Source of the DNA: a virus
Length of the DNA: 35,319 bases
Direction: 5' to 3' (one strand)
Virus record (IMG/VR): IMGVR_UViG_3300011339_000243
Shown: piece after piece, positions 1 through 35,319 of the stretch
Layout of the letters: the number at the start of each line of letters is the position of its first letter
How positions within the stretch are numbered: the first letter of the stretch is position 1
Position numbers and translations under genes: made by a program
The notes under the pieces: generated by a model
Databases searched by the model: none
What the model was told of the DNA's origin: nothing
What the model saw: the letters and a program-made list of their open reading frames with translations, nothing else

Positions 1-127
1 TCAGCATTCTGCCAATTTTGAGGGTCTTGGCAAGGATAGCGAAATCTATCTTCACAGCCTGTTAGCAGCACCAACAGGATTGACAGACCCCAAATACAGT
101 AGATATTCATTTATCTTTCTCCCTTTC
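1..127. repeat. Terminal duplication: bases 1-127 are identical to 35193-35319 (circular-assembly overlap or terminal redundancy)
   Basis: Both ends read base by base. The same 127-nt string (tcagcattctgcc...atctttctccctttc) occurs at each end. It carries the 5' part of the lipoprotein gene and the 3' end of the 95-aa ORF. Confidence 0.95.
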
Positions 128-394
128 TTTTTGCTCAATTTTCTGTCTCATCTTTTCGACCTTCTCGACCTGAGCCTTGGCCTCATTCTTAGTCTCCAAG
201 ATGTCAAGATAAAGAAATCCCATCAGTGGCAACAACAAGGCGATCAATACGCAACACGCTATCCAAGCCACTATGTCTTCCTCCACTGACTTACGAACAG
301 TAACCACATCCACAGGTAGAGGAGGAATATAGAAGTCGCTACTAGGTACGCTAGTTTTAGCTGGAAGTTTCTTTCTTCCTCCTTGCGTTGCCAT
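107..394 (-). CDS. Small single-pass membrane protein (95 aa) at the head of the lysis cassette
   Basis: ORF with hydrophobic helix IVAWIACCVLIALLLPLMGFLYL and a charged C-tail. Its stop (107-109) abuts the ATG at 110, which equals 35302 of the lipoprotein gene. It overlaps 271..891 by 124 nt in another frame. Confidence 0.5.
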   Translation of the reverse strand: MATQGGRKKLPAKTSVPSSDFYIPPLPVDVVTVRKSVEEDIVAWIACCVLIALLLPLMGFLYLDILETKNEAKAQVEKVEKMRQKIEQKEREKDK

Positions 395-891
395 AGTTCC
401 CGCCTTTTTACTGCTTCTAGCTTCAGCCTTGCTCCAGTTTGCTCCTCTTGAATTGTTTCCCTCATCGCAAATACCTCTGAGTACAAAGCACCCATCTCAG
501 GAGGACTCTGGTAAACCATGCACTCCCTGATCTGTACCACTAACTCAGCCATTTGCTGCTGTGCCATTACCCTTTTTAGAGCCGCTTCCATGTGGTTCTG
601 GTTAGGGTCATAGACATTCTTTGACTTTTCTTCTTCTTCCCTTATGTGCGCTTCTAATTGTTCTTGAATCTTGAAGAATTCAGTGAGTTGTTTGACAATA
701 TCAACCTTGAGTTGGGTTTCATCAACGGCAACAAACTTTTCTTTCTTTTTCGCCACAGACTTGGGCGAGGAGGGGGCGATAACTGTTGCTGGTTTACCCT
801 TAGATTTAAAGAAGTTACTAAAGTTACTCCAAAATCCAGTAACTTCCTTATATATCTTGGCGGCTTCGTCAACAGTAGACTTGACCTCCAT
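271..891 (-). CDS. Hypothetical charged/coiled-coil protein with C-terminal transmembrane anchor (206 aa)
   Basis: Long ORF downstream of the 915-aa gene. It has a Glu/Lys/Gln-rich helical middle and a C-terminal hydrophobic stretch LAYLVATSIFLLYLWMWLLFV. Confidence 0.6.
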   Translation of the reverse strand: MEVKSTVDEAAKIYKEVTGFWSNFSNFFKSKGKPATVIAPSSPKSVAKKKEKFVAVDETQLKVDIVKQLTEFFKIQEQLEAHIREEEEKSKNVYDPNQNHMEAALKRVMAQQQMAELVVQIRECMVYQSPPEMGALYSEVFAMRETIQEEQTGARLKLEAVKRRELWQRKEEERNFQLKLAYLVATSIFLLYLWMWLLFVSQWRKT

Positions 892-993
892 AAAGGAAGT
901 TTTGGCCTGTTTGTAAAGCTCACAACCCTCTTTGATTGCTGCAACACAAGCATTGGCGGCAAAAAGTAGGGTGATCGGATCAATTTTTAACCC

Positions 994-3741
994 CTATTCT
1001 GGCGCAAATTGATAGTATTGCTCTGTAACAGGCTCAACAACTTGACTAGGACTAACGGCAGTTGATGCTCCAATGTAGCCAGTACGCAAGACACCCATGC
1101 CCAAAGCAGTGGCAAAATCAGACAAGTCTTCTGGCTTAATCATTGACTTGAAGTCAATCTCTTTACCTTTCTTACTTATGATTTTTGTTGACGCATTTAA
1201 TATTGCATCTACACCACCTTCGTCAAGAAATAACTTTCTATGCGCTTGTTTTGTTGCTTCATCAATGTTTGACTGACCAATCAAAGACAAAATCCTAAAA
1301 CCTTTATTGAAAACGCTTGCAATCTGGTTAACAGCAATTCCAGCAATTCTTTGAGGACTTACACCGCCAGTTGCTCGTTCAAGTGCAGAAGTTTCTTTGA
1401 CAGCAGCAGCACGAATTTGAAGATTTTCAACATTGACCTTACTTGATAATCTTGATACATCAGCCAATGCAGTCAAACTGTTGTAGTGCTTTTGCCCAAA
1501 TATAGACACAAACGCATCTTTGTTATTTTCAAGATATTTCAATGGGTTGTCAGAATCAAGCATACGAGTGACAAGCCCATTTTTCACAGCAAGTTTTGCA
1601 TTGATTTGCTCATCAGATGACAACTTATTAAGGTCTGTAGTAAATTTATTACGGTAACTTTTACCTGTAGAACCTGTCATTTTAGACACTATTCCATCTA
1701 CACCCATTGAATCATAGTCTGACAAGAAACTTTGACCAAGACGAGTTTTTGCTTCTCTTGCTGCATCATCAATAGCAACCTTTTCAGTTGCTAAATATTG
1801 TGCTTTTAATCCAGTATCAGATAATCGTTTCTTTAAAGCAGGAAGCTGATCAACAATGTCGCTATAACCACCATTTGTACTTGTCTTAGACAAAAGATTG
1901 TCCAGTTTTTGTGGGTCAATAAAACCATTCTTGTTTAATGATTGGTTATACAGCTTTGACATAACTGATTTTTCAGCCAAAGAAATACCATCATTTCCAG
2001 CCACACGCAAGAATTGATTCAAGGCTGTTGGACTTGATGCAATCAATGGAGAGATTCTTTCTGCATAATCAGCAGAACTGATTTTTTCAATGGCAGCAGC
2101 ATCTTTAAATGGAACACCAACTTTATTAAAGTAGTCAGTATCCAAGTTAGTCATTGCCTGACCAAAAGGCAATTTTTCACCTCTAAAGTCAACTGTGATA
2201 TTGCCACTAGAGTTTTGAACCTTATCTAATGCTTCATCTACTCTGTTTTGCAGTAGACGCAACTTATCTTGCCTATTCGGATCACGGGTTATTCTGATGT
2301 CTTCAGCCACACGCCTTTTCAATGAATCAAGGCTTGTAATATCCATGCCTATAGACAAGTCTGGTGCAGTGGTAGCTGGCAACATTGTTCCTGCTTCACT
2401 AGGTGCTGCTTGTCTACGCATAGCCTTAAATTTAGAAGACTGCTCACGCACAAGTTTCAATAAAGGAGCTTGCTTTGCCCAAGGATCACCTTGAAACAAT
2501 TGTTCTGCCGTGTTTAACAAATCTTGTGTATCTTGTGCTGGCAACAAAGCACCTTGTTTAGATGCTTGACCTAAAACAGAATCATATTCTGGTGAAAGTG
2601 CGGCTCTTGCAGCCTTTTCTTTAGCTAATACAAGATTCTGTATCGCAGTGCCAATTTCTACAGGTTTAGTTCCACCAGCAATGTTTGCTTGTGATGTTAA
2701 TTTGTTTAATTGATCGTCAATAAAGCCAATTCGTTTATTTAAATCAGTTTCAACTTCAGCAATTTTAGTTTTACCTGATGGCAATTCAGCACTTGGCGCA
2801 GGATAAATTTCTGATGCTCTTTTTTGAACAGCAACCTTTAGATCAGAATATAACTTGTTCAATTCACCAGCAAAGCCAACATCATTCTTTGCAAGGTCTT
2901 CCAATTTTGTTCTGAAAGCAATATTATCTAAACCAGTAACGGCTAAAGCACCTTTTTGACTAGTAACAAACTGAACTCTATCTTGAACAGTTTTTAATCT
3001 TGCTTGAAGTGTTGGGTCTGCTTCAAGTGCTTTTTCTACAAGGTCTTTAGCCCTTGAAATGCCTTCAACATTAGCTAAATCAGCAATATCAAGGTCTTTA
3101 ATGTCAAATCGCTCTTTACCTTTTTCAAAAAGCATTTGACCACCCTTTGCAGTTCCACCTCCAGAAAGCAAAGAAAAAACTAATCCACCTATAACTTGTC
3201 CGGGTAAACCAGCTACTTGTTGACCAATTTCACCGCCAGCTTCACCACCAACGCCAGCCATACCGCCAGTTAAAACATTGACCCCTTTTGTTAATAATCC
3301 TCCACCAACCAAATTAAAAGGATCAACAGCACCTTCTACAAAAGAACCAGCATATCGTTGCAATCCAGTAGCAGGACGCATTTGTGGCTTTAAACCCAAT
3401 CCTTTTTGAATTGATTTGGTTGTTACTTGTTCTAATTCAGGTTGCGATGGGAATGCTCCTGCAAATGTTCCTTGCTCCGCTGCGCTACCAGAGGCAAGTC
3501 TAGCCGCAGTTCCAGTCAACCCACGACCAGCACTCTGCAATAAATAATCAAACATTGATGGAGCAGAAGTAGGCTCATCTCCCATTGTTTGTAATGGAAA
3601 CGGAACTTCGCCTCTTGCATATTCTGGAGATTCCATAATACGCATAGAAGCCGCAATCTCAGCTAATCTACTAGCATCTTCTACATTACCTGCGGCATCA
3701 GCATTACGCAATGCTTCAATCACTTCATTATAAGTTGCCAT
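994..3741 (-). CDS. Large virion-associated protein (915 aa), putative internal/ejection protein
   Basis: Longest ORF and the last of three large consecutive genes after the tail genes. The N-terminus is Gly/Ala-rich. Function is inferred only from size and synteny with podovirus internal core genes. Confidence 0.6.
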   Translation of the reverse strand: MATYNEVIEALRNADAAGNVEDASRLAEIAASMRIMESPEYARGEVPFPLQTMGDEPTSAPSMFDYLLQSAGRGLTGTAARLASGSAAEQGTFAGAFPSQPELEQVTTKSIQKGLGLKPQMRPATGLQRYAGSFVEGAVDPFNLVGGGLLTKGVNVLTGGMAGVGGEAGGEIGQQVAGLPGQVIGGLVFSLLSGGGTAKGGQMLFEKGKERFDIKDLDIADLANVEGISRAKDLVEKALEADPTLQARLKTVQDRVQFVTSQKGALAVTGLDNIAFRTKLEDLAKNDVGFAGELNKLYSDLKVAVQKRASEIYPAPSAELPSGKTKIAEVETDLNKRIGFIDDQLNKLTSQANIAGGTKPVEIGTAIQNLVLAKEKAARAALSPEYDSVLGQASKQGALLPAQDTQDLLNTAEQLFQGDPWAKQAPLLKLVREQSSKFKAMRRQAAPSEAGTMLPATTAPDLSIGMDITSLDSLKRRVAEDIRITRDPNRQDKLRLLQNRVDEALDKVQNSSGNITVDFRGEKLPFGQAMTNLDTDYFNKVGVPFKDAAAIEKISSADYAERISPLIASSPTALNQFLRVAGNDGISLAEKSVMSKLYNQSLNKNGFIDPQKLDNLLSKTSTNGGYSDIVDQLPALKKRLSDTGLKAQYLATEKVAIDDAAREAKTRLGQSFLSDYDSMGVDGIVSKMTGSTGKSYRNKFTTDLNKLSSDEQINAKLAVKNGLVTRMLDSDNPLKYLENNKDAFVSIFGQKHYNSLTALADVSRLSSKVNVENLQIRAAAVKETSALERATGGVSPQRIAGIAVNQIASVFNKGFRILSLIGQSNIDEATKQAHRKLFLDEGGVDAILNASTKIISKKGKEIDFKSMIKPEDLSDFATALGMGVLRTGYIGASTAVSPSQVVEPVTEQYYQFAPE

Positions 3742-3754
3742 AATTACCTCAAGA

Positions 3755-5368
3755 TTATTTTGGTTTTCGATATTTATTGATCAACTCATCGTCAGAAGAT
3801 GTTTGTTTTTGTTCTGAACTTGTTTTTTCATTTGGTTTAATCAATTTAAATTTAGCCAACTGGTCATCTAACTGACGAATTGCAATAGCATAGTTTGGAG
3901 TGTCTTTGTATCCAGCTTGTTCGGCTTGATCTTGAATAAACTTTTTACGTTCTAACAATGCTCCACGATAAATAGCAGTAGCAAATCGCTCTGCTTGTTC
4001 TTTTGTAACACTTGTTCTTTGGCCTGTAAAAAATCCTACAACATCTTGAGCCACCCTGTCTGTTAAACCACCAGTTCTTGCGTATCTAGAAATATCAGCA
4101 TTAGACATATTCTTGCCTTCGCCAGTCAATTTTGCCAAAGCACCCGGCAATGATGCAGCGGCAATGTCATTTGTTGTAGACATTCTGATTGTTTCAATAG
4201 CACTTGGAGCATCAGAAATAACTGTTGATGTTCGATCCATTATTGGGTCTTTGCTTATTTGTGAGCTAAATGCAAGCCAATCTTTAGGAGCAGCAGGTTG
4301 ACCCGGCAAAAGAATTGCACTAGCTTTTGCTCTTGCATTTCCTTCTTCTTCAACTCGTTTATTGACAATAGCTTTTTGTGCTGGCGTTATTTGGGCAAAA
4401 GGTTTGTTATCGTATAGTTCGGCAGAAATTGCATCTCTATCAGAAGTTAAAGATAGTTGCTTATCCGGTCTTTCATAAGTTGCAAGTTCAGCTTCAAGTG
4501 CTGCTCTTTCGCTAGGTCGCAATAACAAACCACCAGTTTCAGGGCTTAACATACGAGTAATTTCAGCAACTCTTGCACCAGTAGCTTGTTTATCAGATAA
4601 CTTATCAGTGCCTTTTAATAGTTCAGCAACTCTTGTTTCAAAAGCAGTGCCATAAAGACCTTCTGCTGAAGCAATTCTTTCAGCCTCTTGAACCTTGGCA
4701 GTTATTCCTTGTCTTGCTGCGCCACTTGCTTGTTTAATCTTCACTTTTGAATTAAGTGCATTTTGGTAAATTTTCATTGCTAATTCAGGCGCAGCTTGTG
4801 CATATTTTTGAGCAATTTGTATATTTTGGTCAGGATTACTTGGGTCTAATTCACGCAAGATTTGCTGTTGCAAACCAATCATCTGCAACTGAGGGTCTTT
4901 AGCACCCAAAGCACCACCAATAGCACCACCCAACTGTTGCCCACCAAGGTACAGGCTGTATTGCGCCTGTTGCATGGGGTCAAGTGACGCATATCGCATT
5001 GCTTGTGCTTGCATTGCTTCATTTTGCTTTTGTTGGTACAAAGCACGTTGCATTGCATCTACTTCAGGAAACATTCCTTGAACAACTGATTGTTGTTGCG
5101 GCTGTTGACCAGAAGTAAACTGAGGCTCAGAAGTAAACATTCCTCCTGATAAACTTTGTAGTTGCGTTTGTGGAGTACCGCCAGCAGCCATCTGATCCGC
5201 ATTAGCTTGCATCATTGCCAAGAATTCTGGTGATGATTCATATGGAACAAAATTAGGACTAGTAGCAACATCAGGATTAGACATATCTCTAATTACAGGA
5301 TCAGGAGTTCCATCTGCCATCACGTTAGTTACTGGCATAGTCATAAGATTAGTTGTATTAACAGCCAT
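3755..5368 (-). CDS. Gln/Ala-rich virion-associated protein (537 aa), putative internal/ejection protein
   Basis: Uninterrupted ORF with low-complexity Q/A/M-rich N-half, 13 nt upstream of the next gene. Function is inferred from synteny only. Confidence 0.55.
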   Translation of the reverse strand: MAVNTTNLMTMPVTNVMADGTPDPVIRDMSNPDVATSPNFVPYESSPEFLAMMQANADQMAAGGTPQTQLQSLSGGMFTSEPQFTSGQQPQQQSVVQGMFPEVDAMQRALYQQKQNEAMQAQAMRYASLDPMQQAQYSLYLGGQQLGGAIGGALGAKDPQLQMIGLQQQILRELDPSNPDQNIQIAQKYAQAAPELAMKIYQNALNSKVKIKQASGAARQGITAKVQEAERIASAEGLYGTAFETRVAELLKGTDKLSDKQATGARVAEITRMLSPETGGLLLRPSERAALEAELATYERPDKQLSLTSDRDAISAELYDNKPFAQITPAQKAIVNKRVEEEGNARAKASAILLPGQPAAPKDWLAFSSQISKDPIMDRTSTVISDAPSAIETIRMSTTNDIAAASLPGALAKLTGEGKNMSNADISRYARTGGLTDRVAQDVVGFFTGQRTSVTKEQAERFATAIYRGALLERKKFIQDQAEQAGYKDTPNYAIAIRQLDDQLAKFKLIKPNEKTSSEQKQTSSDDELINKYRKPK

Positions 5369-5379
5369 GATTTTTTTCC

Positions 5380-6417
5380 TTAGACAGAGTAGTCAGAGCC
5401 AGCCATAAAAGCATTGCCTCTTGTTATATTTGCATTGGTTTGCGGAGCATTCCACCAGTTTGCAACTCCTTGACCAAATTGCTGATTGTTTGCAAGACCA
5501 CTTAGAGCAGTAGCAAATGGGTTGTAGGCATTGGCTTGTTGTTGAGTTAACGCAGCACTTCTACCACCAGTAAGTAATGATTGACCAACATTAGCACCAG
5601 CAGTAGCGGCTCGACCACCTAAAGCAGAACCCATCTCCAAAGGTTGTTGACCAAGTTGCTCAAGAGTAGAACCAGCACCCAAATAAGTTGTAAACGGGTT
5701 CAATGCACTGACTTGACCAGATTGATACTGGCCTAACAATTGAGAACCACTACCAAACAATCCCGCACCAAATGCTGTTCTTTGTTGTCCAGCTTGATCC
5801 GCTTGACTTGCAATTTGTAAATCTTGTTGAGCTAATGCGTTGTAATATGCTTCCATCTCAGGAGAGGCAGCACCAAAGCCAGCCGCACCGCTAGGACGAG
5901 CAGAAGTAGCACCAACAGACAAACCACCACGACCCTGCTGATACAACTGGTTCTGCAATTGAGCCATTGATCGTTCACGGCTAGGTGCAAGCAAATCCTG
6001 TTGCTGTTGCATATATTTTTGTGCAGTTTGTTCAGGAGATTGAGCAAGATATTGCTGACCCAATCCAAACAAACTTTCAGCAGATGTAGACAATGGCAAA
6101 TACTGCTGTTGCGCTTGTTCAGCCTGAGTCAATGCACCGCCTGTAAGAGCCTGTAGACGGTCTTGGTAAGCCCTTAACTCAGGACTGACGTTGTAGCCAG
6201 CACCAATTAGATTACCTTGTGCATCTGTCTGAAAGTTAGATGTACCGTAACGGGTTGTTATGCCAACAGGACGAAACCTTGCCGCATCTGCTGCAATTTG
6301 TGCTGCTTTTACTTGAGCATCGGCTGAAGTACGAGCCGCACTTCTTGCGGCATCTCCTTGCATTGCGCCGCCTAATAGTTGTGTTCCTCCGATTACTAAT
6401 GCTGCTGAAAATGGCAT
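5380..6417 (-). CDS. Gln/Ala/Gly-rich virion-associated protein (345 aa), putative internal protein
   Basis: Uninterrupted ORF. Its ATG lies 1 nt after the GNAT stop. Composition is strongly biased (Q, A, G). Confidence 0.55.
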   Translation of the reverse strand: MPFSAALVIGGTQLLGGAMQGDAARSAARTSADAQVKAAQIAADAARFRPVGITTRYGTSNFQTDAQGNLIGAGYNVSPELRAYQDRLQALTGGALTQAEQAQQQYLPLSTSAESLFGLGQQYLAQSPEQTAQKYMQQQQDLLAPSRERSMAQLQNQLYQQGRGGLSVGATSARPSGAAGFGAASPEMEAYYNALAQQDLQIASQADQAGQQRTAFGAGLFGSGSQLLGQYQSGQVSALNPFTTYLGAGSTLEQLGQQPLEMGSALGGRAATAGANVGQSLLTGGRSAALTQQQANAYNPFATALSGLANNQQFGQGVANWWNAPQTNANITRGNAFMAGSDYSV

Positions 6418-6418
6418 A

Positions 6419-6868
6419 TCAAATCTCCTTTGCGACTGCTACATGAGTAGCATTAAAACCAAATTTTCTATAAAACGCTTCTAATGGTTCTTTAAGGTTA
6501 TAACTTGCAATCAACCTCTTACAACCATTTTCCTTTGCAATCTTCTCAACCAAGTCAAACATTTCCTTGCCAATCCCTTGCTTTCTATACTCAGGCTTTA
6601 AAAAGAACATATCAACTTGACACCAAGTTTCATCATAATATGGACTCTTAAACAATCCATAAAAAATATAACCAATTGATTGGTCATCATCTTTGGCAAT
6701 CACAACCCTCAAATTACCTAAATAAACCGTATTGAAAATGGGCTTCTTATCATTGAAACAAACCCAATGTTCAAGACTCAAATCATCAAAGTTTTCAATG
6801 TCAGACAACTTACCATCAACTACAGTGACAGTAGATTGTTCATCATCAATAACTGTAAATTGGTTCAT
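6419..6868 (-). CDS. GNAT-family N-acetyltransferase (149 aa from the ATG at 6868)
   Basis: Acetyl-CoA-binding-type motif RKQGIGKEMFDLVEKIAKENGCKRL followed by FYRKFGF. The ATG at 6868 forms an ATGA overlap with the fibre-gene stop. The segment is AT-rich by eye. Confidence 0.75.
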   Translation of the reverse strand: MNQFTVIDDEQSTVTVVDGKLSDIENFDDLSLEHWVCFNDKKPIFNTVYLGNLRVVIAKDDDQSIGYIFYGLFKSPYYDETWCQVDMFFLKPEYRKQGIGKEMFDLVEKIAKENGCKRLIASYNLKEPLEAFYRKFGFNATHVAVAKEI

Positions 6869-7551
6869 ACAGTACGTTTCCACATATAAACAGTAATGTA
6901 TGGTTGGTAGTTAGCATTTGTTACGCTGACACCAGTTGTAGCAACTGTTGTTGCAACAGTAACTCCAGTTACAGCAGTATCTGTATTTGAATTGCCAGTT
7001 TGTTTTAAAGCACCATTAGAACCACTATCAAGAAGTCCAGTTTGAAATCCAATAACGTGCGAGTGTCCGGGGTCTGTAACAGTTGATGTGGCAGTGTGGG
7101 TGTGAGTTGGAACAATTGCATCTGCACTACCACCAGTTTCTTCGGCAGTATCAAACAGTGCATTCCCTGAATCAAAACCAACCATTACACGACCAGCACC
7201 AAAGGCAGTCCATGTACCAAAGCCTAACAATGTTGCAGGATTAGTTGAACTTGTCGCATTGGTGTAAATTGTTCCAACAGGATACAAGATTTGAAGTGCG
7301 GCTTGAACAAATGCAGTTGTGGCAAGAGCAGTCGAACTGTTACTAGAAGACTGAGTGACACCAATACTTCCCGTCGGCAATGTAGGCGTACCTGTAAAGG
7401 TAGGACTAGCCAAATCTGCTTTAGTCGCAACAGCAGTAGCAATGTTATTGAATTCAGTGTCAATCTCAGTGCCTTTGACAATCTTTAAAGCATTACCAGA
7501 AGCCAAAGCATCTTTGGTTGCGAAGTTGGTTGATTTAGTGTAATCAGTCAT
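6865..7551 (-). CDS. Tail fibre / receptor-binding-like protein (228 aa)
   Basis: N-terminus TNFATKDALASGNALKIVKGTEIDTEFNNIATAV...DLASPTFTGTPTLPTG is typical of phage fibre proteins. It is Ser/Thr/Gly-rich and carries the HxH pairs PTHTHT and GHSHV. Confidence 0.7.
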   Translation of the reverse strand: MTDYTKSTNFATKDALASGNALKIVKGTEIDTEFNNIATAVATKADLASPTFTGTPTLPTGSIGVTQSSSNSSTALATTAFVQAALQILYPVGTIYTNATSSTNPATLLGFGTWTAFGAGRVMVGFDSGNALFDTAEETGGSADAIVPTHTHTATSTVTDPGHSHVIGFQTGLLDSGSNGALKQTGNSNTDTAVTGVTVATTVATTGVSVTNANYQPYITVYMWKRTV

Positions 7552-7560
7552 TTCTTTCCT

Positions 7561-9120
7561 TTAGCTCATCTTGCCATTTTTAGCTTGAATTTCAATCTTT
7601 TGATACGACAATGGAGTTCCATTAATATCAGATTCATAACCTGTTTGTACAACTTTGCCCGATCCAGATGCCGCAACTGTCAATGTCTGTAATGCAACAC
7701 CAGCAGAATAATACGCAATAACTGTTGCATTTGCACCATATTCCGCAACTCCATAATAGTAAACACCTTGTTCTGGAATAGTTGCATTGTCAGACAAATA
7801 ATTTGTTTTGAAATCAAATCCCCACTTAAATGTAACGTCTTGGTTTGTTCCACCAATAACAACAATAGACAGTTTCTTTAAAATAGAAGTTACATTCTGG
7901 TCACCAAGATCAGCATGGTTGGTGTAGTACAACATCCTATATGCCGTTGCGTGATCTTGATAAGTTCCATACAAACCTATATAACCATTCTTCCCTATAT
8001 ATAGCGTACCATTTCTACGGAATAAAAAGGATTTAGGCGTGATTGAGTCCCATGTAGTAACCCTTGCAGAGCCATCAGGAAGATATGCTTTGGTATCAAA
8101 ACACCAAGTAGTATCAATGCTTGGAGTCACCAATAGGTAAAATGCTTCTCTTTCAGAATAAATAGACTTGATGTTTGCCAGTGTCTCTCCAGCTACAGTA
8201 CTCATCAAGTCATTGCGAATATTCTTAGACAAGTCTCGTTCTGGTGCAGACTTCTCTTGCACCGTTCTCATTAACGATCTGACACCAGAATTAGATAAGA
8301 ACAGAACATCAGTGCTGGTTGTCTGAATACTATCCCTAGCAATACAACCAATGCCCTCTACAGTGTCACTCAATTGCATTGACGCTGGTGTAGTTGCACC
8401 TTGATAAATCAGAATCTGACGCTTACCAAAGATGAACAAAAACCCATTATGTGCAGCAAGTCCTGTAATCTCATCAGAACCATTGACCCAAACACGGTCT
8501 ACATTCAAAGAACCAGATGTACCTGTTGACCAAACATGACCAGCAATCAAGTCAGAAAAATAAACAGTTGAAGTATTTGCAGAAGTACTTGCCGACCATA
8601 ATCTACCAAAAGCAGAGATAACAATGTTCCCACTTGGAACTGTTGCTACATAACCAGATTTCTCAGAAACTCTGCGAAATGTAGTTGTACTTACAGCAGG
8701 ATCATAAATTAATGGGTCATAACCTACTTGAAAGAAATAAGTTATTGAATTCAAAGAAGCACATTGCCAATTGCTTGCTGTGATTGTTGGTGCAGTTCCA
8801 CCGCCACCATAAGTCAACTCAACAACAGCATTAGAACCGTCAAGTTTGAATAATTTATTGTTTCCAGCAAATAAAACAGTCAAAGTGCCATCAGCTTGCA
8901 CTAACTCATGAATGACTTTTACATCATTTGCGCCAAGATTACCAGAAGAAGAATTGACTCTTGAGTAACCTTTGCGTGAACCAATACGACCATACTGGTC
9001 AATGATGCAGTTTGTCGCAACCAAAGCAAAGCCAGCATTCAAATCAAGAGGCGAGTCTTGAGTGTTCAACCCATAAAAGCCGGGGGCTGAGATGCTGTAT
9101 GTTTGAATTGCTTGGCTCAT
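7561..9120 (-). CDS. Virion tail protein (519 aa), putative tail tubular/nozzle protein
   Basis: Large beta-rich ORF in the tail block. Its N-terminus reads YGLNTQDSPLDLNAGFALVATNCIIDQYGRIGSRKG. The call rests on size and position. Confidence 0.55.
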   Translation of the reverse strand: MSQAIQTYSISAPGFYGLNTQDSPLDLNAGFALVATNCIIDQYGRIGSRKGYSRVNSSSGNLGANDVKVIHELVQADGTLTVLFAGNNKLFKLDGSNAVVELTYGGGGTAPTITASNWQCASLNSITYFFQVGYDPLIYDPAVSTTTFRRVSEKSGYVATVPSGNIVISAFGRLWSASTSANTSTVYFSDLIAGHVWSTGTSGSLNVDRVWVNGSDEITGLAAHNGFLFIFGKRQILIYQGATTPASMQLSDTVEGIGCIARDSIQTTSTDVLFLSNSGVRSLMRTVQEKSAPERDLSKNIRNDLMSTVAGETLANIKSIYSEREAFYLLVTPSIDTTWCFDTKAYLPDGSARVTTWDSITPKSFLFRRNGTLYIGKNGYIGLYGTYQDHATAYRMLYYTNHADLGDQNVTSILKKLSIVVIGGTNQDVTFKWGFDFKTNYLSDNATIPEQGVYYYGVAEYGANATVIAYYSAGVALQTLTVAASGSGKVVQTGYESDINGTPLSYQKIEIQAKNGKMS

Positions 9121-9764
9121 ATCGCAACAAACTCCTGATTTTCAGGGTAGCGAGTACCTTCCAAAGCAATTTGGTCAGATAACATAGATTTGTAAAGCAG
9201 ATACGCTTCAGATGAAGATAGACCACCATCTTCACCACGCTCAACCAATGCTCTAGCATAAGCATTCTGAGCCACTAAAACATCACTCACCAGTACAACT
9301 GTTGAACCAGATGAAAGTGTTGCTTGTGGAACTGTCAAGGCAAACTTGATTGTGTATACGCCATCAGGGATTGGGTAAAGATTGACCTTGGTGTCGTATG
9401 AGGCATCAACTCCATCAAAAGCAAATTCAGTAGGGATTGAGTTAACCAATGGCGTAAAGTTCAGTTTGCGGTTCATATCCACAAAACTGATGTTTGTGAG
9501 GCCAACATTACTTGTGGTGTTGATTACATCCATCACTTGAAACTTCTGACCAGCACCCGTCAAAGAATAAGATGCTGTGGATGCCACAGTACTTACGGTG
9601 ATTGTTTGACCTAATACATTCCAGCTAAAAGCATCTTCAATCTGACGCTTTGCGTCATTGACAAACTTGCCAATCAGAGTTGAATAAGTTGTTTCAGTTG
9701 TCGTGGAAACAGTTGTCTCACGCAACCTTACGAGTACATCATTGATTAATTCTAGGTAGGTCAT
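9117..9764 (-). CDS. Virion structural protein (215 aa), putative adaptor / tail tubular A-like
   Basis: ATGA-coupled to both neighbours. The N-terminus MTYLELINDVLVRLRE...LIGKFVNDAKRQIEDAFSW resembles podovirus adaptor/tubular proteins as I recall them. Confidence 0.5.
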   Translation of the reverse strand: MTYLELINDVLVRLRETTVSTTTETTYSTLIGKFVNDAKRQIEDAFSWNVLGQTITVSTVASTASYSLTGAGQKFQVMDVINTTSNVGLTNISFVDMNRKLNFTPLVNSIPTEFAFDGVDASYDTKVNLYPIPDGVYTIKFALTVPQATLSSGSTVVLVSDVLVAQNAYARALVERGEDGGLSSSEAYLLYKSMLSDQIALEGTRYPENQEFVAI

Positions 9765-10096
9765 GTTCTTGTCAACCCTTGTTCTTCAAATGTTGCTATA
9801 AAACTGAATGTGCTTGCAGACTCAGTAGTTATTTTAATTTTATCGCCTTCTTCTAAAACAATGTAAGCAGCACCATCAAATTGCAAATAGCTTTTTGACG
9901 TAAAGTTGTATTGAGTCAATATATCAAGCGTAGAGTTGGCACTTGCGTCAAACCATTGAACAGTAATGTGCTTGGTAGAACCGCCTGTATTGTGAATATA
10001 CATTACAGTAAATTTAGAGTAATAGCCAGTAGGACAGGTATAGACTGTAGTGTCTACTGCCGCTGTAGGACTAACACCAACTGATAATGCTCTCAT
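9761..10096 (-). CDS. Small beta-rich structural-module protein (111 aa)
   Basis: ORF coupled by 4-nt overlaps on both sides. No motif recognised. Confidence 0.6.
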   Translation of the reverse strand: MRALSVGVSPTAAVDTTVYTCPTGYYSKFTVMYIHNTGGSTKHITVQWFDASANSTLDILTQYNFTSKSYLQFDGAAYIVLEEGDKIKITTESASTFSFIATFEEQGLTRT

Positions 10097-10395
10097 TTTG
10101 CTTTTGCCTTATTCCTTGCGGATATAGCTTTAGCTTTTATCTTTGCGTCTGCCTTGGAGGAAGCCCCCCATGCCTTCAACGAAAGAAGCAATCTTGTTGG
10201 TTCACCATCCTTGTACTCAGCACCGCTGTTACCAGCCATACGAGCCAAGAAACTTGCCCTGCGAGGGTTATCCCCCGACTTTACTGGAGGTTTCAAGTTA
10301 CCACCAGTTTCCGCATTATAAGATGATCTACCCTTGGCATTCAAGCCGCCTTTTGGATTTTGACCAGCTTTTGTTTGCCAAGTGGGTGTTTTCAT
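10093..10395 (-). CDS. Small very basic protein (100 aa)
   Basis: ORF MKTPTWQTKAGQNPKGGLNAKGR...KADAKIKAKAISARNKAKAK. Its ATG directly follows the stop of the 55-aa ORF. Confidence 0.65.
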   Translation of the reverse strand: MKTPTWQTKAGQNPKGGLNAKGRSSYNAETGGNLKPPVKSGDNPRRASFLARMAGNSGAEYKDGEPTRLLLSLKAWGASSKADAKIKAKAISARNKAKAK

Positions 10396-10563
10396 CTATT
10401 TCATCTTCTTCTTAGGTTTAGTCATTCCTGCTTCAGACAATGCAATTGCAACTGCTTGCTTCTGAGACTTTACAACCTTACCCATCTTAGAGCCAGAGTG
10501 CAATTCACCCTTGCCATACTCAGTCATAACCTTACTAATCTTTTTTTGGGCTTTAGTTTTCAT
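10396..10563 (-). CDS. Small basic protein (55 aa), absent from the ORF track (<60 aa)
   Basis: Hand translation gives MKTKAQKKISKVMTEYGKGELHSGSKMGKVVKSQKQAVAIALSEAGMTKPKKKMK. It exactly fills the gap between neighbours (TAATG overlap upstream, stop adjacent to the next ATG). The KQA[IV]AIALSEAG motif recalls a small conserved bacterial/phage family. Confidence 0.6.
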   Translation of the reverse strand: MKTKAQKKISKVMTEYGKGELHSGSKMGKVVKSQKQAVAIALSEAGMTKPKKKMK

Positions 10564-10715
10564 TACTTACCTCGACTAGATTTCTTCATCATGTTAGTAG
10601 CAGTCCGACCACCACGAGTAGGCATACCCTTTGGTTTGCCAACTGCAACCATGATTGCAATAGGAATACCCTTTTTAGGGGCGTTAGCAGGAGTTTTGGA
10701 TTTAGCTGTCTTCAT
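10563..10715 (-). CDS. Small very basic protein (50 aa from the internal ATG at 10715)
   Basis: MKTAKSKTPANAPKKGIPIAIMVAVGKPKGMPTRGGRTATNMMKKSSRGK. The ATG at 10715 lies 1 nt after the stop of the upstream 138-aa gene. The longer 70-aa version would overlap that gene. Confidence 0.5.
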   Translation of the reverse strand: MKTAKSKTPANAPKKGIPIAIMVAVGKPKGMPTRGGRTATNMMKKSSRGK

Positions 10716-10716
10716 A

Positions 10717-11133
10717 TCAGTCCTTTTTGATTGAACCACCAGATTTCCAAGCATCACAAGTGCGTAGTGCTGCACAAGTGAAGTGAAACAATTCGCAGAA
10801 TCCTAGATCAGCAGCTTCAATAAACTGTTCATCATAGTCAAGCTCATTAGGTGAGCTTTTGCCCTTTTCCAATCCATCTTTGATGCACTGCATCATTGTT
10901 GGTGTCTGGATAAATGCCGCACAATTACCGCAACGCATGGTTTTGACAACATCAGTGGGTGCGTTGTACATCTTGGCTTTCTTCAGCCAAAACGCTTCAT
11001 TGGGTTCAAGTGGATTTGGCGCACCATAGCCAAAGTTCTTGAAAGCATTGTTGCGATTCTTTAGGTTAAGAGTCACATCCTGAGTAGGAAGTGGACAAAC
11101 CTTGCCTGATAAGAGTCCCTCTTTCATTTCCAC
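10717..11133 (-). CDS. Cys-containing hypothetical protein (138 aa)
   Basis: ORF with cysteines spaced as CGNC...C...C...C...C. It overlaps the upstream gene by 10 nt. No family recognised with certainty. Confidence 0.6.
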   Translation of the reverse strand: MEMKEGLLSGKVCPLPTQDVTLNLKNRNNAFKNFGYGAPNPLEPNEAFWLKKAKMYNAPTDVVKTMRCGNCAAFIQTPTMMQCIKDGLEKGKSSPNELDYDEQFIEAADLGFCELFHFTCAALRTCDAWKSGGSIKKD

Positions 11134-11327
11134 AGCTTATCAGCAATAAAAGTAATGACCCCGCCCATGATTGAAGCAATAGTCATCCCCATCCAAAAGC
11201 CACCTTTGCCTTTGTTTGCTAGTTCAAGCAAGGCTTTTACATCGGTACTCAATTGAGTTACCTGACCTTGCAGAGTCTCTACTTGAGCCTCTAGCCGACC
11301 AAAATCACGAGCATCTATCTCAGACAT
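11124..11327 (-). CDS. Small coiled-coil protein with C-terminal TM segment (67 aa)
   Basis: LEAQVETLQGQVTQLSTDVKALLELA followed by the hydrophobic stretch FWMGMTIASIMGGVITFIA. Confidence 0.55.
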   Translation of the reverse strand: MSEIDARDFGRLEAQVETLQGQVTQLSTDVKALLELANKGKGGFWMGMTIASIMGGVITFIADKLWK

Positions 11328-11532
11328 TTGCTACCTTTCGGGGTCTTCCCATACGCTTAAATGTTGGAATTACAGGCGCACGAAATGCGGTATCTGTCCT
11401 AGTCTCTGATTCTGTGGTTACTTCTGGCTCGTCTATCCTTACATATCCTTGATGACCCTTCATGGAGTCAATATCATGCTGATATGTAAAAGTTACAGTG
11501 TTACCTGATTGAAGACAGCGAAAAGTAGCCAT
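11320..11532 (-). CDS. Hypothetical protein (70 aa) with basic GRPRK C-terminus
   Basis: First ORF after the intrinsic terminator. It overlaps the next gene by 8 nt. Confidence 0.55.
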   Translation of the reverse strand: MATFRCLQSGNTVTFTYQHDIDSMKGHQGYVRIDEPEVTTESETRTDTAFRAPVIPTFKRMGRPRKVANV

Positions 11533-11540
11533 AAAACCCT

Positions 11541-11569
11541 TAAATTAGAAAGGGGGGACTAGCCCCCCT
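11541..11569 (-). terminator. Intrinsic terminator / attenuator after the decoration gene
   Basis: On the minus strand: AGGGGGG-CTAGT-CCCCCCT (7-bp GC stem) followed by TTTCTAATTTA, immediately after the stop at 11574. Confidence 0.7.
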
Positions 11570-11573
11570 GTCT

Positions 11574-11897
11574 TTACACAGTGCGAACAACCACACATTT
11601 AACTGTTGTGGATGCTAAATCCAATGTACCGCCTGACTCGTTTTGAAAACGAATAGACACCACATTAGCTGCTGAAACGTAAGGAGTGATAGAGATGCCT
11701 GAAACATCTACGCCCAAACTTACATTCATTACAATATCGCCCAATTTAACTCCGGGAACGGCTATTGTGTTTGTCTCTCCGACACCATCTCCAAGAGATG
11801 ATGCGTCCAAAGTCGCTGTAACTGACCAAGTATCAGAGAATAAGCCCCGAAATTGATCTGTGCCACGACGACTTGTTACTGCTGTTGCTGCTGCCAT
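11574..11897 (-). CDS. Putative capsid decoration/cement protein (107 aa)
   Basis: Small beta-rich ORF directly downstream of the major capsid gene and bracketed by two GC hairpins. The MCP + cement-protein synteny is known from epsilon15/BPP-1-type podoviruses. Confidence 0.55.
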   Translation of the reverse strand: MAAATAVTSRRGTDQFRGLFSDTWSVTATLDASSLGDGVGETNTIAVPGVKLGDIVMNVSLGVDVSGISITPYVSAANVVSIRFQNESGGTLDLASTTVKCVVVRTV

Positions 11898-11920
11898 TCT
11901 TGTTTCTCCTAATTAGGTTT

Positions 11921-11950
11921 AAAAAGCCCCCCTACCACTAGGGCAGGGGG
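11921..11950 (-). terminator. GC-rich hairpin plus U-run after the major capsid gene (attenuator/terminator)
   Basis: On the minus strand: CCCCCTGCCCTA-GTGG-TAGGGGGG then CTTTTT, located between the MCP stop (11963) and the next ATG (11897). Confidence 0.6.
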
Positions 11951-11962
11951 AAACAACTGCAA

Positions 11963-12916
11963 TTAGGCAGGAACTAAGAGAGCGAACATTGATGCAGATT
12001 TAGCTGCACTAACGCTTGCGGCGGCACGGAGAATCTGAACACCATAAAGAGTGTCAGAAGTGAACAGAGTAGCCAAATACTCTTGTTTGTACTGGATTTG
12101 TGAACGAACAGCAACTTGCTCAACCAGCACCATTGAATCACGGTGACCCATCAAACAAACTCGTGCAGCACCAGTTCCTGATGCAGTGTCGCAGTTAGAA
12201 GACACAAACACAGGGATGCCGTACAGGTTACCGATCTCACCAGTGCGGATAGTACTGTTAGTACCACCAACAAAGGCTTGTTCAGTGTAACGAGCCAGAC
12301 CCATCAAAGTATTGCGACTTGACGGGGGGATGATGAAGAAACGCTGATCCATTGGGGTATCAGTGTCATCAAGACGCTGAATAGTGCGGCGAATAGCGGC
12401 ATCAGTCAATGCTGACTCATTGTTGCTTGCGGCAACATAAGCAGTAGTACCGTCACCACCAATGAATGCACCAGTTGCGTAAGCATTTGTACCAGCACCG
12501 CCATTGGTTGAACGACCCAACTGAATCAAGTCAGTATCGACTTGTTTAGCCAGAGCATAACCAGCGTCAGAGGTATAAAAGTTACGCAAGCTGTTCAGGG
12601 CTTGGGCTTCGACAATATCTTCAATCAAACGTGAATATTCATAATGTTTGTTGATAGATACGTTAACTTCAGACTCTGTAGCAGCAATCAAAGTGACTGC
12701 TGTTTCAGCGGCTTTTGCAGAAGCAGAACCACGGGTAGGTGCAGGAATGTGAACGGTGTCACCTTTCTTGCCCTTGAAGTTCATCTTCATAACCAAGTTC
12801 GCAAGAACCAAGTTTTTCTTATAGGCAGCTACGATTTCATCTGACCAAATTTCAGGAATGAACTTGTCTGCTGTAGTTGTGGTAACTGAACCACTGGGGG
12901 AAAATGCTGTTGCCAT
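11963..12916 (-). CDS. Major capsid protein (HK97-fold type, 317 aa)
   Basis: N-terminal ...ADKFIPEIWSDEIVAAYKKNLVLANLV... is a signature I associate with phage major capsid proteins. Size, position after the scaffold gene and the downstream terminator agree. Confidence 0.8.
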   Translation of the reverse strand: MATAFSPSGSVTTTTADKFIPEIWSDEIVAAYKKNLVLANLVMKMNFKGKKGDTVHIPAPTRGSASAKAAETAVTLIAATESEVNVSINKHYEYSRLIEDIVEAQALNSLRNFYTSDAGYALAKQVDTDLIQLGRSTNGGAGTNAYATGAFIGGDGTTAYVAASNNESALTDAAIRRTIQRLDDTDTPMDQRFFIIPPSSRNTLMGLARYTEQAFVGGTNSTIRTGEIGNLYGIPVFVSSNCDTASGTGAARVCLMGHRDSMVLVEQVAVRSQIQYKQEYLATLFTSDTLYGVQILRAAASVSAAKSASMFALLVPA

Positions 12917-12946
12917 GTTAAATCTCCAAAAAAACGATTAGTTAAA

Positions 12947-13702
12947 TTATCTAACCCTACCGTCTTGATACGCTTGCATGATTTCTCCGCTTAACGCTTC
13001 ATAACGATCTGGGTCACTCATTTTCAGCCGAATTAGATCAGCCCTACGATAGACTCTTTTTCCAGACTCCCCACTTCCACCTACATCAACACCCGCTGCC
13101 TTAAGACTAGACTTGCGCTGAGTTTCCCCTGCATCTGTAGTCTGTCTTGTCTTAACGCCACGCAACTGTTTATAGGTACTCAACAATTCGTTTGCACTAT
13201 CGTAATCATATTCACCATCAGCTTTTGCATACAAACCAAGGCGAACAGGTGAAGATTTCACCCAATTCACAAAGTCTGCATCTTGAGCAATCTGACCAAA
13301 ATCAGGATGCTCTTGCGCCAGCTTTTGTTGAATCTGCATCTTTTTGAAATCTTGACCAGCTTGTCTAGCGGCAAGTACATCGGGATGGTTATCAACAGTC
13401 CTGCGAACTGCCTCTTGTGGATTCTCGAAAAAATCTACTTCAAGCTCTTTCTCAATAGGTTGCTGTTTAGAGGAGAGGTTTTGCTTGATAAGTTCATCTG
13501 CCAGCTTTCGCACTTCCCCAACTTCCTGCGCTTGCTTTCCAATCAGCTTCTCAGCTTCTTGGTGCATTTTGACCACTTCTTCTAAAGATTTCTGCCTGTA
13601 TTTCTCAGGCATCTCAGAAAGTGGCGCTACTTCAGGTAGTTGCTTCTTTTGCTCAACTGCATCTAACTCACTTAGCGACTCATCTTCATTGTCAATCAAC
13701 AT
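12947..13702 (-). CDS. Scaffolding protein (251 aa)
   Basis: Highly charged, helix-prone (E/K/Q-rich) ORF immediately upstream of the major capsid gene. Confidence 0.65.
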   Translation of the reverse strand: MLIDNEDESLSELDAVEQKKQLPEVAPLSEMPEKYRQKSLEEVVKMHQEAEKLIGKQAQEVGEVRKLADELIKQNLSSKQQPIEKELEVDFFENPQEAVRRTVDNHPDVLAARQAGQDFKKMQIQQKLAQEHPDFGQIAQDADFVNWVKSSPVRLGLYAKADGEYDYDSANELLSTYKQLRGVKTRQTTDAGETQRKSSLKAAGVDVGGSGESGKRVYRRADLIRLKMSDPDRYEALSGEIMQAYQDGRVR

Positions 13703-13759
13703 ATTTTTACCTTTTTCCTGCCGTTATCGGTTCTAGGACATTCAACTCGACATTTCTGT

Positions 13760-13987
13760 TTATGAGTTGTGCTTTTGCTCCCACTTCAACTGATCTAGGT
13801 GTTTTTTCTCGAACTTCCCATGCTCTGATGGGAAAGAACCAGACCACCCTTCTAGTTTGAAGTTTGGAGCAGATAGAGTACGGTTGGCTGTTTCTCCGCA
13901 CTCACATCGAAAACTCATCAACTCATAATTGACAAGTCTTTCAGTTTTATGCCCATTTTCACAGGCAAAATCAAACATTCTTTTCAT
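13760..13987 (-). CDS. Small zinc-ribbon protein (75 aa)
   Basis: Cys/His pairs: FACENGH...FRCECGE. Preferred over the overlapping 13707..13901 ORF because it shows gene-like coupling (a 17-nt overlap) with the upstream ORF 13971..14213. Confidence 0.55.
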   Translation of the reverse strand: MKRMFDFACENGHKTERLVNYELMSFRCECGETANRTLSAPNFKLEGWSGSFPSEHGKFEKKHLDQLKWEQKHNS

Positions 13988-14213
13988 TCAATTCCTCGTA
14001 GGCTCGTTCGCTGACCTCTTTCAAGGTTTTCAGCCAAGTCAAGATGGAAAGTTCCCCTTTTTTGAACATCAAGGTCTTTTCATCAGGAATAACGCTTATA
14101 TTATTGAGTGACTCTATCATATTGTCAATATCAATAGTTAATTCTTTCCAACCATCCATTGACATCATGGAAAAACGGTCTTCGTAGTACTTTTGTAGTT
14201 CTGGGGTCACCAA
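13971..14213 (-). CDS. Hypothetical protein (80 aa)
   Basis: ORF with short overlaps to both neighbours. No motif recognised. Confidence 0.55.
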   Translation of the reverse strand: MVTPELQKYYEDRFSMMSMDGWKELTIDIDNMIESLNNISVIPDEKTLMFKKGELSILTWLKTLKEVSERAYEELNEKNV

Positions 14214-14494
14214 GGCACTCCTACGGCAGTTGTTGGTGCTTTCTTTGCGGCAATCTGTGCAACAAGAACCGCCTCAATAGCATCAGCATCCAACTTGTCT
14301 TTGACCCAATCAATCACTTGAGCTTCAGTCAATGAGGCATAAGCCGTAAAAGATGTACCACGCTCAAAGCCTACTGTGCCATAAGTGCCAGCAGAATAGT
14401 CACCGTCCACAGCGTCTACACGCCAGTGGGCAGTGGTTACCAAGCCATCAGAGGTTTGGCGGTCAAGTTGTGCAATTGTCCAAGTGGTGGTCAT
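14207..14494 (-). CDS. Hypothetical protein (95 aa)
   Basis: ORF ATGA-coupled to the tail-fibre gene stop. No motif recognised. Confidence 0.6.
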   Translation of the reverse strand: MTTTWTIAQLDRQTSDGLVTTAHWRVDAVDGDYSAGTYGTVGFERGTSFTAYASLTEAQVIDWVKDKLDADAIEAVLVAQIAAKKAPTTAVGVPW

Positions 14495-16896
14495 TTGTTC
14501 TCCAATGCTGTGATTCGTGCTGTCAAAGCTGTGATGAGGGCTTGTTGTTCTTGGATTGCGGCGGTCAATGTGGCAACCAAAAATGAAACATCAATACCTT
14601 GATAGACAGGATTTCCATCCGCATCTACTGCATCTTTTTTACCTGTTACCGCATGAGGGCAGACTTCTGCAAGCTCATGGGCAATAAATCCCTCGCCAAC
14701 TTCATCATCAATATTCCATTTATAAGTTACAGGTTTGAGTGCTTGTACCTTAGCCAATGCGCCTGTCATTGGCGCAATTGTGTTTTTTAACCGATAGTCT
14801 GAAGATGTGTTGTATGCAGTTGAACTGGTTGCGTTTGAGATAGAACCAATGGTTGTTCCAAGTCTTTGGAATAAAACAGTTGTCCATGAACCAGCACCAG
14901 ATGTTTCATTAAATGAGGCGGCTTGGTTTGTAGAGCCAACAAAAGCAACACCAAACTTACCTTGAGCAATTTGTGATGTTGCGTTCACCAGCAAGTTACC
15001 GCTAGTATCAATACGCATACGTTCTGTTGTTGCGGCATTTCTAAATACAATTGAATCCGAATCTAAATAACTGGCAGATGTTCCGCTGAACCCAATAATT
15101 AACTGAGCAACACTTCCAGAAATAACATTTAATTTTCCACTTGGCGAACTCGTACCAATCCCCACATTCTGACTTGAGTCTATGTAAACAGCATTTGTGC
15201 CGTTGGTAGACAAGCCAAGCGCATTTGCCGCAGGAAGATATAAACCGTTACCAGTGACAGATGTGCCTGTAGGAATCAACTTAGTTGCGGTTGCAGTACC
15301 TGTCGTAGCAAAGTTAGTACCGTCAAATGTAATTGCAGAACCAGAAGTAAGAGACTTACTACCATTCAGATACGTCACTCCATTTGCAGTACCCGCAGAC
15401 AGCACAGGATTGGCTGTAAGGGTTGCAACGCCTGTCAGGGTGGTAGTTCCAGTTACCCCCAAGGTGGTGGACGCTGTAACTGAAGTAAACGCACCCGCTG
15501 CTGGTGTTGTTGCGCCAACTGTTCCATTGATATTAATGGATGCAGTACCTGTTAAGTTAGTTACTGTTCCGCTTGATGGAGTACCTAAAGCACCACCTTG
15601 AACAACAATGATTGAACTTGCATCAGGTAATGTGTAGGTTCTTTCTGCTGTAGTTGCGCCAGTAAACTTAGTAAACCCATTACCAGTACCACCATAGGTA
15701 GAAGCAATGATTTGAGTTAATGCAGCAGACCCATCAAAATTATTCCCATAAATTGCTCTTGGCGTTGTCAGTGTTGCCGCAGAACCTGTTGTACTTTGAT
15801 TCAGTGTAGGAATATCAGCAGCAACAATTGCTCTAAATGTCGGTACACCAGCAGACCCATTAGGTGCGGCTAAAACATAATTTGCAGTCTTAGAAGCATA
15901 AGGGTTTTGAGTGTCACCATAACTTGCTGCCAACGATATAGCAGGAGTAGCACCGCCACTAGATACAACTGGTGAAGTTCCAGTAACAGAAGTAACTGTT
16001 CCGCTACCAGTGGCAGCAATACTAATTGAACCTCCACCATTTGTAATTGATATTCCTGATCCAGCAGTTAATGTAGTCTTAGTAAGCGTATTGCCTGTTG
16101 TGTTTCCAATAAGCAACTGTCCATCTGTATAAGATGTTTGACCTGTACCACCATTAGCAACAGGTAAAGCCGTACCTGACAAGCTAATTGCCAATGTTCC
16201 TGTTGTTGTAACTGGTGAACCCGTAATAGACAAGAATGCAGGGACTGTTGCCGCCACACTTGTGACCGTACCTGTTCCTGCGCTTACGTTGACGGTAACA
16301 TCATCCCCTGAGTTTGTAGCAGTAACAGTAGCACCAACAAAGTTGATGGTCTTAACTCCCGTAGAGATTGAAGTTCCCTCATCCTTGATGCCTACCGCCC
16401 CATTGGTAGACATAGTGTTAATAACTTTGATCTTCTCTGCAATGTCAGCGGATACAACCTCACCAACATTCAATTCTCTGCCATCAGACAAAGTAATAAC
16501 TAAAGAACCATCAAAGTCAATCTGTGCGTTAACTACTGATATTCCATCTACACCGTCTACGCCATCACGACCAGCTTGACCGTCAACACCTCTGTCACCC
16601 TTTGCGCCATCTCTGCCTGATTTTCCATCTTTGCCATCTCGACCATCCTTGCCGTTAGTACCATCACGACCATCTTGGATAGACAAAACACGTTTTTCAA
16701 TGGAGTTGCCAACTGCATCAAAGCGGTCACGAATGTCTGACTCAATCTTCTTTAGGGCTTGGACAACAAGGTCAACATTCTCGCCAATCTTCTTCTTTTG
16801 TATCTCTTTGCTTTCAGCAATTGACTTTTGTATAGACTCAAGAACAGCTAACTTCTCGTTATCTGTCATCTGGTCAAGGTTTGGCAATAAACTCAT
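14491..16896 (-). CDS. Tail fibre/spike with collagen-like repeats and C-terminal intramolecular-chaperone (peptidase S74-type) domain (801 aa)
   Basis: G-X-Y run GRDGTNGKDGRDGKDGKSGRDGAKGDRGVDGQAGRDGVDGVDG (nt ~16543-16677) and a long T/S/G-rich shaft. The C-terminus SSDYRLKNTIAPM...VTYKWN...GFIAHELAEVCP...QGIDVSFLV... plus a coiled coil matches the S74 chaperone domain pattern. Confidence 0.85.
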   Translation of the reverse strand: MSLLPNLDQMTDNEKLAVLESIQKSIAESKEIQKKKIGENVDLVVQALKKIESDIRDRFDAVGNSIEKRVLSIQDGRDGTNGKDGRDGKDGKSGRDGAKGDRGVDGQAGRDGVDGVDGISVVNAQIDFDGSLVITLSDGRELNVGEVVSADIAEKIKVINTMSTNGAVGIKDEGTSISTGVKTINFVGATVTATNSGDDVTVNVSAGTGTVTSVAATVPAFLSITGSPVTTTGTLAISLSGTALPVANGGTGQTSYTDGQLLIGNTTGNTLTKTTLTAGSGISITNGGGSISIAATGSGTVTSVTGTSPVVSSGGATPAISLAASYGDTQNPYASKTANYVLAAPNGSAGVPTFRAIVAADIPTLNQSTTGSAATLTTPRAIYGNNFDGSAALTQIIASTYGGTGNGFTKFTGATTAERTYTLPDASSIIVVQGGALGTPSSGTVTNLTGTASININGTVGATTPAAGAFTSVTASTTLGVTGTTTLTGVATLTANPVLSAGTANGVTYLNGSKSLTSGSAITFDGTNFATTGTATATKLIPTGTSVTGNGLYLPAANALGLSTNGTNAVYIDSSQNVGIGTSSPSGKLNVISGSVAQLIIGFSGTSASYLDSDSIVFRNAATTERMRIDTSGNLLVNATSQIAQGKFGVAFVGSTNQAASFNETSGAGSWTTVLFQRLGTTIGSISNATSSTAYNTSSDYRLKNTIAPMTGALAKVQALKPVTYKWNIDDEVGEGFIAHELAEVCPHAVTGKKDAVDADGNPVYQGIDVSFLVATLTAAIQEQQALITALTARITALENK

Positions 16897-18947
16897 TTCA
16901 ATGCTCCAGACAATTGGTCTAGAAAATCGTTCTCAACTGAACGTAGATTCTCTTGTTTGTTTGCCATCTGCAATTCAACAATCTTAGATTTATTCTTTAT
17001 ATCAGCTTCTTTCAACATCAATTCAGCAATCTTAACCCTCTTATCAAACTCTTTCGAGGCTTGGTCATCCTGATTTGGCAAATTCTTAGTCATTGCCGCC
17101 ATGTTTTTAGTCTGAACTTCTTGGGGCATCAACTGCGCTTCAACCATCAATTTCTGTGCTTCAGCCCTATTTTGCTCTGCTTGAGTGGTGTTTACCGCAA
17201 TTTGCGCCTGTGCTGATTGCATAGCCAACTGTTGTTGTGCTTGTTGCATCTGTTGTGCTTGTGGATCAGGTTGCATCATCTCATCTAACTTAGCCATCAA
17301 CTCCATGCGGTTAGACAAACTGCTGTTTCCAACAATTCCTTTAAGCAAAATAGGCAGAACAGGAGTATTTGCACCCAAAGTCTGCAACAAACCAATAAAT
17401 TGTTGCTGTTCATACTCTCTGGCAATGATGCCAAGGGTTGCAGTAGGGATGAAGTTCATGTCAACAGAGGGATAACGCTCTGGATCAAACTGCATGAACC
17501 TGAAAGCAGCCTTCTTAATGAATGGAATCAGGAAATCTTCTTGGAAATTTACCAATGTTCGCTTGTATTTCTTGATGATGGATGCAACCGCCATCGACAT
17601 ACCGCCACCATCACGACTAGCTTGGCTAATCATGCCATTGGAGTCTAGAGTTCCTGTAGCTTGTAGCAACATTCGCTCAAAGTCTTTGGCAGTTGCAAGG
17701 TTGTTTGGGTCAGTCTGTCCAAACTTGAATGGATACAAAATCTCGCTAGGCGCACCATTGACTAGAATAGCTTTTCCGGGCTTTACCTCAAACTTCATAC
17801 CACGAGGCAAGCGTGTGGCATCCATTGCCATCATGGGAGAGGTACTCAGTGCCAGTGAATCCAAGTGGCTGCGAGTCTGAGCATCAATAGCCTTTTGCAT
17901 ATTGAATGCTTTTTCCACCGTACCACGACCTAGCAACCTGTTTGGCACAGTATCGTCTTGATAAGACAGAACTGGCCTGTCTTTCATCATGTATGGATTT
18001 TCTTCAGCCTTTAAGAGCATTCCATCATTGGCAATCACGACAATGGCTTCAACCAAATCGGTATAGTCTTCTGCCGCTGAATTCTCAGGGAACAACTCAA
18101 CAATATCCTTGTTTTCTTTCATATTGTTAAGGTACTCACGGGGAACTAACCCGTAGTAGGTCAACAAAAGAACCTTCTCATCTTGATATTGCGAGACTTC
18201 TTGGGTTGGCTCAAGGTCAGTATCTTCACCCGAAGTGCCAATATCTACTTTACGGTAGATACCACTTTCAATGCCCTGCACAACCTTATGAATTGAAACG
18301 TATTTCTCAATAGCTACACCCATACAGTCATCAATGCTTGTACCGTTAGGGTCAAACAAAAAGTTCTTGGGGTTGACAGGCATGATCTTGACAGAAATTC
18401 TGTCTTTTTCCATCACGCCAATAGCTGCCTGACCCTGCTGATTAGGAATAGGACGAGTTGAGGGAACATACTCTTTTTCAGTCTTGACAACAATTTCACC
18501 TATGCCTGTGCCATAGATTTCAGCCATCAATTCGATCTGGTCGATAGCTTTTCTGATTTTGTCTTTCTTGAAATCCTCAGTGAGTTGATTCTTAATCATC
18601 TCAACATCAATAGGATTGCCGTTTACATCTTGGATATTGTCTTCAATGTCAAAGAAGTCACCCTGACCAAAGATAGCTTCCATGATCTCAGCGTGACGAG
18701 TCTCGACTGCTTGTTGAGTAGCAGGAGTTACGATTCGGCTGCGTTCTGACTCACGGGTTTTGTCTTCAGATGCCCACTGACCACGGAAGATACGCTCGTA
18801 TTCCAGCCAATCAGGGAGGAAGTTGGTATCTCTGTAGTCACGCCACTTTGTGCAATGGTCAGTAACAAAAGCAGTCAGTTCTTTATCAGCCTCAGTAGGC
18901 TCATAAAACTCATTTTGTTCAAGTTTGACTTGTTTATCTGTTGCCAT
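16893..18947 (-). CDS. Portal protein (684 aa)
   Basis: Size, position just downstream of the terminase region, and a Gln-rich helical C-terminal extension (QAQQMQQAQQQLAMQSAQAQ...) reminiscent of P22-type portal barrels. Confidence 0.75.
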   Translation of the reverse strand: MATDKQVKLEQNEFYEPTEADKELTAFVTDHCTKWRDYRDTNFLPDWLEYERIFRGQWASEDKTRESERSRIVTPATQQAVETRHAEIMEAIFGQGDFFDIEDNIQDVNGNPIDVEMIKNQLTEDFKKDKIRKAIDQIELMAEIYGTGIGEIVVKTEKEYVPSTRPIPNQQGQAAIGVMEKDRISVKIMPVNPKNFLFDPNGTSIDDCMGVAIEKYVSIHKVVQGIESGIYRKVDIGTSGEDTDLEPTQEVSQYQDEKVLLLTYYGLVPREYLNNMKENKDIVELFPENSAAEDYTDLVEAIVVIANDGMLLKAEENPYMMKDRPVLSYQDDTVPNRLLGRGTVEKAFNMQKAIDAQTRSHLDSLALSTSPMMAMDATRLPRGMKFEVKPGKAILVNGAPSEILYPFKFGQTDPNNLATAKDFERMLLQATGTLDSNGMISQASRDGGGMSMAVASIIKKYKRTLVNFQEDFLIPFIKKAAFRFMQFDPERYPSVDMNFIPTATLGIIAREYEQQQFIGLLQTLGANTPVLPILLKGIVGNSSLSNRMELMAKLDEMMQPDPQAQQMQQAQQQLAMQSAQAQIAVNTTQAEQNRAEAQKLMVEAQLMPQEVQTKNMAAMTKNLPNQDDQASKEFDKRVKIAELMLKEADIKNKSKIVELQMANKQENLRSVENDFLDQLSGALK

Positions 18948-18951
18948 AGTG

Positions 18952-19743
18952 TTACCTTATTGATGAACCGATTGTATTTCCAAAAGGGTCGGTGTACATG
19001 GGCTGTTGTTCAATAGTGCCGTTTTGTTGTGGAAGCATACTTGGGTTATAGGTTATGTTGACTGGTCTGCCATCAGCACCTATGTATGCTTCACCAGCTT
19101 TTCCAGCCACACCTTTTATATAATTTGGTAATCCAATGTTTAAAAATCCACTTTTTGCAACTGATAGTGCTTTTTCTGTTGGAGTCATTTTTGCATAATC
19201 TACAACATTTTGTTGTCTTTGTGGATTTGAAAAATCGTATGAGTCTAAAACATTTATTGTTCCATCAGGATTTATTTTGTAATTAAATCTACCTAATGTA
19301 TCTCTTATGGGGTTATTTTCAGAATAATCTTGATATTGAACATTCCCCAAGCCTTCCTGAAATTGTTGTTGATTCAAGATAGCTTTTGTTTTTGCTTCTT
19401 GCAAAGCATTTGCTAAAAAATCAGATAAATTTTTACCTTTAAGATTTGCTTCTTCTGGAGTTTTTCCACCTATATCAAATTTAAGATAATCTTCACTAGA
19501 TGTTATTTTGTTTTGAATATCTTTTGGTAACTCATTAAAACTTTTTGCATTTTTTATAGTTTCATATTTTTGCTGAAGTCGTATCCTTGAACTTTGTATG
19601 GCTTCATTAATATGGCTAAGTTCTTCTGGCGTAAGATCATTCTGTGTTAGTGGTTTTGTCTTATCTCCAAGCATAGTTTGGGTGTAAAACCTTGCTGGCG
19701 CAGGAATAAATCTTTTTGCCAAATCAAATAAACCATCTGCCAT
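18952..19743 (-). CDS. AT-rich orphan protein (263 aa) inserted between large terminase and portal
   Basis: Uninterrupted ORF. Its ATG directly follows the TerL stop. It is visibly more AT-rich than its flanks. No motif recognised. Confidence 0.6.
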   Translation of the reverse strand: MADGLFDLAKRFIPAPARFYTQTMLGDKTKPLTQNDLTPEELSHINEAIQSSRIRLQQKYETIKNAKSFNELPKDIQNKITSSEDYLKFDIGGKTPEEANLKGKNLSDFLANALQEAKTKAILNQQQFQEGLGNVQYQDYSENNPIRDTLGRFNYKINPDGTINVLDSYDFSNPQRQQNVVDYAKMTPTEKALSVAKSGFLNIGLPNYIKGVAGKAGEAYIGADGRPVNITYNPSMLPQQNGTIEQQPMYTDPFGNTIGSSIR

Positions 19744-21000
19744 TTATATCCCCGAAATAATATCTAGAGGCTCCCACTCATCTTCTTGATCATCAACAAA
19801 GTATGAGGTTACAGCCAGTTGGTCAATGTAGGAAAGGGCATCAGGCAAGTCATCGTGAACACCTTGGGCGGGAAACATCAAGAGTTGATCTTTGAATTCA
19901 TCCCAATCTTCCTCAGAGTTCAGCACAATACGCCCATGCTCAAACCGTCCTTGGAGACTCCAGATAATCCTGTCAGTCTTTTTCCTGTTGCCGTGCGTCA
20001 AGTCAACTATGTGTGAATATACATTATTTTTACGCATTAAGTCGCTCAAATACGGCAAAACTGCGTTTTTTAATGCTCCACGCTCAATTCCTATAGCCAA
20101 AGGACGGTATTCCCGTATCTTTAGTAGGATCGTAGCCGCAGTTTCCCTGATGTCCCACCGACCATAAGCAATCTCTTTGACAAACCATTTGCCATCATCA
20201 GTGACTTTGACAACAGCAATAGCAGTCTGGTCTAGCCTTTTCTTGGAATTTGCAGCTTGTCTAGCCACTTCTTCAAACCCTGCCAGATCGACAGCAATGT
20301 AGTACGAGCCATGTTCAGGTTCAGTTCCATATTTAATCCATTCTTCTTTAAAAACATCACTTCCAGCATTGTCAAAAGATGCCATATATTCGGTCTTGAA
20401 TGCAAAAGAACTTAAGGTTTTCTTTGCATTTTCAATTTCTTCTTTGTCAATTAATTCATTATCATAAGTAGTATAAGACCAAGATTTATAGTCATTATTT
20501 TCACTTTGACCAAGTTGGTACAGATCATAAAAATGATTTCTACCCTTTGGAGTGCCTATAAACATGGCATCTCCTTTTCTGTCTGACAGGGAAGCACGAA
20601 TAACTTGCTCCCAAACTGAGGGCTTCATGTCAGCATATTCATCCAGCACCACATAAGACAAGCTAACGCCTCGTAAGGTATCTGGTCTATCTGCGCCACG
20701 AATATAGATTACAGCACCATTTATCAATGTAATCTCTTGATTATTGATATGACTTGATGCAATTACATCTTTTCCTAACTCATTCAAGACATTCCAAATA
20801 ATAACTCTAGCTTGCCCTTGGGTTGGAGCAACATACATTACGCCAGACCCTTGTGGACAAACCAAACCTTTAAGAAGCAGGGTTACAGCCGCAAGTCTTG
20901 ATTTACCGCATCGCCTTCCAGCACAGATGACTTTAAATCGTTTGGGGTCAACAATAACTTCCTGTTGCCACTTCAAAAGTTGAAAATTAAGATCACTCAT
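19744..21000 (-). CDS. Terminase large subunit (418 aa)
   Basis: Walker A-like CAGRRCGKS, Walker B-like YVVLDEYADM and a C-terminal nuclease-like region with conserved acidic residues. Position is adjacent to HNH/TerS. Confidence 0.85.
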   Translation of the reverse strand: MSDLNFQLLKWQQEVIVDPKRFKVICAGRRCGKSRLAAVTLLLKGLVCPQGSGVMYVAPTQGQARVIIWNVLNELGKDVIASSHINNQEITLINGAVIYIRGADRPDTLRGVSLSYVVLDEYADMKPSVWEQVIRASLSDRKGDAMFIGTPKGRNHFYDLYQLGQSENNDYKSWSYTTYDNELIDKEEIENAKKTLSSFAFKTEYMASFDNAGSDVFKEEWIKYGTEPEHGSYYIAVDLAGFEEVARQAANSKKRLDQTAIAVVKVTDDGKWFVKEIAYGRWDIRETAATILLKIREYRPLAIGIERGALKNAVLPYLSDLMRKNNVYSHIVDLTHGNRKKTDRIIWSLQGRFEHGRIVLNSEEDWDEFKDQLLMFPAQGVHDDLPDALSYIDQLAVTSYFVDDQEDEWEPLDIISGI

Positions 21001-21475
21001 TTTTTAAATACCTGATTGCACTTTCTAACTTTGAAATGTCATCGTAAAACTTACCAATGGCTGTATTGCATAAATCACACAAAATTCCACGAACCGTATT
21101 TGTTTTGTGGCAATGGTCAACCACCATTCTTGTTTTTGGGACTCCAACCTCTGGTTTGATCTTACAAATAGCACAACCACCACCTTGTTCGGCAACCATA
21201 GCATCAAACATTTGAGTGGTCAATCCATAACTTGATTTCAAATGCCACCGCCTTTGACTTTCTTGATGTTTTGCTTTGTGTTCTGGGTTTGTTTGTAGTT
21301 TTATTGCTTGTTTGCTAAGTTTTGACCAACGAAACTCATCATTCTCACCATACTTCTTTTTTTCTAAAATCTTCATGCACTCTTTGCATCTAGGTCGAAC
21401 ACCTTTAATTCCATTGGCAACAGGATAATATTCTGAAAGGGGTTTGTCTTCTTTGCAGTGGGTACATTTTTTCAT
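20993..21475 (-). CDS. Endonuclease VII / HNH-type nuclease (160 aa)
   Basis: N-terminal Cys-rich zinc motifs CTHC...CKEC. The C-terminal VVDHCHKTNTVRGILCDLCNTAIG is the classic recombination endonuclease VII/HNH signature. It overlaps the TerL start by 8 nt. Confidence 0.75.
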   Translation of the reverse strand: MKKCTHCKEDKPLSEYYPVANGIKGVRPRCKECMKILEKKKYGENDEFRWSKLSKQAIKLQTNPEHKAKHQESQRRWHLKSSYGLTTQMFDAMVAEQGGGCAICKIKPEVGVPKTRMVVDHCHKTNTVRGILCDLCNTAIGKFYDDISKLESAIRYLKNE

Positions 21476-21510
21476 GTCTTAATTGTACTCTTGTTTAAGC
21501 AAGAATACAA

Positions 21511-21891
21511 CTAGGATTTGCTTTCTATGTCTTCAGCATCTATAGGGTTATCCCCTATGACTACACCGCCAATGCCAGAAATAGTTATGTTAACTGCTGA
21601 CCTTTGCTTACCTTCTTTTTCAAACAAAGAAACAGGAAGCATCCGATCCATACAAAGTTTGATAGCAGCCATTTGAGCAGGGTGTTCGTCATTCATGGCA
21701 ATCTCAACTGCCTTGTGAACAACATTAGCACCTGCACTTTTGATTAATAGGTCTTTGAGTTCTTTGACTTGTTGTTGTTCAGTCTTAGGCAAAACAAGAG
21801 ATTGAGGGTTATCAGCATACTTCCTCAAGGTCATAGCACCAGAACCCTTTGGGCGACCTCTTGTTTTCTTGAAGCTATCTATCACGTTCAT
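21511..21891 (-). CDS. Putative terminase small subunit (126 aa from the ATG at 21891)
   Basis: First gene of the late operon. It has a basic N-terminus KKTRGRPKGSG and a helical core. The track ORF extends to a GTG at 21987; I prefer the first ATG (MNVIDSF...). Confidence 0.5.
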   Translation of the reverse strand: MNVIDSFKKTRGRPKGSGAMTLRKYADNPQSLVLPKTEQQQVKELKDLLIKSAGANVVHKAVEIAMNDEHPAQMAAIKLCMDRMLPVSLFEKEGKQRSAVNITISGIGGVVIGDNPIDAEDIESKS

Positions 21892-21979
21892 CTTTTGTCC
21901 AGTTGTGGGAAGAAGTTGTTGTTCGGTCTGACAACCCAGACAGTCGGCGATTGCAGGACTCAATGCCTTGCCATAGCGA

Positions 21980-21999
21980 ACCAACACGGCTGGAGACTG
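21980..21999. repeat. 20-nt direct repeat ACCAACACGGCTGGAGACTG, copy A
   Basis: Exact second copy at 22131-22150 (151-bp spacing). An 18-nt overlapping match occurs at 24686-24703. Confidence 0.9.
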
Positions 22000-22130
22000 C
22001 CTTGCAAGTAGGCTCTAATTTCGGCGAACCACAATCCCCATGCGTGTAGGTTGTTGGTGACCAGCGTTGCGACCTACGGGTTTGCAGACCCACCCGATCA
22101 GGTATCTGGCGTACAGTTTCGTTACTTGAC

Positions 22131-22150
22131 ACCAACACGGCTGGAGACTG
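22131..22150. repeat. 20-nt direct repeat ACCAACACGGCTGGAGACTG, copy B
   Basis: Identical to 21980-21999. Both copies are followed about 35 nt later by CCATGCGT. Confidence 0.9.
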
Positions 22151-22612
22151 TTGCGCTACCCCAGTAGTCCCTAGAGTCAATCTCCATGCGTCTTGGAAGT
22201 TAGCGCACACTTTACATCAGAATCAGATTCTTGTATAGTGGTGACAAACGGGGGCATCACCCACCCCTCTATGCGGTTGAGCCGACCAAGTAGGATAAAC
22301 GTAGTGAACCATGTAGTTCTCAAGTAAAGCAACAGACTTGAACGGGGCTAGTAGCGTGGAGTAGTGATCTGACAGTCACCACTAACTTAGCATAAACGAG
22401 AGGCTCTCCTTTAAAAAGGATTCACCCACCACGGGTGACATTCCTATTTGTCTTCTTCCTTCAACCAGATAGCCTTTGTTAGTGTTAAACACTTAGATTG
22501 GCTTTTTCAGTGCGGAGGAGGCTGCCACAATATTACAGACACACGACCACCCCCTCCCCCTATCGAAGTAAGCACTCACTTACAAGTAAGCACTAACTAA
22601 CACTAGATGCAA

Positions 22613-22629
22613 ATGAGAATCATTCTCAT
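22613..22629. promoter_or_regulatory. Perfect 17-bp palindrome ATGAGAAT-C-ATTCTCAT (Fur-box-like 7-1-7 operator)
   Basis: The core TGAGAATCATTCTCA differs from the TGATAAT-N-ATTATCA Fur 7-1-7 consensus only at one symmetric position per arm. It is flanked by direct CTAGATG repeats. Confidence 0.6.
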
Positions 22630-22666
22630 CTAGATGTTTGTATGTACTAACGTAGGGTAAATCTAA

Positions 22667-22683
22667 ATGAGAATCATTCGCAA
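22667..22683. promoter_or_regulatory. Second, imperfect copy of the palindrome (ATGAGAATCATTCGCAA)
   Basis: 15/17 identical to the 22613 site and 54 bp downstream of it. A third half-site CATTCTCAT lies at 22726-22734. Confidence 0.5.
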
Positions 22684-22909
22684 ATAGAAGGGATGCAGCA
22701 TCATTCATGTACTGCGAATACAAACCATTCTCATCTAAACAAAACTATCGGGTTACACTTTTCAATAGACTATATATATGGGCAAGATTGGTGCAGAGTG
22801 TTTACTAACTTCCCTTGATTGGTGCATGATTTCACCATATGAAATGACTTGCACCATGTTGGTGATTCCACATTATGAAATTCTATATAAATCAATGGGT
22901 TAGTAGTGT

Positions 22910-22939
22910 CTGACAATTGGCATAGAACGTGCATAGTAT
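22910..22939 (+). promoter_or_regulatory. Candidate sigma70-type early-left promoter (CTGACA - 18 nt - TAGTAT)
   Basis: Hexamers read by eye about 45 nt upstream of the first early ATG (22982). Spacing is slightly long and the match imperfect. Confidence 0.35.
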
Positions 22940-22981
22940 TTATTGTCCAAAGTCGGGCAGTCACTTTAAGAGGCGTTCAGA

Positions 22982-23560
22982 ATGACACACATACAAACCC
23001 GTGAACAATGGCTCTCACAAGCAACCTCAGAGCTTCGTGGCCTGTTTAAACAGCATGGCGTTGACTTACCTCATGAGGTTCGCTCATCATGCGGCTTCCC
23101 TTCAAAATCAGCCCTCAGTGCTAAGAACCGCAGAATCGGTGAGTGCTGGTCTGCCCGAGCCTCAGCCGACAGTCACGCAGAGATTTTCATCTCACCTACC
23201 ATCAGCGACTCAATGCGGGTTCTCGATATTCTCGCTCATGAGCTTGTCCATGCTTGTCACCCGAACGATGGCCACGGTTCTAAGTTCGGCAAAACGGCTC
23301 GCGCCATCGGCTTAGAGGGTAAGCTGACAGCAACCACGGCTGGCCCTGAGTTCAAAGTATGGGCAGAACCCGTTCTGGCTCGGCTCGGCGTTTACCCTCA
23401 TGCTGACCTGATACCATCGAACGCTCAAAAGAAACAGACCACGCGCCTGTTGAAATGTGTCTGCCGTGATTGTGGTTACACTGTCCGCGTGGCTGGTAAG
23501 TGGCTCACTGAGATGGGCGCGCCTCACTGCCCTGACCACGGCGAGATGGACAGCGTTTAA
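22982..23560 (+). CDS. SprT-like zinc metalloprotease-domain protein with C-terminal zinc ribbon (192 aa)
   Basis: HExxH motif in ILAHELVHACHPNDGHG and a C-terminal CVCRDCG...HCPDHG. RBS AAGAGG lies upstream. It is the first gene of the early-left operon. Confidence 0.7.
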   Translation: MTHIQTREQWLSQATSELRGLFKQHGVDLPHEVRSSCGFPSKSALSAKNRRIGECWSARASADSHAEIFISPTISDSMRVLDILAHELVHACHPNDGHGSKFGKTARAIGLEGKLTATTAGPEFKVWAEPVLARLGVYPHADLIPSNAQKKQTTRLLKCVCRDCGYTVRVAGKWLTEMGAPHCPDHGEMDSV

Positions 23561-23570
23561 ACAGTTCAGC

Positions 23571-23592
23571 GGTAAGCCCTTCGGGGCTTATC
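23571..23592 (+). promoter_or_regulatory. GC stem with UUCG tetraloop after the SprT-like gene (RNA stability/processing element or weak terminator)
   Basis: GGTAAGCCC-TTCG-GGGCTTATC. No U-run follows, so it is not a canonical terminator. Confidence 0.5.
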
Positions 23593-23626
23593 AGTGCGCT
23601 GTTGCACTATTTTGAGAGGTGTTGAG

Positions 23627-23875
23627 ATGCTTAAATATAACCCTGACAACCGAGGCGAATTTCAAGAGCGTGACCGTGAGCACTGGTTCACCTACCGAAT
23701 AACCGACAACCCTTGGGCGCTCGCTCATGGCCTCACTTATGAGGTTGACGTGCTGGATGGCGTGAGGTTCGCCATTATCAAAAAAACCCGTGCTCTTATG
23801 TGTCTGGCTGAGGGTGACTCAGGCGAGCCAATATTGGAAAGCTGGCTGTTCAAAAAACACACTGTGTTCCACTGA
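23627..23875 (+). CDS. Hypothetical early protein (82 aa)
   Basis: The ATG is preceded by GAGAGGTGTTGAG, which includes an RBS. The track ORF starts earlier at a GTG inside the conserved leader. Confidence 0.6.
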   Translation: MLKYNPDNRGEFQERDREHWFTYRITDNPWALAHGLTYEVDVLDGVRFAIIKKTRALMCLAEGDSGEPILESWLFKKHTVFH

Positions 23876-23954
23876 CAACCCAACCTACAACCTTCGTGCA
23901 TGAGGGTTGTGGGGTGCGCTGTTGCATCGTTTAAACAATTTGAGAGGCGTTGAG

Positions 23955-24182
23955 ATGAATACTTATTCAATTATCTGCTGGCACAATTCTGCCACCGAGG
24001 GAAGTCACCAGAGGGTTCTATTTAGTGCGAAGACCCTCACCAAGGTACTGCGGGACTTTGAGCGTTATCTGTCTTTACCTGAGCGCATGAGGTCATTCAA
24101 TAAACACAACCTCATTCAGTTGCACCATATCGACCGTGGCGTGATTGCTTGTTTTCCCGCCTCACTGCGTGGAAGTGTTTAA
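23955..24182 (+). CDS. Hypothetical early protein (75 aa)
   Basis: The ATG is preceded by the same GAGAGGCGTTGAG leader as the previous gene. The stop TAA lies inside a GTTTAAAC site. Confidence 0.6.
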   Translation: MNTYSIICWHNSATEGSHQRVLFSAKTLTKVLRDFERYLSLPERMRSFNKHNLIQLHHIDRGVIACFPASLRGSV

Positions 24183-24184
24183 AC

Positions 24185-24421
24185 ATGAATACACTACAAA
24201 ACACAGCCCAACTACACTGGGCAGAAGATGAAGCCAACCTTCTGGCTGATTTTGCTCTCGACCTGTTCGAGCAAGATGGCCACGATAAATATCATCAGTG
24301 GCTCATGCGTGAGCGTGACCACTTTTTTCATCGAGTTTTTGAGCAAGATATAGAACTCATGACAAAGTTCTGCGACCTGTTCAACAAACTGACAGCCCAA
24401 AAAACCAACCTTTACATTTAA
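24185..24421 (+). CDS. Hypothetical early protein (78 aa)
   Basis: The ATG immediately follows GTTTAAAC (24177-24184). The product is an acidic helical protein. Confidence 0.55.
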   Translation: MNTLQNTAQLHWAEDEANLLADFALDLFEQDGHDKYHQWLMRERDHFFHRVFEQDIELMTKFCDLFNKLTAQKTNLYI

Positions 24422-24435
24422 GGCGTTTAAACATC

Positions 24436-24522
24436 ATGCACAAAAAAGACCTCATTGTTTTGATTGTCTGCGGCTTTGCTGCCTTCTCATTGGCTCTCAT
24501 TCTTATCATTGAAAGAATCTAA
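24436..24522 (+). CDS. Possible 28-aa hydrophobic peptide (MHKKDLIVLIVCGFAAFSLALILIIERI)
   Basis: Hand-translated. It fills the gap between neighbouring genes and is a single TM-like helix. Very short, so uncertain. Confidence 0.35.
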   Translation: MHKKDLIVLIVCGFAAFSLALILIIERI

Positions 24523-24524
24523 TT

Positions 24525-24788
24525 ATGACCACCGACACCAACACCGACCTTGAAATTCAAGTGACCACCATCGGCACAATTGATAATGGTTGCGATGGCT
24601 CTCAGCAATATATCCTTCTGAAGTGTTTAAACGACTACCTGACAGAAGATGAGGCTTGGGCATATCTGCACCCACTTGTATACCGTGACACCAACACGGC
24701 TGGCGCATATTTCTGCCACATTGTCGAGACAATCCAAAAGTCTGACGATTCAGTTATCTGCATCGTTCACCATCAGTTTAATAACTGA
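24525..24788 (+). CDS. Hypothetical early protein (87 aa)
   Basis: ORF with an ATG 2 nt after the preceding stop. It contains the 18-nt match to the 22127-22144 repeat. Confidence 0.6.
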   Translation: MTTDTNTDLEIQVTTIGTIDNGCDGSQQYILLKCLNDYLTEDEAWAYLHPLVYRDTNTAGAYFCHIVETIQKSDDSVICIVHHQFNN

Positions 24789-24870
24789 GAGCGTTTAAAC
24801 AGAGTCCAAACCATTGCCCTTGTTCTAGGGCTTTGGCCTGTACTTTTGCAGGGTTTGAAAGGTGTAAATT

Positions 24871-25275
24871 ATGTCTGCTTTTATTGTTTCCGACACTCAT
24901 ATAAATGCTTTAGTTCGATACGCATCACGCCACAATGTTCGAGCTTTTCATGGCAACCCTTTGGCAATGTTCCAAGTAAAAGATAATGAGCAAGCAGCGG
25001 CTGAGTTATTGCTTGCTGAAAACGTGAAAAGCGTTAATTACCGCTACCGTGACAATGAGGTGATGACGATTACTTACGACCCAGGCGCACCAATTCTGAC
25101 AGCCATTCAAGCAATTAAAGCTGCTCAGTGCTTGCGTTATCAGTCTTGCGAGTGTGACGATTTTGAAGAATCCATTGCGTTTAAACTGATTGAAGCAATT
25201 ATTGCTGATGCAATCCCACGTCTGGACGGTTACGAGTCCGCACAATGGGCAATTTCTGACAAGGTGACAGCATGA
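24871..25275 (+). CDS. Hypothetical protein (134 aa) with conserved-looking QCLRYQSCE motif
   Basis: RBS GAAAGGTG lies upstream. The motif ...IKAAQCLRYQSCECDDFEES... resembles a widespread phage/plasmid protein of unknown function as I recall it. Confidence 0.65.
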   Translation: MSAFIVSDTHINALVRYASRHNVRAFHGNPLAMFQVKDNEQAAAELLLAENVKSVNYRYRDNEVMTITYDPGAPILTAIQAIKAAQCLRYQSCECDDFEESIAFKLIEAIIADAIPRLDGYESAQWAISDKVTA

Positions 25276-25442
25276 CGCAAACTCAAGCACTGACCCAAGC
25301 CCTGATTTTGGCAATAACTGCGCCAGATGATGAAAAGGCACAGATGGCGATAGATTTATCTATTGAGCTTGCAATGCGTTTAAACGCTGTGGATGTTGAA
25401 AAGTGCAAAGCAAATGCGTTGCTAATTTTGGGGACAAAATGA
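25272..25442 (+). CDS. Small hypothetical protein (56 aa), not in the ORF track
   Basis: Hand-translated MTQTQALTQALILAITAPDDEKAQMAIDLSIELAMRLNAVDVEKCKANALLILGTK. It has an ATGA overlap with the upstream stop. Confidence 0.5.
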   Translation: MTQTQALTQALILAITAPDDEKAQMAIDLSIELAMRLNAVDVEKCKANALLILGTK

Positions 25443-25510
25443 TTTATGCCACTGTTGCCCTACTGCTTAGAATAATTTTCAGAAAATAAGTTAGTAAACA
25501 CTAACATTCA

Positions 25511-25535
25511 GCCCGCCTAGTGCGGGTTTTTCTTT
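25511..25535 (+). terminator. Intrinsic terminator of the early-left operon, between convergent operons
   Basis: GCCCGC-CTAGT-GCGGGT followed by TTTTCTTT. Confidence 0.7.
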
Positions 25536-25642
25536 GCCTACTTTTAAGGCCATGCAAGCCCGACAGTGTAGGGTGATAAGGGTCAACAAAAATAAAGCCC
25601 TGAAAAGTACTTTTAAAGCCGTTCTAGCCCTATTTTCAAGCC

Positions 25643-25888
25643 CTAGAGTTCATCAGCTATTTCATCGTCAACAAAAAGACAGATTCCAACATGGTTCAGG
25701 TCAAAGTCTGGACGCAATCCAACACGCCAGAAATGCGCAGCCCAACGAACTGCAATGCGTGTGCCTTCAGAGATTGACCCATTGCCAATGTGGGCGAGTG
25801 CCTCTTTTTCTCTTTCAGAATAAAAGACTACCTGACCTTTTTTACCCTTTGGTGTAGTGTTAGGCCGCTTTTTTGGCTTCAATTCCAT
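25643..25888 (-). CDS. Hypothetical protein (81 aa), last gene of the minus-strand replication module
   Basis: ORF overlapping the RuvC 3' end by 29 nt, with a basic N-terminus. No motif recognised. Confidence 0.5.
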   Translation of the reverse strand: MELKPKKRPNTTPKGKKGQVVFYSEREKEALAHIGNGSISEGTRIAVRWAAHFWRVGLRPDFDLNHVGICLFVDDEIADEL

Positions 25889-26345
25889 TTAATGTGTGCC
25901 TTAGATATTCTGCGATTAGTAGGGCTTCTGCTTTGTTTATGTCCTTTTTTAACTTCAATTTGGCTTCAGGCCACAAATAACGTGCCATGTCCAACGATTC
26001 GTTTTTATCTGCTGTCAGGTGAAAGTGCTTTTTCCACTTTTGGGGTGTTACTAAGTGAACTGGATAACGTGTTAATTCACACACTGCCGAAATAACACCG
26101 ACAGCCCTTGCAAAATTCCACGTGCTTGAAAGTCCTTGGTTCGGCATACTGTGTACCATCTCCATACAAATTTGCGCCCCTTCTTTTGGGTCAATTATTG
26201 AAAGCAGCCGAGACTTAAAGACCAAGGCGAGAATGTGTTTGTCTTGGTGTTCAATGTCAAAACAAGCTGCAAAATTGCCGTGGTCATCTACTGCGCCTAT
26301 TGCACCGCTTGCCATGCCTGGGTCACAACCCACCCACAAAGTCAT
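25860..26345 (-). CDS. RuvC-like Holliday-junction resolvase (161 aa)
   Basis: N-terminal VGCDPGMASGAIG (catalytic Asp context) and C-terminal ...KNESLDMARYLWP...KDINKAEALLIAEY pattern, typical of phage RuvC-family resolvases. Confidence 0.7.
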   Translation of the reverse strand: MTLWVGCDPGMASGAIGAVDDHGNFAACFDIEHQDKHILALVFKSRLLSIIDPKEGAQICMEMVHSMPNQGLSSTWNFARAVGVISAVCELTRYPVHLVTPQKWKKHFHLTADKNESLDMARYLWPEAKLKLKKDINKAEALLIAEYLRHTLNGIEAKKAA

Positions 26346-26584
26346 GATTTTTCCTTTATTTTGTTCAAGAATTCCTCTTGGATGCCACTGTAAAACCCAT
26401 AAACGTTATTCTCCAATTCCTTCACCCTGTGCCAAGCATGGTGCTTGAAACCCTGAGTTTTCGCCATAATCAGTAGATGCAATAAGGTCTTTTGGCGATG
26501 TTCCTCGAAGGTCGCCTGTGAACCAAAGGGCTTTTGTGACAAGGGCAGAGGGGTGGATTCTAATTCCATCTTTGTGTTGATCAA
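26342..26584 (-). CDS. Hypothetical ORF (80 aa), alternative frame to 26406..26612
   Basis: Its stop is ATGA-coupled to the RuvC start. The 5' part overlaps the 68-aa ORF. See finding. Confidence 0.35.
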   Translation of the reverse strand: MINTKMELESTPLPLSQKPFGSQATFEEHRQKTLLHLLIMAKTQGFKHHAWHRVKELENNVYGFYSGIQEEFLNKIKEKS

Positions 26585-26612
26585 GTAATTGGTTTGCTTC
26601 TAGTCTTGTCAT
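26406..26612 (-). CDS. Hypothetical ORF (68 aa)
   Basis: Its start is ATGA-coupled to the P-like gene stop. The N-terminal EANQLLDQHKDG...ALWFTGDL resembles a small conserved prophage protein as I recall it. The C-terminal part looks non-genic. Confidence 0.45.
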   Translation of the reverse strand: MTRLEANQLLDQHKDGIRIHPSALVTKALWFTGDLRGTSPKDLIASTDYGENSGFQAPCLAQGEGIGE

Positions 26613-27052
26613 GTTTTAATGAATCCTAGTGCTTCCCTTGCGAATCGCAAAGAAATGGGGGTTATTCTGTCTCCAGCTTCATGCCTAGCAATGATGCGCC
26701 TAGCCCAATCTTTCGGGTCTTGTTTTCCAGTGCTTACAGACATTCTCAATTTTTCCATCTCTGCTGCTACTTTGTCTGGTTGAGCTGGCGGCGATGGAAG
26801 CATAGGCGGCGTGGCTCTTGGTGCTTTTCGGCAAAGGTTTCGAAACTCAATGACATTTGGAGGTTTTTCAGGAAGGTTATCCAAAGCCCATGCAACATCA
26901 TCAAGATGCGGCGTAAAACCGCTTAATTCATGCGCCCAAGCCGTTTTAACGTCTTCAATAGGGGTTGATTCCCACATTCCATCCCATGACCTTCCATAAC
27001 TTGCGGCAAGACGTTTAAACAGTCTATCAATCACTTTTTCAGGCAACATCAT
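26609..27052 (-). CDS. Lambda P-like replication protein (helicase-loader family), 147 aa
   Basis: The pattern LFKRLAASYGRSWDGMW...VKTAWAHELSGF...PPNVIEFRNLCRK parallels the lambda P N-region (…FSQLLATFPAS…RRQWVLAF…PSPGQFVAWCRE). It sits downstream of the DUF1376-type gene. Confidence 0.55.
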   Translation of the reverse strand: MMLPEKVIDRLFKRLAASYGRSWDGMWESTPIEDVKTAWAHELSGFTPHLDDVAWALDNLPEKPPNVIEFRNLCRKAPRATPPMLPSPPAQPDKVAAEMEKLRMSVSTGKQDPKDWARRIIARHEAGDRITPISLRFAREALGFIKT

Positions 27053-27822
27053 TTCAACTCCAAAAAGTTTGACGCTTCAATAATTGGTTTTCTATCGTTT
27101 TCAGGCCATTTCTCGCCAGTCATTTCTTCCCATCGTTTTCGCTTCAATTCTTGGTCACGCTCAAAAAATGACTTATTTGTTTGTTTTGCAGAAATATGCT
27201 CAATTTTGGGTTGAAACCACTCTGCTTTGAATGATTGCCAATTTCGCAACACAGTTTCTTTTAAAGCGTCTTCAAGGGAAAACCCTGCTTTATCGGCTTC
27301 TTTCTGAATTCCATCAATGACCAACTGCGTGACCTGTGCTTTCTTGGTCTTTCGATGTTTGACAAAATCATCCCATACTGATGATGAAACGCCGTCAGGC
27401 GTAGCAACGACAGTTGCTTTATCTTTAATTGGTTTATGGTTATTGGTTATTGGTTCTTGGTTATTGGTTGCTATTGGGGGCGCATTAGGGGGGCTATTAG
27501 CCTCCCCATTGCTATCCTTATGCCATCGCTTTGCCGCACCTTTTTTCCCATCCTCTGAAAACTTGCGGTATTTGGCAATTTCCTCATCAGCACGGGGATT
27601 TACAAAGCCTTTTTCAGTTGAGACAAAGAACTCATTAAGTACAGTCAATACTTCTTGTTCGTTGTCCCGCATTCCTATTTGTCTGGCTATATCACGCTGT
27701 TTAATAGGTACTTCGTGTAAATAATAATGGTCAAGCAATCGCCTGAAAGCCAAGTCTTCTATAAGACTCAAATGATGTGTGTGGGACTTGTAGTCGCCAA
27801 TATGGAACTGATAAAAATGCAT
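27049..27822 (-). CDS. DUF1376 (YdaU-like) domain protein, putative replication initiator/organiser (257 aa)
   Basis: The N-terminus MHFYQFHIGDYKSHTHHLSLIEDLAFRRLLDHYY is the DUF1376 signature. It is ATGA-coupled to the P-like gene. Confidence 0.7.
   Translation of the reverse strand: MHFYQFHIGDYKSHTHHLSLIEDLAFRRLLDHYYLHEVPIKQRDIARQIGMRDNEQEVLTVLNEFFVSTEKGFVNPRADEEIAKYRKFSEDGKKGAAKRWHKDSNGEANSPPNAPPIATNNQEPITNNHKPIKDKATVVATPDGVSSSVWDDFVKHRKTKKAQVTQLVIDGIQKEADKAGFSLEDALKETVLRNWQSFKAEWFQPKIEHISAKQTNKSFFERDQELKRKRWEEMTGEKWPENDRKPIIEASNFLELK
27430..27471. repeat. Six tandem heptamers TGGTT(A/C/T)N inside the DUF1376 gene
   Basis: TGGTTTA TGGTTAT TGGTTAT TGGTTCT TGGTTAT TGGTTGC, read directly. 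They encode the linker PPIATNNQEPITNNHKPI on the minus strand. Confidence 0.85.
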
Positions 27823-27927
27823 AACAACCTTACTTCATTGGTCATCTTCACAGGATGAAACATTGGCAGGACGGTGAAGAATCGTCTTTTCGGGTTGCAC
27901 TCCCTAGCCACGTTTCGCATGACTATA

Positions 27928-28101
27928 TCATTTCTTTGCAAACTCTGCTTCTCTTTTCTTGCGCTGCTCAATCGCATTTGCAAGTAGTTTCCGCAACCAC
28001 ATTGCCCCTCCCATATTCTGAAATTCATCCTTTAATGCCTGAGTAACCCTCACGGCAATCTGAATCTGAGTACCTGTAATCTCTGATGGCGGTCTTGGCA
28101 T
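27928..28101 (-). CDS. Putative ribbon-helix-helix-type regulator (57 aa), not in the ORF track
   Basis: Hand translation gives MPRPPSEITGTQIQIAVRVTQALKDEFQNMGGAMWLRKLLANAIEQRKKREAEFAKK. The strand-helix-helix pattern and position as first gene at a divergent promoter region fit the call. The RBS is weak. Confidence 0.45.
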   Translation of the reverse strand: MPRPPSEITGTQIQIAVRVTQALKDEFQNMGGAMWLRKLLANAIEQRKKREAEFAKK

Positions 28102-28233
28102 TTTGTCTTCTGTTGGTTAAAAGAAACGAATTGTTGGCTTGTGTCTAACATTACACAATTAGGGAATGTCCTAGTGTCAGACAGAATATATTATGTCATA
28201 CACTACGCTTCCCAACAACTTGAAAGGTGTCCA

Positions 28234-28404
28234 ATGTCTAAGCGTTACCAACCCTTGTTTGCAGATGAAAGCCGTGAAAAATGCCCGTATATCGGCTGTG
28301 GCGGTGCATTATTTGAGGATGAGCGCACTTACCACTGCCGTGGTTGCAATACGTTCTTTTACCTTGAAGATAAGACTCTTGAAGAAAGCTATGACGATGA
28401 GTAA
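28234..28404 (+). CDS. Small zinc-ribbon protein (56 aa from the ATG at 28234)
   Basis: RBS GAAAGGTG lies upstream. Cys pairs CPYIGCG...CRGC are present. The track ORF starts at an upstream GTG. Confidence 0.55.
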   Translation: MSKRYQPLFADESREKCPYIGCGGALFEDERTYHCRGCNTFFYLEDKTLEESYDDE

Positions 28405-28573
28405 ATTCAATGAACCAACCAACCCACCAGTTTTTAAAAGCCAACAGGAATTTTATGATTGGTTGCGTAATAACGTGATTGATGAAGTCACTGTAGAAAT
28501 TCAAAAGATGACAGGGTTTGGCAAAGATACGCTAGACAGTCTGTCTGTTTATATTCAAGGAATGAAAAAATGA
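28391..28573 (+). CDS. Hypothetical protein (60 aa)
   Basis: In-frame ATGs at 28391/28397 overlap the preceding stop. The stop overlaps the next ATG. Confidence 0.5.
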   Translation: MTMSKFNEPTNPPVFKSQQEFYDWLRNNVIDEVTVEIQKMTGFGKDTLDSLSVYIQGMKK

Positions 28574-28809
28574 CACAAGATGAAATCATTGAGATGGCAA
28601 GACAGGCTGGATTCATGATGGAAAACTCAGCCGCAATTCAAGCCGCAGAAATCTTTGCCAAACTTGTAGCCGATTCACCACAGCGCACATGGGTTGGGCT
28701 GACGGATGAGGAAGCAATGCAAATCTGCGTTGACTGTGGTTGTATGAGTGAAGACTGGTTGACGTTGTTGGATGCTATAGAAGCCAAACTCAAGGAGAAG
28801 AACACATGA
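28570..28809 (+). CDS. Hypothetical protein, paralogue A (79 aa)
   Basis: Shares PQRTWVGLT and the C-terminal AIEAKLKEKNT with 28980..29228. Confidence 0.65.
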   Translation: MTQDEIIEMARQAGFMMENSAAIQAAEIFAKLVADSPQRTWVGLTDEEAMQICVDCGCMSEDWLTLLDAIEAKLKEKNT

Positions 28810-28976
28810 AAACTCAGCACTGTGACGAGTGCAAACACGCCACTATGCAAGCATTGCCAAAACCCATCCTAATCTGTGCGATGCTGCACAAACCAAGGTT
28901 CTATGCGCCCGTGTACCTTCAACGGGACACTTGGGGATGGAAGCGCAAGTGCGATGATTTTTTAAAGAAGGAGTAA
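28806..28976 (+). CDS. Small Cys-containing protein (56 aa), not in the ORF track
   Basis: Hand-translated MKTQHCDECKHATMQALPKPILICAMLHKPRFYAPVYLQRDTWGWKRKCDDFLKKE. It has an ATGA overlap upstream and an AAGGAG RBS. Confidence 0.5.
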   Translation: MKTQHCDECKHATMQALPKPILICAMLHKPRFYAPVYLQRDTWGWKRKCDDFLKKE

Positions 28977-28979
28977 CAC

Positions 28980-29228
28980 ATGACGCCAAAACAAGAGGAA
29001 GCCTTGCGTGAATGGCTACAAGAAGCCATCGTCCCATTGATTGAACAGGTGCTGGTCAAGAAGTTAGGGCAAGCCATGTCCTTTGCAGCATCTGAGCTTG
29101 TGCAACCACAGCGCACATGGGTAGGGCTGACGCGCATGGATTTAATTAAATGTGGAGTCTTGCCGTTTGGAATGTCGTATGAACTTTGCCAAGCCATTGA
29201 GGCCAAACTCAAGGAGAAGAACACATGA
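28980..29228 (+). CDS. Hypothetical protein, paralogue B (82 aa)
   Basis: Shares two DNA blocks (28 nt with 1 mismatch; 27 nt exact) with 28570..28809. Confidence 0.65.
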   Translation: MTPKQEEALREWLQEAIVPLIEQVLVKKLGQAMSFAASELVQPQRTWVGLTRMDLIKCGVLPFGMSYELCQAIEAKLKEKNT

Positions 29229-29446
29229 GCTTAAAAGAATCAACCAGCAAATTCCTGCGTGAAATTACTCGAACCAAGACAATTCGAGAAATTATTGCCA
29301 TTGAATTGAAAGAGGCGCACAAAAAGAAACTAGAAGCTGAATCAGGTGTTGAATATGCAGTTTCAATTGTTAGCTACAACGAAAAGCGCATCCAGCGGTT
29401 GCAAAAGCGGTTAACAGAACATACTGAAGAAGGTGACTACACATGA
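29225..29446 (+). CDS. Hypothetical coiled-coil protein (73 aa)
   Basis: ATGA-coupled ORF after the conserved AAGGAGAAGAACAC junction. Confidence 0.6.
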   Translation: MSLKESTSKFLREITRTKTIREIIAIELKEAHKKKLEAESGVEYAVSIVSYNEKRIQRLQKRLTEHTEEGDYT

Positions 29447-29646
29447 TTGACCGTCTTGTTTTGGCTGCGGTGATGGGTGTTACAGGCTGGCATGGACTGT
29501 ATCCTGATCCACCAGAGCCTATGACCTTGCAACAAAAGGCCAAGTACAAATCTGTGAGCGCAGTTTGTGCAAAAAAGAGAAAGACTCCAACTGTAAAAAA
29601 GCTATGTAATGAATGGGAACAACACAATGAACAAAAGCGCATTTGA
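29443..29646 (+). CDS. Small membrane-anchored protein (67 aa)
   Basis: N-terminal hydrophobic stretch LVLAAVMGVTGW and a basic C-half. ATGA-coupled. Confidence 0.55.
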   Translation: MIDRLVLAAVMGVTGWHGLYPDPPEPMTLQQKAKYKSVSAVCAKKRKTPTVKKLCNEWEQHNEQKRI

Positions 29647-29794
29647 CTACTCAGGAGCATCACTCTGGACAACAGACGATAAACTGAAGAAGATAAACAT
29701 TGGCAAGATCAATGGTACTAAGCGTAGAGAACAGATGAAGCGAACTGAGATACCAGACTACCATCCACTTCAAAGCAGGAAGAACAAGAAATGA
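29627..29794 (+). CDS. Hypothetical protein (55 aa from the ATG at 29627), paralogue of the next ORF
   Basis: MNKSAFDYSGASLWTTDDKLKK... parallels MKTAFDYKDQPSFWLTDTKMKR... of 29791..29961. Confidence 0.5.
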   Translation: MNKSAFDYSGASLWTTDDKLKKINIGKINGTKRREQMKRTEIPDYHPLQSRKNKK

Positions 29795-29961
29795 AAACAG
29801 CCTTTGATTACAAAGACCAACCCTCATTTTGGCTGACAGATACCAAGATGAAGCGGTTTAAACAAGGTGAGGAATTTGCCAAGAAGAAGCAGGATAGTAG
29901 AGACATCAACGACAAGAATCAGGTGTTCATCTACTCAAAAGCACTGTCTCGCAAGAAATGA
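29791..29961 (+). CDS. Hypothetical protein (56 aa), not in the ORF track
   Basis: Hand-translated. It has ATGA overlaps at both ends and N-terminal similarity to the preceding ORF. Confidence 0.5.
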   Translation: MKTAFDYKDQPSFWLTDTKMKRFKQGEEFAKKKQDSRDINDKNQVFIYSKALSRKK

Positions 29962-30143
29962 TTCAACAAATTCGTACATTCTTTGGCAGACAAAGAGGAT
30001 CGAAAGGCAACAGACATACCAGTGTTGTCACAGGAATAGCTTGGATTTGCTTGGGTTGCGGGAAAGTGTTCACTAACAAACAGTTGTCAGCACTTCATAG
30101 GTGTATTAGGGAAATTCCCTATATCAATCATGATAATGTCTGA
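29958..30143 (+). CDS. Small zinc-finger-like protein (61 aa)
   Basis: CLGCG...HRC pattern with a basic N-terminus. Confidence 0.5.
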   Translation: MIQQIRTFFGRQRGSKGNRHTSVVTGIAWICLGCGKVFTNKQLSALHRCIREIPYINHDNV

Positions 30144-30185
30144 CAGAATACACGCATTGATAGGTTTTTTTAACAGGAGTGAAAA

Positions 30186-30524
30186 ATGTTTGATATTGAG
30201 AAAGAAACTTGGATGGCATTGCAAGACCTCAATTCTGAGGATGTTGCAGATGCAATCTGTGATAGCGATGCAATAGTAGAAGCAATACAGTCAAGTGCTT
30301 GGACTGATGTTGCAGACATCATTAGAGCCAGAGTAGAGCTTAAAGCAAAGCGTCTGGCACAAGTAGCACTTGATCTGCCTATAACCCCTTGGGTGGACTC
30401 AGAAGAAGAATTAAACCTATGGCGTTGTTACCGTATTGAACGCCAACAAGCAGCCTTGGAAGACCGCAAAGTAAAAGTTAAAATCAATCCCTATTCCAAG
30501 AGCGAGGTCAACAATGAAGACTAA
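30186..30524 (+). CDS. Acidic hypothetical protein (112 aa)
   Basis: Strong RBS AGGAG in the conserved 17-mer AACAGGAGTGAAAAATG. The N-terminal half is very Asp/Glu-rich. Confidence 0.65.
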   Translation: MFDIEKETWMALQDLNSEDVADAICDSDAIVEAIQSSAWTDVADIIRARVELKAKRLAQVALDLPITPWVDSEEELNLWRCYRIERQQAALEDRKVKVKINPYSKSEVNNED

Positions 30525-30702
30525 GCTATATCTTGATCGGATCATTGAGGAACATTCAAATGAATACTACTGTGCATTCTGTGTTAAACCGAATAACCCA
30601 AAAAATCCATGCTGTGATGATTCGTTTTTTATCTTATTTCGAGATTTGGACACCGACACTCAGCATCAACGAGCGGCAGAAATTGCGGCAAAAGGCGGCT
30701 AA
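30514..30702 (+). CDS. Small Cys-containing protein (62 aa)
   Basis: ORF overlapping the upstream stop by 11 nt, with a CAFC...CC pattern. Confidence 0.5.
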   Translation: MKTKLYLDRIIEEHSNEYYCAFCVKPNNPKNPCCDDSFFILFRDLDTDTQHQRAAEIAAKGG

Positions 30703-30839
30703 ACGAATCAAGCAACAGCCAAAGGTACAACGGGTGGTTATGCCATCCAAACTAATCACCGACCCTGAATTTGGGTATGTGAACTCAGCCCTGACCGATG
30801 TGTCAGCAACATGGAAGAAGCATTCAACAGGAGTGAAAA

Positions 30840-31037
30840 ATGCTGGATTATTCGACAATCCTAATGCGGATAGAAAGAACGACAAAAAGTCTGGATCAGA
30901 AATGCCTACACAAAAAATTCGTAGGGTTCAATAGCGAGATTGCTCAGATGCACAGTGACTTGACGTTACTTGCAATGTGGGCAGTCAATCAAGAAGCAAT
31001 AGATATTTTTAACGATGCAATGGGAGTTGATGAATGA
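30840..31037 (+). CDS. Hypothetical protein (65 aa)
   Basis: Preceded by the same 17-mer RBS block as 30186. Its stop is ATGA-coupled to the annealase gene. Confidence 0.55.
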   Translation: MLDYSTILMRIERTTKSLDQKCLHKKFVGFNSEIAQMHSDLTLLAMWAVNQEAIDIFNDAMGVDE

Positions 31038-31624
31038 CACAAACTACGATAGGCCATCTGGTTGACAGAAAAGAAGCAATTAGCAAAATGCTGTCAACAA
31101 ATGTGAATGAACATACTGAAAAAAAAGGTGGTTTGACATATCTTTCATGGGCGTGGGCATGGGCTGAAGCACTCAAAGCTGATGAAGATGCCACTTACAA
31201 AGTTGAAATGTTTGGAGACAAGTGTTACATGGACATAAACGGCACTGCAATGGTGTTCGTAACAGTCACAATGTTTCGCAAGCCAATGACTTGCCAACTA
31301 CCTGTGATGGACTTCCGCAACAAAGCAATCCTCAATCCTGATGCGTTTGCAGTCAATACTGCCATCATGCGTTGCATGACTAAAGCATTGGCATTGCATG
31401 GACTTTCGTTGTACATCTATGCGGGTGAAGACTTGCCAGAGGGTGAGGGTTCAGACGTTGATGTAAACGTAATGATTGACCACTTGGCAGCTATTGATGC
31501 TGCTTCAACCCTTGAGGAACTGAAAGATGCTTATACAACTGCTTACACTGCTTGCGGTGCTGATAAAAGCTGGCAAAAGAAAGTAATTGATGCAAAAGAT
31601 AAGCGTAAAGGAGAATTGAAATGA
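31034..31624 (+). CDS. Sak/Rad52-like single-strand annealing protein (DUF1071-type), 196 aa
   Basis: Motifs GGLTYLSWAWAWAEAL and ALALHGLSLYIYAGEDLP are characteristic of the Sak/DUF1071 annealase family as I recall it. An exonuclease gene lies nearby. Confidence 0.65.
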   Translation: MTQTTIGHLVDRKEAISKMLSTNVNEHTEKKGGLTYLSWAWAWAEALKADEDATYKVEMFGDKCYMDINGTAMVFVTVTMFRKPMTCQLPVMDFRNKAILNPDAFAVNTAIMRCMTKALALHGLSLYIYAGEDLPEGEGSDVDVNVMIDHLAAIDAASTLEELKDAYTTAYTACGADKSWQKKVIDAKDKRKGELK

Positions 31625-31845
31625 ACAACCCACCAGCATTTCCTCATGTAGCTGATATCCTGCAATTTGATGGTAATTCAGCTACTGTAAAAACCCTTAC
31701 GCAAAACGGCATGACATTGCGTGACTACTTTGCGGCAAAGGCTATGCAAGGGTTGTTGTCTTCTGATGTCAATGCCCCACTTGAAACATTTGCAAAACAA
31801 TCTTACAAAGTGGCAGATGCCATGTTGAAAGCGAGGGAAGCATGA
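31621..31845 (+). CDS. Hypothetical protein (74 aa)
   Basis: ATGA-coupled ORF. No motif recognised. Confidence 0.55.
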   Translation: MNNPPAFPHVADILQFDGNSATVKTLTQNGMTLRDYFAAKAMQGLLSSDVNAPLETFAKQSYKVADAMLKAREA

Positions 31846-32054
31846 CTTTTACCGATAATGAAATTGCTGTTATGGCTGCTGAAGCGTGTAGAACAGATGT
31901 TGGCTTTAAGTCATGGACTATTTCAACTAAACACTTGCAAATCTTTGCTGAAATGATTGCATCTAAAGAGCGCAGGGAGTGTTCAAAGGTTTGTGCAGAA
32001 TTAGGCGAATGGGCTTGTGTTCACGCCATTGAAGCAAGAGGAGAAAAAGCATGA
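31842..32054 (+). CDS. Hypothetical protein (70 aa)
   Basis: ATGA-coupled ORF. No motif recognised. Confidence 0.55.
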   Translation: MTFTDNEIAVMAAEACRTDVGFKSWTISTKHLQIFAEMIASKERRECSKVCAELGEWACVHAIEARGEKA

Positions 32055-32545
32055 GTGATATTGAACAAATTCTTAAAAGACTTAGGTTTGACAAAGAAAC
32101 AGGGCAGTTTTTTTGGATTAAGCCAAGCAAATATCATTTAGATTTAATTGGAAAAGTTGCGGGTTGCATTGGAAGATCAAACCCAAATAAAAAATACTGG
32201 GTAATTAAGTTAAACGGGAAAGCATATAAAAGAGCAAGACTTGTTTATTTGATAACTCATGGGAAGTGGCCTGAACCTTGTGTAGATCATATAAATGGAA
32301 ATTCATTAGATGATAGACCTGAAAATCTTAGACAAGCCTCCATTATGGAAAATGCTTGGAATCATAAAAAAAGAGCAAGACGCATTCAACTGCCAATTGG
32401 AGTTAGAAACCTTGCTTCAGGGAAATTTCAAGCAAGGATCGGTTATTGCGGTAAGCAAATCCACCTTGGAGCATTTCAATCACCTAATGAGGCATCAGCC
32501 GCATACCAATCAAAAAGGAAAGAGTTATATGGACAATTTGCCTGA
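32051..32545 (+). CDS. HNH homing endonuclease with AP2-type DNA-binding domain (164 aa)
   Basis: CVDHINGNSLDDRPENLRQASIMENAWN (HNH_3-type) followed by GVRNLASGKFQARIGYCGKQIHLGAFQSPNEASAAY (AP2-type). The segment is AT-rich. Confidence 0.8.
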   Translation: MSDIEQILKRLRFDKETGQFFWIKPSKYHLDLIGKVAGCIGRSNPNKKYWVIKLNGKAYKRARLVYLITHGKWPEPCVDHINGNSLDDRPENLRQASIMENAWNHKKRARRIQLPIGVRNLASGKFQARIGYCGKQIHLGAFQSPNEASAAYQSKRKELYGQFA

Positions 32546-33158
32546 AGTTACTCAGCAATCGCCAGAATGGTTTGCACAGCGTTGTGGCAAAGCTACAGCA
32601 TCCAGAATCTCTGACATTGTTGCTAAGACAAAGACAGGCTACAGCACTAGCAGAGCTAACTACATGGCTCAGTTGGTAGTTGAGCGCATGACAAACCAAG
32701 TAGCAGAGTCATACACCAATGCGGCTATGGAATGGGGTACAGAGAATGAACCCTTTGCTCGTGCCGCATACGAGGCTAAAACAGGCAATATGGTCGATCA
32801 GGTAGGTGCTATCGACCACCCAAGGATTGCCATGTCTGCTGCCTCTCCTGATGGCCTTGTGGGTGACGATGGATGCTTAGAAATCAAGTGTCCTAACACC
32901 GCCACACACATTGAAACCATCCTGGGTGATGAGCCAGCAAAGAAGTATTACGACCAGATGCAGTGGCAAATGACGTGTACGAACAGAAGTTGGTGCGATT
33001 TTGTGAGTTTTGACCCACGAATGCCAGCGCATTTACAACTGTTTGTCAAAAGAATCGAGCGCAATGACGAATACATTGAACAACTCGAAAAAGAGGTAGT
33101 CCAGTTCTTAATGGAAGTGGAAGACAAAGTTAAAAAACTCAATGAAATTAAGGTGTAA
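32529..33158 (+). CDS. YqaJ/lambda-Exo-like recombination exonuclease (209 aa from the ATG at 32529)
   Basis: [22 protein letters not shown]..., ...MEWGTENEP..., ...SPDGLV...LEIKCP pattern of the YqaJ viral recombinase family. The upstream part of the track ORF overlaps the HNH gene in another frame. Confidence 0.8.
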
Positions 33159-33160
33159 AT

Positions 33161-33409
33161 ATGGAACAGCGTGATAACTCAGGTGTGTTGTTTAAAAACG
33201 ACAAGAAAGAAAAAGACAATCACCCAGACTATAAAGGCAACATCCGTGTTGCTGGTCAGGAATTCTGGCTTTCAGCATGGATTAAAGAGGGCAAGAACGG
33301 CAAGTTCATGGGACTAGCAGTCAGTCCTAAAGAAGAACAAGCAGCACCAACAGCCAAGGTCAGACCTAAAGCTGGTTTTGATGACTTGGAATCGGACTTG
33401 CCTTTTTGA
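33161..33409 (+). CDS. Miniature SSB-like protein with acidic C-terminal tip (82 aa)
   Basis: The C-terminus [10 protein letters not shown] mimics the bacterial SSB tip (DDDIPF). The N-terminal [21 protein letters not shown]...[17 protein letters not shown] resembles DUF736-type small OB-like proteins. Confidence 0.6.
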
Positions 33410-33465
33410 TGTAACTTAATGGGGAAAGCGTAAGTGAGTACCCACTAACTTTGATAGGAGTTAAT

Positions 33466-33762
33466 ATGACTTTAAGTTTTGTAGAGCGTAAGCAAATATG
33501 GTGGGATTGGCATAAAGAAAACCCACAAGTGTGGCAATACTTTGAAAAGTTTGCCTTAGAAGCAGTTGCCAATGGACATAAAAAGGTCAGTCATTGGCTG
33601 ATAATCAACAGAATCAGATGGGAAGTCACTATAGTCACTACTGGTTCAGACTTCAAGATCAGTAACGATTACATTGCTTTCTATGCTCGACTCTGGCAAG
33701 CAAAATATCCTGAATACAAGAACTTGTTTAACACTAAACAGATGATCGGAGAACCAAGATGA
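33466..33762 (+). CDS. Hypothetical protein (98 aa from the ATG at 33466)
   Basis: RBS AGGAG lies 6 nt upstream of the ATG. The Trp-rich motif WWDWHKENPQVWQYF...INRIRWE has no assigned function. Confidence 0.6.
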   Translation: MTLSFVERKQIWWDWHKENPQVWQYFEKFALEAVANGHKKVSHWLIINRIRWEVTIVTTGSDFKISNDYIAFYARLWQAKYPEYKNLFNTKQMIGEPR

Positions 33763-33801
33763 TTGCAAATATCTTTTCCTTGATTTTACTTTTGGCTTTT
33801 G

Positions 33802-33848
33802 GTGGAGGAATACTCATACTTGGAGTATGGATTTGCCTCCACTTCTTT
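33802..33848 (+). terminator. Bipartite hairpin plus T-rich tail terminating the early-right operon
   Basis: GTGGAGG-A-ATACTC-atacttg-GAGTAT-ggatttg-CCTCCAC then TTCTTT, ending 6 nt before the convergent endolysin stop. Confidence 0.55.
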
Positions 33849-33853
33849 GACGA

Positions 33854-34318
33854 TTAGGCGTGTAGACCATTCAAATACTGAGTCTTTCCCGCAACCTTGA
33901 CAGCAGTCAATTCTTGATTCTTCAGGTTGTTGGGGTCATAAGAAACATGAACCCATCCACTATCAGGTACGCCTTGTGTGTAAAACTCTAAGATCAACTG
34001 TGTGTAGTCAAGGTTATCCATGATCCACTGTGCAAGGTCAGCATTAGCAATACCAGCAATCTCAATATCAGCAGCCTGACCCTTGCAATGGTCTGATGTT
34101 TTAGACCCACCAACAGCCGCATTACTTTCAGGACTACGATAGGCAGAGTTCACGGTAACAGACTTGCCGAAGTGTTCTCTAACAGGCTGTAAGACGTTCT
34201 CACACAATGCTTTGAGGTTCTCAATAGTTGTTTCATCAGGCGTGTTGTCCAGACCCAAACGAGTGGCAGTGTCTGACTTGGTAAGTTCTTTTAGGGTGAA
34301 GTTGGCAGATAAGTTCAT
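33854..34318 (-). CDS. Endolysin, peptidase M15 family (L-alanyl-D-glutamate / D-Ala-D-Ala peptidase type), 154 aa
   Basis: Zinc-ligand pattern SAYRSPESNAAVGGSKTSDHCKGQAADIEI ... WVHVSY (H-x6-D ... H) of Peptidase_M15_3-type lysins. It is the last gene of the lysis cassette. Confidence 0.8.
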   Translation of the reverse strand: MNLSANFTLKELTKSDTATRLGLDNTPDETTIENLKALCENVLQPVREHFGKSVTVNSAYRSPESNAAVGGSKTSDHCKGQAADIEIAGIANADLAQWIMDNLDYTQLILEFYTQGVPDSGWVHVSYDPNNLKNQELTAVKVAGKTQYLNGLHA

Positions 34319-34800
34319 GGTTTGACTTTCAAGGTTTGGAGGGCTTCGTTGTAGAGGGAGACACAGGTTGCAAGTTTTCTGATGGCGGCATCTCCTTCGT
34401 CTGTGATGGCGATAAGAGCTTTAGAAGTCTCTGGGTCAAGTTCGGCTGATGCACTTCCTGAGTTATCTCCGCTGGTAACTGGGGCATCTGAGGAGGTATG
34501 TACGGCGCACTCTGAGGCTTTGACAGCGACCCGCAACTTGAGAGAACCACTGTCAATATCACTATTGCGCTTTTGCTGTAAAAGTTTAGCATTTTGATTG
34601 GCTTTCATCAGTTGGTTAGATTGGGTATTTACAGCAGAAACTAGTGCCTGTTCCTTTTGTCGAGCATCTGCATTCAGAGCAGCAATCTGAAGCTGTTGTT
34701 TAGTAAACTCATCGTGTTTACCCTTAGAGTATCCACCGCCAAAGGCAGAACCAATGGCGATCAATATACCCAAGATTACCCAAGGATTAAACAGACTCAT
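34315..34800 (-). CDS. i-spanin (Rz-like), 161 aa
   Basis: N-terminal TM WVILGILIAIGSAFGGG and a periplasmic coiled coil. It contains an embedded lipoprotein ORF in another frame and is ATGA-coupled on both sides. Confidence 0.75.
   Translation of the reverse strand: MSLFNPWVILGILIAIGSAFGGGYSKGKHDEFTKQQLQIAALNADARQKEQALVSAVNTQSNQLMKANQNAKLLQQKRNSDIDSGSLKLRVAVKASECAVHTSSDAPVTSGDNSGSASAELDPETSKALIAITDEGDAAIRKLATCVSLYNEALQTLKVKP
34329..34592 (-). CDS. o-spanin (Rz1-like) lipoprotein embedded in the Rz-like gene, 87 aa
   Basis: Signal peptide with lipobox VVLSS|C followed by a Pro-rich mature region (PQSAPYIPPQMPQLP...). It lies wholly inside 34315..34800 in a different frame. Confidence 0.7.
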   Translation of the reverse strand: MLNFYSKSAIVILTVVLSSCGSLSKPQSAPYIPPQMPQLPAEITQEVHQPNLTQRLLKLLSPSQTKEMPPSENLQPVSPSTTKPSKP

Positions 34801-35120
34801 GGCTTAGGCGGTTCATCATTGTCAACAACTTCAGCCTTTGATGTGGCAGTAGCTATTGCTTTGACACCAGAACGACCAGCAACACCACCCAAAACACCAG
34901 TAATAAACACCATGATGGTATTGATCTGCTGCGTGTAAATCTTGTCAATTGCTGCCATGCCTGACATTGGCTGAGTTACAAAACTGACGCTGTAGAGGAA
35001 CATTGCCACTGATCCAAGAAGAATCAGGGTCAAGGAAAAGATTACGATTGCCCAAATTCTGACTTCAATTTCATCAGAAGTCATGCGAGTATTTTTGTTC
35101 ATCACGATTGTTGGCATCAC
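34797..35120 (-). CDS. Putative holin (107 aa, two TM segments, multiple N-terminal Met)
   Basis: TM1 IWAIVIFSLTLILLGSVAMFLY, TM2 INTIMVFITGVLGGVAG and a charged C-tail. MMPTIVM...M offers dual starts. It sits directly upstream of the spanins. Confidence 0.65.
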   Translation of the reverse strand: MMPTIVMNKNTRMTSDEIEVRIWAIVIFSLTLILLGSVAMFLYSVSFVTQPMSGMAAIDKIYTQQINTIMVFITGVLGGVAGRSGVKAIATATSKAEVVDNDEPPKP

Positions 35121-35302
35121 TTTTTCTCCGGTTCAGGTTTAACTAACATTTCTGGACAAGTAGCTGTAGCAGTACAAATAGGGGGTTTGCACTCAGCATT
35201 CTGCCAATTTTGAGGGTCTTGGCAAGGATAGCGAAATCTATCTTCACAGCCTGTTAGCAGCACCAACAGGATTGACAGACCCCAAATACAGTAGATATTC
35301 AT
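35117..35302 (-). CDS. Small Cys-rich outer-membrane-type lipoprotein (61 aa)
   Basis: Signal peptide with lipobox LLTG|C. The mature 42 aa carry 4 further Cys and are Pro-rich. ATGA-coupled to the holin gene. The 5' 110 nt are duplicated at 1-110. Confidence 0.7.
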   Translation of the reverse strand: MNIYCIWGLSILLVLLTGCEDRFRYPCQDPQNWQNAECKPPICTATATCPEMLVKPEPEKK

Positions 35303-35319
35303 TTATCTTTCTCCCTTTC
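35193..35319. repeat. Second copy of the 127-bp terminal duplication
   Basis: Identical to 1-127. Confidence 0.95.

Follow-up and report, generated by a model that had tools for sequence, protein, structure and literature searches.

A tract at positions 21892 to 22981 of a phage genome (IMG/VR record IMGVR_UViG_3300011339_000243) is probably neither junk nor a packaging site. It carries two conserved structured RNAs on opposite strands, a clamp hairpin (E) and a multi-helix RNA (RNA#2), together with operator-like DNA repeats. With slightly better than even confidence, we propose that these are two constrained RNA structures with separate roles, which we infer to be that of an exchangeable accessory RNA cassette for E and that of an early/late regulator for RNA#2. 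All positions refer to the window, meaning the whole 35,319-nt stretch of DNA that was analyzed.

A noncoding tract between late and early genes

The tract is a three-part noncoding stretch of a complete, podovirus-like genome of ~35.2 kb, and it marks the point of divergence between a leftward late operon (packaging, structural, and lysis genes) and the rightward early genes. It is bordered by a leftward ORF with its ATG at 21891, a start that is fixed because the matches of relatives begin at residue 1 (MNVIDSFK), and by a rightward SprT-like ORF that starts at 22982. The original prediction held that no credible ORF lies in between, and we agree. The only longer ORFs, both GTG initiated and both on the minus strand, encode 111 aa (21875 to 22210) and 64 aa (22770 to 22964), and neither had a match in Pfam or PHROGs. 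Since the DNA under the 111-aa ORF is missing in 53 of 94 related arrangements, this ORF is not a gene. We regard it as extremely improbable that the tract encodes small proteins, whether from these two ORFs or from short ORFs within RNA#2. ORFs of 41 to 111 aa do exist in several frames, but the longest consists of the sequence of two E hairpins and their spacer (E1, Y, and E2, described below), whose insert lengths are not multiples of three; across the E family, insert lengths occur in all three frames. Furthermore, the core of RNA#2 is near-invariant at every position without codon periodicity, its variable stems change through compensatory pairs, and 1-nt indels among relatives rule out coding in a downstream C-tract.

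The left part of the tract had been described as G+C rich. Its G+C content (0.52 at 21850 to 22300) does exceed that of the left flank (~0.39 to 0.45) and of the tract's own right half (0.35 to 0.40 at 22600 to 22900), but not that of the right-flank genes (0.53 to 0.55). Single sequences folded no better than is ordinary, with a z-score of -0.75 over 323 nt and scores between -0.9 and -2.95 for the parts, and such thermodynamic z-scores are uninformative here. Similarly, the 9-mer TCACCCACC is present at both 22257 and 22422, but we estimate that about two repeated 9-mers are expected by chance in 1.1 kb. The statistically strongest feature of the tract had been overlooked. This is an exact 20-mer, ACCAACACGGCTGGAGACTG, at 21980 and 22131, which has a partner block, CAATCyCCATGCGTsT, at 22032 and 22178. 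Three ~50-nt repeats with 17-bp palindromes had been passed over as well.

We searched Rfam release 15 with the whole window at gathering thresholds and with both strands of 21800 to 23050 at E ≤ 10. The first search returned a single match, int-alpA at 27845 to 27914. The second returned unrelated snoRNA/sRNA noise, the best at 21 bits against a threshold of 43 bits, so that none of the suggested classes (GOLLD, ROOL, HEARO, raiA, and group I/II introns) and no riboswitch, ribozyme, or C4/CI RNA was matched on either strand. The idea of a structured RNA is supported by comparative evidence, in the form of covariation among homologs of both E and RNA#2, although what emerged was a set of modules spread over the two strands and not one giant of the GOLLD/ROOL type.

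In the complete 35.2-kb genome, we detected no integrase, transposase, reverse transcriptase, RNA polymerase, sigma factor, or Q-like antiterminator. The only recombination-type proteins are Sak, YqaJ, and Holliday-junction resolvases, and the portal protein has at most 28% identity to that of any cultured phage.

Clamp hairpins upstream of the terminase-small-like gene

The repeated blocks form two hairpins of ~75 nt each, which lie upstream of the terminase-small-like gene on the minus (late-gene) strand and are the only E copies in the complete genome. The first, E2, belongs to an "initiator" subtype and spans 22128 to 22200, with arms at 22196 to 22178 and 22150 to 22132. Its RNA reads 5'-CCAAGACG-CA-UGGAGAUUG-(27-nt insert)-CAGUCUCCA-GC-CGUGUUGG-3', and the insert consists of a hairpin plus an AGCGCAA linker. 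E2 scored 71.4 bits on the minus strand versus 20.8 bits on the plus strand with CM R1, and its MFE was -30.7 versus -22.7 kcal/mol. The second, E1, of a "follower" subtype, spans 21977 to 22054, with arms at 22050 to 22032 and 21999 to 21981. It is preceded by CACCAACAA, has the 5' arm CCUACACG-CA-UGGGGAUUG and a 32-nt insert, and scored 64.5 bits on the minus strand versus 19 bits on the plus strand. A third candidate at 24691 was rejected as a 13-nt partial copy within an ORF, with a CM score of only 9.5 bits.

Between E2 and E1, on the same strand, lies spacer Y (22054 to 22134), which can be closed by a 7-bp helix of GUUGGUG (22134 to 22128) with CACCAAC (22060 to 22054). We considered whether Y is a tRNA. 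Neither a cloverleaf match to the Rfam tRNA model (RF00005) nor an ARAGORN tRNA was found in the window, which left only the acceptor-like helix. At the same position in five relatives (L118, L024, L029, L045, and L101), tRNA matches of 40 to 49 bits were found, with aberrant anticodon regions. On the other side of E1, a comparison of filled and empty sites assigned 21892 to 21976 to the distal part of the insertion plus the 5' UTR of the terminase-small-like gene, including a right-hand CUUCC junction repeat (…ACUUCUUCC/CACAACUGGACAAAAG-AUG, minus strand). Two further ideas were dropped. A pseudoknot between the E2 linker (AGCGCA) and an upstream UGCGCU is not kept in relatives. As for E inserts acting as antisense RNAs or guides, we found no complementarity of ≥11 nt elsewhere in the genome, and 9- to 10-mer matches were at chance level.

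Invariant arms around a hypervariable insert

Members of the E family share a fold in which two ~19-nt near-invariant arms form P1 (8 bp), a CA/GY 2x2 internal loop, and P2 (9 bp). These helices enclose a hypervariable insert of 4 to 104 nt, for which there are dozens of unrelated families. Across 133 distinct copies, 95.5% of cells were paired, and the observed covariation score was reached in 0 of 500 shuffles. When the set was anchored on the 5' arm only, P2 was ~99% paired, by GC, AU, GU, UA, and CG types, and P1 was compensated in divergent members. The outer five pairs of P1 are often mismatched, with G·G in ~45% and U·U in ~15% of copies, and they compete with the GUUGGUG/CACCAAC helix that closes spacers.

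The G·U pairs in E mark the gene strand: by our tally, reading E on the opposite strand gives 235 A·C cells versus 4 G·T cells. In 127 of 132 copies, E folded better on the gene strand (mean of -33.8 versus -26.3 kcal/mol), and it was co-oriented with the downstream ORF in ~85% of cases. Co-orientation was complete with adjacent true tRNAs (4 of 4 loci) and with abutting tRNA-like genes (5 of 5), whose acceptor helix is held in common with the tails of E. In one E family, the inserts covary too, with U·G pairs on the same strand.

Distribution and genomic context of E

E was found in hundreds of uncultured phage contigs, and each of two different E probes had >120 IMG/VR contigs among the matches listed. 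In contrast, blastn of the tract and the E consensus against 50,697 records of cultured phages found nothing except a 23-nt partial match at the end of MW202484. Scanning 185,579 species genomes with a 17-mer yielded 66 matches, of which 62 lacked a second arm (chance) and 4 were short MAG contigs that hold E. Judged from just three short MAG contigs, the hosts are probably Burkholderiales. No paper in the library searched contains the E arm sequence, and keyword searches for a comparable phage RNA returned nothing relevant.

The usual place of E is ahead of a terminase gene, which may belong to any of several unrelated families, or within an array of tRNAs or tRNA-like units. The genes downstream of it encode small or large terminases from at least five unrelated clusters. 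Other copies follow a gene, lie between two convergent ORFs, or neighbor replication genes, and the number per phage genome ranges from 0 to 4. Clustering of 1,772 neighboring ORFs (from 119 partial loci) revealed no family common to all E loci, which speaks weakly against a partner protein. In 9 of 129 contexts, the first E begins 2 to 5 nt after an intrinsic terminator, a surprising position for a co-transcribed element if there is no read-through.

These contexts bear on the more conservative part of the original prediction, namely, that the tract or its left half is a packaging recognition site (cos/pac with terminase-binding repeats) or a replication origin. In lambda-like genomes, cos is immediately upstream of the terminase-small gene, and the tract is immediately upstream of a terminase-small-like gene. 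The tract also contains repeated blocks, with iteron-like and palindromic repeats in its right third, and an HNH/EndoVII-type nuclease gene lies between the two terminase genes. However, the repeated blocks are RNA-type helices with a strand asymmetry of G·U versus A·C, and they are dispensable, as more than half of the close relatives do without them. An element that occurs at no fewer than five unrelated terminase families, and also by replication genes and tRNAs, is a misfit for a terminase-specific site. Moreover, a 127-nt terminal repeat of the contig, which may just reflect circular assembly overlap, is at 1/35193, far from the tract, and a replication-initiator-like DUF1376 gene is 4 kb away. 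We consider a packaging or origin function very unlikely.

Presence, absence, and exchange of E among relatives

Among the 94 related arrangements, 53 have no E, 38 have one, and 3 have two, and those without E keep the same late genes. Comparing filled and empty sites, we found CTTCC at both junctions in three allele pairs, with one target region well sampled. This repeat could equally be a target-site duplication or a shared recombination core. Relatives also include two-copy and one-copy alleles and inserts swapped between identical flanks.

Despite the RNA-type signature of the family, a single-stranded DNA site that folds would also account for the arm covariation and for tolerated G·T pairs. 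The hairpins could be recombination sites of this kind, integron-attC-like or transposon-end-like, at which a host or helper recombinase recognizes the folded strand and inserts, excises, and exchanges cassettes; any RNA would then be incidental. The alleles just described would be expected from such activity, and E is built like attC: a central unpaired spacer separates two helical boxes, and the terminal structure varies greatly in length. The arm ends (CACCAAC…GTTGGTG) resemble RYYYAAC…GTTRRRY, and the empty site, in the plus-strand orientation, is cut at G/TT (…GGGAAG/TTAGC). However, the complete genome lacks a recombinase other than Sak, YqaJ, and the Holliday-junction resolvases, and in each E core only 5 of 7 positions agree with the attC consensus. 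Extrahelical bases are absent, the unpaired region being a symmetric loop, and the arms of E are invariant in sequence, whereas attC sites are conserved only in structure. In addition, the acceptor helix in common with tRNA-like genes and the constant co-orientation with true tRNAs indicate an RNA-level context for E, and the covarying insert family has its U·G pairs on the same strand as the arms. On this evidence, we find the DNA-site explanation rather unlikely.

If E acts as RNA, it could be an essential cis regulator of late transcription, either a processive antitermination RNA like put of HK022 or an RNA that a Q/N-like factor recognizes. In many phage lineages, E stands at the head of a long late operon, ahead of the terminase genes and often behind a terminator. 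Its extreme conservation across unrelated phages would suit binding to the conserved host RNA polymerase, and no phage RNA polymerase was found in the genome. Yet the majority of arrangements in this phage group dispense with E while retaining the same late genes, copy number falls to 0 and rises to 4, and some copies lie downstream of genes, between convergent ORFs, or within tRNA arrays. Where a terminator is adjacent, E lies after rather than before it. The put RNA comprises two specific stem-loops without a variable insert, a description that sets it apart from E. An essential regulatory role thus described is quite improbable in our assessment. E probably serves as an accessory RNA cassette that can be exchanged in the late leader.

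A conserved promoter and RNA#2 on the plus strand

To the right of E2, a sigma-70-type promoter on the plus strand, P(+), spans 22211 to 22239 (TTTACA-17 nt-TATAGT; 10 of 12 consensus positions), with a predicted start at ~22246/22247. Its spacer carries the dyad AGAATCnGATTCT, and 33 relatives show no variation in its elements ACTTTACA and TCTTGTATAGTG. In the reverse direction, this DNA may form a weak promoter (TATACA-17-TAAAGT) directed at E2 and the late genes.

The promoter is followed by RNA#2, a multi-helix RNA of ~195 nt (22247 to 22439, plus strand; nhmmer, 183 bits; 105 distinct homologs) that is confined to this ~35-kb phage group. It is composed of a 5' hairpin (22250 to 22265), a closing helix (22266-22273/22397-22403), inner helices (22303-05/22385-87, 22309-14/22354-59, 22319-29/22337-47, and 22361-63/22380-82), and two terminal hairpins (22407 to 22420 and 22422 to 22438). 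Over the 47 predicted pairs, 93.6% of cells were paired, compensatory changes occurred in 17 pairs, and 276 cells were doubly changed, compared with a maximum of 125 in 300 shuffles. The core is so invariant that many helices lack covariation. Pair counts favor the plus strand (~486 G·U versus ~55 A·C cells, tallied from the pair table), while RNAalifold energies discriminate weakly between strands (-68.8 versus -64.2). Like E, RNA#2 had no Rfam match, and neither target complementarity nor a processing signal was identified for it. In relatives without E, its 5' end is only ~70 nt from the start codon of the terminase-small-like gene.

Several of the structures originally predicted belong to RNA#2. 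The hairpin TCACCC-ACCAC-GGGTGA is present at 22422 to 22438, and the pairing of GGGGG with CCCC, as well as the CACCC...GGGTG hairpin, are real parts of this RNA. A GGTGA/TCACC stem fared less well, since relatives differ in its GGTGA arm (22240 to 22244) and transcription is predicted to start at or after this arm. Read leftward, 22410 to 22438 was detected by a terminator scan as an intrinsic-terminator-like hairpin on the minus strand (UCACCC-GUGGU-GGGUGA, then AUCCUUUUUAAA). This hairpin is kept in relatives. On the plus strand, with only a poor U-tract, it is the last hairpin of RNA#2.

Farther right, GGAGGAGG (22514 to 22521), AATATT (22529 to 22534), and the C-tract CCACCCCCTCCCCC (22547 to 22560) make up a block, 22514 to 22560, that is invariant or near-invariant in the 33 relatives. 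The C-tract had been reported correctly, and GGAGGAGG is present, one base away from the position first given. The block may be a 3' extension of RNA#2, to which the C-tract would then belong, with GGGGG at 22251 to 22255 pairing with CCCCC at 22556 to 22560; RNAalifold predicts this long-range pairing, which lacks covariation. RNA#2 would accordingly end at 22439 or ~22560, for a length of at most ~315 nt. Alternatively, the block may be a leftward promoter region.

What RNA#2 does could be explained in more than one way. It might act on the rightward early operon, as a riboswitch-like attenuator whose leader senses a ligand or factor, and not on the late operon through antisense pairing or promoter competition. 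The multi-helix fold behind the invariant promoter is complex and highly conserved, and after it comes a hairpin with a pyrimidine-rich tail (22422 to 22450). Furthermore, UCACCCACC occurs at both 22257 and 22422, and each copy is able to pair with GGGUG at 22433 to 22437, which would allow both a terminator and an anti-terminator form. On the plus strand, 540 nt separate RNA#2 from the next gene. However, the plus-strand tail past the hairpin lacks a clean run of U, relatives are mosaic in the stretch that leads from RNA#2 to the early genes, no Rfam riboswitch class matched, and the alternative pairing lacks covariation because all of its partners are invariant. An attenuator is, to our mind, unlikely, and RNA#2 is probably a regulator at the point where early and late transcription diverge.

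Operator-like repeats before the early genes

The right part of the tract looks different in nature. A tandem 18-nt repeat at 22566 to 22601 (AAGTAAGCACTCACTTAC and AAGTAAGCACTAACTAAC) has an iteron-like core, AGTRAGCAC, and occurs in 2 to 4 copies in relatives. It is followed by the three ~50-nt direct repeats (22586 to 22739), each with a 17-bp palindrome-like site: ATGAGAATCATTCTCAT at 22613 to 22629, a copy with 2 mismatches at 22667 to 22683, and a degenerate third at ~22717 to 22733. A search with the palindrome gave 4 matches compared with 0.3 expected, a number reached in 0 of 100 shuffles. Putative operators at 22786 to 22881 comprise GATTGGTGCA, found twice (22786 and 22817), and the dyads TGATTTCACCATATGAAAT and TGATTCCACATTATGAAAT (22827 and 22863). 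At 22910 to 22946 on the plus strand, before the SprT-like early gene, are weak sigma-70-like promoter candidates that match 9 of 12 positions of the consensus. From its sequence, 22560 to 22980 looks like operator- or iteron-type protein-binding DNA plus an early promoter.

A model for E and RNA#2

We propose that E units and their spacers are exchangeable accessory RNA cassettes rather than essential signals. In this phage group, the CTTCC site that separates the promoter block from the first late gene would receive the cassettes, which would then form the 5'-terminal part of the late transcript; elsewhere, E follows a terminator or sits among tRNAs. The constant clamp would be read by a conserved RNA-binding or RNA-processing factor, probably of the host. 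Our best guess for this reader is a double-strand endonuclease of the RNase III type, although host RNase III alone places no obvious demand on near-invariant arm sequences. Neighboring tRNA-like units may add cuts by RNase P/Z. The outcome would be a stable hairpin that protects the 5' end of the late mRNA or that is freed as a small RNA displaying its variable apical domain.

RNA#2 and its promoter, for their part, may act at the switch between early and late transcription. P(+) shares its 29 bp with the sole leftward promoter-like sequence adjoining the late genes, so the two could compete. If late transcription starts further right, RNA#2 would be antisense to the late leader. On the rightward transcript, the duplicated UCACCCACC could also confer attenuator-like potential.

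A bolder version, which we put forward only tentatively, holds that E units are horizontally exchanged small-RNA cassettes of phages. Each would have a handle that is read by a cellular factor, an apical domain under diversifying selection, tRNA-like punctuation, expression from the late leader, and arms that mediate swaps between unrelated phages. Independently of this, RNA#2 would represent a new class of phage regulatory RNA, placed at a bidirectional promoter with overlapping readings. A role for E as decoy or guide in phage-host or phage-phage conflict, if true, would account for why invariant arms go together with dozens of insert families and with the replacement of alleles at a single locus. 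If confirmed, E would be a structured-RNA family outside Rfam with hundreds of members and evident mobility among many unrelated uncultured phages, and a new accessory cargo for the late-leader slot, where an RNA cassette takes the place of a protein moron. It would also be a tractable case for asking which host factor reads the clamp. RNA#2, if confirmed, would be a candidate RNA-based early/late switch in a phage group without a recognizable repressor, Q protein, or RNA polymerase.

Comparison with known systems

Correia repeats (CREE/NEMIS) and other bacterial MITE-like repeats resemble E in being short nonautonomous insertions with terminal inverted repeats (in E, the imperfect 19-nt arms) and a short flanking direct repeat that are polymorphic between close relatives. 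CREE are co-transcribed with neighboring genes and form RNase III-sensitive hairpins; they have a conserved core and a TA target and are found in many copies per genome in bacterial chromosomes (PMC2649163, PMC2229807). A long hairpin near the 5' end of an mRNA, with a possible effect on expression, may be common to both. However, E has a hypervariable interior with no conserved internal sequence, occurs in few copies per phage genome (two here) across many unrelated phages, and is essentially absent from bacterial genomes. E is further distinguished by its RNA-type G·U strand asymmetry, its compensatory changes, and its chaining with tRNA-like units.

attC sites also fold on one strand, with R and L boxes, an unpaired spacer, and a terminal structure of varying length; what is conserved is structure, not sequence, and the sites require extrahelical bases and the IntI integrase and bound cassettes that carry ORFs (PMC2727003, PMC5027507). 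E is comparable in its imperfect inverted repeats, its helical boxes of 8 and 9 bp on either side of the 2x2 loop, its variable terminal structure and strand asymmetry, and its placement at the bounds of exchangeable cassettes in arrays. In contrast, its arms are invariant in sequence, its symmetric CA/GY loop comes without bulges, its cores (CACCAAC and GTTGGTG) deviate from the attC consensus, the genome has no integrase, and the cassettes are noncoding (hairpin inserts and tRNA-like spacers).

Among phages, PeSL units join an early promoter to a terminator stem-loop and are shuffled as modules in a single lineage of T4-type phages (PMC2839356, PMC4122927). PeSL and E are both short conserved noncoding motifs that border insertion, deletion, and replacement polymorphisms, and each is plausibly a recombination handle and an expression signal at once. 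Unlike PeSL, E brings along neither promoter hexamers nor a U-tract, consists of two parts with a variable insert between them, is common to phages with unrelated terminases, and shows RNA covariation. The RNase III hairpins of the T7 group and the lambda N-leader and sib sites are irregular structures of ~20 bp or more with a small conserved internal loop and sequence conserved among sites. Like them, E is located in leaders or intercistronic regions of long transcripts, is co-oriented with genes, and has 8 + 9 bp around its 2x2 loop, usually extended by an insert hairpin. T7 sites are fixed in every genome copy, one per junction, without a hypervariable insert or mobility; E differs in having both.

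GOLLD and ROOL are RNAs of 500 to 800 nt that are often near tRNAs, and RNA#2 differs from them in its smaller size and in having no match to an Rfam model. With regard to the features of a sigma-70 small-RNA gene, RNA#2 has the invariant TTTACA-17-TATAGT promoter, a supported structure, and a 3' hairpin, although one without a clean plus-strand U-tract. The CI RNA of P4, C4 of P1/P7, sar of P22, and OOP of lambda are antisense or immunity RNAs at regulatory junctions of temperate phages. RNA#2 resembles these small regulatory RNAs in being phage encoded, structured, putatively promoter driven, and located where early and late genes diverge.

Genome setting of the tract

The first and last 127 nt of the window are identical (1-127 and 35193-35319; the first 100 nt were found again at 35193), and this terminal direct repeat marks the window as a complete phage genome, either circular or terminally redundant, with a unit length of ~35,192 bp. 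One long late operon occupies the minus strand. It contains a terminase-small-like open reading frame (ORF; 21511-21891, minus strand) that lacks a family match and has 255 relatives in IMG/VR, together with minus-strand genes for TerL, an SU10-type portal, the major head protein, a tail fibre, and an adaptor, and it continues over the contig junction with spanin and endolysin genes (34800-33854, minus strand). Separating the terminase-small-like gene from TerL is an endonuclease VII/HNH-like nuclease gene with an N-terminal zinc-ribbon (20993-21475, minus strand), which looks like a homing-endonuclease insertion. Three large late ORFs of 915, 537, and 345 amino acids (994-6417, minus strand) had no Pfam or PHROG matches and presumably encode an undescribed type of virion, tail, or ejection protein. 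Early genes run from 22982 on the plus strand (SprT-like, Sak annealase, YqaJ exonuclease, and HNH), and among them a DUF1376 replication protein and a RuvC-like resolvase are encoded on the minus strand; there is an overlap between a second HNH_3 ORF (32051-32545) and the beginning of the YqaJ exonuclease gene. The complete genome yielded no RNA polymerase, reverse transcriptase, integrase, or transposase, and portal identity to the closest cultured phages is at most 28%. The sole Rfam match in the genome, an int-alpA RNA (RF02996; 27845-27914, minus strand), scores 37.1 bits where the gathering score is 35.8 and sits immediately 5' of the DUF1376 replication-initiator-like gene (27049-27822, minus strand); no integrase or alpA gene to accompany it was found in the genome.

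Since the late operon runs leftward on the minus strand and the early genes run rightward from 22982, the tract between them (21892-22981) is the exact early/late divergence point. It is a real, noncoding, multipart region with putative regulatory and accessory functions. The tract is ORF-poor, and the motifs listed in the original prediction are present where it placed them, save GGAGGAGG, which is 1 base off. By themselves these motifs do not exceed chance: a 1.1-kb sequence should contain about two repeated 9-mers, and the folding energies of single sequences are unremarkable. The large structured RNA that it proposed stood in a modified form, as two RNA modules, neither of which has a match among Rfam models.

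A conserved clamp hairpin

The strongest signal in the tract had gone unseen in the original prediction. It is an exact 20-mer, ACCAACACGGCTGGAGACTG, at 21980 and 22131, with CAATCyCCATGCGTsT coming 27 to 32 nt after each copy. The 20-mer is found exactly in at least 120 IMG/VR contigs, and in all listed contigs it forms one arm of a bipartite unit that reads CCAACACGGCTGGAGACTG-(variable)-CAATCyCCATGCGTsTTGG on the window plus strand and whose arms are hardly ever found singly. The arms pair as an 8-bp helix (P1), a 2x2 internal loop, and a 9-bp helix (P2). We call this clamp hairpin E; the window copies are E1 (21977-22054) and E2 (22128-22200), both on the minus strand. On the plus-strand reading, non-Watson-Crick cells were A·C in 235 cases versus G·T in 4 (our own tally), and these become G·U on the minus strand. 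Folding on the minus strand was also more stable for 127 of 132 copies, and a covariance model built on that strand gave the window copies 71.4 and 64.5 bits versus ~20 bits for the reverse reading, with no further copy in the window genome. Pairing held in 95.5% of cells, and none of 500 shuffles reached the observed covariation.

The first sample was anchored on one arm, and we therefore collected a second sample with the other arm, ACGCATGGGGATTG, as the anchor. The partner arm was present in 96 of the 117 listed matches. In this second sample P2 was ~99% paired, by GC, AU, GU, UA, and CG pairs, and GGGG paired with CCCC. Divergent members compensated in P1 as well, for example CCAUACG/CGUAUGG in the related phage locus L315, and the internal loop sets CA against GC, with GU instead in ~20% of copies. 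A 13-nt match to the plus-strand 20-mer encoding the clamp 3' arm, CCAACACGGCTGG (24691-24703, plus strand), lies inside an ORF with the partner arm absent; it is probably due to chance, because the covariance model gives it only 9.5 bits.

The insert within P2 is 4 to 104 nt long and belongs to dozens of unrelated sequence families, typically forming a hairpin stacked on P2 followed by a 3' linker of 6 to 10 nt. Insert lengths spread over all three frames, so the insert is not coding. That the tract as a whole encodes protein has a vanishingly small probability, and for practical purposes we exclude it. The E arm sequence was not found in the literature searched.

E is a dispensable insertion

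Within the window's own phage group, we determined in 94 arrangements how far the start codon of the terminase-small-like gene lies from the 5' end of the second RNA module (RNA#2, described below). This distance was ~70 nt in the 53 arrangements with no E copy, ~250 nt in the 38 with one, and ~400 nt in the 3 with two, the window included. Filled and empty sites aligned cleanly: on the late strand, the empty site reads …CUAACUUCC/CAUUCUGUUGGACAAAAG-AUG and the filled site …CUAACUUCC/AAGACG…GUGUUGGUAUUUCUUCC/CUUUACAGGACAAAAG-AUG. CUUCC occurs at both junctions, and likewise in a second allele; in a third filled/empty pair, from a different flank family, the right-hand junction is identical. 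Other contig pairs with identical flanks carried one versus two E units, or wholly different inserts between the same arms. Such near-identical-flank pairs, with insert swaps, one or two units, or filled and empty sites (related loci L061 versus L044, L170 versus L129, L003 versus L006, L117 versus L130, L191 versus L040, L102 versus L374, and L364 versus L471), are direct evidence of cassette turnover. Because copy number varies from 0 to 2 among relatives, sites are filled or empty, and inserts differ between the same arms, E is dispensable and is mobile or recombinationally exchanged. E should thus be neither a signal on which late operons depend nor a site that terminase recognizes. Dispensability also contradicts the idea that E is an essential antitermination element, which we regard as very unlikely.

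Genomic context of E

The inferred RNA strand of E matches that of the next ORF in ~85% of cases. The genes that follow E code for small or large terminases belonging to at least five unrelated clusters (TerL 24 to 37% identical to that of the window) or for a DUF1376 replication protein. The conservative alternative in the original prediction, a cos/pac site or origin, is highly improbable, being contradicted by this association with unrelated terminases, by the strand asymmetry, and by dispensability.

At four loci from other phage lineages, E is interleaved with arrays of genuine tRNA genes (Met, Arg, Pro, and Tyr), always on the same strand (L148:4069-4752, minus; L166:7944-8554, plus; L110:7950-8182, plus; L126:1919-2182, minus). 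L148 carries four clamp hairpins within 700 nt, immediately after an intrinsic terminator and ahead of a glutaredoxin-like gene. At five further loci, the Rfam tRNA model matched a tRNA-like gene abutting E with 40 to 49 bits (L118:1618-1688, minus; L024:1067-1174, plus; L029:3844-3951, plus; L045:1484-1591, plus; L101:653-756, plus). These genes have normal D and T arms and either a 6-nt anticodon loop or a 42- to 54-nt expansion of the anticodon/variable region; ARAGORN, run on those of L118 and L101, called neither. They may be processing punctuation or decoys. Their acceptor 5' strand, GUUGGUG, overlaps the final 5 nt of E, and the conserved leader of the following E is formed by their acceptor 3' strand, CACCAAC-A, so E arrays are E-Y-E-Y chains, where Y is the spacer. 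Arrays start with an "initiator" subtype, CCAAGACG, which contains a G·G mismatch, and a "follower" subtype, CACCAACAA-CYWACACG, comes after every spacer. An intrinsic terminator precedes the first E in 9 of 129 contexts, its U-tract ending 2 to 5 nt before E. In the window, E2 is the initiator and E1 the follower, and the degenerate spacer between them is closed by GUUGGUG/CACCAAC.

The architecture and cassette behavior of E would fit a folded single-stranded DNA recombination site of the attC kind. We consider this unlikely, given that E has no integrase, core-site matches, or extrahelical bases and that such a site leaves the coupling at the tRNA level unexplained.

E is essentially absent from bacteria: across 185,579 species genomes, a full copy was seen in just 4 contigs, all short and from MAGs, 3 of them binned as Burkholderiales. 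It was not found in cultured phages. The sole clamp match in the deposited-phage collection covers 23 nt of the 3' arm and lies 45 nt short of the end of an uncultured Caudoviricetes record from Manatee Spring (MW202484.1:41695-41717).

A predicted promoter and a second structured RNA

A conservation scan showed that 22195-22607 is kept in 50 to 97 related loci and that the sequence rightward of it is mosaic. In an alignment of 33 relatives, ACTTTACA-N-TCTTGTATAGTG is invariant and constitutes a predicted sigma-70-type promoter, TTTACA-17-TATAGT (22211-22239), matching the consensus at 10 of 12 positions. It is followed by the nearly invariant RNA#2 core of ~170 nt, broken by variable stems. 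The RNA#2 24-mer GGTTGAGCCGACCAAGTAGGATAA is exact in at least 120 contigs, and a hidden Markov model placed the window copy at 22247-22439 (183 bits). The fold predicted by RNAalifold from 105 distinct homologues has a hairpin at its 5' end, is closed by an invariant helix (22266-73/22397-403), and contains inner helices that are clearly compensated: 22303-05/22385-87 is 100% paired and switches among AU/GC, GC/AU, and UA/CG, and 22327-29/22337-39 and 22361-63/22380-82 show up to 5 and up to 4 pair types per position, respectively. Overall, 93.6% of cells are paired and 17 of 47 pairs have double changes, with 276 doubly changed cells versus a maximum of 125 in 300 column shuffles and 2 to 98 for slid structures. 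G·U cells outnumber A·C cells (~486 versus ~55, our own tally), which, with the promoter direction, assigns RNA#2 to the plus strand.

The G-run/C-run pairing and the CACCC…GGGTG hairpin of the original prediction turned out to be parts of RNA#2, and its C-tract (22547-60) and GGAGGAGG are conserved. The GGTGA arm of its proposed stem is not. RNAalifold pairs GGGGG (22251-55) with CCCCC (22556-60) of the C-tract; as this pairing shows no covariation, a ~315-nt form of RNA#2 is only possible.

RNA#2 was present in 41 of the 80 loci that the TerS-like protein retrieved. Among the matches listed for the two E arms, it was present in 24 of the 119 loci obtained with the 3'-arm 20-mer and in 1 of the 106 obtained with the 5'-arm 14-mer. 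It is confined to the ~35-kb phage group of the window.

To the right are tandem AGTRAGCAC repeats (22566-22601), three ~50-nt repeats (22586-22739) each with one 17-bp palindrome-like site, ATGAGAATCATTCTCAT (4 matches versus 0.3 expected), two more repeat pairs with dyad symmetry (22786-22881), and weak promoter matches ahead of the SprT-like gene. The repeat region (22566-22881), which varies among relatives, looks like operator or iteron DNA. The promoter spacer (within 22215-22233) holds a dyad, AGAATCnGATTCT, that shares the half-site AGAAT with the ATGAGAATCATTCTCAT palindromes (22613-22683), with the half-sites spaced differently; a single DNA-binding protein might recognize the two.

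A possible mechanism

We somewhat favor an overall picture of two RNA modules, E cassettes and RNA#2, at the early/late divergence; any single molecular mechanism for E is clearly less likely than not. The 29-bp promoter block would act as a strong promoter rightward and, read in reverse, as a weak leftward promoter, TATACA-17-TAAAGT, starting at the first bases of E2 or, in E-less relatives, ~30 nt ahead of the late gene. The two readings, with the dyad in their spacer, would be mutually exclusive for RNA polymerase. Alternatively, late transcription could begin further right, near the invariant AATATT (22529-34), in which case the transcript would meet a leftward terminator (22438-22410) and cross RNA#2 in antisense. 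With either late start, RNA#2 and its promoter would be positioned to gate late expression. Because the duplicated UCACCCACC allows alternative RNA#2 pairings with GGGUG (22433-37), it could also attenuate the rightward transcript.

In lambdoid phages, the late-leader slot holds tRNAs and morons. E cassettes appear to sit in this slot, and our best guess is that the constant clamp serves as a recognition and processing module. It could be an RNase III-type substrate, aided by RNase P/Z cuts at adjoining tRNA-like units, and processing might leave the late mRNA with a stable hairpin at its 5' end, free a small RNA showing the variable domain, or both. The invariance of the arms across phages with unrelated proteins argues for a conserved host factor as partner, and the hypervariability and allelic replacement of the inserts argue for diversifying selection.

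Comparison with known systems

In its presumed mode of action, E is closest to cotranscribed MITE-type hairpins such as Correia elements (PMC2649163) and to T7-type RNase III sites, and its population behavior resembles that of PeSL cassettes (PMC2839356, PMC4122927) and integron cassettes (PMC2727003). E differs from each of these four systems in at least one defining feature. For RNA#2, the resemblance to promoter-driven regulatory RNAs of temperate phages is confined to its position.

Follow-up and report, generated by a model that had tools for sequence, protein, structure and literature searches.

Our analyses strongly support the identification of two palindromes and a degenerate third copy, located between the late and early operons of a phage, as Fur boxes, i.e., predicted binding sites for the Fur-Fe2+ of the bacterial host. 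The box cassette is an optional module, present in roughly every second member of a large, abundant, and uncultured phage family. Gene control in this phage probably responds to the iron status of the host, and it is plausible, as a preliminary description of the sequence had proposed, that this status gates early or late transcription. The features that matter for the argument are as follows, with coordinates given in the window, i.e., the whole stretch of 35,319 nucleotides that was analysed.

21511-21891, minus strand: terminase small subunit gene (TerS), the first late gene; relatives align from residue 21-29
22550-22560, plus strand: C-run, CCCCCTCCCCC, a family landmark bordering the S repeats and boxes on their left
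22566-22601, plus strand: tandem 18-nt 'S' repeats, AAGTAAGCACTCACTTAC / AAGTAAGCACTAACTAAC, a second candidate binding motif flanking the boxes
22586-22739, plus strand: three tandem units of ~50 nt, 54 and 51 nt from start to start
22612-22630, no strand: putative Fur box 1, AATGAGAATCATTCTCATC
22666-22684, no strand: putative Fur box 2, AATGAGAATCATTCGCAAA
22692-22702, no strand: palindrome GATGCAGCATC, the core of the conserved TAGGGGyGATGyAsCAT element
22713-22735, no strand: putative box 3, degenerate and split, TGCGAAT-ACAAACC-ATTCTCA
22918-22933, plus strand: sigma-54-type -24/-12 promoter element TGGCATAGAACGTGCA, the sole exact match in the window
22982-23560, plus strand: gene for an SprT-like protein, the first early gene (PF10263, phrog_6361)

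The window looks like the whole ~35-kb genome of a tailed phage. Among GenBank phages, neither the box region nor 23 kb of window sequence had a DNA relative, so that no annotated relative exists, and no tRNAs were found in the window. Packaging, structural, and lysis genes are all located on the minus strand. The late operon extends leftward from TerS (~21891), which is followed by the HNH/EndoVII and TerL genes, and continues over the window ends, reaching as far as lysis genes at 35120-33854. The real start of TerS is probably Met33 of the listed ORF. Since the late genes run leftward from TerS, the late promoter has to be within the 1.09-kb gap at 21892-22981. The boxes lie in this non-coding region, flanked by the leftward late operon and the rightward early operon. 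The preliminary description had assigned them to an early control region; they do occupy a control region, but one that separates divergent late and early operons. The gap is also the sole large non-coding region of the genome. Rfam searches returned nothing at the boxes and only chance-level matches over 21850-23000. Two further operons lie beyond the early one, for replication on the minus strand and for recombination on the plus strand. An array of six ATTGGTT copies (27428-27469) is present inside the O-like initiator gene of the replication operon and is the likely origin. Regarding the host, matches in MAGs were taxonomically inconsistent, and the best hints were to Betaproteobacteria/Burkholderiales: the best TerL match came from a beta-proteobacterial MAG, and a prophage-like match was found in a Burkholderiales MAG. 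The hosts are therefore likely, on these matches, to be Betaproteobacteria, which use this type of box.

The palindromes themselves were rechecked in the window sequence, and the earlier counts were all correct. A perfect 8-1-8 palindrome of 17 bp, ATGAGAATCATTCTCAT, is located at 22613-22629. Its 15-nt core, TGAGAAT-C-ATTCTCA, agrees with TGATAAT-N-ATTATCA at 13 of 15 positions, and the 19-mer at 22609-22627 agrees with the E. coli 19-mer, GATAATGATAATCATTATC, at 15 of 19. Read as hexamers, the latter stretch (GCAAAT-GAGAAT-C-ATTCTC) has an F-F-x-R layout and contains the three or more NAT(A/T)AT-like hexamers by which such sites are recognised. The second copy, ATGAGAATCATTCGCAA at 22667-22683, is palindromic at 15 of 17 positions, and its form, TGAGAAT-C-ATTCGCA, is found again in many relatives. 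Box 3 retains an intact right half (CATTCTCAT at 22726-22734), which is the third half-site described before, together with an inverted half, TGCGAAT (22713-19), that is separated from ATTCTCA by a 7-nt spacer. The centres of the boxes are 54 and 51 bp apart, in agreement with the spacing of about five helical turns noted earlier.

The boxes form the cores of a 49-nt unit that occurs three times in the window (repeat family D1, with 100/73/61 % identity; also D4), and each of the ~50-nt units consists of an GTAAGCACTAAC-like S element followed by a Fur box. The same layout of S element plus box was observed in relatives L160, L130, L089, L091, and L133. Allowing zero or one mismatch, the box core occurs at only two places in the window, namely boxes 1 and 2. 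A lone perfect 8-1-8 palindrome is unremarkable in 35 kb, as simple arithmetic gives an expectation of ~0.5; the combination of sites is well past chance expectation.

Several lines of comparison point to Fur. The consensus AATGAgAATcATTctCATT was derived from nine genes experimentally shown to be Fur- and iron-repressed in X. campestris (PMC1790865). Box 1 agrees with it at 18 of 19 positions and box 2 at 16 of 19. Two PWMs, both trained solely on published bacterial sites, were used for scoring, one built from the nine X. campestris Fur boxes and the other from 16 A. baumannii sites. According to the X. campestris PWM, the three best sites of the window are box 1 (24.8 bits), box 2 (17.2 bits), and the site at 22717-22735 (14.5 bits). 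The training sites score 17.0-23.7 bits, so box 1 exceeds all nine of them. In 300 simulated 35-kb sequences, the mean maximum was 12.1 bits and the highest value was 20.3 bits. The A. baumannii PWM also ranks box 1 (21.1 bits) and box 2 (17.4 bits) at the top of the 35-kb window.

Furthermore, the cores recur in published operators. The E. faecalis Fur operators TGAGAATGATTCTCA and TGAGAACGATTCTCA have identical cores and are derepressed 5-18x in a fur mutant (PMC6056675), and the Burkholderia/Paraburkholderia box ...GCGAATCATTCTC contains the same core (PMC10991261). The same cores are also seen in A. baumannii, in FUR boxes predicted ahead of genes whose expression rises under low iron. Because identical cores are present in published Fur boxes, G and C at positions 4 and 12 represent a normal variant. 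The symmetric T to G and A to C change that had been pointed out is indeed present, but it is no deviation, being normal in Xanthomonas, Burkholderia, and Enterococcus boxes. In metagenome contigs of 29-70 % GC, exact AATGMGAATSATTCKCATT sites have iron genes as neighbours. The 52 ORFs adjoining such sites included 11 TonB-receptor Plug proteins, 4 Fe3+-type binding proteins, and 2 FTR1, with single ORFs for Iron_transport, ZnuA, PepSY_TM, and ferritin.

The sites therefore combine all of the sequence hallmarks of a Fur box, i.e., the 7-1-7/19-bp consensus, the hexamer array, and a motif that adjoins iron genes in bacteria. The earlier identification is well borne out by the PWMs, the published operators, the iron-gene context, and the position of the sites in relatives. 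We consider it quite likely that host Fur binds them in vivo, with the specificity of the host protein assumed from the conservation of Fur across bacteria.

We then examined the relatives of the phage. Numerous IMG/VR contigs were found with TerS, with the SprT-like protein, and with Sak, at 58-99 % identity. Across 104 unique related loci (700 kb), 71 hits reached 14 bits or more, every one of them 0-200 nt to the right of the C-run; the rest of the sequence gave no such hit. At least one box is present in 51 of the 104 loci, so that roughly every second relative shares this placement, and a few further loci have classical GATAAT arrays in the same place. The remaining relatives (~47 %) are without boxes, and other short-repeat cassettes fill the slot; the boxes are dispensable, given that this share of relatives does without them.

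The locus has a modular order. From the C-run rightward, there are 2-7 direct repeats of the S type or of the GGGTTTACCC type, a variable cassette, the TAGGGGyGATGyAsCAT element, and a promoter module, which in relatives is one of several kinds. Where S repeats are present in relatives, they number 2-7 copies in direct orientation. In roughly every second relative, the variable cassette is made up of TG[A/C]GAAT-N-ATTC[T/G]CA, in one, two, or three copies. This box cassette is optional, and its shuffling is independent of the modules on either side; the TAGGGGyGATGyAsCAT element is shared by nearly every relative, box-bearing or not. The C-run occurs once per locus, on a constant strand, in nearly all relatives; it might belong to the late leader or form the 3' strand of an RNA helix. 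Several contigs end near the C-run; these ends are loosely clustered and not at one fixed position.

The boxes of relatives vary in spacing (24, 31, 36, 46, 54, and 73-75 nt) and in sequence. Their half-sites include TGAGAAT, TGCGAAT, TGATAAT, TGAGAAC, and TAAGAAT, and a relative of 53 % GC, L162, has AATGCGAATCATTCTCATT at the box position. Hexamer arrays of the GATAAT type are represented by GAGAATGATAATGAGAACGATTCGC in L101 and L114 and by AATGATAATGATAATG in L110 and L122, and GAGAAT-GATAAT-GAGAAC-G-ATTCGC is an example of a longer array. The variation among half-sites follows Fur rules. The two half-sites of a palindrome vary independently, as C/G pairs were observed 12 times (11.6 expected) and mixed pairs 53 times (53.8 expected). 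This independence fits a site for a dimeric protein rather than RNA pairing.

The position of the boxes relative to promoters differs among phages. No sigma-70-like promoter with at least 9/12 matches was found over any box on either strand of the window. The nearest rightward promoter is the sigma-54-type element TGGCATAGAACGTGCA, which precedes the first early gene by ~50 nt; the boxes are ~185-310 nt upstream of this element. With the nearest early promoter so distant and no sigma-70 promoter over the boxes, the classic occlusion geometry is absent from the window. A sigma-54-type element (GG-N10-GC, with variable spacer) is present at the same place in 24 of 95 unique related regions, with an NtrC-like TGCAC-N6-GGTG site at a fixed distance from it; elsewhere, there was 1 match in 1.5 Mb. 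In other relatives, the last box is followed, ~80-120 nt further downstream, by a sigma-70 promoter. A PvdS/OrbS-type promoter (TAAAT-N16-CGT) over box 2 was also considered and rejected, as only TAAAT-N16-CGC is present by eye.

To the left of the boxes, a conserved plus-strand promoter is located at 22211-22239 and is followed by a ~300-nt covarying RNA-like element that ends at the C-run. The sister clade of L011 is without the ~300-nt element. In this clade, only ~67 nt separate the C-run from the TerS start on its left, and the boxes are a further 65-120 nt away, right of the C-run. Here, the box supplies the -10 of a leftward TTCACA-N17-AAGAAT promoter (9/12) in 21 of 70 boxes. This predicted overlap of promoter and box, facing TerS and the late operon, is the classic geometry of Fur repression.

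The two complete boxes and the partial one alternate with S elements at intervals of ~5 helical turns, and from this layout we infer a model that extends to Fur binding, the sign of its effect, and the promoter affected. In an iron-replete host, Fur-Fe2+ would occupy, and probably spread over, ~22605-22740, and its occupancy would alter transcription that starts in or passes through the late/early hub. The most likely route would be repression of a weak leftward late promoter or exclusion of a factor that binds the S elements, and iron limitation would lift the effect. We favour, with moderate confidence, this model in which Fur-Fe2+ on the ~130-bp array damps leftward late transcription or excludes the S-element factor. 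Activation of the early promoter by Fur from upstream is conceivable as well.

The same box is not confined to this family. The exact 19-mer was found in at least 120 IMG/VR stretches, and among the matches listed, only 8 of 137 boxes belong to the phage family of the window. In several unrelated viral contigs, the box is located at ~+4 to +22 of a perfect TTGACA-N17/18-TATAAT promoter with a GGCGCC start region. One of them (L420) has four units of promoter plus box, and some promoter-box units have a terminator 50-80 nt later. Some of these promoters appear to drive very short transcripts. The location at +4 to +22 of consensus promoters suggests that the box is an operator in these phages too. 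Box-bearing phages span 27-59 % GC, and the presence of the motif in many environmental phages is easier to reconcile with a universal host protein than with a private repressor encoded by a phage. Tentatively, the co-option of Fur could be a widespread, undescribed phage strategy, with a swappable iron-sensor cassette in the hub here, a box at +4 to +22 elsewhere, and phage development, or phage interference with host iron uptake via Fur titration, gated by iron levels in natural waters; we regard this generalisation as possible rather than probable.

The sites share features with several known systems. Bacterial Fur boxes with TGAGAAT-N-ATTCTCA (X. campestris; feoAB, fhu, and EF3082 of E. 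faecalis; orbS of Burkholderia and phmS of Paraburkholderia) have the same palindrome or variants of it and the same 7-1-7, 19-21-bp form, and the phage boxes score within or above the validated range. On the other hand, bacterial Fur boxes adjoin iron-uptake genes and the phage boxes do not. The phage boxes also occur in 2-3 copies 51-54 bp apart, are interleaved with the S repeat, and have no overlapping -35/-10 in the window.

Among phages, the stx1 promoter of Stx1 prophages is repressed by Fur, and the iron regulation of stx1 is covered in reviews. It provides a parallel in that a host Fur site is carried on a phage genome and makes the expression of phage-borne DNA responsive to iron. 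However, the stx1 box serves a moron, an accessory toxin gene transcribed from a promoter of its own, whereas the boxes described here are in the late/early hub of a family without a toxin gene. LexA boxes serve CTXphi, tum of coliphage 186, and GIL01, which are phages that read a host regulator. Similarly, these phages carry the operator of a host repressor in place of a sensor of their own. They sense DNA damage, while the signal here would be iron, through Fur, in a phage with no recognisable lysogeny module. Operator arrays of the lambda CI/Cro type likewise consist of repeated 15-17-bp palindromes in a divergent control region. Nevertheless, lambda operators are 3-7 bp apart and not about five helical turns, and the arrays in this family have no adjacent repressor genes and no co-varying phage protein, their sequence being that of a host operator.

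In the literature searched, we found nothing on Fur boxes in phage control regions beyond stx1, and no precedent for Fur boxes conserved as a cassette in the central late/early hub when the phages concerned have no recognisable lysogeny genes. Iron limits growth in many natural waters, and links between phages and iron are debated. If correct, the reading of the sites as Fur boxes would provide a concrete, testable route from host iron status to the timing or outcome of infection, and this would be equally true of other phages that have the operator at strong promoters. Fur would then join LexA, CRP, and IHF among the host global regulators that phages read directly.

Other explanations of the sites were weighed against binding by host Fur. 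An early/late switch independent of iron, operated by a phage-encoded regulator or another host regulator with Fur-like specificity, is unlikely in our view. Palindromes of 15-17 bp in a divergent control region are typical of repressor operators, and a binder could hide among the early genes, most of which have no recognisable function. The unrelated phages with several exact copies at strong promoters might also share a phage-borne binder. Domain searches of the early genes, however, found no FUR, HTH-repressor, or integrase domain, the last in line with the preliminary description, which had recognised no integrase. There is no regulator gene beside the sites, which at 51-54 bp apart are not adjacent like those of CI/Cro, and the divergent region at a small RHH-like gene (28028-28193) is without such a site. 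Nor did any early-region protein cluster separate the 12 box-positive from the 7 box-negative long loci, a small sample in which each locus covers the early region in full. Within 4 kb on either side in 113 short loci, no protein cluster with a member in the window strictly tracks the boxes; the strongest associations there were clade markers to which no window protein belongs. The variants, GATAAT arrays among them, mirror in their range the degeneracy of Fur sites, and the occurrence of the motif in phages of 27-59 % GC is a better fit to a universal host factor. The phage repressor that had been offered as an alternative thus gained no support, neither a candidate protein nor a co-occurring one having been found.

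Titration of Fur is a further explanation, which we consider improbable. Replicating genomes with 2-3 near-consensus boxes would act as decoys for a limited supply of Fur and, during infection, derepress the iron-uptake genes of the host. Multicopy Fur boxes do derepress the Fur regulon, which is the basis of FURTA. The score of box 1 above all nine natural X. campestris sites would suit a decoy, as would the lack of a consistent promoter geometry in the window or its clade and the optional cassette that shuffles independently of its flanks. Yet the boxes are always in the same hub slot, a consideration tempered by its being the only large non-coding region, and both the L011 box over the leftward -10 and the boxes at +4 to +22 of consensus promoters in other phages look like operators.

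It is very improbable that the boxes are a structural or packaging element, i.e., sites for terminase (cosB/pac-like) or for an origin near a genome end marked by the C-run. They do lie in a non-coding region beside terS and the HNH/EndoVII gene, close to the universally conserved C-run and to several contig ends. These ends, however, fall at no single fixed position, the likely origin is the ATTGGTT array in the O-like gene, and the bacterial contexts of the motif are iron genes. A binding site for TerS (cosB) was rejected, as no co-variation was found: L082 (TerS 97 %), L084, L086, and L090 (94-98 %) are without boxes, while clades with ~58 % identical TerS carry them.

Finally, an RNA hairpin in a transcript, part of a small ORF, or a chance repeat can be set aside almost entirely: although the region is possibly transcribed from the conserved promoter at 22211-22239 and the box of other phages comes just after the transcription start, a stem would have a loop of 1-3 nt, and combinations giving C.U or A.G mismatches account for 41 % of the metagenome sites and 56 % of the viral ones, as under independence; an ORF at 22580-22723 (minus strand) does span the boxes, but it is not conserved and the box spacings of relatives are not multiples of three; and chance is excluded by the PWM ranking against simulations together with the exclusive placement in relatives. 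A second conserved 'site' at 25467, TTAGAATAATTTTCA, was also considered as an operator and rejected. It lies inside a 16-codon ORF (25440-25490), which itself overlaps the stop codon upstream, and the change that distinguishes relatives from it is synonymous.

The non-coding control hub between the leftward late operon and the rightward early operon may exchange sites for different host regulators, as comparison of relatives at the sequence level suggests. The slot that holds the Fur-type boxes in the window is taken by other short-repeat cassettes in related loci (L082, L086, L090, L127, L143, and L144; L060 and L068). One example consists of three ~24-nt units, TATAtG-N5-GACAGCATAATG. Further, an NrdR-box-like sequence, CACTATATATAGTG, covers the -10 element of the early promoter in some relatives. 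The features of the hub and of the early region considered here are as follows.

Features in the window.
21980-22330: tandem duplication of ~150 nt, covering the sequence directly upstream of the promoter at 22211
22211-22239 (+): conserved promoter TTTACA-17-TATAGT, directed away from terS
~22246-22560 (+): highly conserved element of ~300 nt, downstream of the preceding promoter
22550-22560: C-run CCCCCTCCCCC, one copy per genome and constant in strand in almost all relatives
22566-22601, 22640-22651, 22798-22809, and 25490-25505: copies of the S element, a second repeated motif
22850-22866: NtrC-like site TGCACCATGTTGGTGAT, upstream of the sigma-54-type promoter
22918-22933 (+): sigma-54-type promoter TGGCAT-N5-GTGCA, ~50 nt 5' of the first early gene
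25440-25490 (+): 16-codon ORF MIYATVALLLRIIFRK, overlapping the preceding gene's stop codon (ATGA)
27428-27469 (-): six ATTGGTT iterons, inside the O-like/DUF1376 initiator gene
27845-27914 (-): int-alpA RNA match

The GG-N10-GC signature of the sigma-54-type promoter was kept, with a variable spacer, in 24 of 95 unique relatives, and elsewhere it was matched once in 1.5 Mb. In 14 of these 24 relatives, the NtrC-like site lies at a fixed offset of -68/-71. Because the phage encodes no enhancer-binding protein of its own, expression of the early genes may require one supplied by the host (bEBP).

The same Fur-type box, AAATGMGAATSATTCKCATTTGG, was also found in viral contigs unrelated to the window phage, as part of a repeated unit together with TTGACA-N17/18-TATAAT and GGCGCC, where it occupies approximately +4 to +22 of the consensus promoter. 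The unit occurs in L420 (four units), L502, L434, L391, L465, L469, L431, and L501, and in the metagenome contigs L266 and L260. A terminator follows certain units at a distance of 50-80 nt, and these possibly specify a small RNA. In L420, the units are followed by parS-like TGTTTCACGTGAAACA sites.

The S elements take the forms AAGTAAGCACTCACTTAC and GTATGTACTAAC, plus the palindrome GTTAGTAAACACTAAC. They alternate with the Fur boxes, and are also present near the sigma-54 upstream region and immediately 5' of the early-operon terminator, while one sister clade carries GGGTTTACCC repeats in their place. The motif is probably a site recognized by a DNA-binding protein, perhaps phage-encoded.

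For the ~300-nt element, 12 of 41 predicted pairs show compensatory changes and there are conserved loops, CUGACA among them; Rfam returned no match for it. It is a candidate for a novel phage ncRNA or for a long leader. Relatives have alternative cassettes in its slot, one with an HNH gene. The tandem duplication at 21980-22330 contains an exact repeat of 20 nt, at 21980 and 22131, as well as one of 24 nt, at 22032 and 22178. The C-run, preceded by conserved GGAGGAGG...CACAAATATTTACA, could pair either with an upstream G-rich stretch, with G.U pairs on minus-strand RNA only, or with GGGG at the 5' end of the ~300-nt element. Several contigs terminate within ~30-115 nt of it, and it is possibly a cos site, a leader, or part of an RNA helix.

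Within the early operon, the 16-codon ORF is conserved among relatives and is soon followed by a terminator (~25512-25535); a Fur-like match at 25467, TTAGAATAATTTTCA, is accounted for by this ORF. The iterons likely mark the origin. The int-alpA RNA match (37.1 bits against a gathering threshold of 35.8) is placed between the initiator gene and a small RHH-like ORF (27928-28101, - strand).

Follow-up and report, generated by a model that had tools for sequence, protein, structure and literature searches.

A palindromic octamer kept by selection at the DNA level accompanies the gene of an SprT-like zinc-ribbon protein in phages

The window, which is the whole stretch of 35,319 nt of viral DNA analysed here, contains 11 copies of the exact 8-base palindrome GTTTAAAC, and nine of them make up an array along a 2.4-kb plus-strand operon (22982-25442) that diverges from the terminase genes. 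The features of this region are the following:

22910-22946, plus strand: weak sigma-70-like promoter matches just 5' of the SprT gene (consensus match only)
22982-23560, plus strand: first gene of the operon, SprT-like, containing GTTTAAAC twice, at +62 and again at the stop codon
23044-23051: site 1, in the coding sequence of SprT, CTG TTT AAA CAG (LFKQ)
23414-23557, plus strand: zinc-ribbon domain with basic arm (PSNAQKKQTTRLLKCVCRDCGYTVRVAGKWLTEMGAPHCPDHGEMDSV), candidate reader of the octamer
23555-23562: site 2, provides the SprT stop codon (GTT TAA) in 61 of 81 SprT alleles
23627-25442, plus strand: accessory ORFs 23627-23875, 23955-24182, 24185-24421, 24436-24522, 24525-24788, 24871-25275 and 25272-25442
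23929-23936: site 3, intergenic, in the leader of gene 23955-24182
24177-24184: site 4, stop codon (GTT TAA) of 23955-24182, directly abutting the next ATG (GTTTAAACATG)
24425-24432: site 5, between a Shine-Dalgarno-like AAGG and the ATG (24436) of the 28-aa ORF 24436-24522
24625-24632: site 6, in coding sequence 24525-24788, TGT TTA AAC
24793-24800: site 7, intergenic, 5 nt past the stop codon of 24525-24788
25179-25186: site 8, in coding sequence 24871-25275, GCG TTT AAA CTG
25378-25385: site 9, in coding sequence 25272-25442, CGT TTA AAC
25510-25538, plus strand: strong terminator-like hairpin (25510-25528) with T run, closing the operon
27013-27020: outlying site, close to the 5' end of minus-strand gene 26609-27052 (replication module)
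29856-29863: outlying site inside the plus-strand ORF 29791-29961, CGG TTT AAA CAA

An earlier note on this DNA had called the operon an "early-left module"; its divergence from the terminase genes and its terminator-like end are indeed seen, whereas the label "early-left" was that reader's own interpretation. The assignment of five sites to gene boundaries and of four to in-frame positions was borne out when each site was placed individually, with the in-frame sites at 23044 and 25179 being read as xxG TTT AAA Cxx (Phe-Lys) and those at 24625 and 25378 as xGT TTA AAC (Leu-Asn). None of the seven small accessory ORFs matched a known family. Their occurrence among relatives is mosaic, and every gene family brings a GTTTAAAC site of its own. 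Site 4 is present in 40 of the 43 distinct alleles of the 23955-24182 family, the position of site 1 is also occupied in SprT homologues of 53-58% identity from genomes of 59-63% GC, and a sister sub-family of 24871-25275 has a single site about 210 nt further upstream than site 8. As at site 5, the octamer spaces a ribosome-binding site from an ATG in a further locus, L307. In many relatives a minus-strand gene of ORF family 13 lies beyond the operon, with a site inside it and a family-7 gene after it.

Only about one copy of the octamer is expected in the window, as Markov models of order 0-3 predict 0.77-0.93 (about 0.9) and dinucleotide shuffles 1.03 +/- 0.97 copies, and 0 of 100 shuffles reached 11. 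The earlier note had counted 11 sites, all of which were found again, and its estimated excess of about 10-fold agrees with both backgrounds. Under the order-3 model, proposed there as a check, GTTTAAAC ranks first in over-representation among the 8-mers of the window (Poisson p = 5e-9). The same nine sites that it had placed in the 2.4-kb module lie inside 2,342 bp (binomial p = 1.2e-9). Enrichment amounts to about 12-fold window-wide and, depending on the background model, to roughly 30- to 200-fold within the operon, and in other phages it reaches about 200-fold. One-mismatch variants are absent from the module and not enriched in the window, where 12 were seen and the expected total of exact and one-mismatch sites is 22 +/- 5. 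CGTTTAAACA is present five times in the window. Chance, base composition or codon and dipeptide usage have the AT-rich core in their favour and nothing further; they are refuted by these statistics and by the conservation across relatives, and their probability is negligible. The claim that the enrichment implies a positive function is supported.

GTTTAAAC is kept by selection at the DNA level. Sites are found in every codon phase, in genes of either orientation and between genes, and the conservation of the octamer far exceeds that of the genes in which it lies, for example 0.97 against a gene mean of 0.48 for site 4, or 0.98 against 0.55. SprT alleles with and without a site are several substitutions apart, some of which change amino acids (SKFGR to KLFKR; EKFKL to EAFKQ). 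In the modules of relatives 420 exact sites were found versus 2.5 expected, whereas one-mismatch variants numbered 35 versus 68 expected. Moreover, the preference in the flanks is two-fold symmetric, R-N3-Y-GTTTAAAC-R-N3-Y, with purines at -5 and +8 and pyrimidines at -1 and +12 alike in stop-codon sites, sites of both in-frame phases, intergenic sites and sites of minus-strand genes. Complementarity between symmetric flank positions does not exceed what base frequencies predict, and therefore GTTTAAAC is not a hairpin or cruciform. The earlier note had offered three options, namely a binding site for a dimeric regulator or nucleoid protein, an mRNA processing signal and a recombination linker. 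Of these the first fits best, as judged from the exact palindromic core and the symmetric flanks in every context. Placement at gene junctions, which had been stressed there, is not a general rule: most sites in relatives and other phages are inside coding sequences, including large replication genes such as those of polymerase and primase. Junction placement is mostly a by-product, since a stop codon or the spacer between ribosome-binding site and ATG is the cheapest fit for a TAA-containing octamer.

The gene at the head of this terminase-adjacent operon, in which small accessory genes follow, encodes an SprT-like zincin metalloprotease of 192 aa with a C-terminal zinc ribbon. Its zinc-binding HExxH motif, typical for the zincin fold, reads HELVH (residues 86-90). 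Among 37 homologues H86, H90 and H98 are invariant and E87 is nearly so (at least 90%), and in the zinc ribbon K151, R155, K158, C161, C164 and C183 are invariant as well. The match to the Pfam family SprT-like (PF10263; E = 2.6e-5) scores 24.5 bits versus a cut-off of 25.6, and a precomputed PF10263 match exists for many close homologues. Furthermore, the protein matches PHROG 6361 (E = 8.6e-50), and its AlphaFold2 model (pLDDT 90) has the minigluzincin 4JIU as top fold match (probability 0.99). We found 1,753 homologues, and the gene family has 164 cultured-phage records. In fold the zinc ribbon is similar to ribbons that bind DNA or RNA, among them the MCM N-terminal domain and those of ribosomal proteins, and the phages whose arrays are densest also encode the domain as a free-standing protein of about 55-58 aa. 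The C-terminus of an Arthrobacter-phage homologue has been called a predicted DNA-binding domain (preprint 10.1101/2025.05.26.655371).

What the earlier note missed is that the array tracks one gene, the first of the module, which encodes this SprT-like protease with its zinc ribbon. The check for the motif in homologous modules, suggested there, gave it in all relatives fetched: 80 of 80 SprT-bearing relatives in IMG/VR, the public viral contig collection, carry arrays, which start in the SprT gene. Among 80 phages that share the large terminase subunit TerL at 76-85% identity, arrays are found only in the three with SprT (7, 9 and 5 sites), whereas the 77 without it have 14 sites in about 700 kb, which is background; in this lineage the presence of SprT is confounded with that of the whole module. 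Distant SprT homologues (34-58% identity, GC 0.36-0.63) are also accompanied by enriched sites, and eight homologues (50-58% identity, contig GC 0.54-0.68), picked for long contigs and blind to the motif, have 20 sites versus 1.15 expected (p = 2e-18). The count is 7 sites in Burkholderia phage Mica, where 0.12 are expected (p = 8e-11), and 5 in E. coli phage ECO1230-10, where 0.5-0.7 are expected, and in both phages some sites lie inside structural genes. Near the SprT genes of Pseudanabaena phage Pan1 and Dinoroseobacter phage R5C, GTTTAAAC ranks first among palindromic octamers. ECO1230-10 and Mica each have a site in an operator position, which separates a TATAAT from the ribosome-binding site of the SprT gene in ECO1230-10 and an annotated terminator from the ribosome-binding site in Mica. 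In total, 20 of 25 SprT-bearing loci have a site in the gene or within 300 bp of it and five do not, and 5 of 18 diverse loci have no site at all (the site-lacking loci are L089-L091, L093 and L304-L306). No pattern in the basic-arm residues separates site carriers from non-carriers. The reverse test, for which viral contigs were chosen solely for containing AGCGTTTAAACGCT, gave SprT or the zinc ribbon in 7 of 17 multi-site loci versus 2 of 63 others (Fisher p = 1.7e-4). The densest arrays, with about 4 sites per kb (39 sites in 9.3 kb, 41 in 20 kb), go with the free-standing zinc ribbon, and in one locus (L302) the sites are confined to an early region that starts at a terminase-adjacent zinc-ribbon gene and thin out with distance. 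High-GC relatives have 3-4 sites within the SprT gene and almost none downstream. The hosts of array phages span several phyla. Five other potential readers are found in phages without arrays as well, which speaks against them: the RuvC-like resolvase, the DUF1376 replication protein, the small-terminase-like protein and the proteins of 25643-25888 (81 aa) and 27928-28101 (57 aa). We found no published description of a pairing of SprT or its zinc ribbon with the octamer.

Several known systems resemble this arrangement in part. The KorA operator GTTTAGCTAAAC and the KorB operator are global operators of IncP plasmids, and they are likewise short exact palindromes that recur around a mobile genome, where a dimer encoded by the element reads them. 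In KorA operators the half-sites, GTTTAG/CTAAAC, even resemble the GTTT/AAAC of GTTTAAAC. However, KorA operators are promoter-located, number 7-12 per 60 kb and have a helix-turn-helix reader, and no KorA-like gene is present here. The phage proteins p6 of phi29 and TF1 of SPO1 cover DNA that is early or close to the ends, and they are repressors of early promoters. They too are early products acting at many positions of their own early or terminal region, but they read bendability or modified bases instead of an exact octamer. PeSL elements are mobile promoter/stem-loop cassettes of T4-type phages, and lambdoid phages have "boundary sequences". Both are repeats at the borders of small shuffled early genes, but they are longer promoter or hairpin units restricted to gene borders, whereas the 8-bp core of GTTTAAAC also lies inside conserved genes and break-points show no clear preference for motif-bearing junctions. 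Integron attC sites are imperfect palindromes of 57-141 bp with RYYYAAC/GTTRRRY cores at cassette ends and an adjacent IntI integrase. An attC-like array was rejected, as GTTTAAAC is an 8-bp core with a preference over about 18 bp, GTTTAAA misfits GTTRRRY, hairpin covariation and an integrase are missing and sites lie inside conserved genes. A ParB-parS array combines genes for ParA and ParB with palindromes of parS type that are about 16 bp long. A centromere array of this kind was rejected as well, since the window has no ParA/ParB domain and the arrays do not track the ParB-like genes of some other carriers. ArdC is a plasmid anti-restriction protease. It shares with Spartan and the present protein the HExxH zincin and a small zinc-binding, here predicted, DNA-binding module, and the likeness extends to being encoded on mobile elements amid early or anti-defence genes. 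SprT/Spartan (SPRTN) proteins are DNA-dependent metalloproteases (PMC5127644). Spartan differs in that it recognises DNA structure and not sequence, and for no SprT, Spartan or ArdC member did we find a sequence-specific site or site array described in the literature. The stoperators of Cluster A mycobacteriophages (L5, Bxb1) are dispersed 13-bp repressor sites that stop transcription elongation (PMC9283540, PMC6550527). As here, many near-identical short sites lie in transcribed regions, often in tiny intergenic gaps or overlapping stop codons, at a density far beyond promoter needs, and they co-occur and co-evolve with a phage-encoded DNA-binding protein, which is a candidate in our case. 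Stoperators, however, lack symmetry and point along the direction of transcription, their reader is an immunity repressor, a two-domain helix-turn-helix protein that acts as a monomer, and they are dispersed genome-wide in temperate phages, whereas the GTTTAAAC array is exactly palindromic with symmetric flanks, largely in coding sequences, linked to a zinc-ribbon or zincin protein and concentrated in one early operon. There is no homology and no integrase or repressor domain was detected in the window, and membership of the stoperators was therefore rejected.

It is most likely that GTTTAAAC is the binding site of the SprT-like zinc-ribbon protein, because the octamer travels with the SprT gene across unrelated phages, although this reader is assigned by co-occurrence only. 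At a little below even chances, we tentatively favour an array of cognate sites for a dimeric zinc-ribbon protein that would act in cis on its own early operon. GTTTAAAC would be the invariant centre of a site with two-fold symmetry and a length of about 18 bp, which a protein dimer would read as double-stranded DNA, most probably through the C-terminal zinc ribbon of the SprT-like protein (22982-23560). Selection would retain many exact copies in the DNA acted on, here the own operon with nine sites in 2.4 kb, and would place them wherever coding tolerates the octamer, be it as codons for Phe-Lys or Leu-Asn, at a stop codon, between a ribosome-binding site and its ATG, or between genes. Once made, the protein would occupy these sites. 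By analogy with stoperators, the most likely outcome would be negative feedback or shut-off by a transcription block within the operon, and the fused form would additionally station a DNA-dependent zincin protease on site-bearing DNA. Classical operator repression would be unavailable for the operon of the window because the promoter region (22910-22946) is without a site. Sites in the first gene, where high-GC relatives have most of theirs, would suffice for a polar operon block. The structural-gene sites of Mica and ECO1230-10 are unexplained by a purely early-operon role, the exact 8/8 requirement without tolerated variants is more typical of restriction/modification enzymes than of most regulators, and a repressor would hardly be expected to carry a protease domain.

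The sites could also serve as an address that recruits and activates the SprT/Spartan-type protease on the first-expressed phage DNA, where it would strip off host proteins such as restriction complexes, silencers and roadblocks, with transcriptional control being secondary or absent. The N-terminal zincin with its conserved H86, E87 (nearly invariant) and H90, the DNA dependence of Spartan-family proteases (PMC5127644), the position of the gene at the head of an accessory operon beside the terminase or, in L305, in the same operon 3' of the anti-restriction gene ardA, and the arrays covering whole early or replication regions in other phages are in line with such a role. We nevertheless regard it as unlikely: the densest arrays accompany the protease-less zinc-ribbon protein, no substrate is known, and the other 33 kb of the window have only two sites, so most of the genome would go unprotected. 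Less probable again is a target of a restriction-type enzyme of phage or host, either a nuclease or nickase for recombination-dependent replication or exchange or a modification enzyme, with the SprT-like gene as a mere fellow traveller. GTTTAAAC is identical to the recognition sequence of PmeI, a Type IIP site that is all-or-none at every base, and the exact 8/8 requirement with near-cognate sites not enriched as well as the pairs of single-strand-annealing protein and exonuclease in the window, Mica and ECO1230-10 would suit such an enzyme. Yet phages avoid restriction sites, whereas GTTTAAAC is enriched 10- to 200-fold, the flank preferences reach +/-9 bp, past a plain octamer enzyme site, and among the scanned ORFs of the window (nearly all 58 of at least 50 aa) there is no methyltransferase, restriction endonuclease or other candidate, which speaks against a PmeI-like restriction-modification target. 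The endonuclease-VII gene and the HNH gene also occur in array-less relatives (in one and in two, respectively), which is a weak exclusion, and a single host enzyme is unlikely because the hosts span several phyla.

A recombination linker, by which the octamer or a bound protein would promote the exchange of small cassettes between co-infecting phages and so create the mosaic module, comes out marginally behind the enzyme target. In its favour, blastn alignment end-points are enriched 2.4-fold within 10 bp of sites, with an end-point within 12 bp for 57% of the coding-sequence sites versus 14% of control positions, and the module is highly mosaic. However, motif-less gene ends are break-points about as often (84%, versus 93% with the motif), the enrichment at coding sites is expected from a perfectly conserved island in local alignments, the cases inspected are sub-family divergence and not junctions, and the 3-4 sites in the conserved SprT gene and those in polymerase and primase genes are no cassette borders. 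Since sites were gained via several point changes, a direct benefit is favoured over evolvability. Less probable still is a signal at the RNA level, with GUUUAAAC in early mRNAs as a cleavage or translational-repression site comparable to those of T4 RegB/RegA. All nine module sites are transcribed, several are stop codons or spacers between ribosome-binding site and ATG, and ribosomal proteins have zinc ribbons of similar fold. The idea of mRNA processing fails, however, to account for the palindromy, which RNA does not need and which just 1 of 256 octamers has, and for the two-fold symmetric flanks in all site classes including minus-strand genes. Promoter-proximal sites 5' of ribosome-binding sites also exist.

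Positive selection for a rare-cutter-type palindrome contradicts the usual avoidance of palindromes in phages. The motif is an easily computed marker that appears to link a very common, uncharacterised SprT-like phage family to a specific DNA sequence, and ECO1230-10, its BASEL-collection relative Bas97 and Mica are cultured phages open to direct testing. If the zinc ribbon reads GTTTAAAC, the SprT-like family would gain a testable function and the ribbon would be a new compact and highly specific DNA-binding module, while the small downstream genes would be marked as a co-regulated early set, possibly for anti-defence. A widespread, previously undescribed two-part phage system, in which a zinc-ribbon reader, free or fused to a Spartan-type protease, goes with an exact 8-bp address tagging the phage's own early DNA, is possible, if doubtful. 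It would mean that many lineages on many hosts accumulate GTTTAAAC across their early regions, to densities that reach about 4 copies per kb. The fused form would then be the first known sequence-addressed DNA-dependent protease, which may serve early shut-off, the clearing of host proteins from incoming DNA, or both.

The window holds 11 copies of the palindromic octamer GTTTAAAC in 35,319 bp, at exactly the coordinates that the earlier note had claimed, whereas dinucleotide shuffles give 1.03 +/- 0.97 copies and none of 100 shuffles reaches 11, which bears out the reported over-representation. Markov models of order 0-3 predict 0.77-0.93 copies, and under the order-3 model, a comparison which the same note had proposed as a check, GTTTAAAC is the most over-represented 8-mer of all (p = 5e-9). 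The top 9-mer CGTTTAAAC (7 copies) and the top 10-mer CGTTTAAACA (5 copies) of the window are extended forms of it. A stretch of 2,342 bp holds nine of the sites (binomial p = 1.2e-9), and their described placement, five at gene boundaries and four inside coding sequences, is correct. One-mismatch variants are absent from the module that holds this cluster and show no enrichment window-wide. The window looks like a tailed-phage genome with the following layout:

Up to ~21,990, - strand: structural genes and terminase
Between the terminase side and the operon: non-coding, repeat-rich stretch of ~1 kb
22982-25442, + strand: operon (module) with the octamer array, closed by a terminator-like hairpin
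After the operon, - strand, convergent: replication module (DUF1376 protein, RuvC-like resolvase)
After the replication module, + strand: block with Sak annealing protein, HNH endonuclease, YqaJ exonuclease and SSB
Last block of the window: lysis genes

The operon opens with the gene for a 192-aa SprT-like zincin (HELVH), which carries a zinc ribbon at its C-terminus; the seven small ORFs downstream of this gene have no match to any known family. Among the window ORFs scanned, none showed an integrase, repressor, methyltransferase, restriction-enzyme or ParA/ParB domain, and no tRNA genes were found. The only Rfam match is an int-alpA RNA outside the module (27845-27914, - strand; 37.1 bits vs a gathering threshold of 35.8), flanked by the 57-aa gene 27928-28101 and the DUF1376 replication gene. 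Nucleotide searches of 50,697 phage records with the module and the structural region as queries gave no match, and neither did a first scan of GTDB genomes. The SprT gene region (23001-24000) has a GC content of 52.6% vs ~42% for the whole window, and relatives that share the gene span 41% to 59%; the raised GC is consistent with gene exchange among phages of very different composition. Many relatives have contigs that start <1 kb before the SprT gene, a position that would fit a genome terminus near the start of this gene without proving one.

Several other repeats surround the operon. Three direct repeats of ~50 bp, each centred on the near-perfect palindrome AATGAGAATCATTCTCAT, occupy non-coding DNA upstream of it (22586-22739) and look like three operators of another dimeric regulator or, alternatively, like an origin or a packaging element. 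The 20-bp direct repeat ACCAACACGGCTGGAGACTG, exact in both copies (21980 and 22131), forms, together with a second repeated 24-mer (22032 and 22178), a duplicated unit of ~150 bp (21980-22201) between the small-terminase-like gene and the operon, which is possibly cos- or pac-related. Directly upstream of the operon's promoter-like hexamers, ATTTCACCATATGAAAT and ATTCCACATTATGAAAT form two inverted-repeat-like copies 36 bp apart (22827-22881). A perfect 15-bp inverted repeat, AGTGTTTACTAACTT and AAGTTAGTAAACACT (22797-22811 and 25488-25502), encloses the entire operon, with one arm a little upstream of the promoter and the other shortly before the terminator; the invertible or mobile segment that this bracketing suggested was rejected, as the repeat is found only in near-identical contigs and is absent from all non-identical relatives. 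A leader GCGCTGTTGCA...TTGAGAGGYGTTGAGATG is repeated before successive genes (23596-23629, 23916-23957, partly 22962-22984), and the copy at 23916-23957 differs from that at 23596-23629 mainly in CGTTTAAAC, held between the two conserved blocks.

Comparison with relatives shows that GTTTAAAC is selected as DNA. In IMG/VR, a public viral contig collection, all 80 relatives with the SprT gene (78-96% identity) have an array, which starts at this gene and extends downstream, despite the mosaic gene content of the module. Over 85 loci, a count that takes in five near-identical copies of the window, there are 542 sites in 673 kb. The sites use all three codon phases (xxG TTT AAA Cxx, xGT TTA AAC and GTT TAA with its stop) and also lie between genes and in genes of both orientations, which fits neither a -1 frameshift heptamer (U UUA AAC) nor a stop-codon-context effect. 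About 35% of the sites supply a stop codon; the TAA-containing phase fits a coding sequence in no other way. In diverged gene families the octamer is far better conserved than the gene (0.97 vs 0.48, 0.98 vs 0.55, 0.92 vs 0.55). A single site may differ in position between sister sub-families, and four alternative site positions are in use in the SprT gene, where alleles with and without a site are several substitutions apart, some of them amino-acid-changing (AAG TTC GGG CGC to CTG TTT AAA CGC, or AAA TTC AAG CTC to GCG TTT AAA CAA). The modules of the relatives contain 420 exact sites vs 2.5 expected, whereas one-mismatch variants number 35 vs 68 expected, and therefore all eight bases are required.

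The preferences extend beyond the core. In de-duplicated sites the favoured bases are R at -5, where C never occurs, then A at -3, G at -2 and Y at -1; the other side mirrors this with R at +8 and Y at +12. Since the -5/+12 and -1/+8 preferences recur in every class of site (stop-codon, both in-frame, intergenic and - strand-gene sites), they are not coding artefacts. Symmetric flank positions are complementary no more than base frequencies predict, and a hairpin or cruciform was therefore rejected. Symmetric flanks that do not covary, around a palindromic core, are characteristic of recognition by a protein dimer on double-stranded DNA, which is how the octamer would be read. An RNA signal, as one alternative, would not need palindromy, a property of only 1/256 octamers. 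Identities as integron attC, ParB-parS or PmeI restriction-modification sites were rejected by membership tests.

As a natural experiment on the reader, we compared 80 phages with a shared large terminase subunit (TerL, 76-85% identity). Only three of them have the SprT gene, and upstream of the terminase these carry 7, 9 and 5 sites; the remaining 77 are at background level, with 14 sites in ~700 kb. In the lineage of the window the SprT gene and the whole module are gained or lost together. Other candidate readers occur without arrays and were rejected, namely the small-terminase-like protein with its AT-hook-like RGRPKG (in 60 of the 77 array-less phages), the RuvC-like protein (9), the DUF1376 replication protein (4) and the 57-aa protein 27928-28101 (4). 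The 81-aa protein 25643-25888, which always adjoins the module, was likewise rejected, as it falls into two clades ~15% identical with an invariant octamer and is found in seven array-less relatives.

The association extends to distant phages. GTTTAAAC lies in or beside the SprT gene of Sphingobium and Polaromonas prophages, Pseudanabaena phage Pan1, Dinoroseobacter phage R5C and E. coli phage ECO1230-10, whose SprT proteins are 39-47% identical to that of the window (GC 0.53-0.63; 0.05-0.13 sites expected per locus). The whole genome of ECO1230-10 has 5 sites vs 0.5-0.7 expected, and that of Burkholderia phage Mica (SprT 34% identical) has 7 vs 0.12 (p = 8e-11). The site lies between TATAAT and the ribosome-binding site of the SprT gene in ECO1230-10 and between an annotated terminator and the ribosome-binding site in Mica, both operator-like positions. 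Eight loci with SprT homologues of 50-58% identity, chosen for long contigs with the motif ignored, hold 20 sites where 1.15 are expected (p = 2e-18); in three of these loci there is none. A site is found inside or <=300 bp from the SprT gene in 20 of 25 loci, and even genomes of 59-63% GC still encode conserved Leu-Phe-Lys as CTG TTT AAA C. In the Sphingobium wenxiniae prophage (L086, 10651-10686) the octamer forms the middle of a perfect palindrome of 28 bp, CCACCAAAGCGTTTAAACGCTTTGGTGG, which follows the SprT homologue at a distance of ~90 bp. The reverse test examined 80 viral contigs chosen solely for containing AGCGTTTAAACGCT: SprT or the zinc ribbon is present in 7 of the 17 loci with >=4 sites vs 2 of the 63 others (Fisher p = 1.7e-4), an association seen despite each locus covering only part of a genome.

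The densest arrays are found in the viral loci L126 (39 sites/9.3 kb), L302 (41/20 kb), L303 (36/10.4 kb) and L174 (28), from phages which encode WhiB and are probably actinobacterial. Here the zinc-ribbon domain is present only free-standing, as a protein of ~57 aa with the same KxQTTRL arm. The zinc-ribbon gene of L302 is the first gene diverging from the terminase, and the array starts just upstream of it and spans early genes on both strands with a density that falls with distance (5, 6, 5, 4, 3, 3, 4, 2, 3 and 1 per kb); the structural genes have only three sites in the 9.1 kb fetched, two at the distal edge. L307 (GC 0.61) has the same layout with 13 sites vs 0.25 expected, several of which form the spacer AGGA-GTTTAAAC-ATG from ribosome-binding site to start codon. 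In L118 and L102 sites lie within primase, polymerase and helicase genes. In L302 (10225-12666) and L303 (423-2787), genes for Amidoligase_2 and glutamine amidotransferase come after the free-standing gene, and genes for WhiB, a sigma-70 region-4 protein and a dNMP kinase are close by.

Some SprT-bearing phages have no GTTTAAAC at all. No alternative cognate palindrome stood out in them, only non-palindromic repeats that may be promoters, and no residues were identified that set specificity or, in the basic arm, clearly separate carriers from non-carriers. In Arthrobacter phage Emotion (L093, OQ709216.1), one of the phages without the octamer, the non-palindromic repeat TAGACTGTTTACACGAGC, one base from GTTTAAAC, flanks the SprT gene (5538, 5931, 6662) and may be a phage promoter; GTTTACAC occurs 6 times vs 0.1 expected. 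A Pseudomonadota MAG prophage (L089), whose SprT homologue has the divergent basic arm KPQTNRQMK, likewise lacks GTTTAAAC and contains GTCACTTTAC 7 times vs 0.02 expected. L305 (68% GC), also without GTTTAAAC, has an ArdA anti-restriction gene ~400 bp upstream of its SprT homologue, in the same early operon diverging from the structural genes (9083-10624). A PDB sequence search gave noise only.

Since the zinc ribbon is the common element of these otherwise unrelated phages, its co-occurrence with the arrays points to this domain as the putative reader and to the arrays as its cognate sites. We infer that the zinc-ribbon or SprT-like protein binds and acts at GTTTAAAC. In the open-access papers searched, we saw no report of GTTTAAAC serving as a phage motif or operator, nor of a sequence-specific site for SprT-like proteins. 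The octamer as an enzymatic target, for cleavage, nicking or modification, is a live rival, and the all-or-none requirement for the core would suit it. The recombination linker proposed in the earlier note is weak, because motif-free gene ends are break-points as often as motif-bearing ones and the enrichment at sites in coding sequences is expected of a conserved island. As a second or alternative role, the protease domain may use the sites to station a DNA-dependent zincin on incoming phage DNA, which is suggested by the DNA dependence of Spartan (PMC5127644) and by the ArdA gene sharing an operon with the SprT homologue in L305.

As function we favour, with less certainty than the reader itself, cis-acting control of the phage's own early region. 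This is because the SprT gene heads the operon, most lineages have at least one site in or at this gene, in high-GC relatives the first gene retains 3-4 sites and hardly any lie outside it, the array is limited to early regions in the window, L302 and L307, and the sites lie in transcribed DNA and not in the window's promoter. The closest precedent for such putative within-operon blocks are the stoperators of mycobacteriophages (PMC9283540, PMC6550527). The zinc-ribbon protein would accordingly control its own early region in cis, by autoregulation or early shut-off via blocks within the operon.
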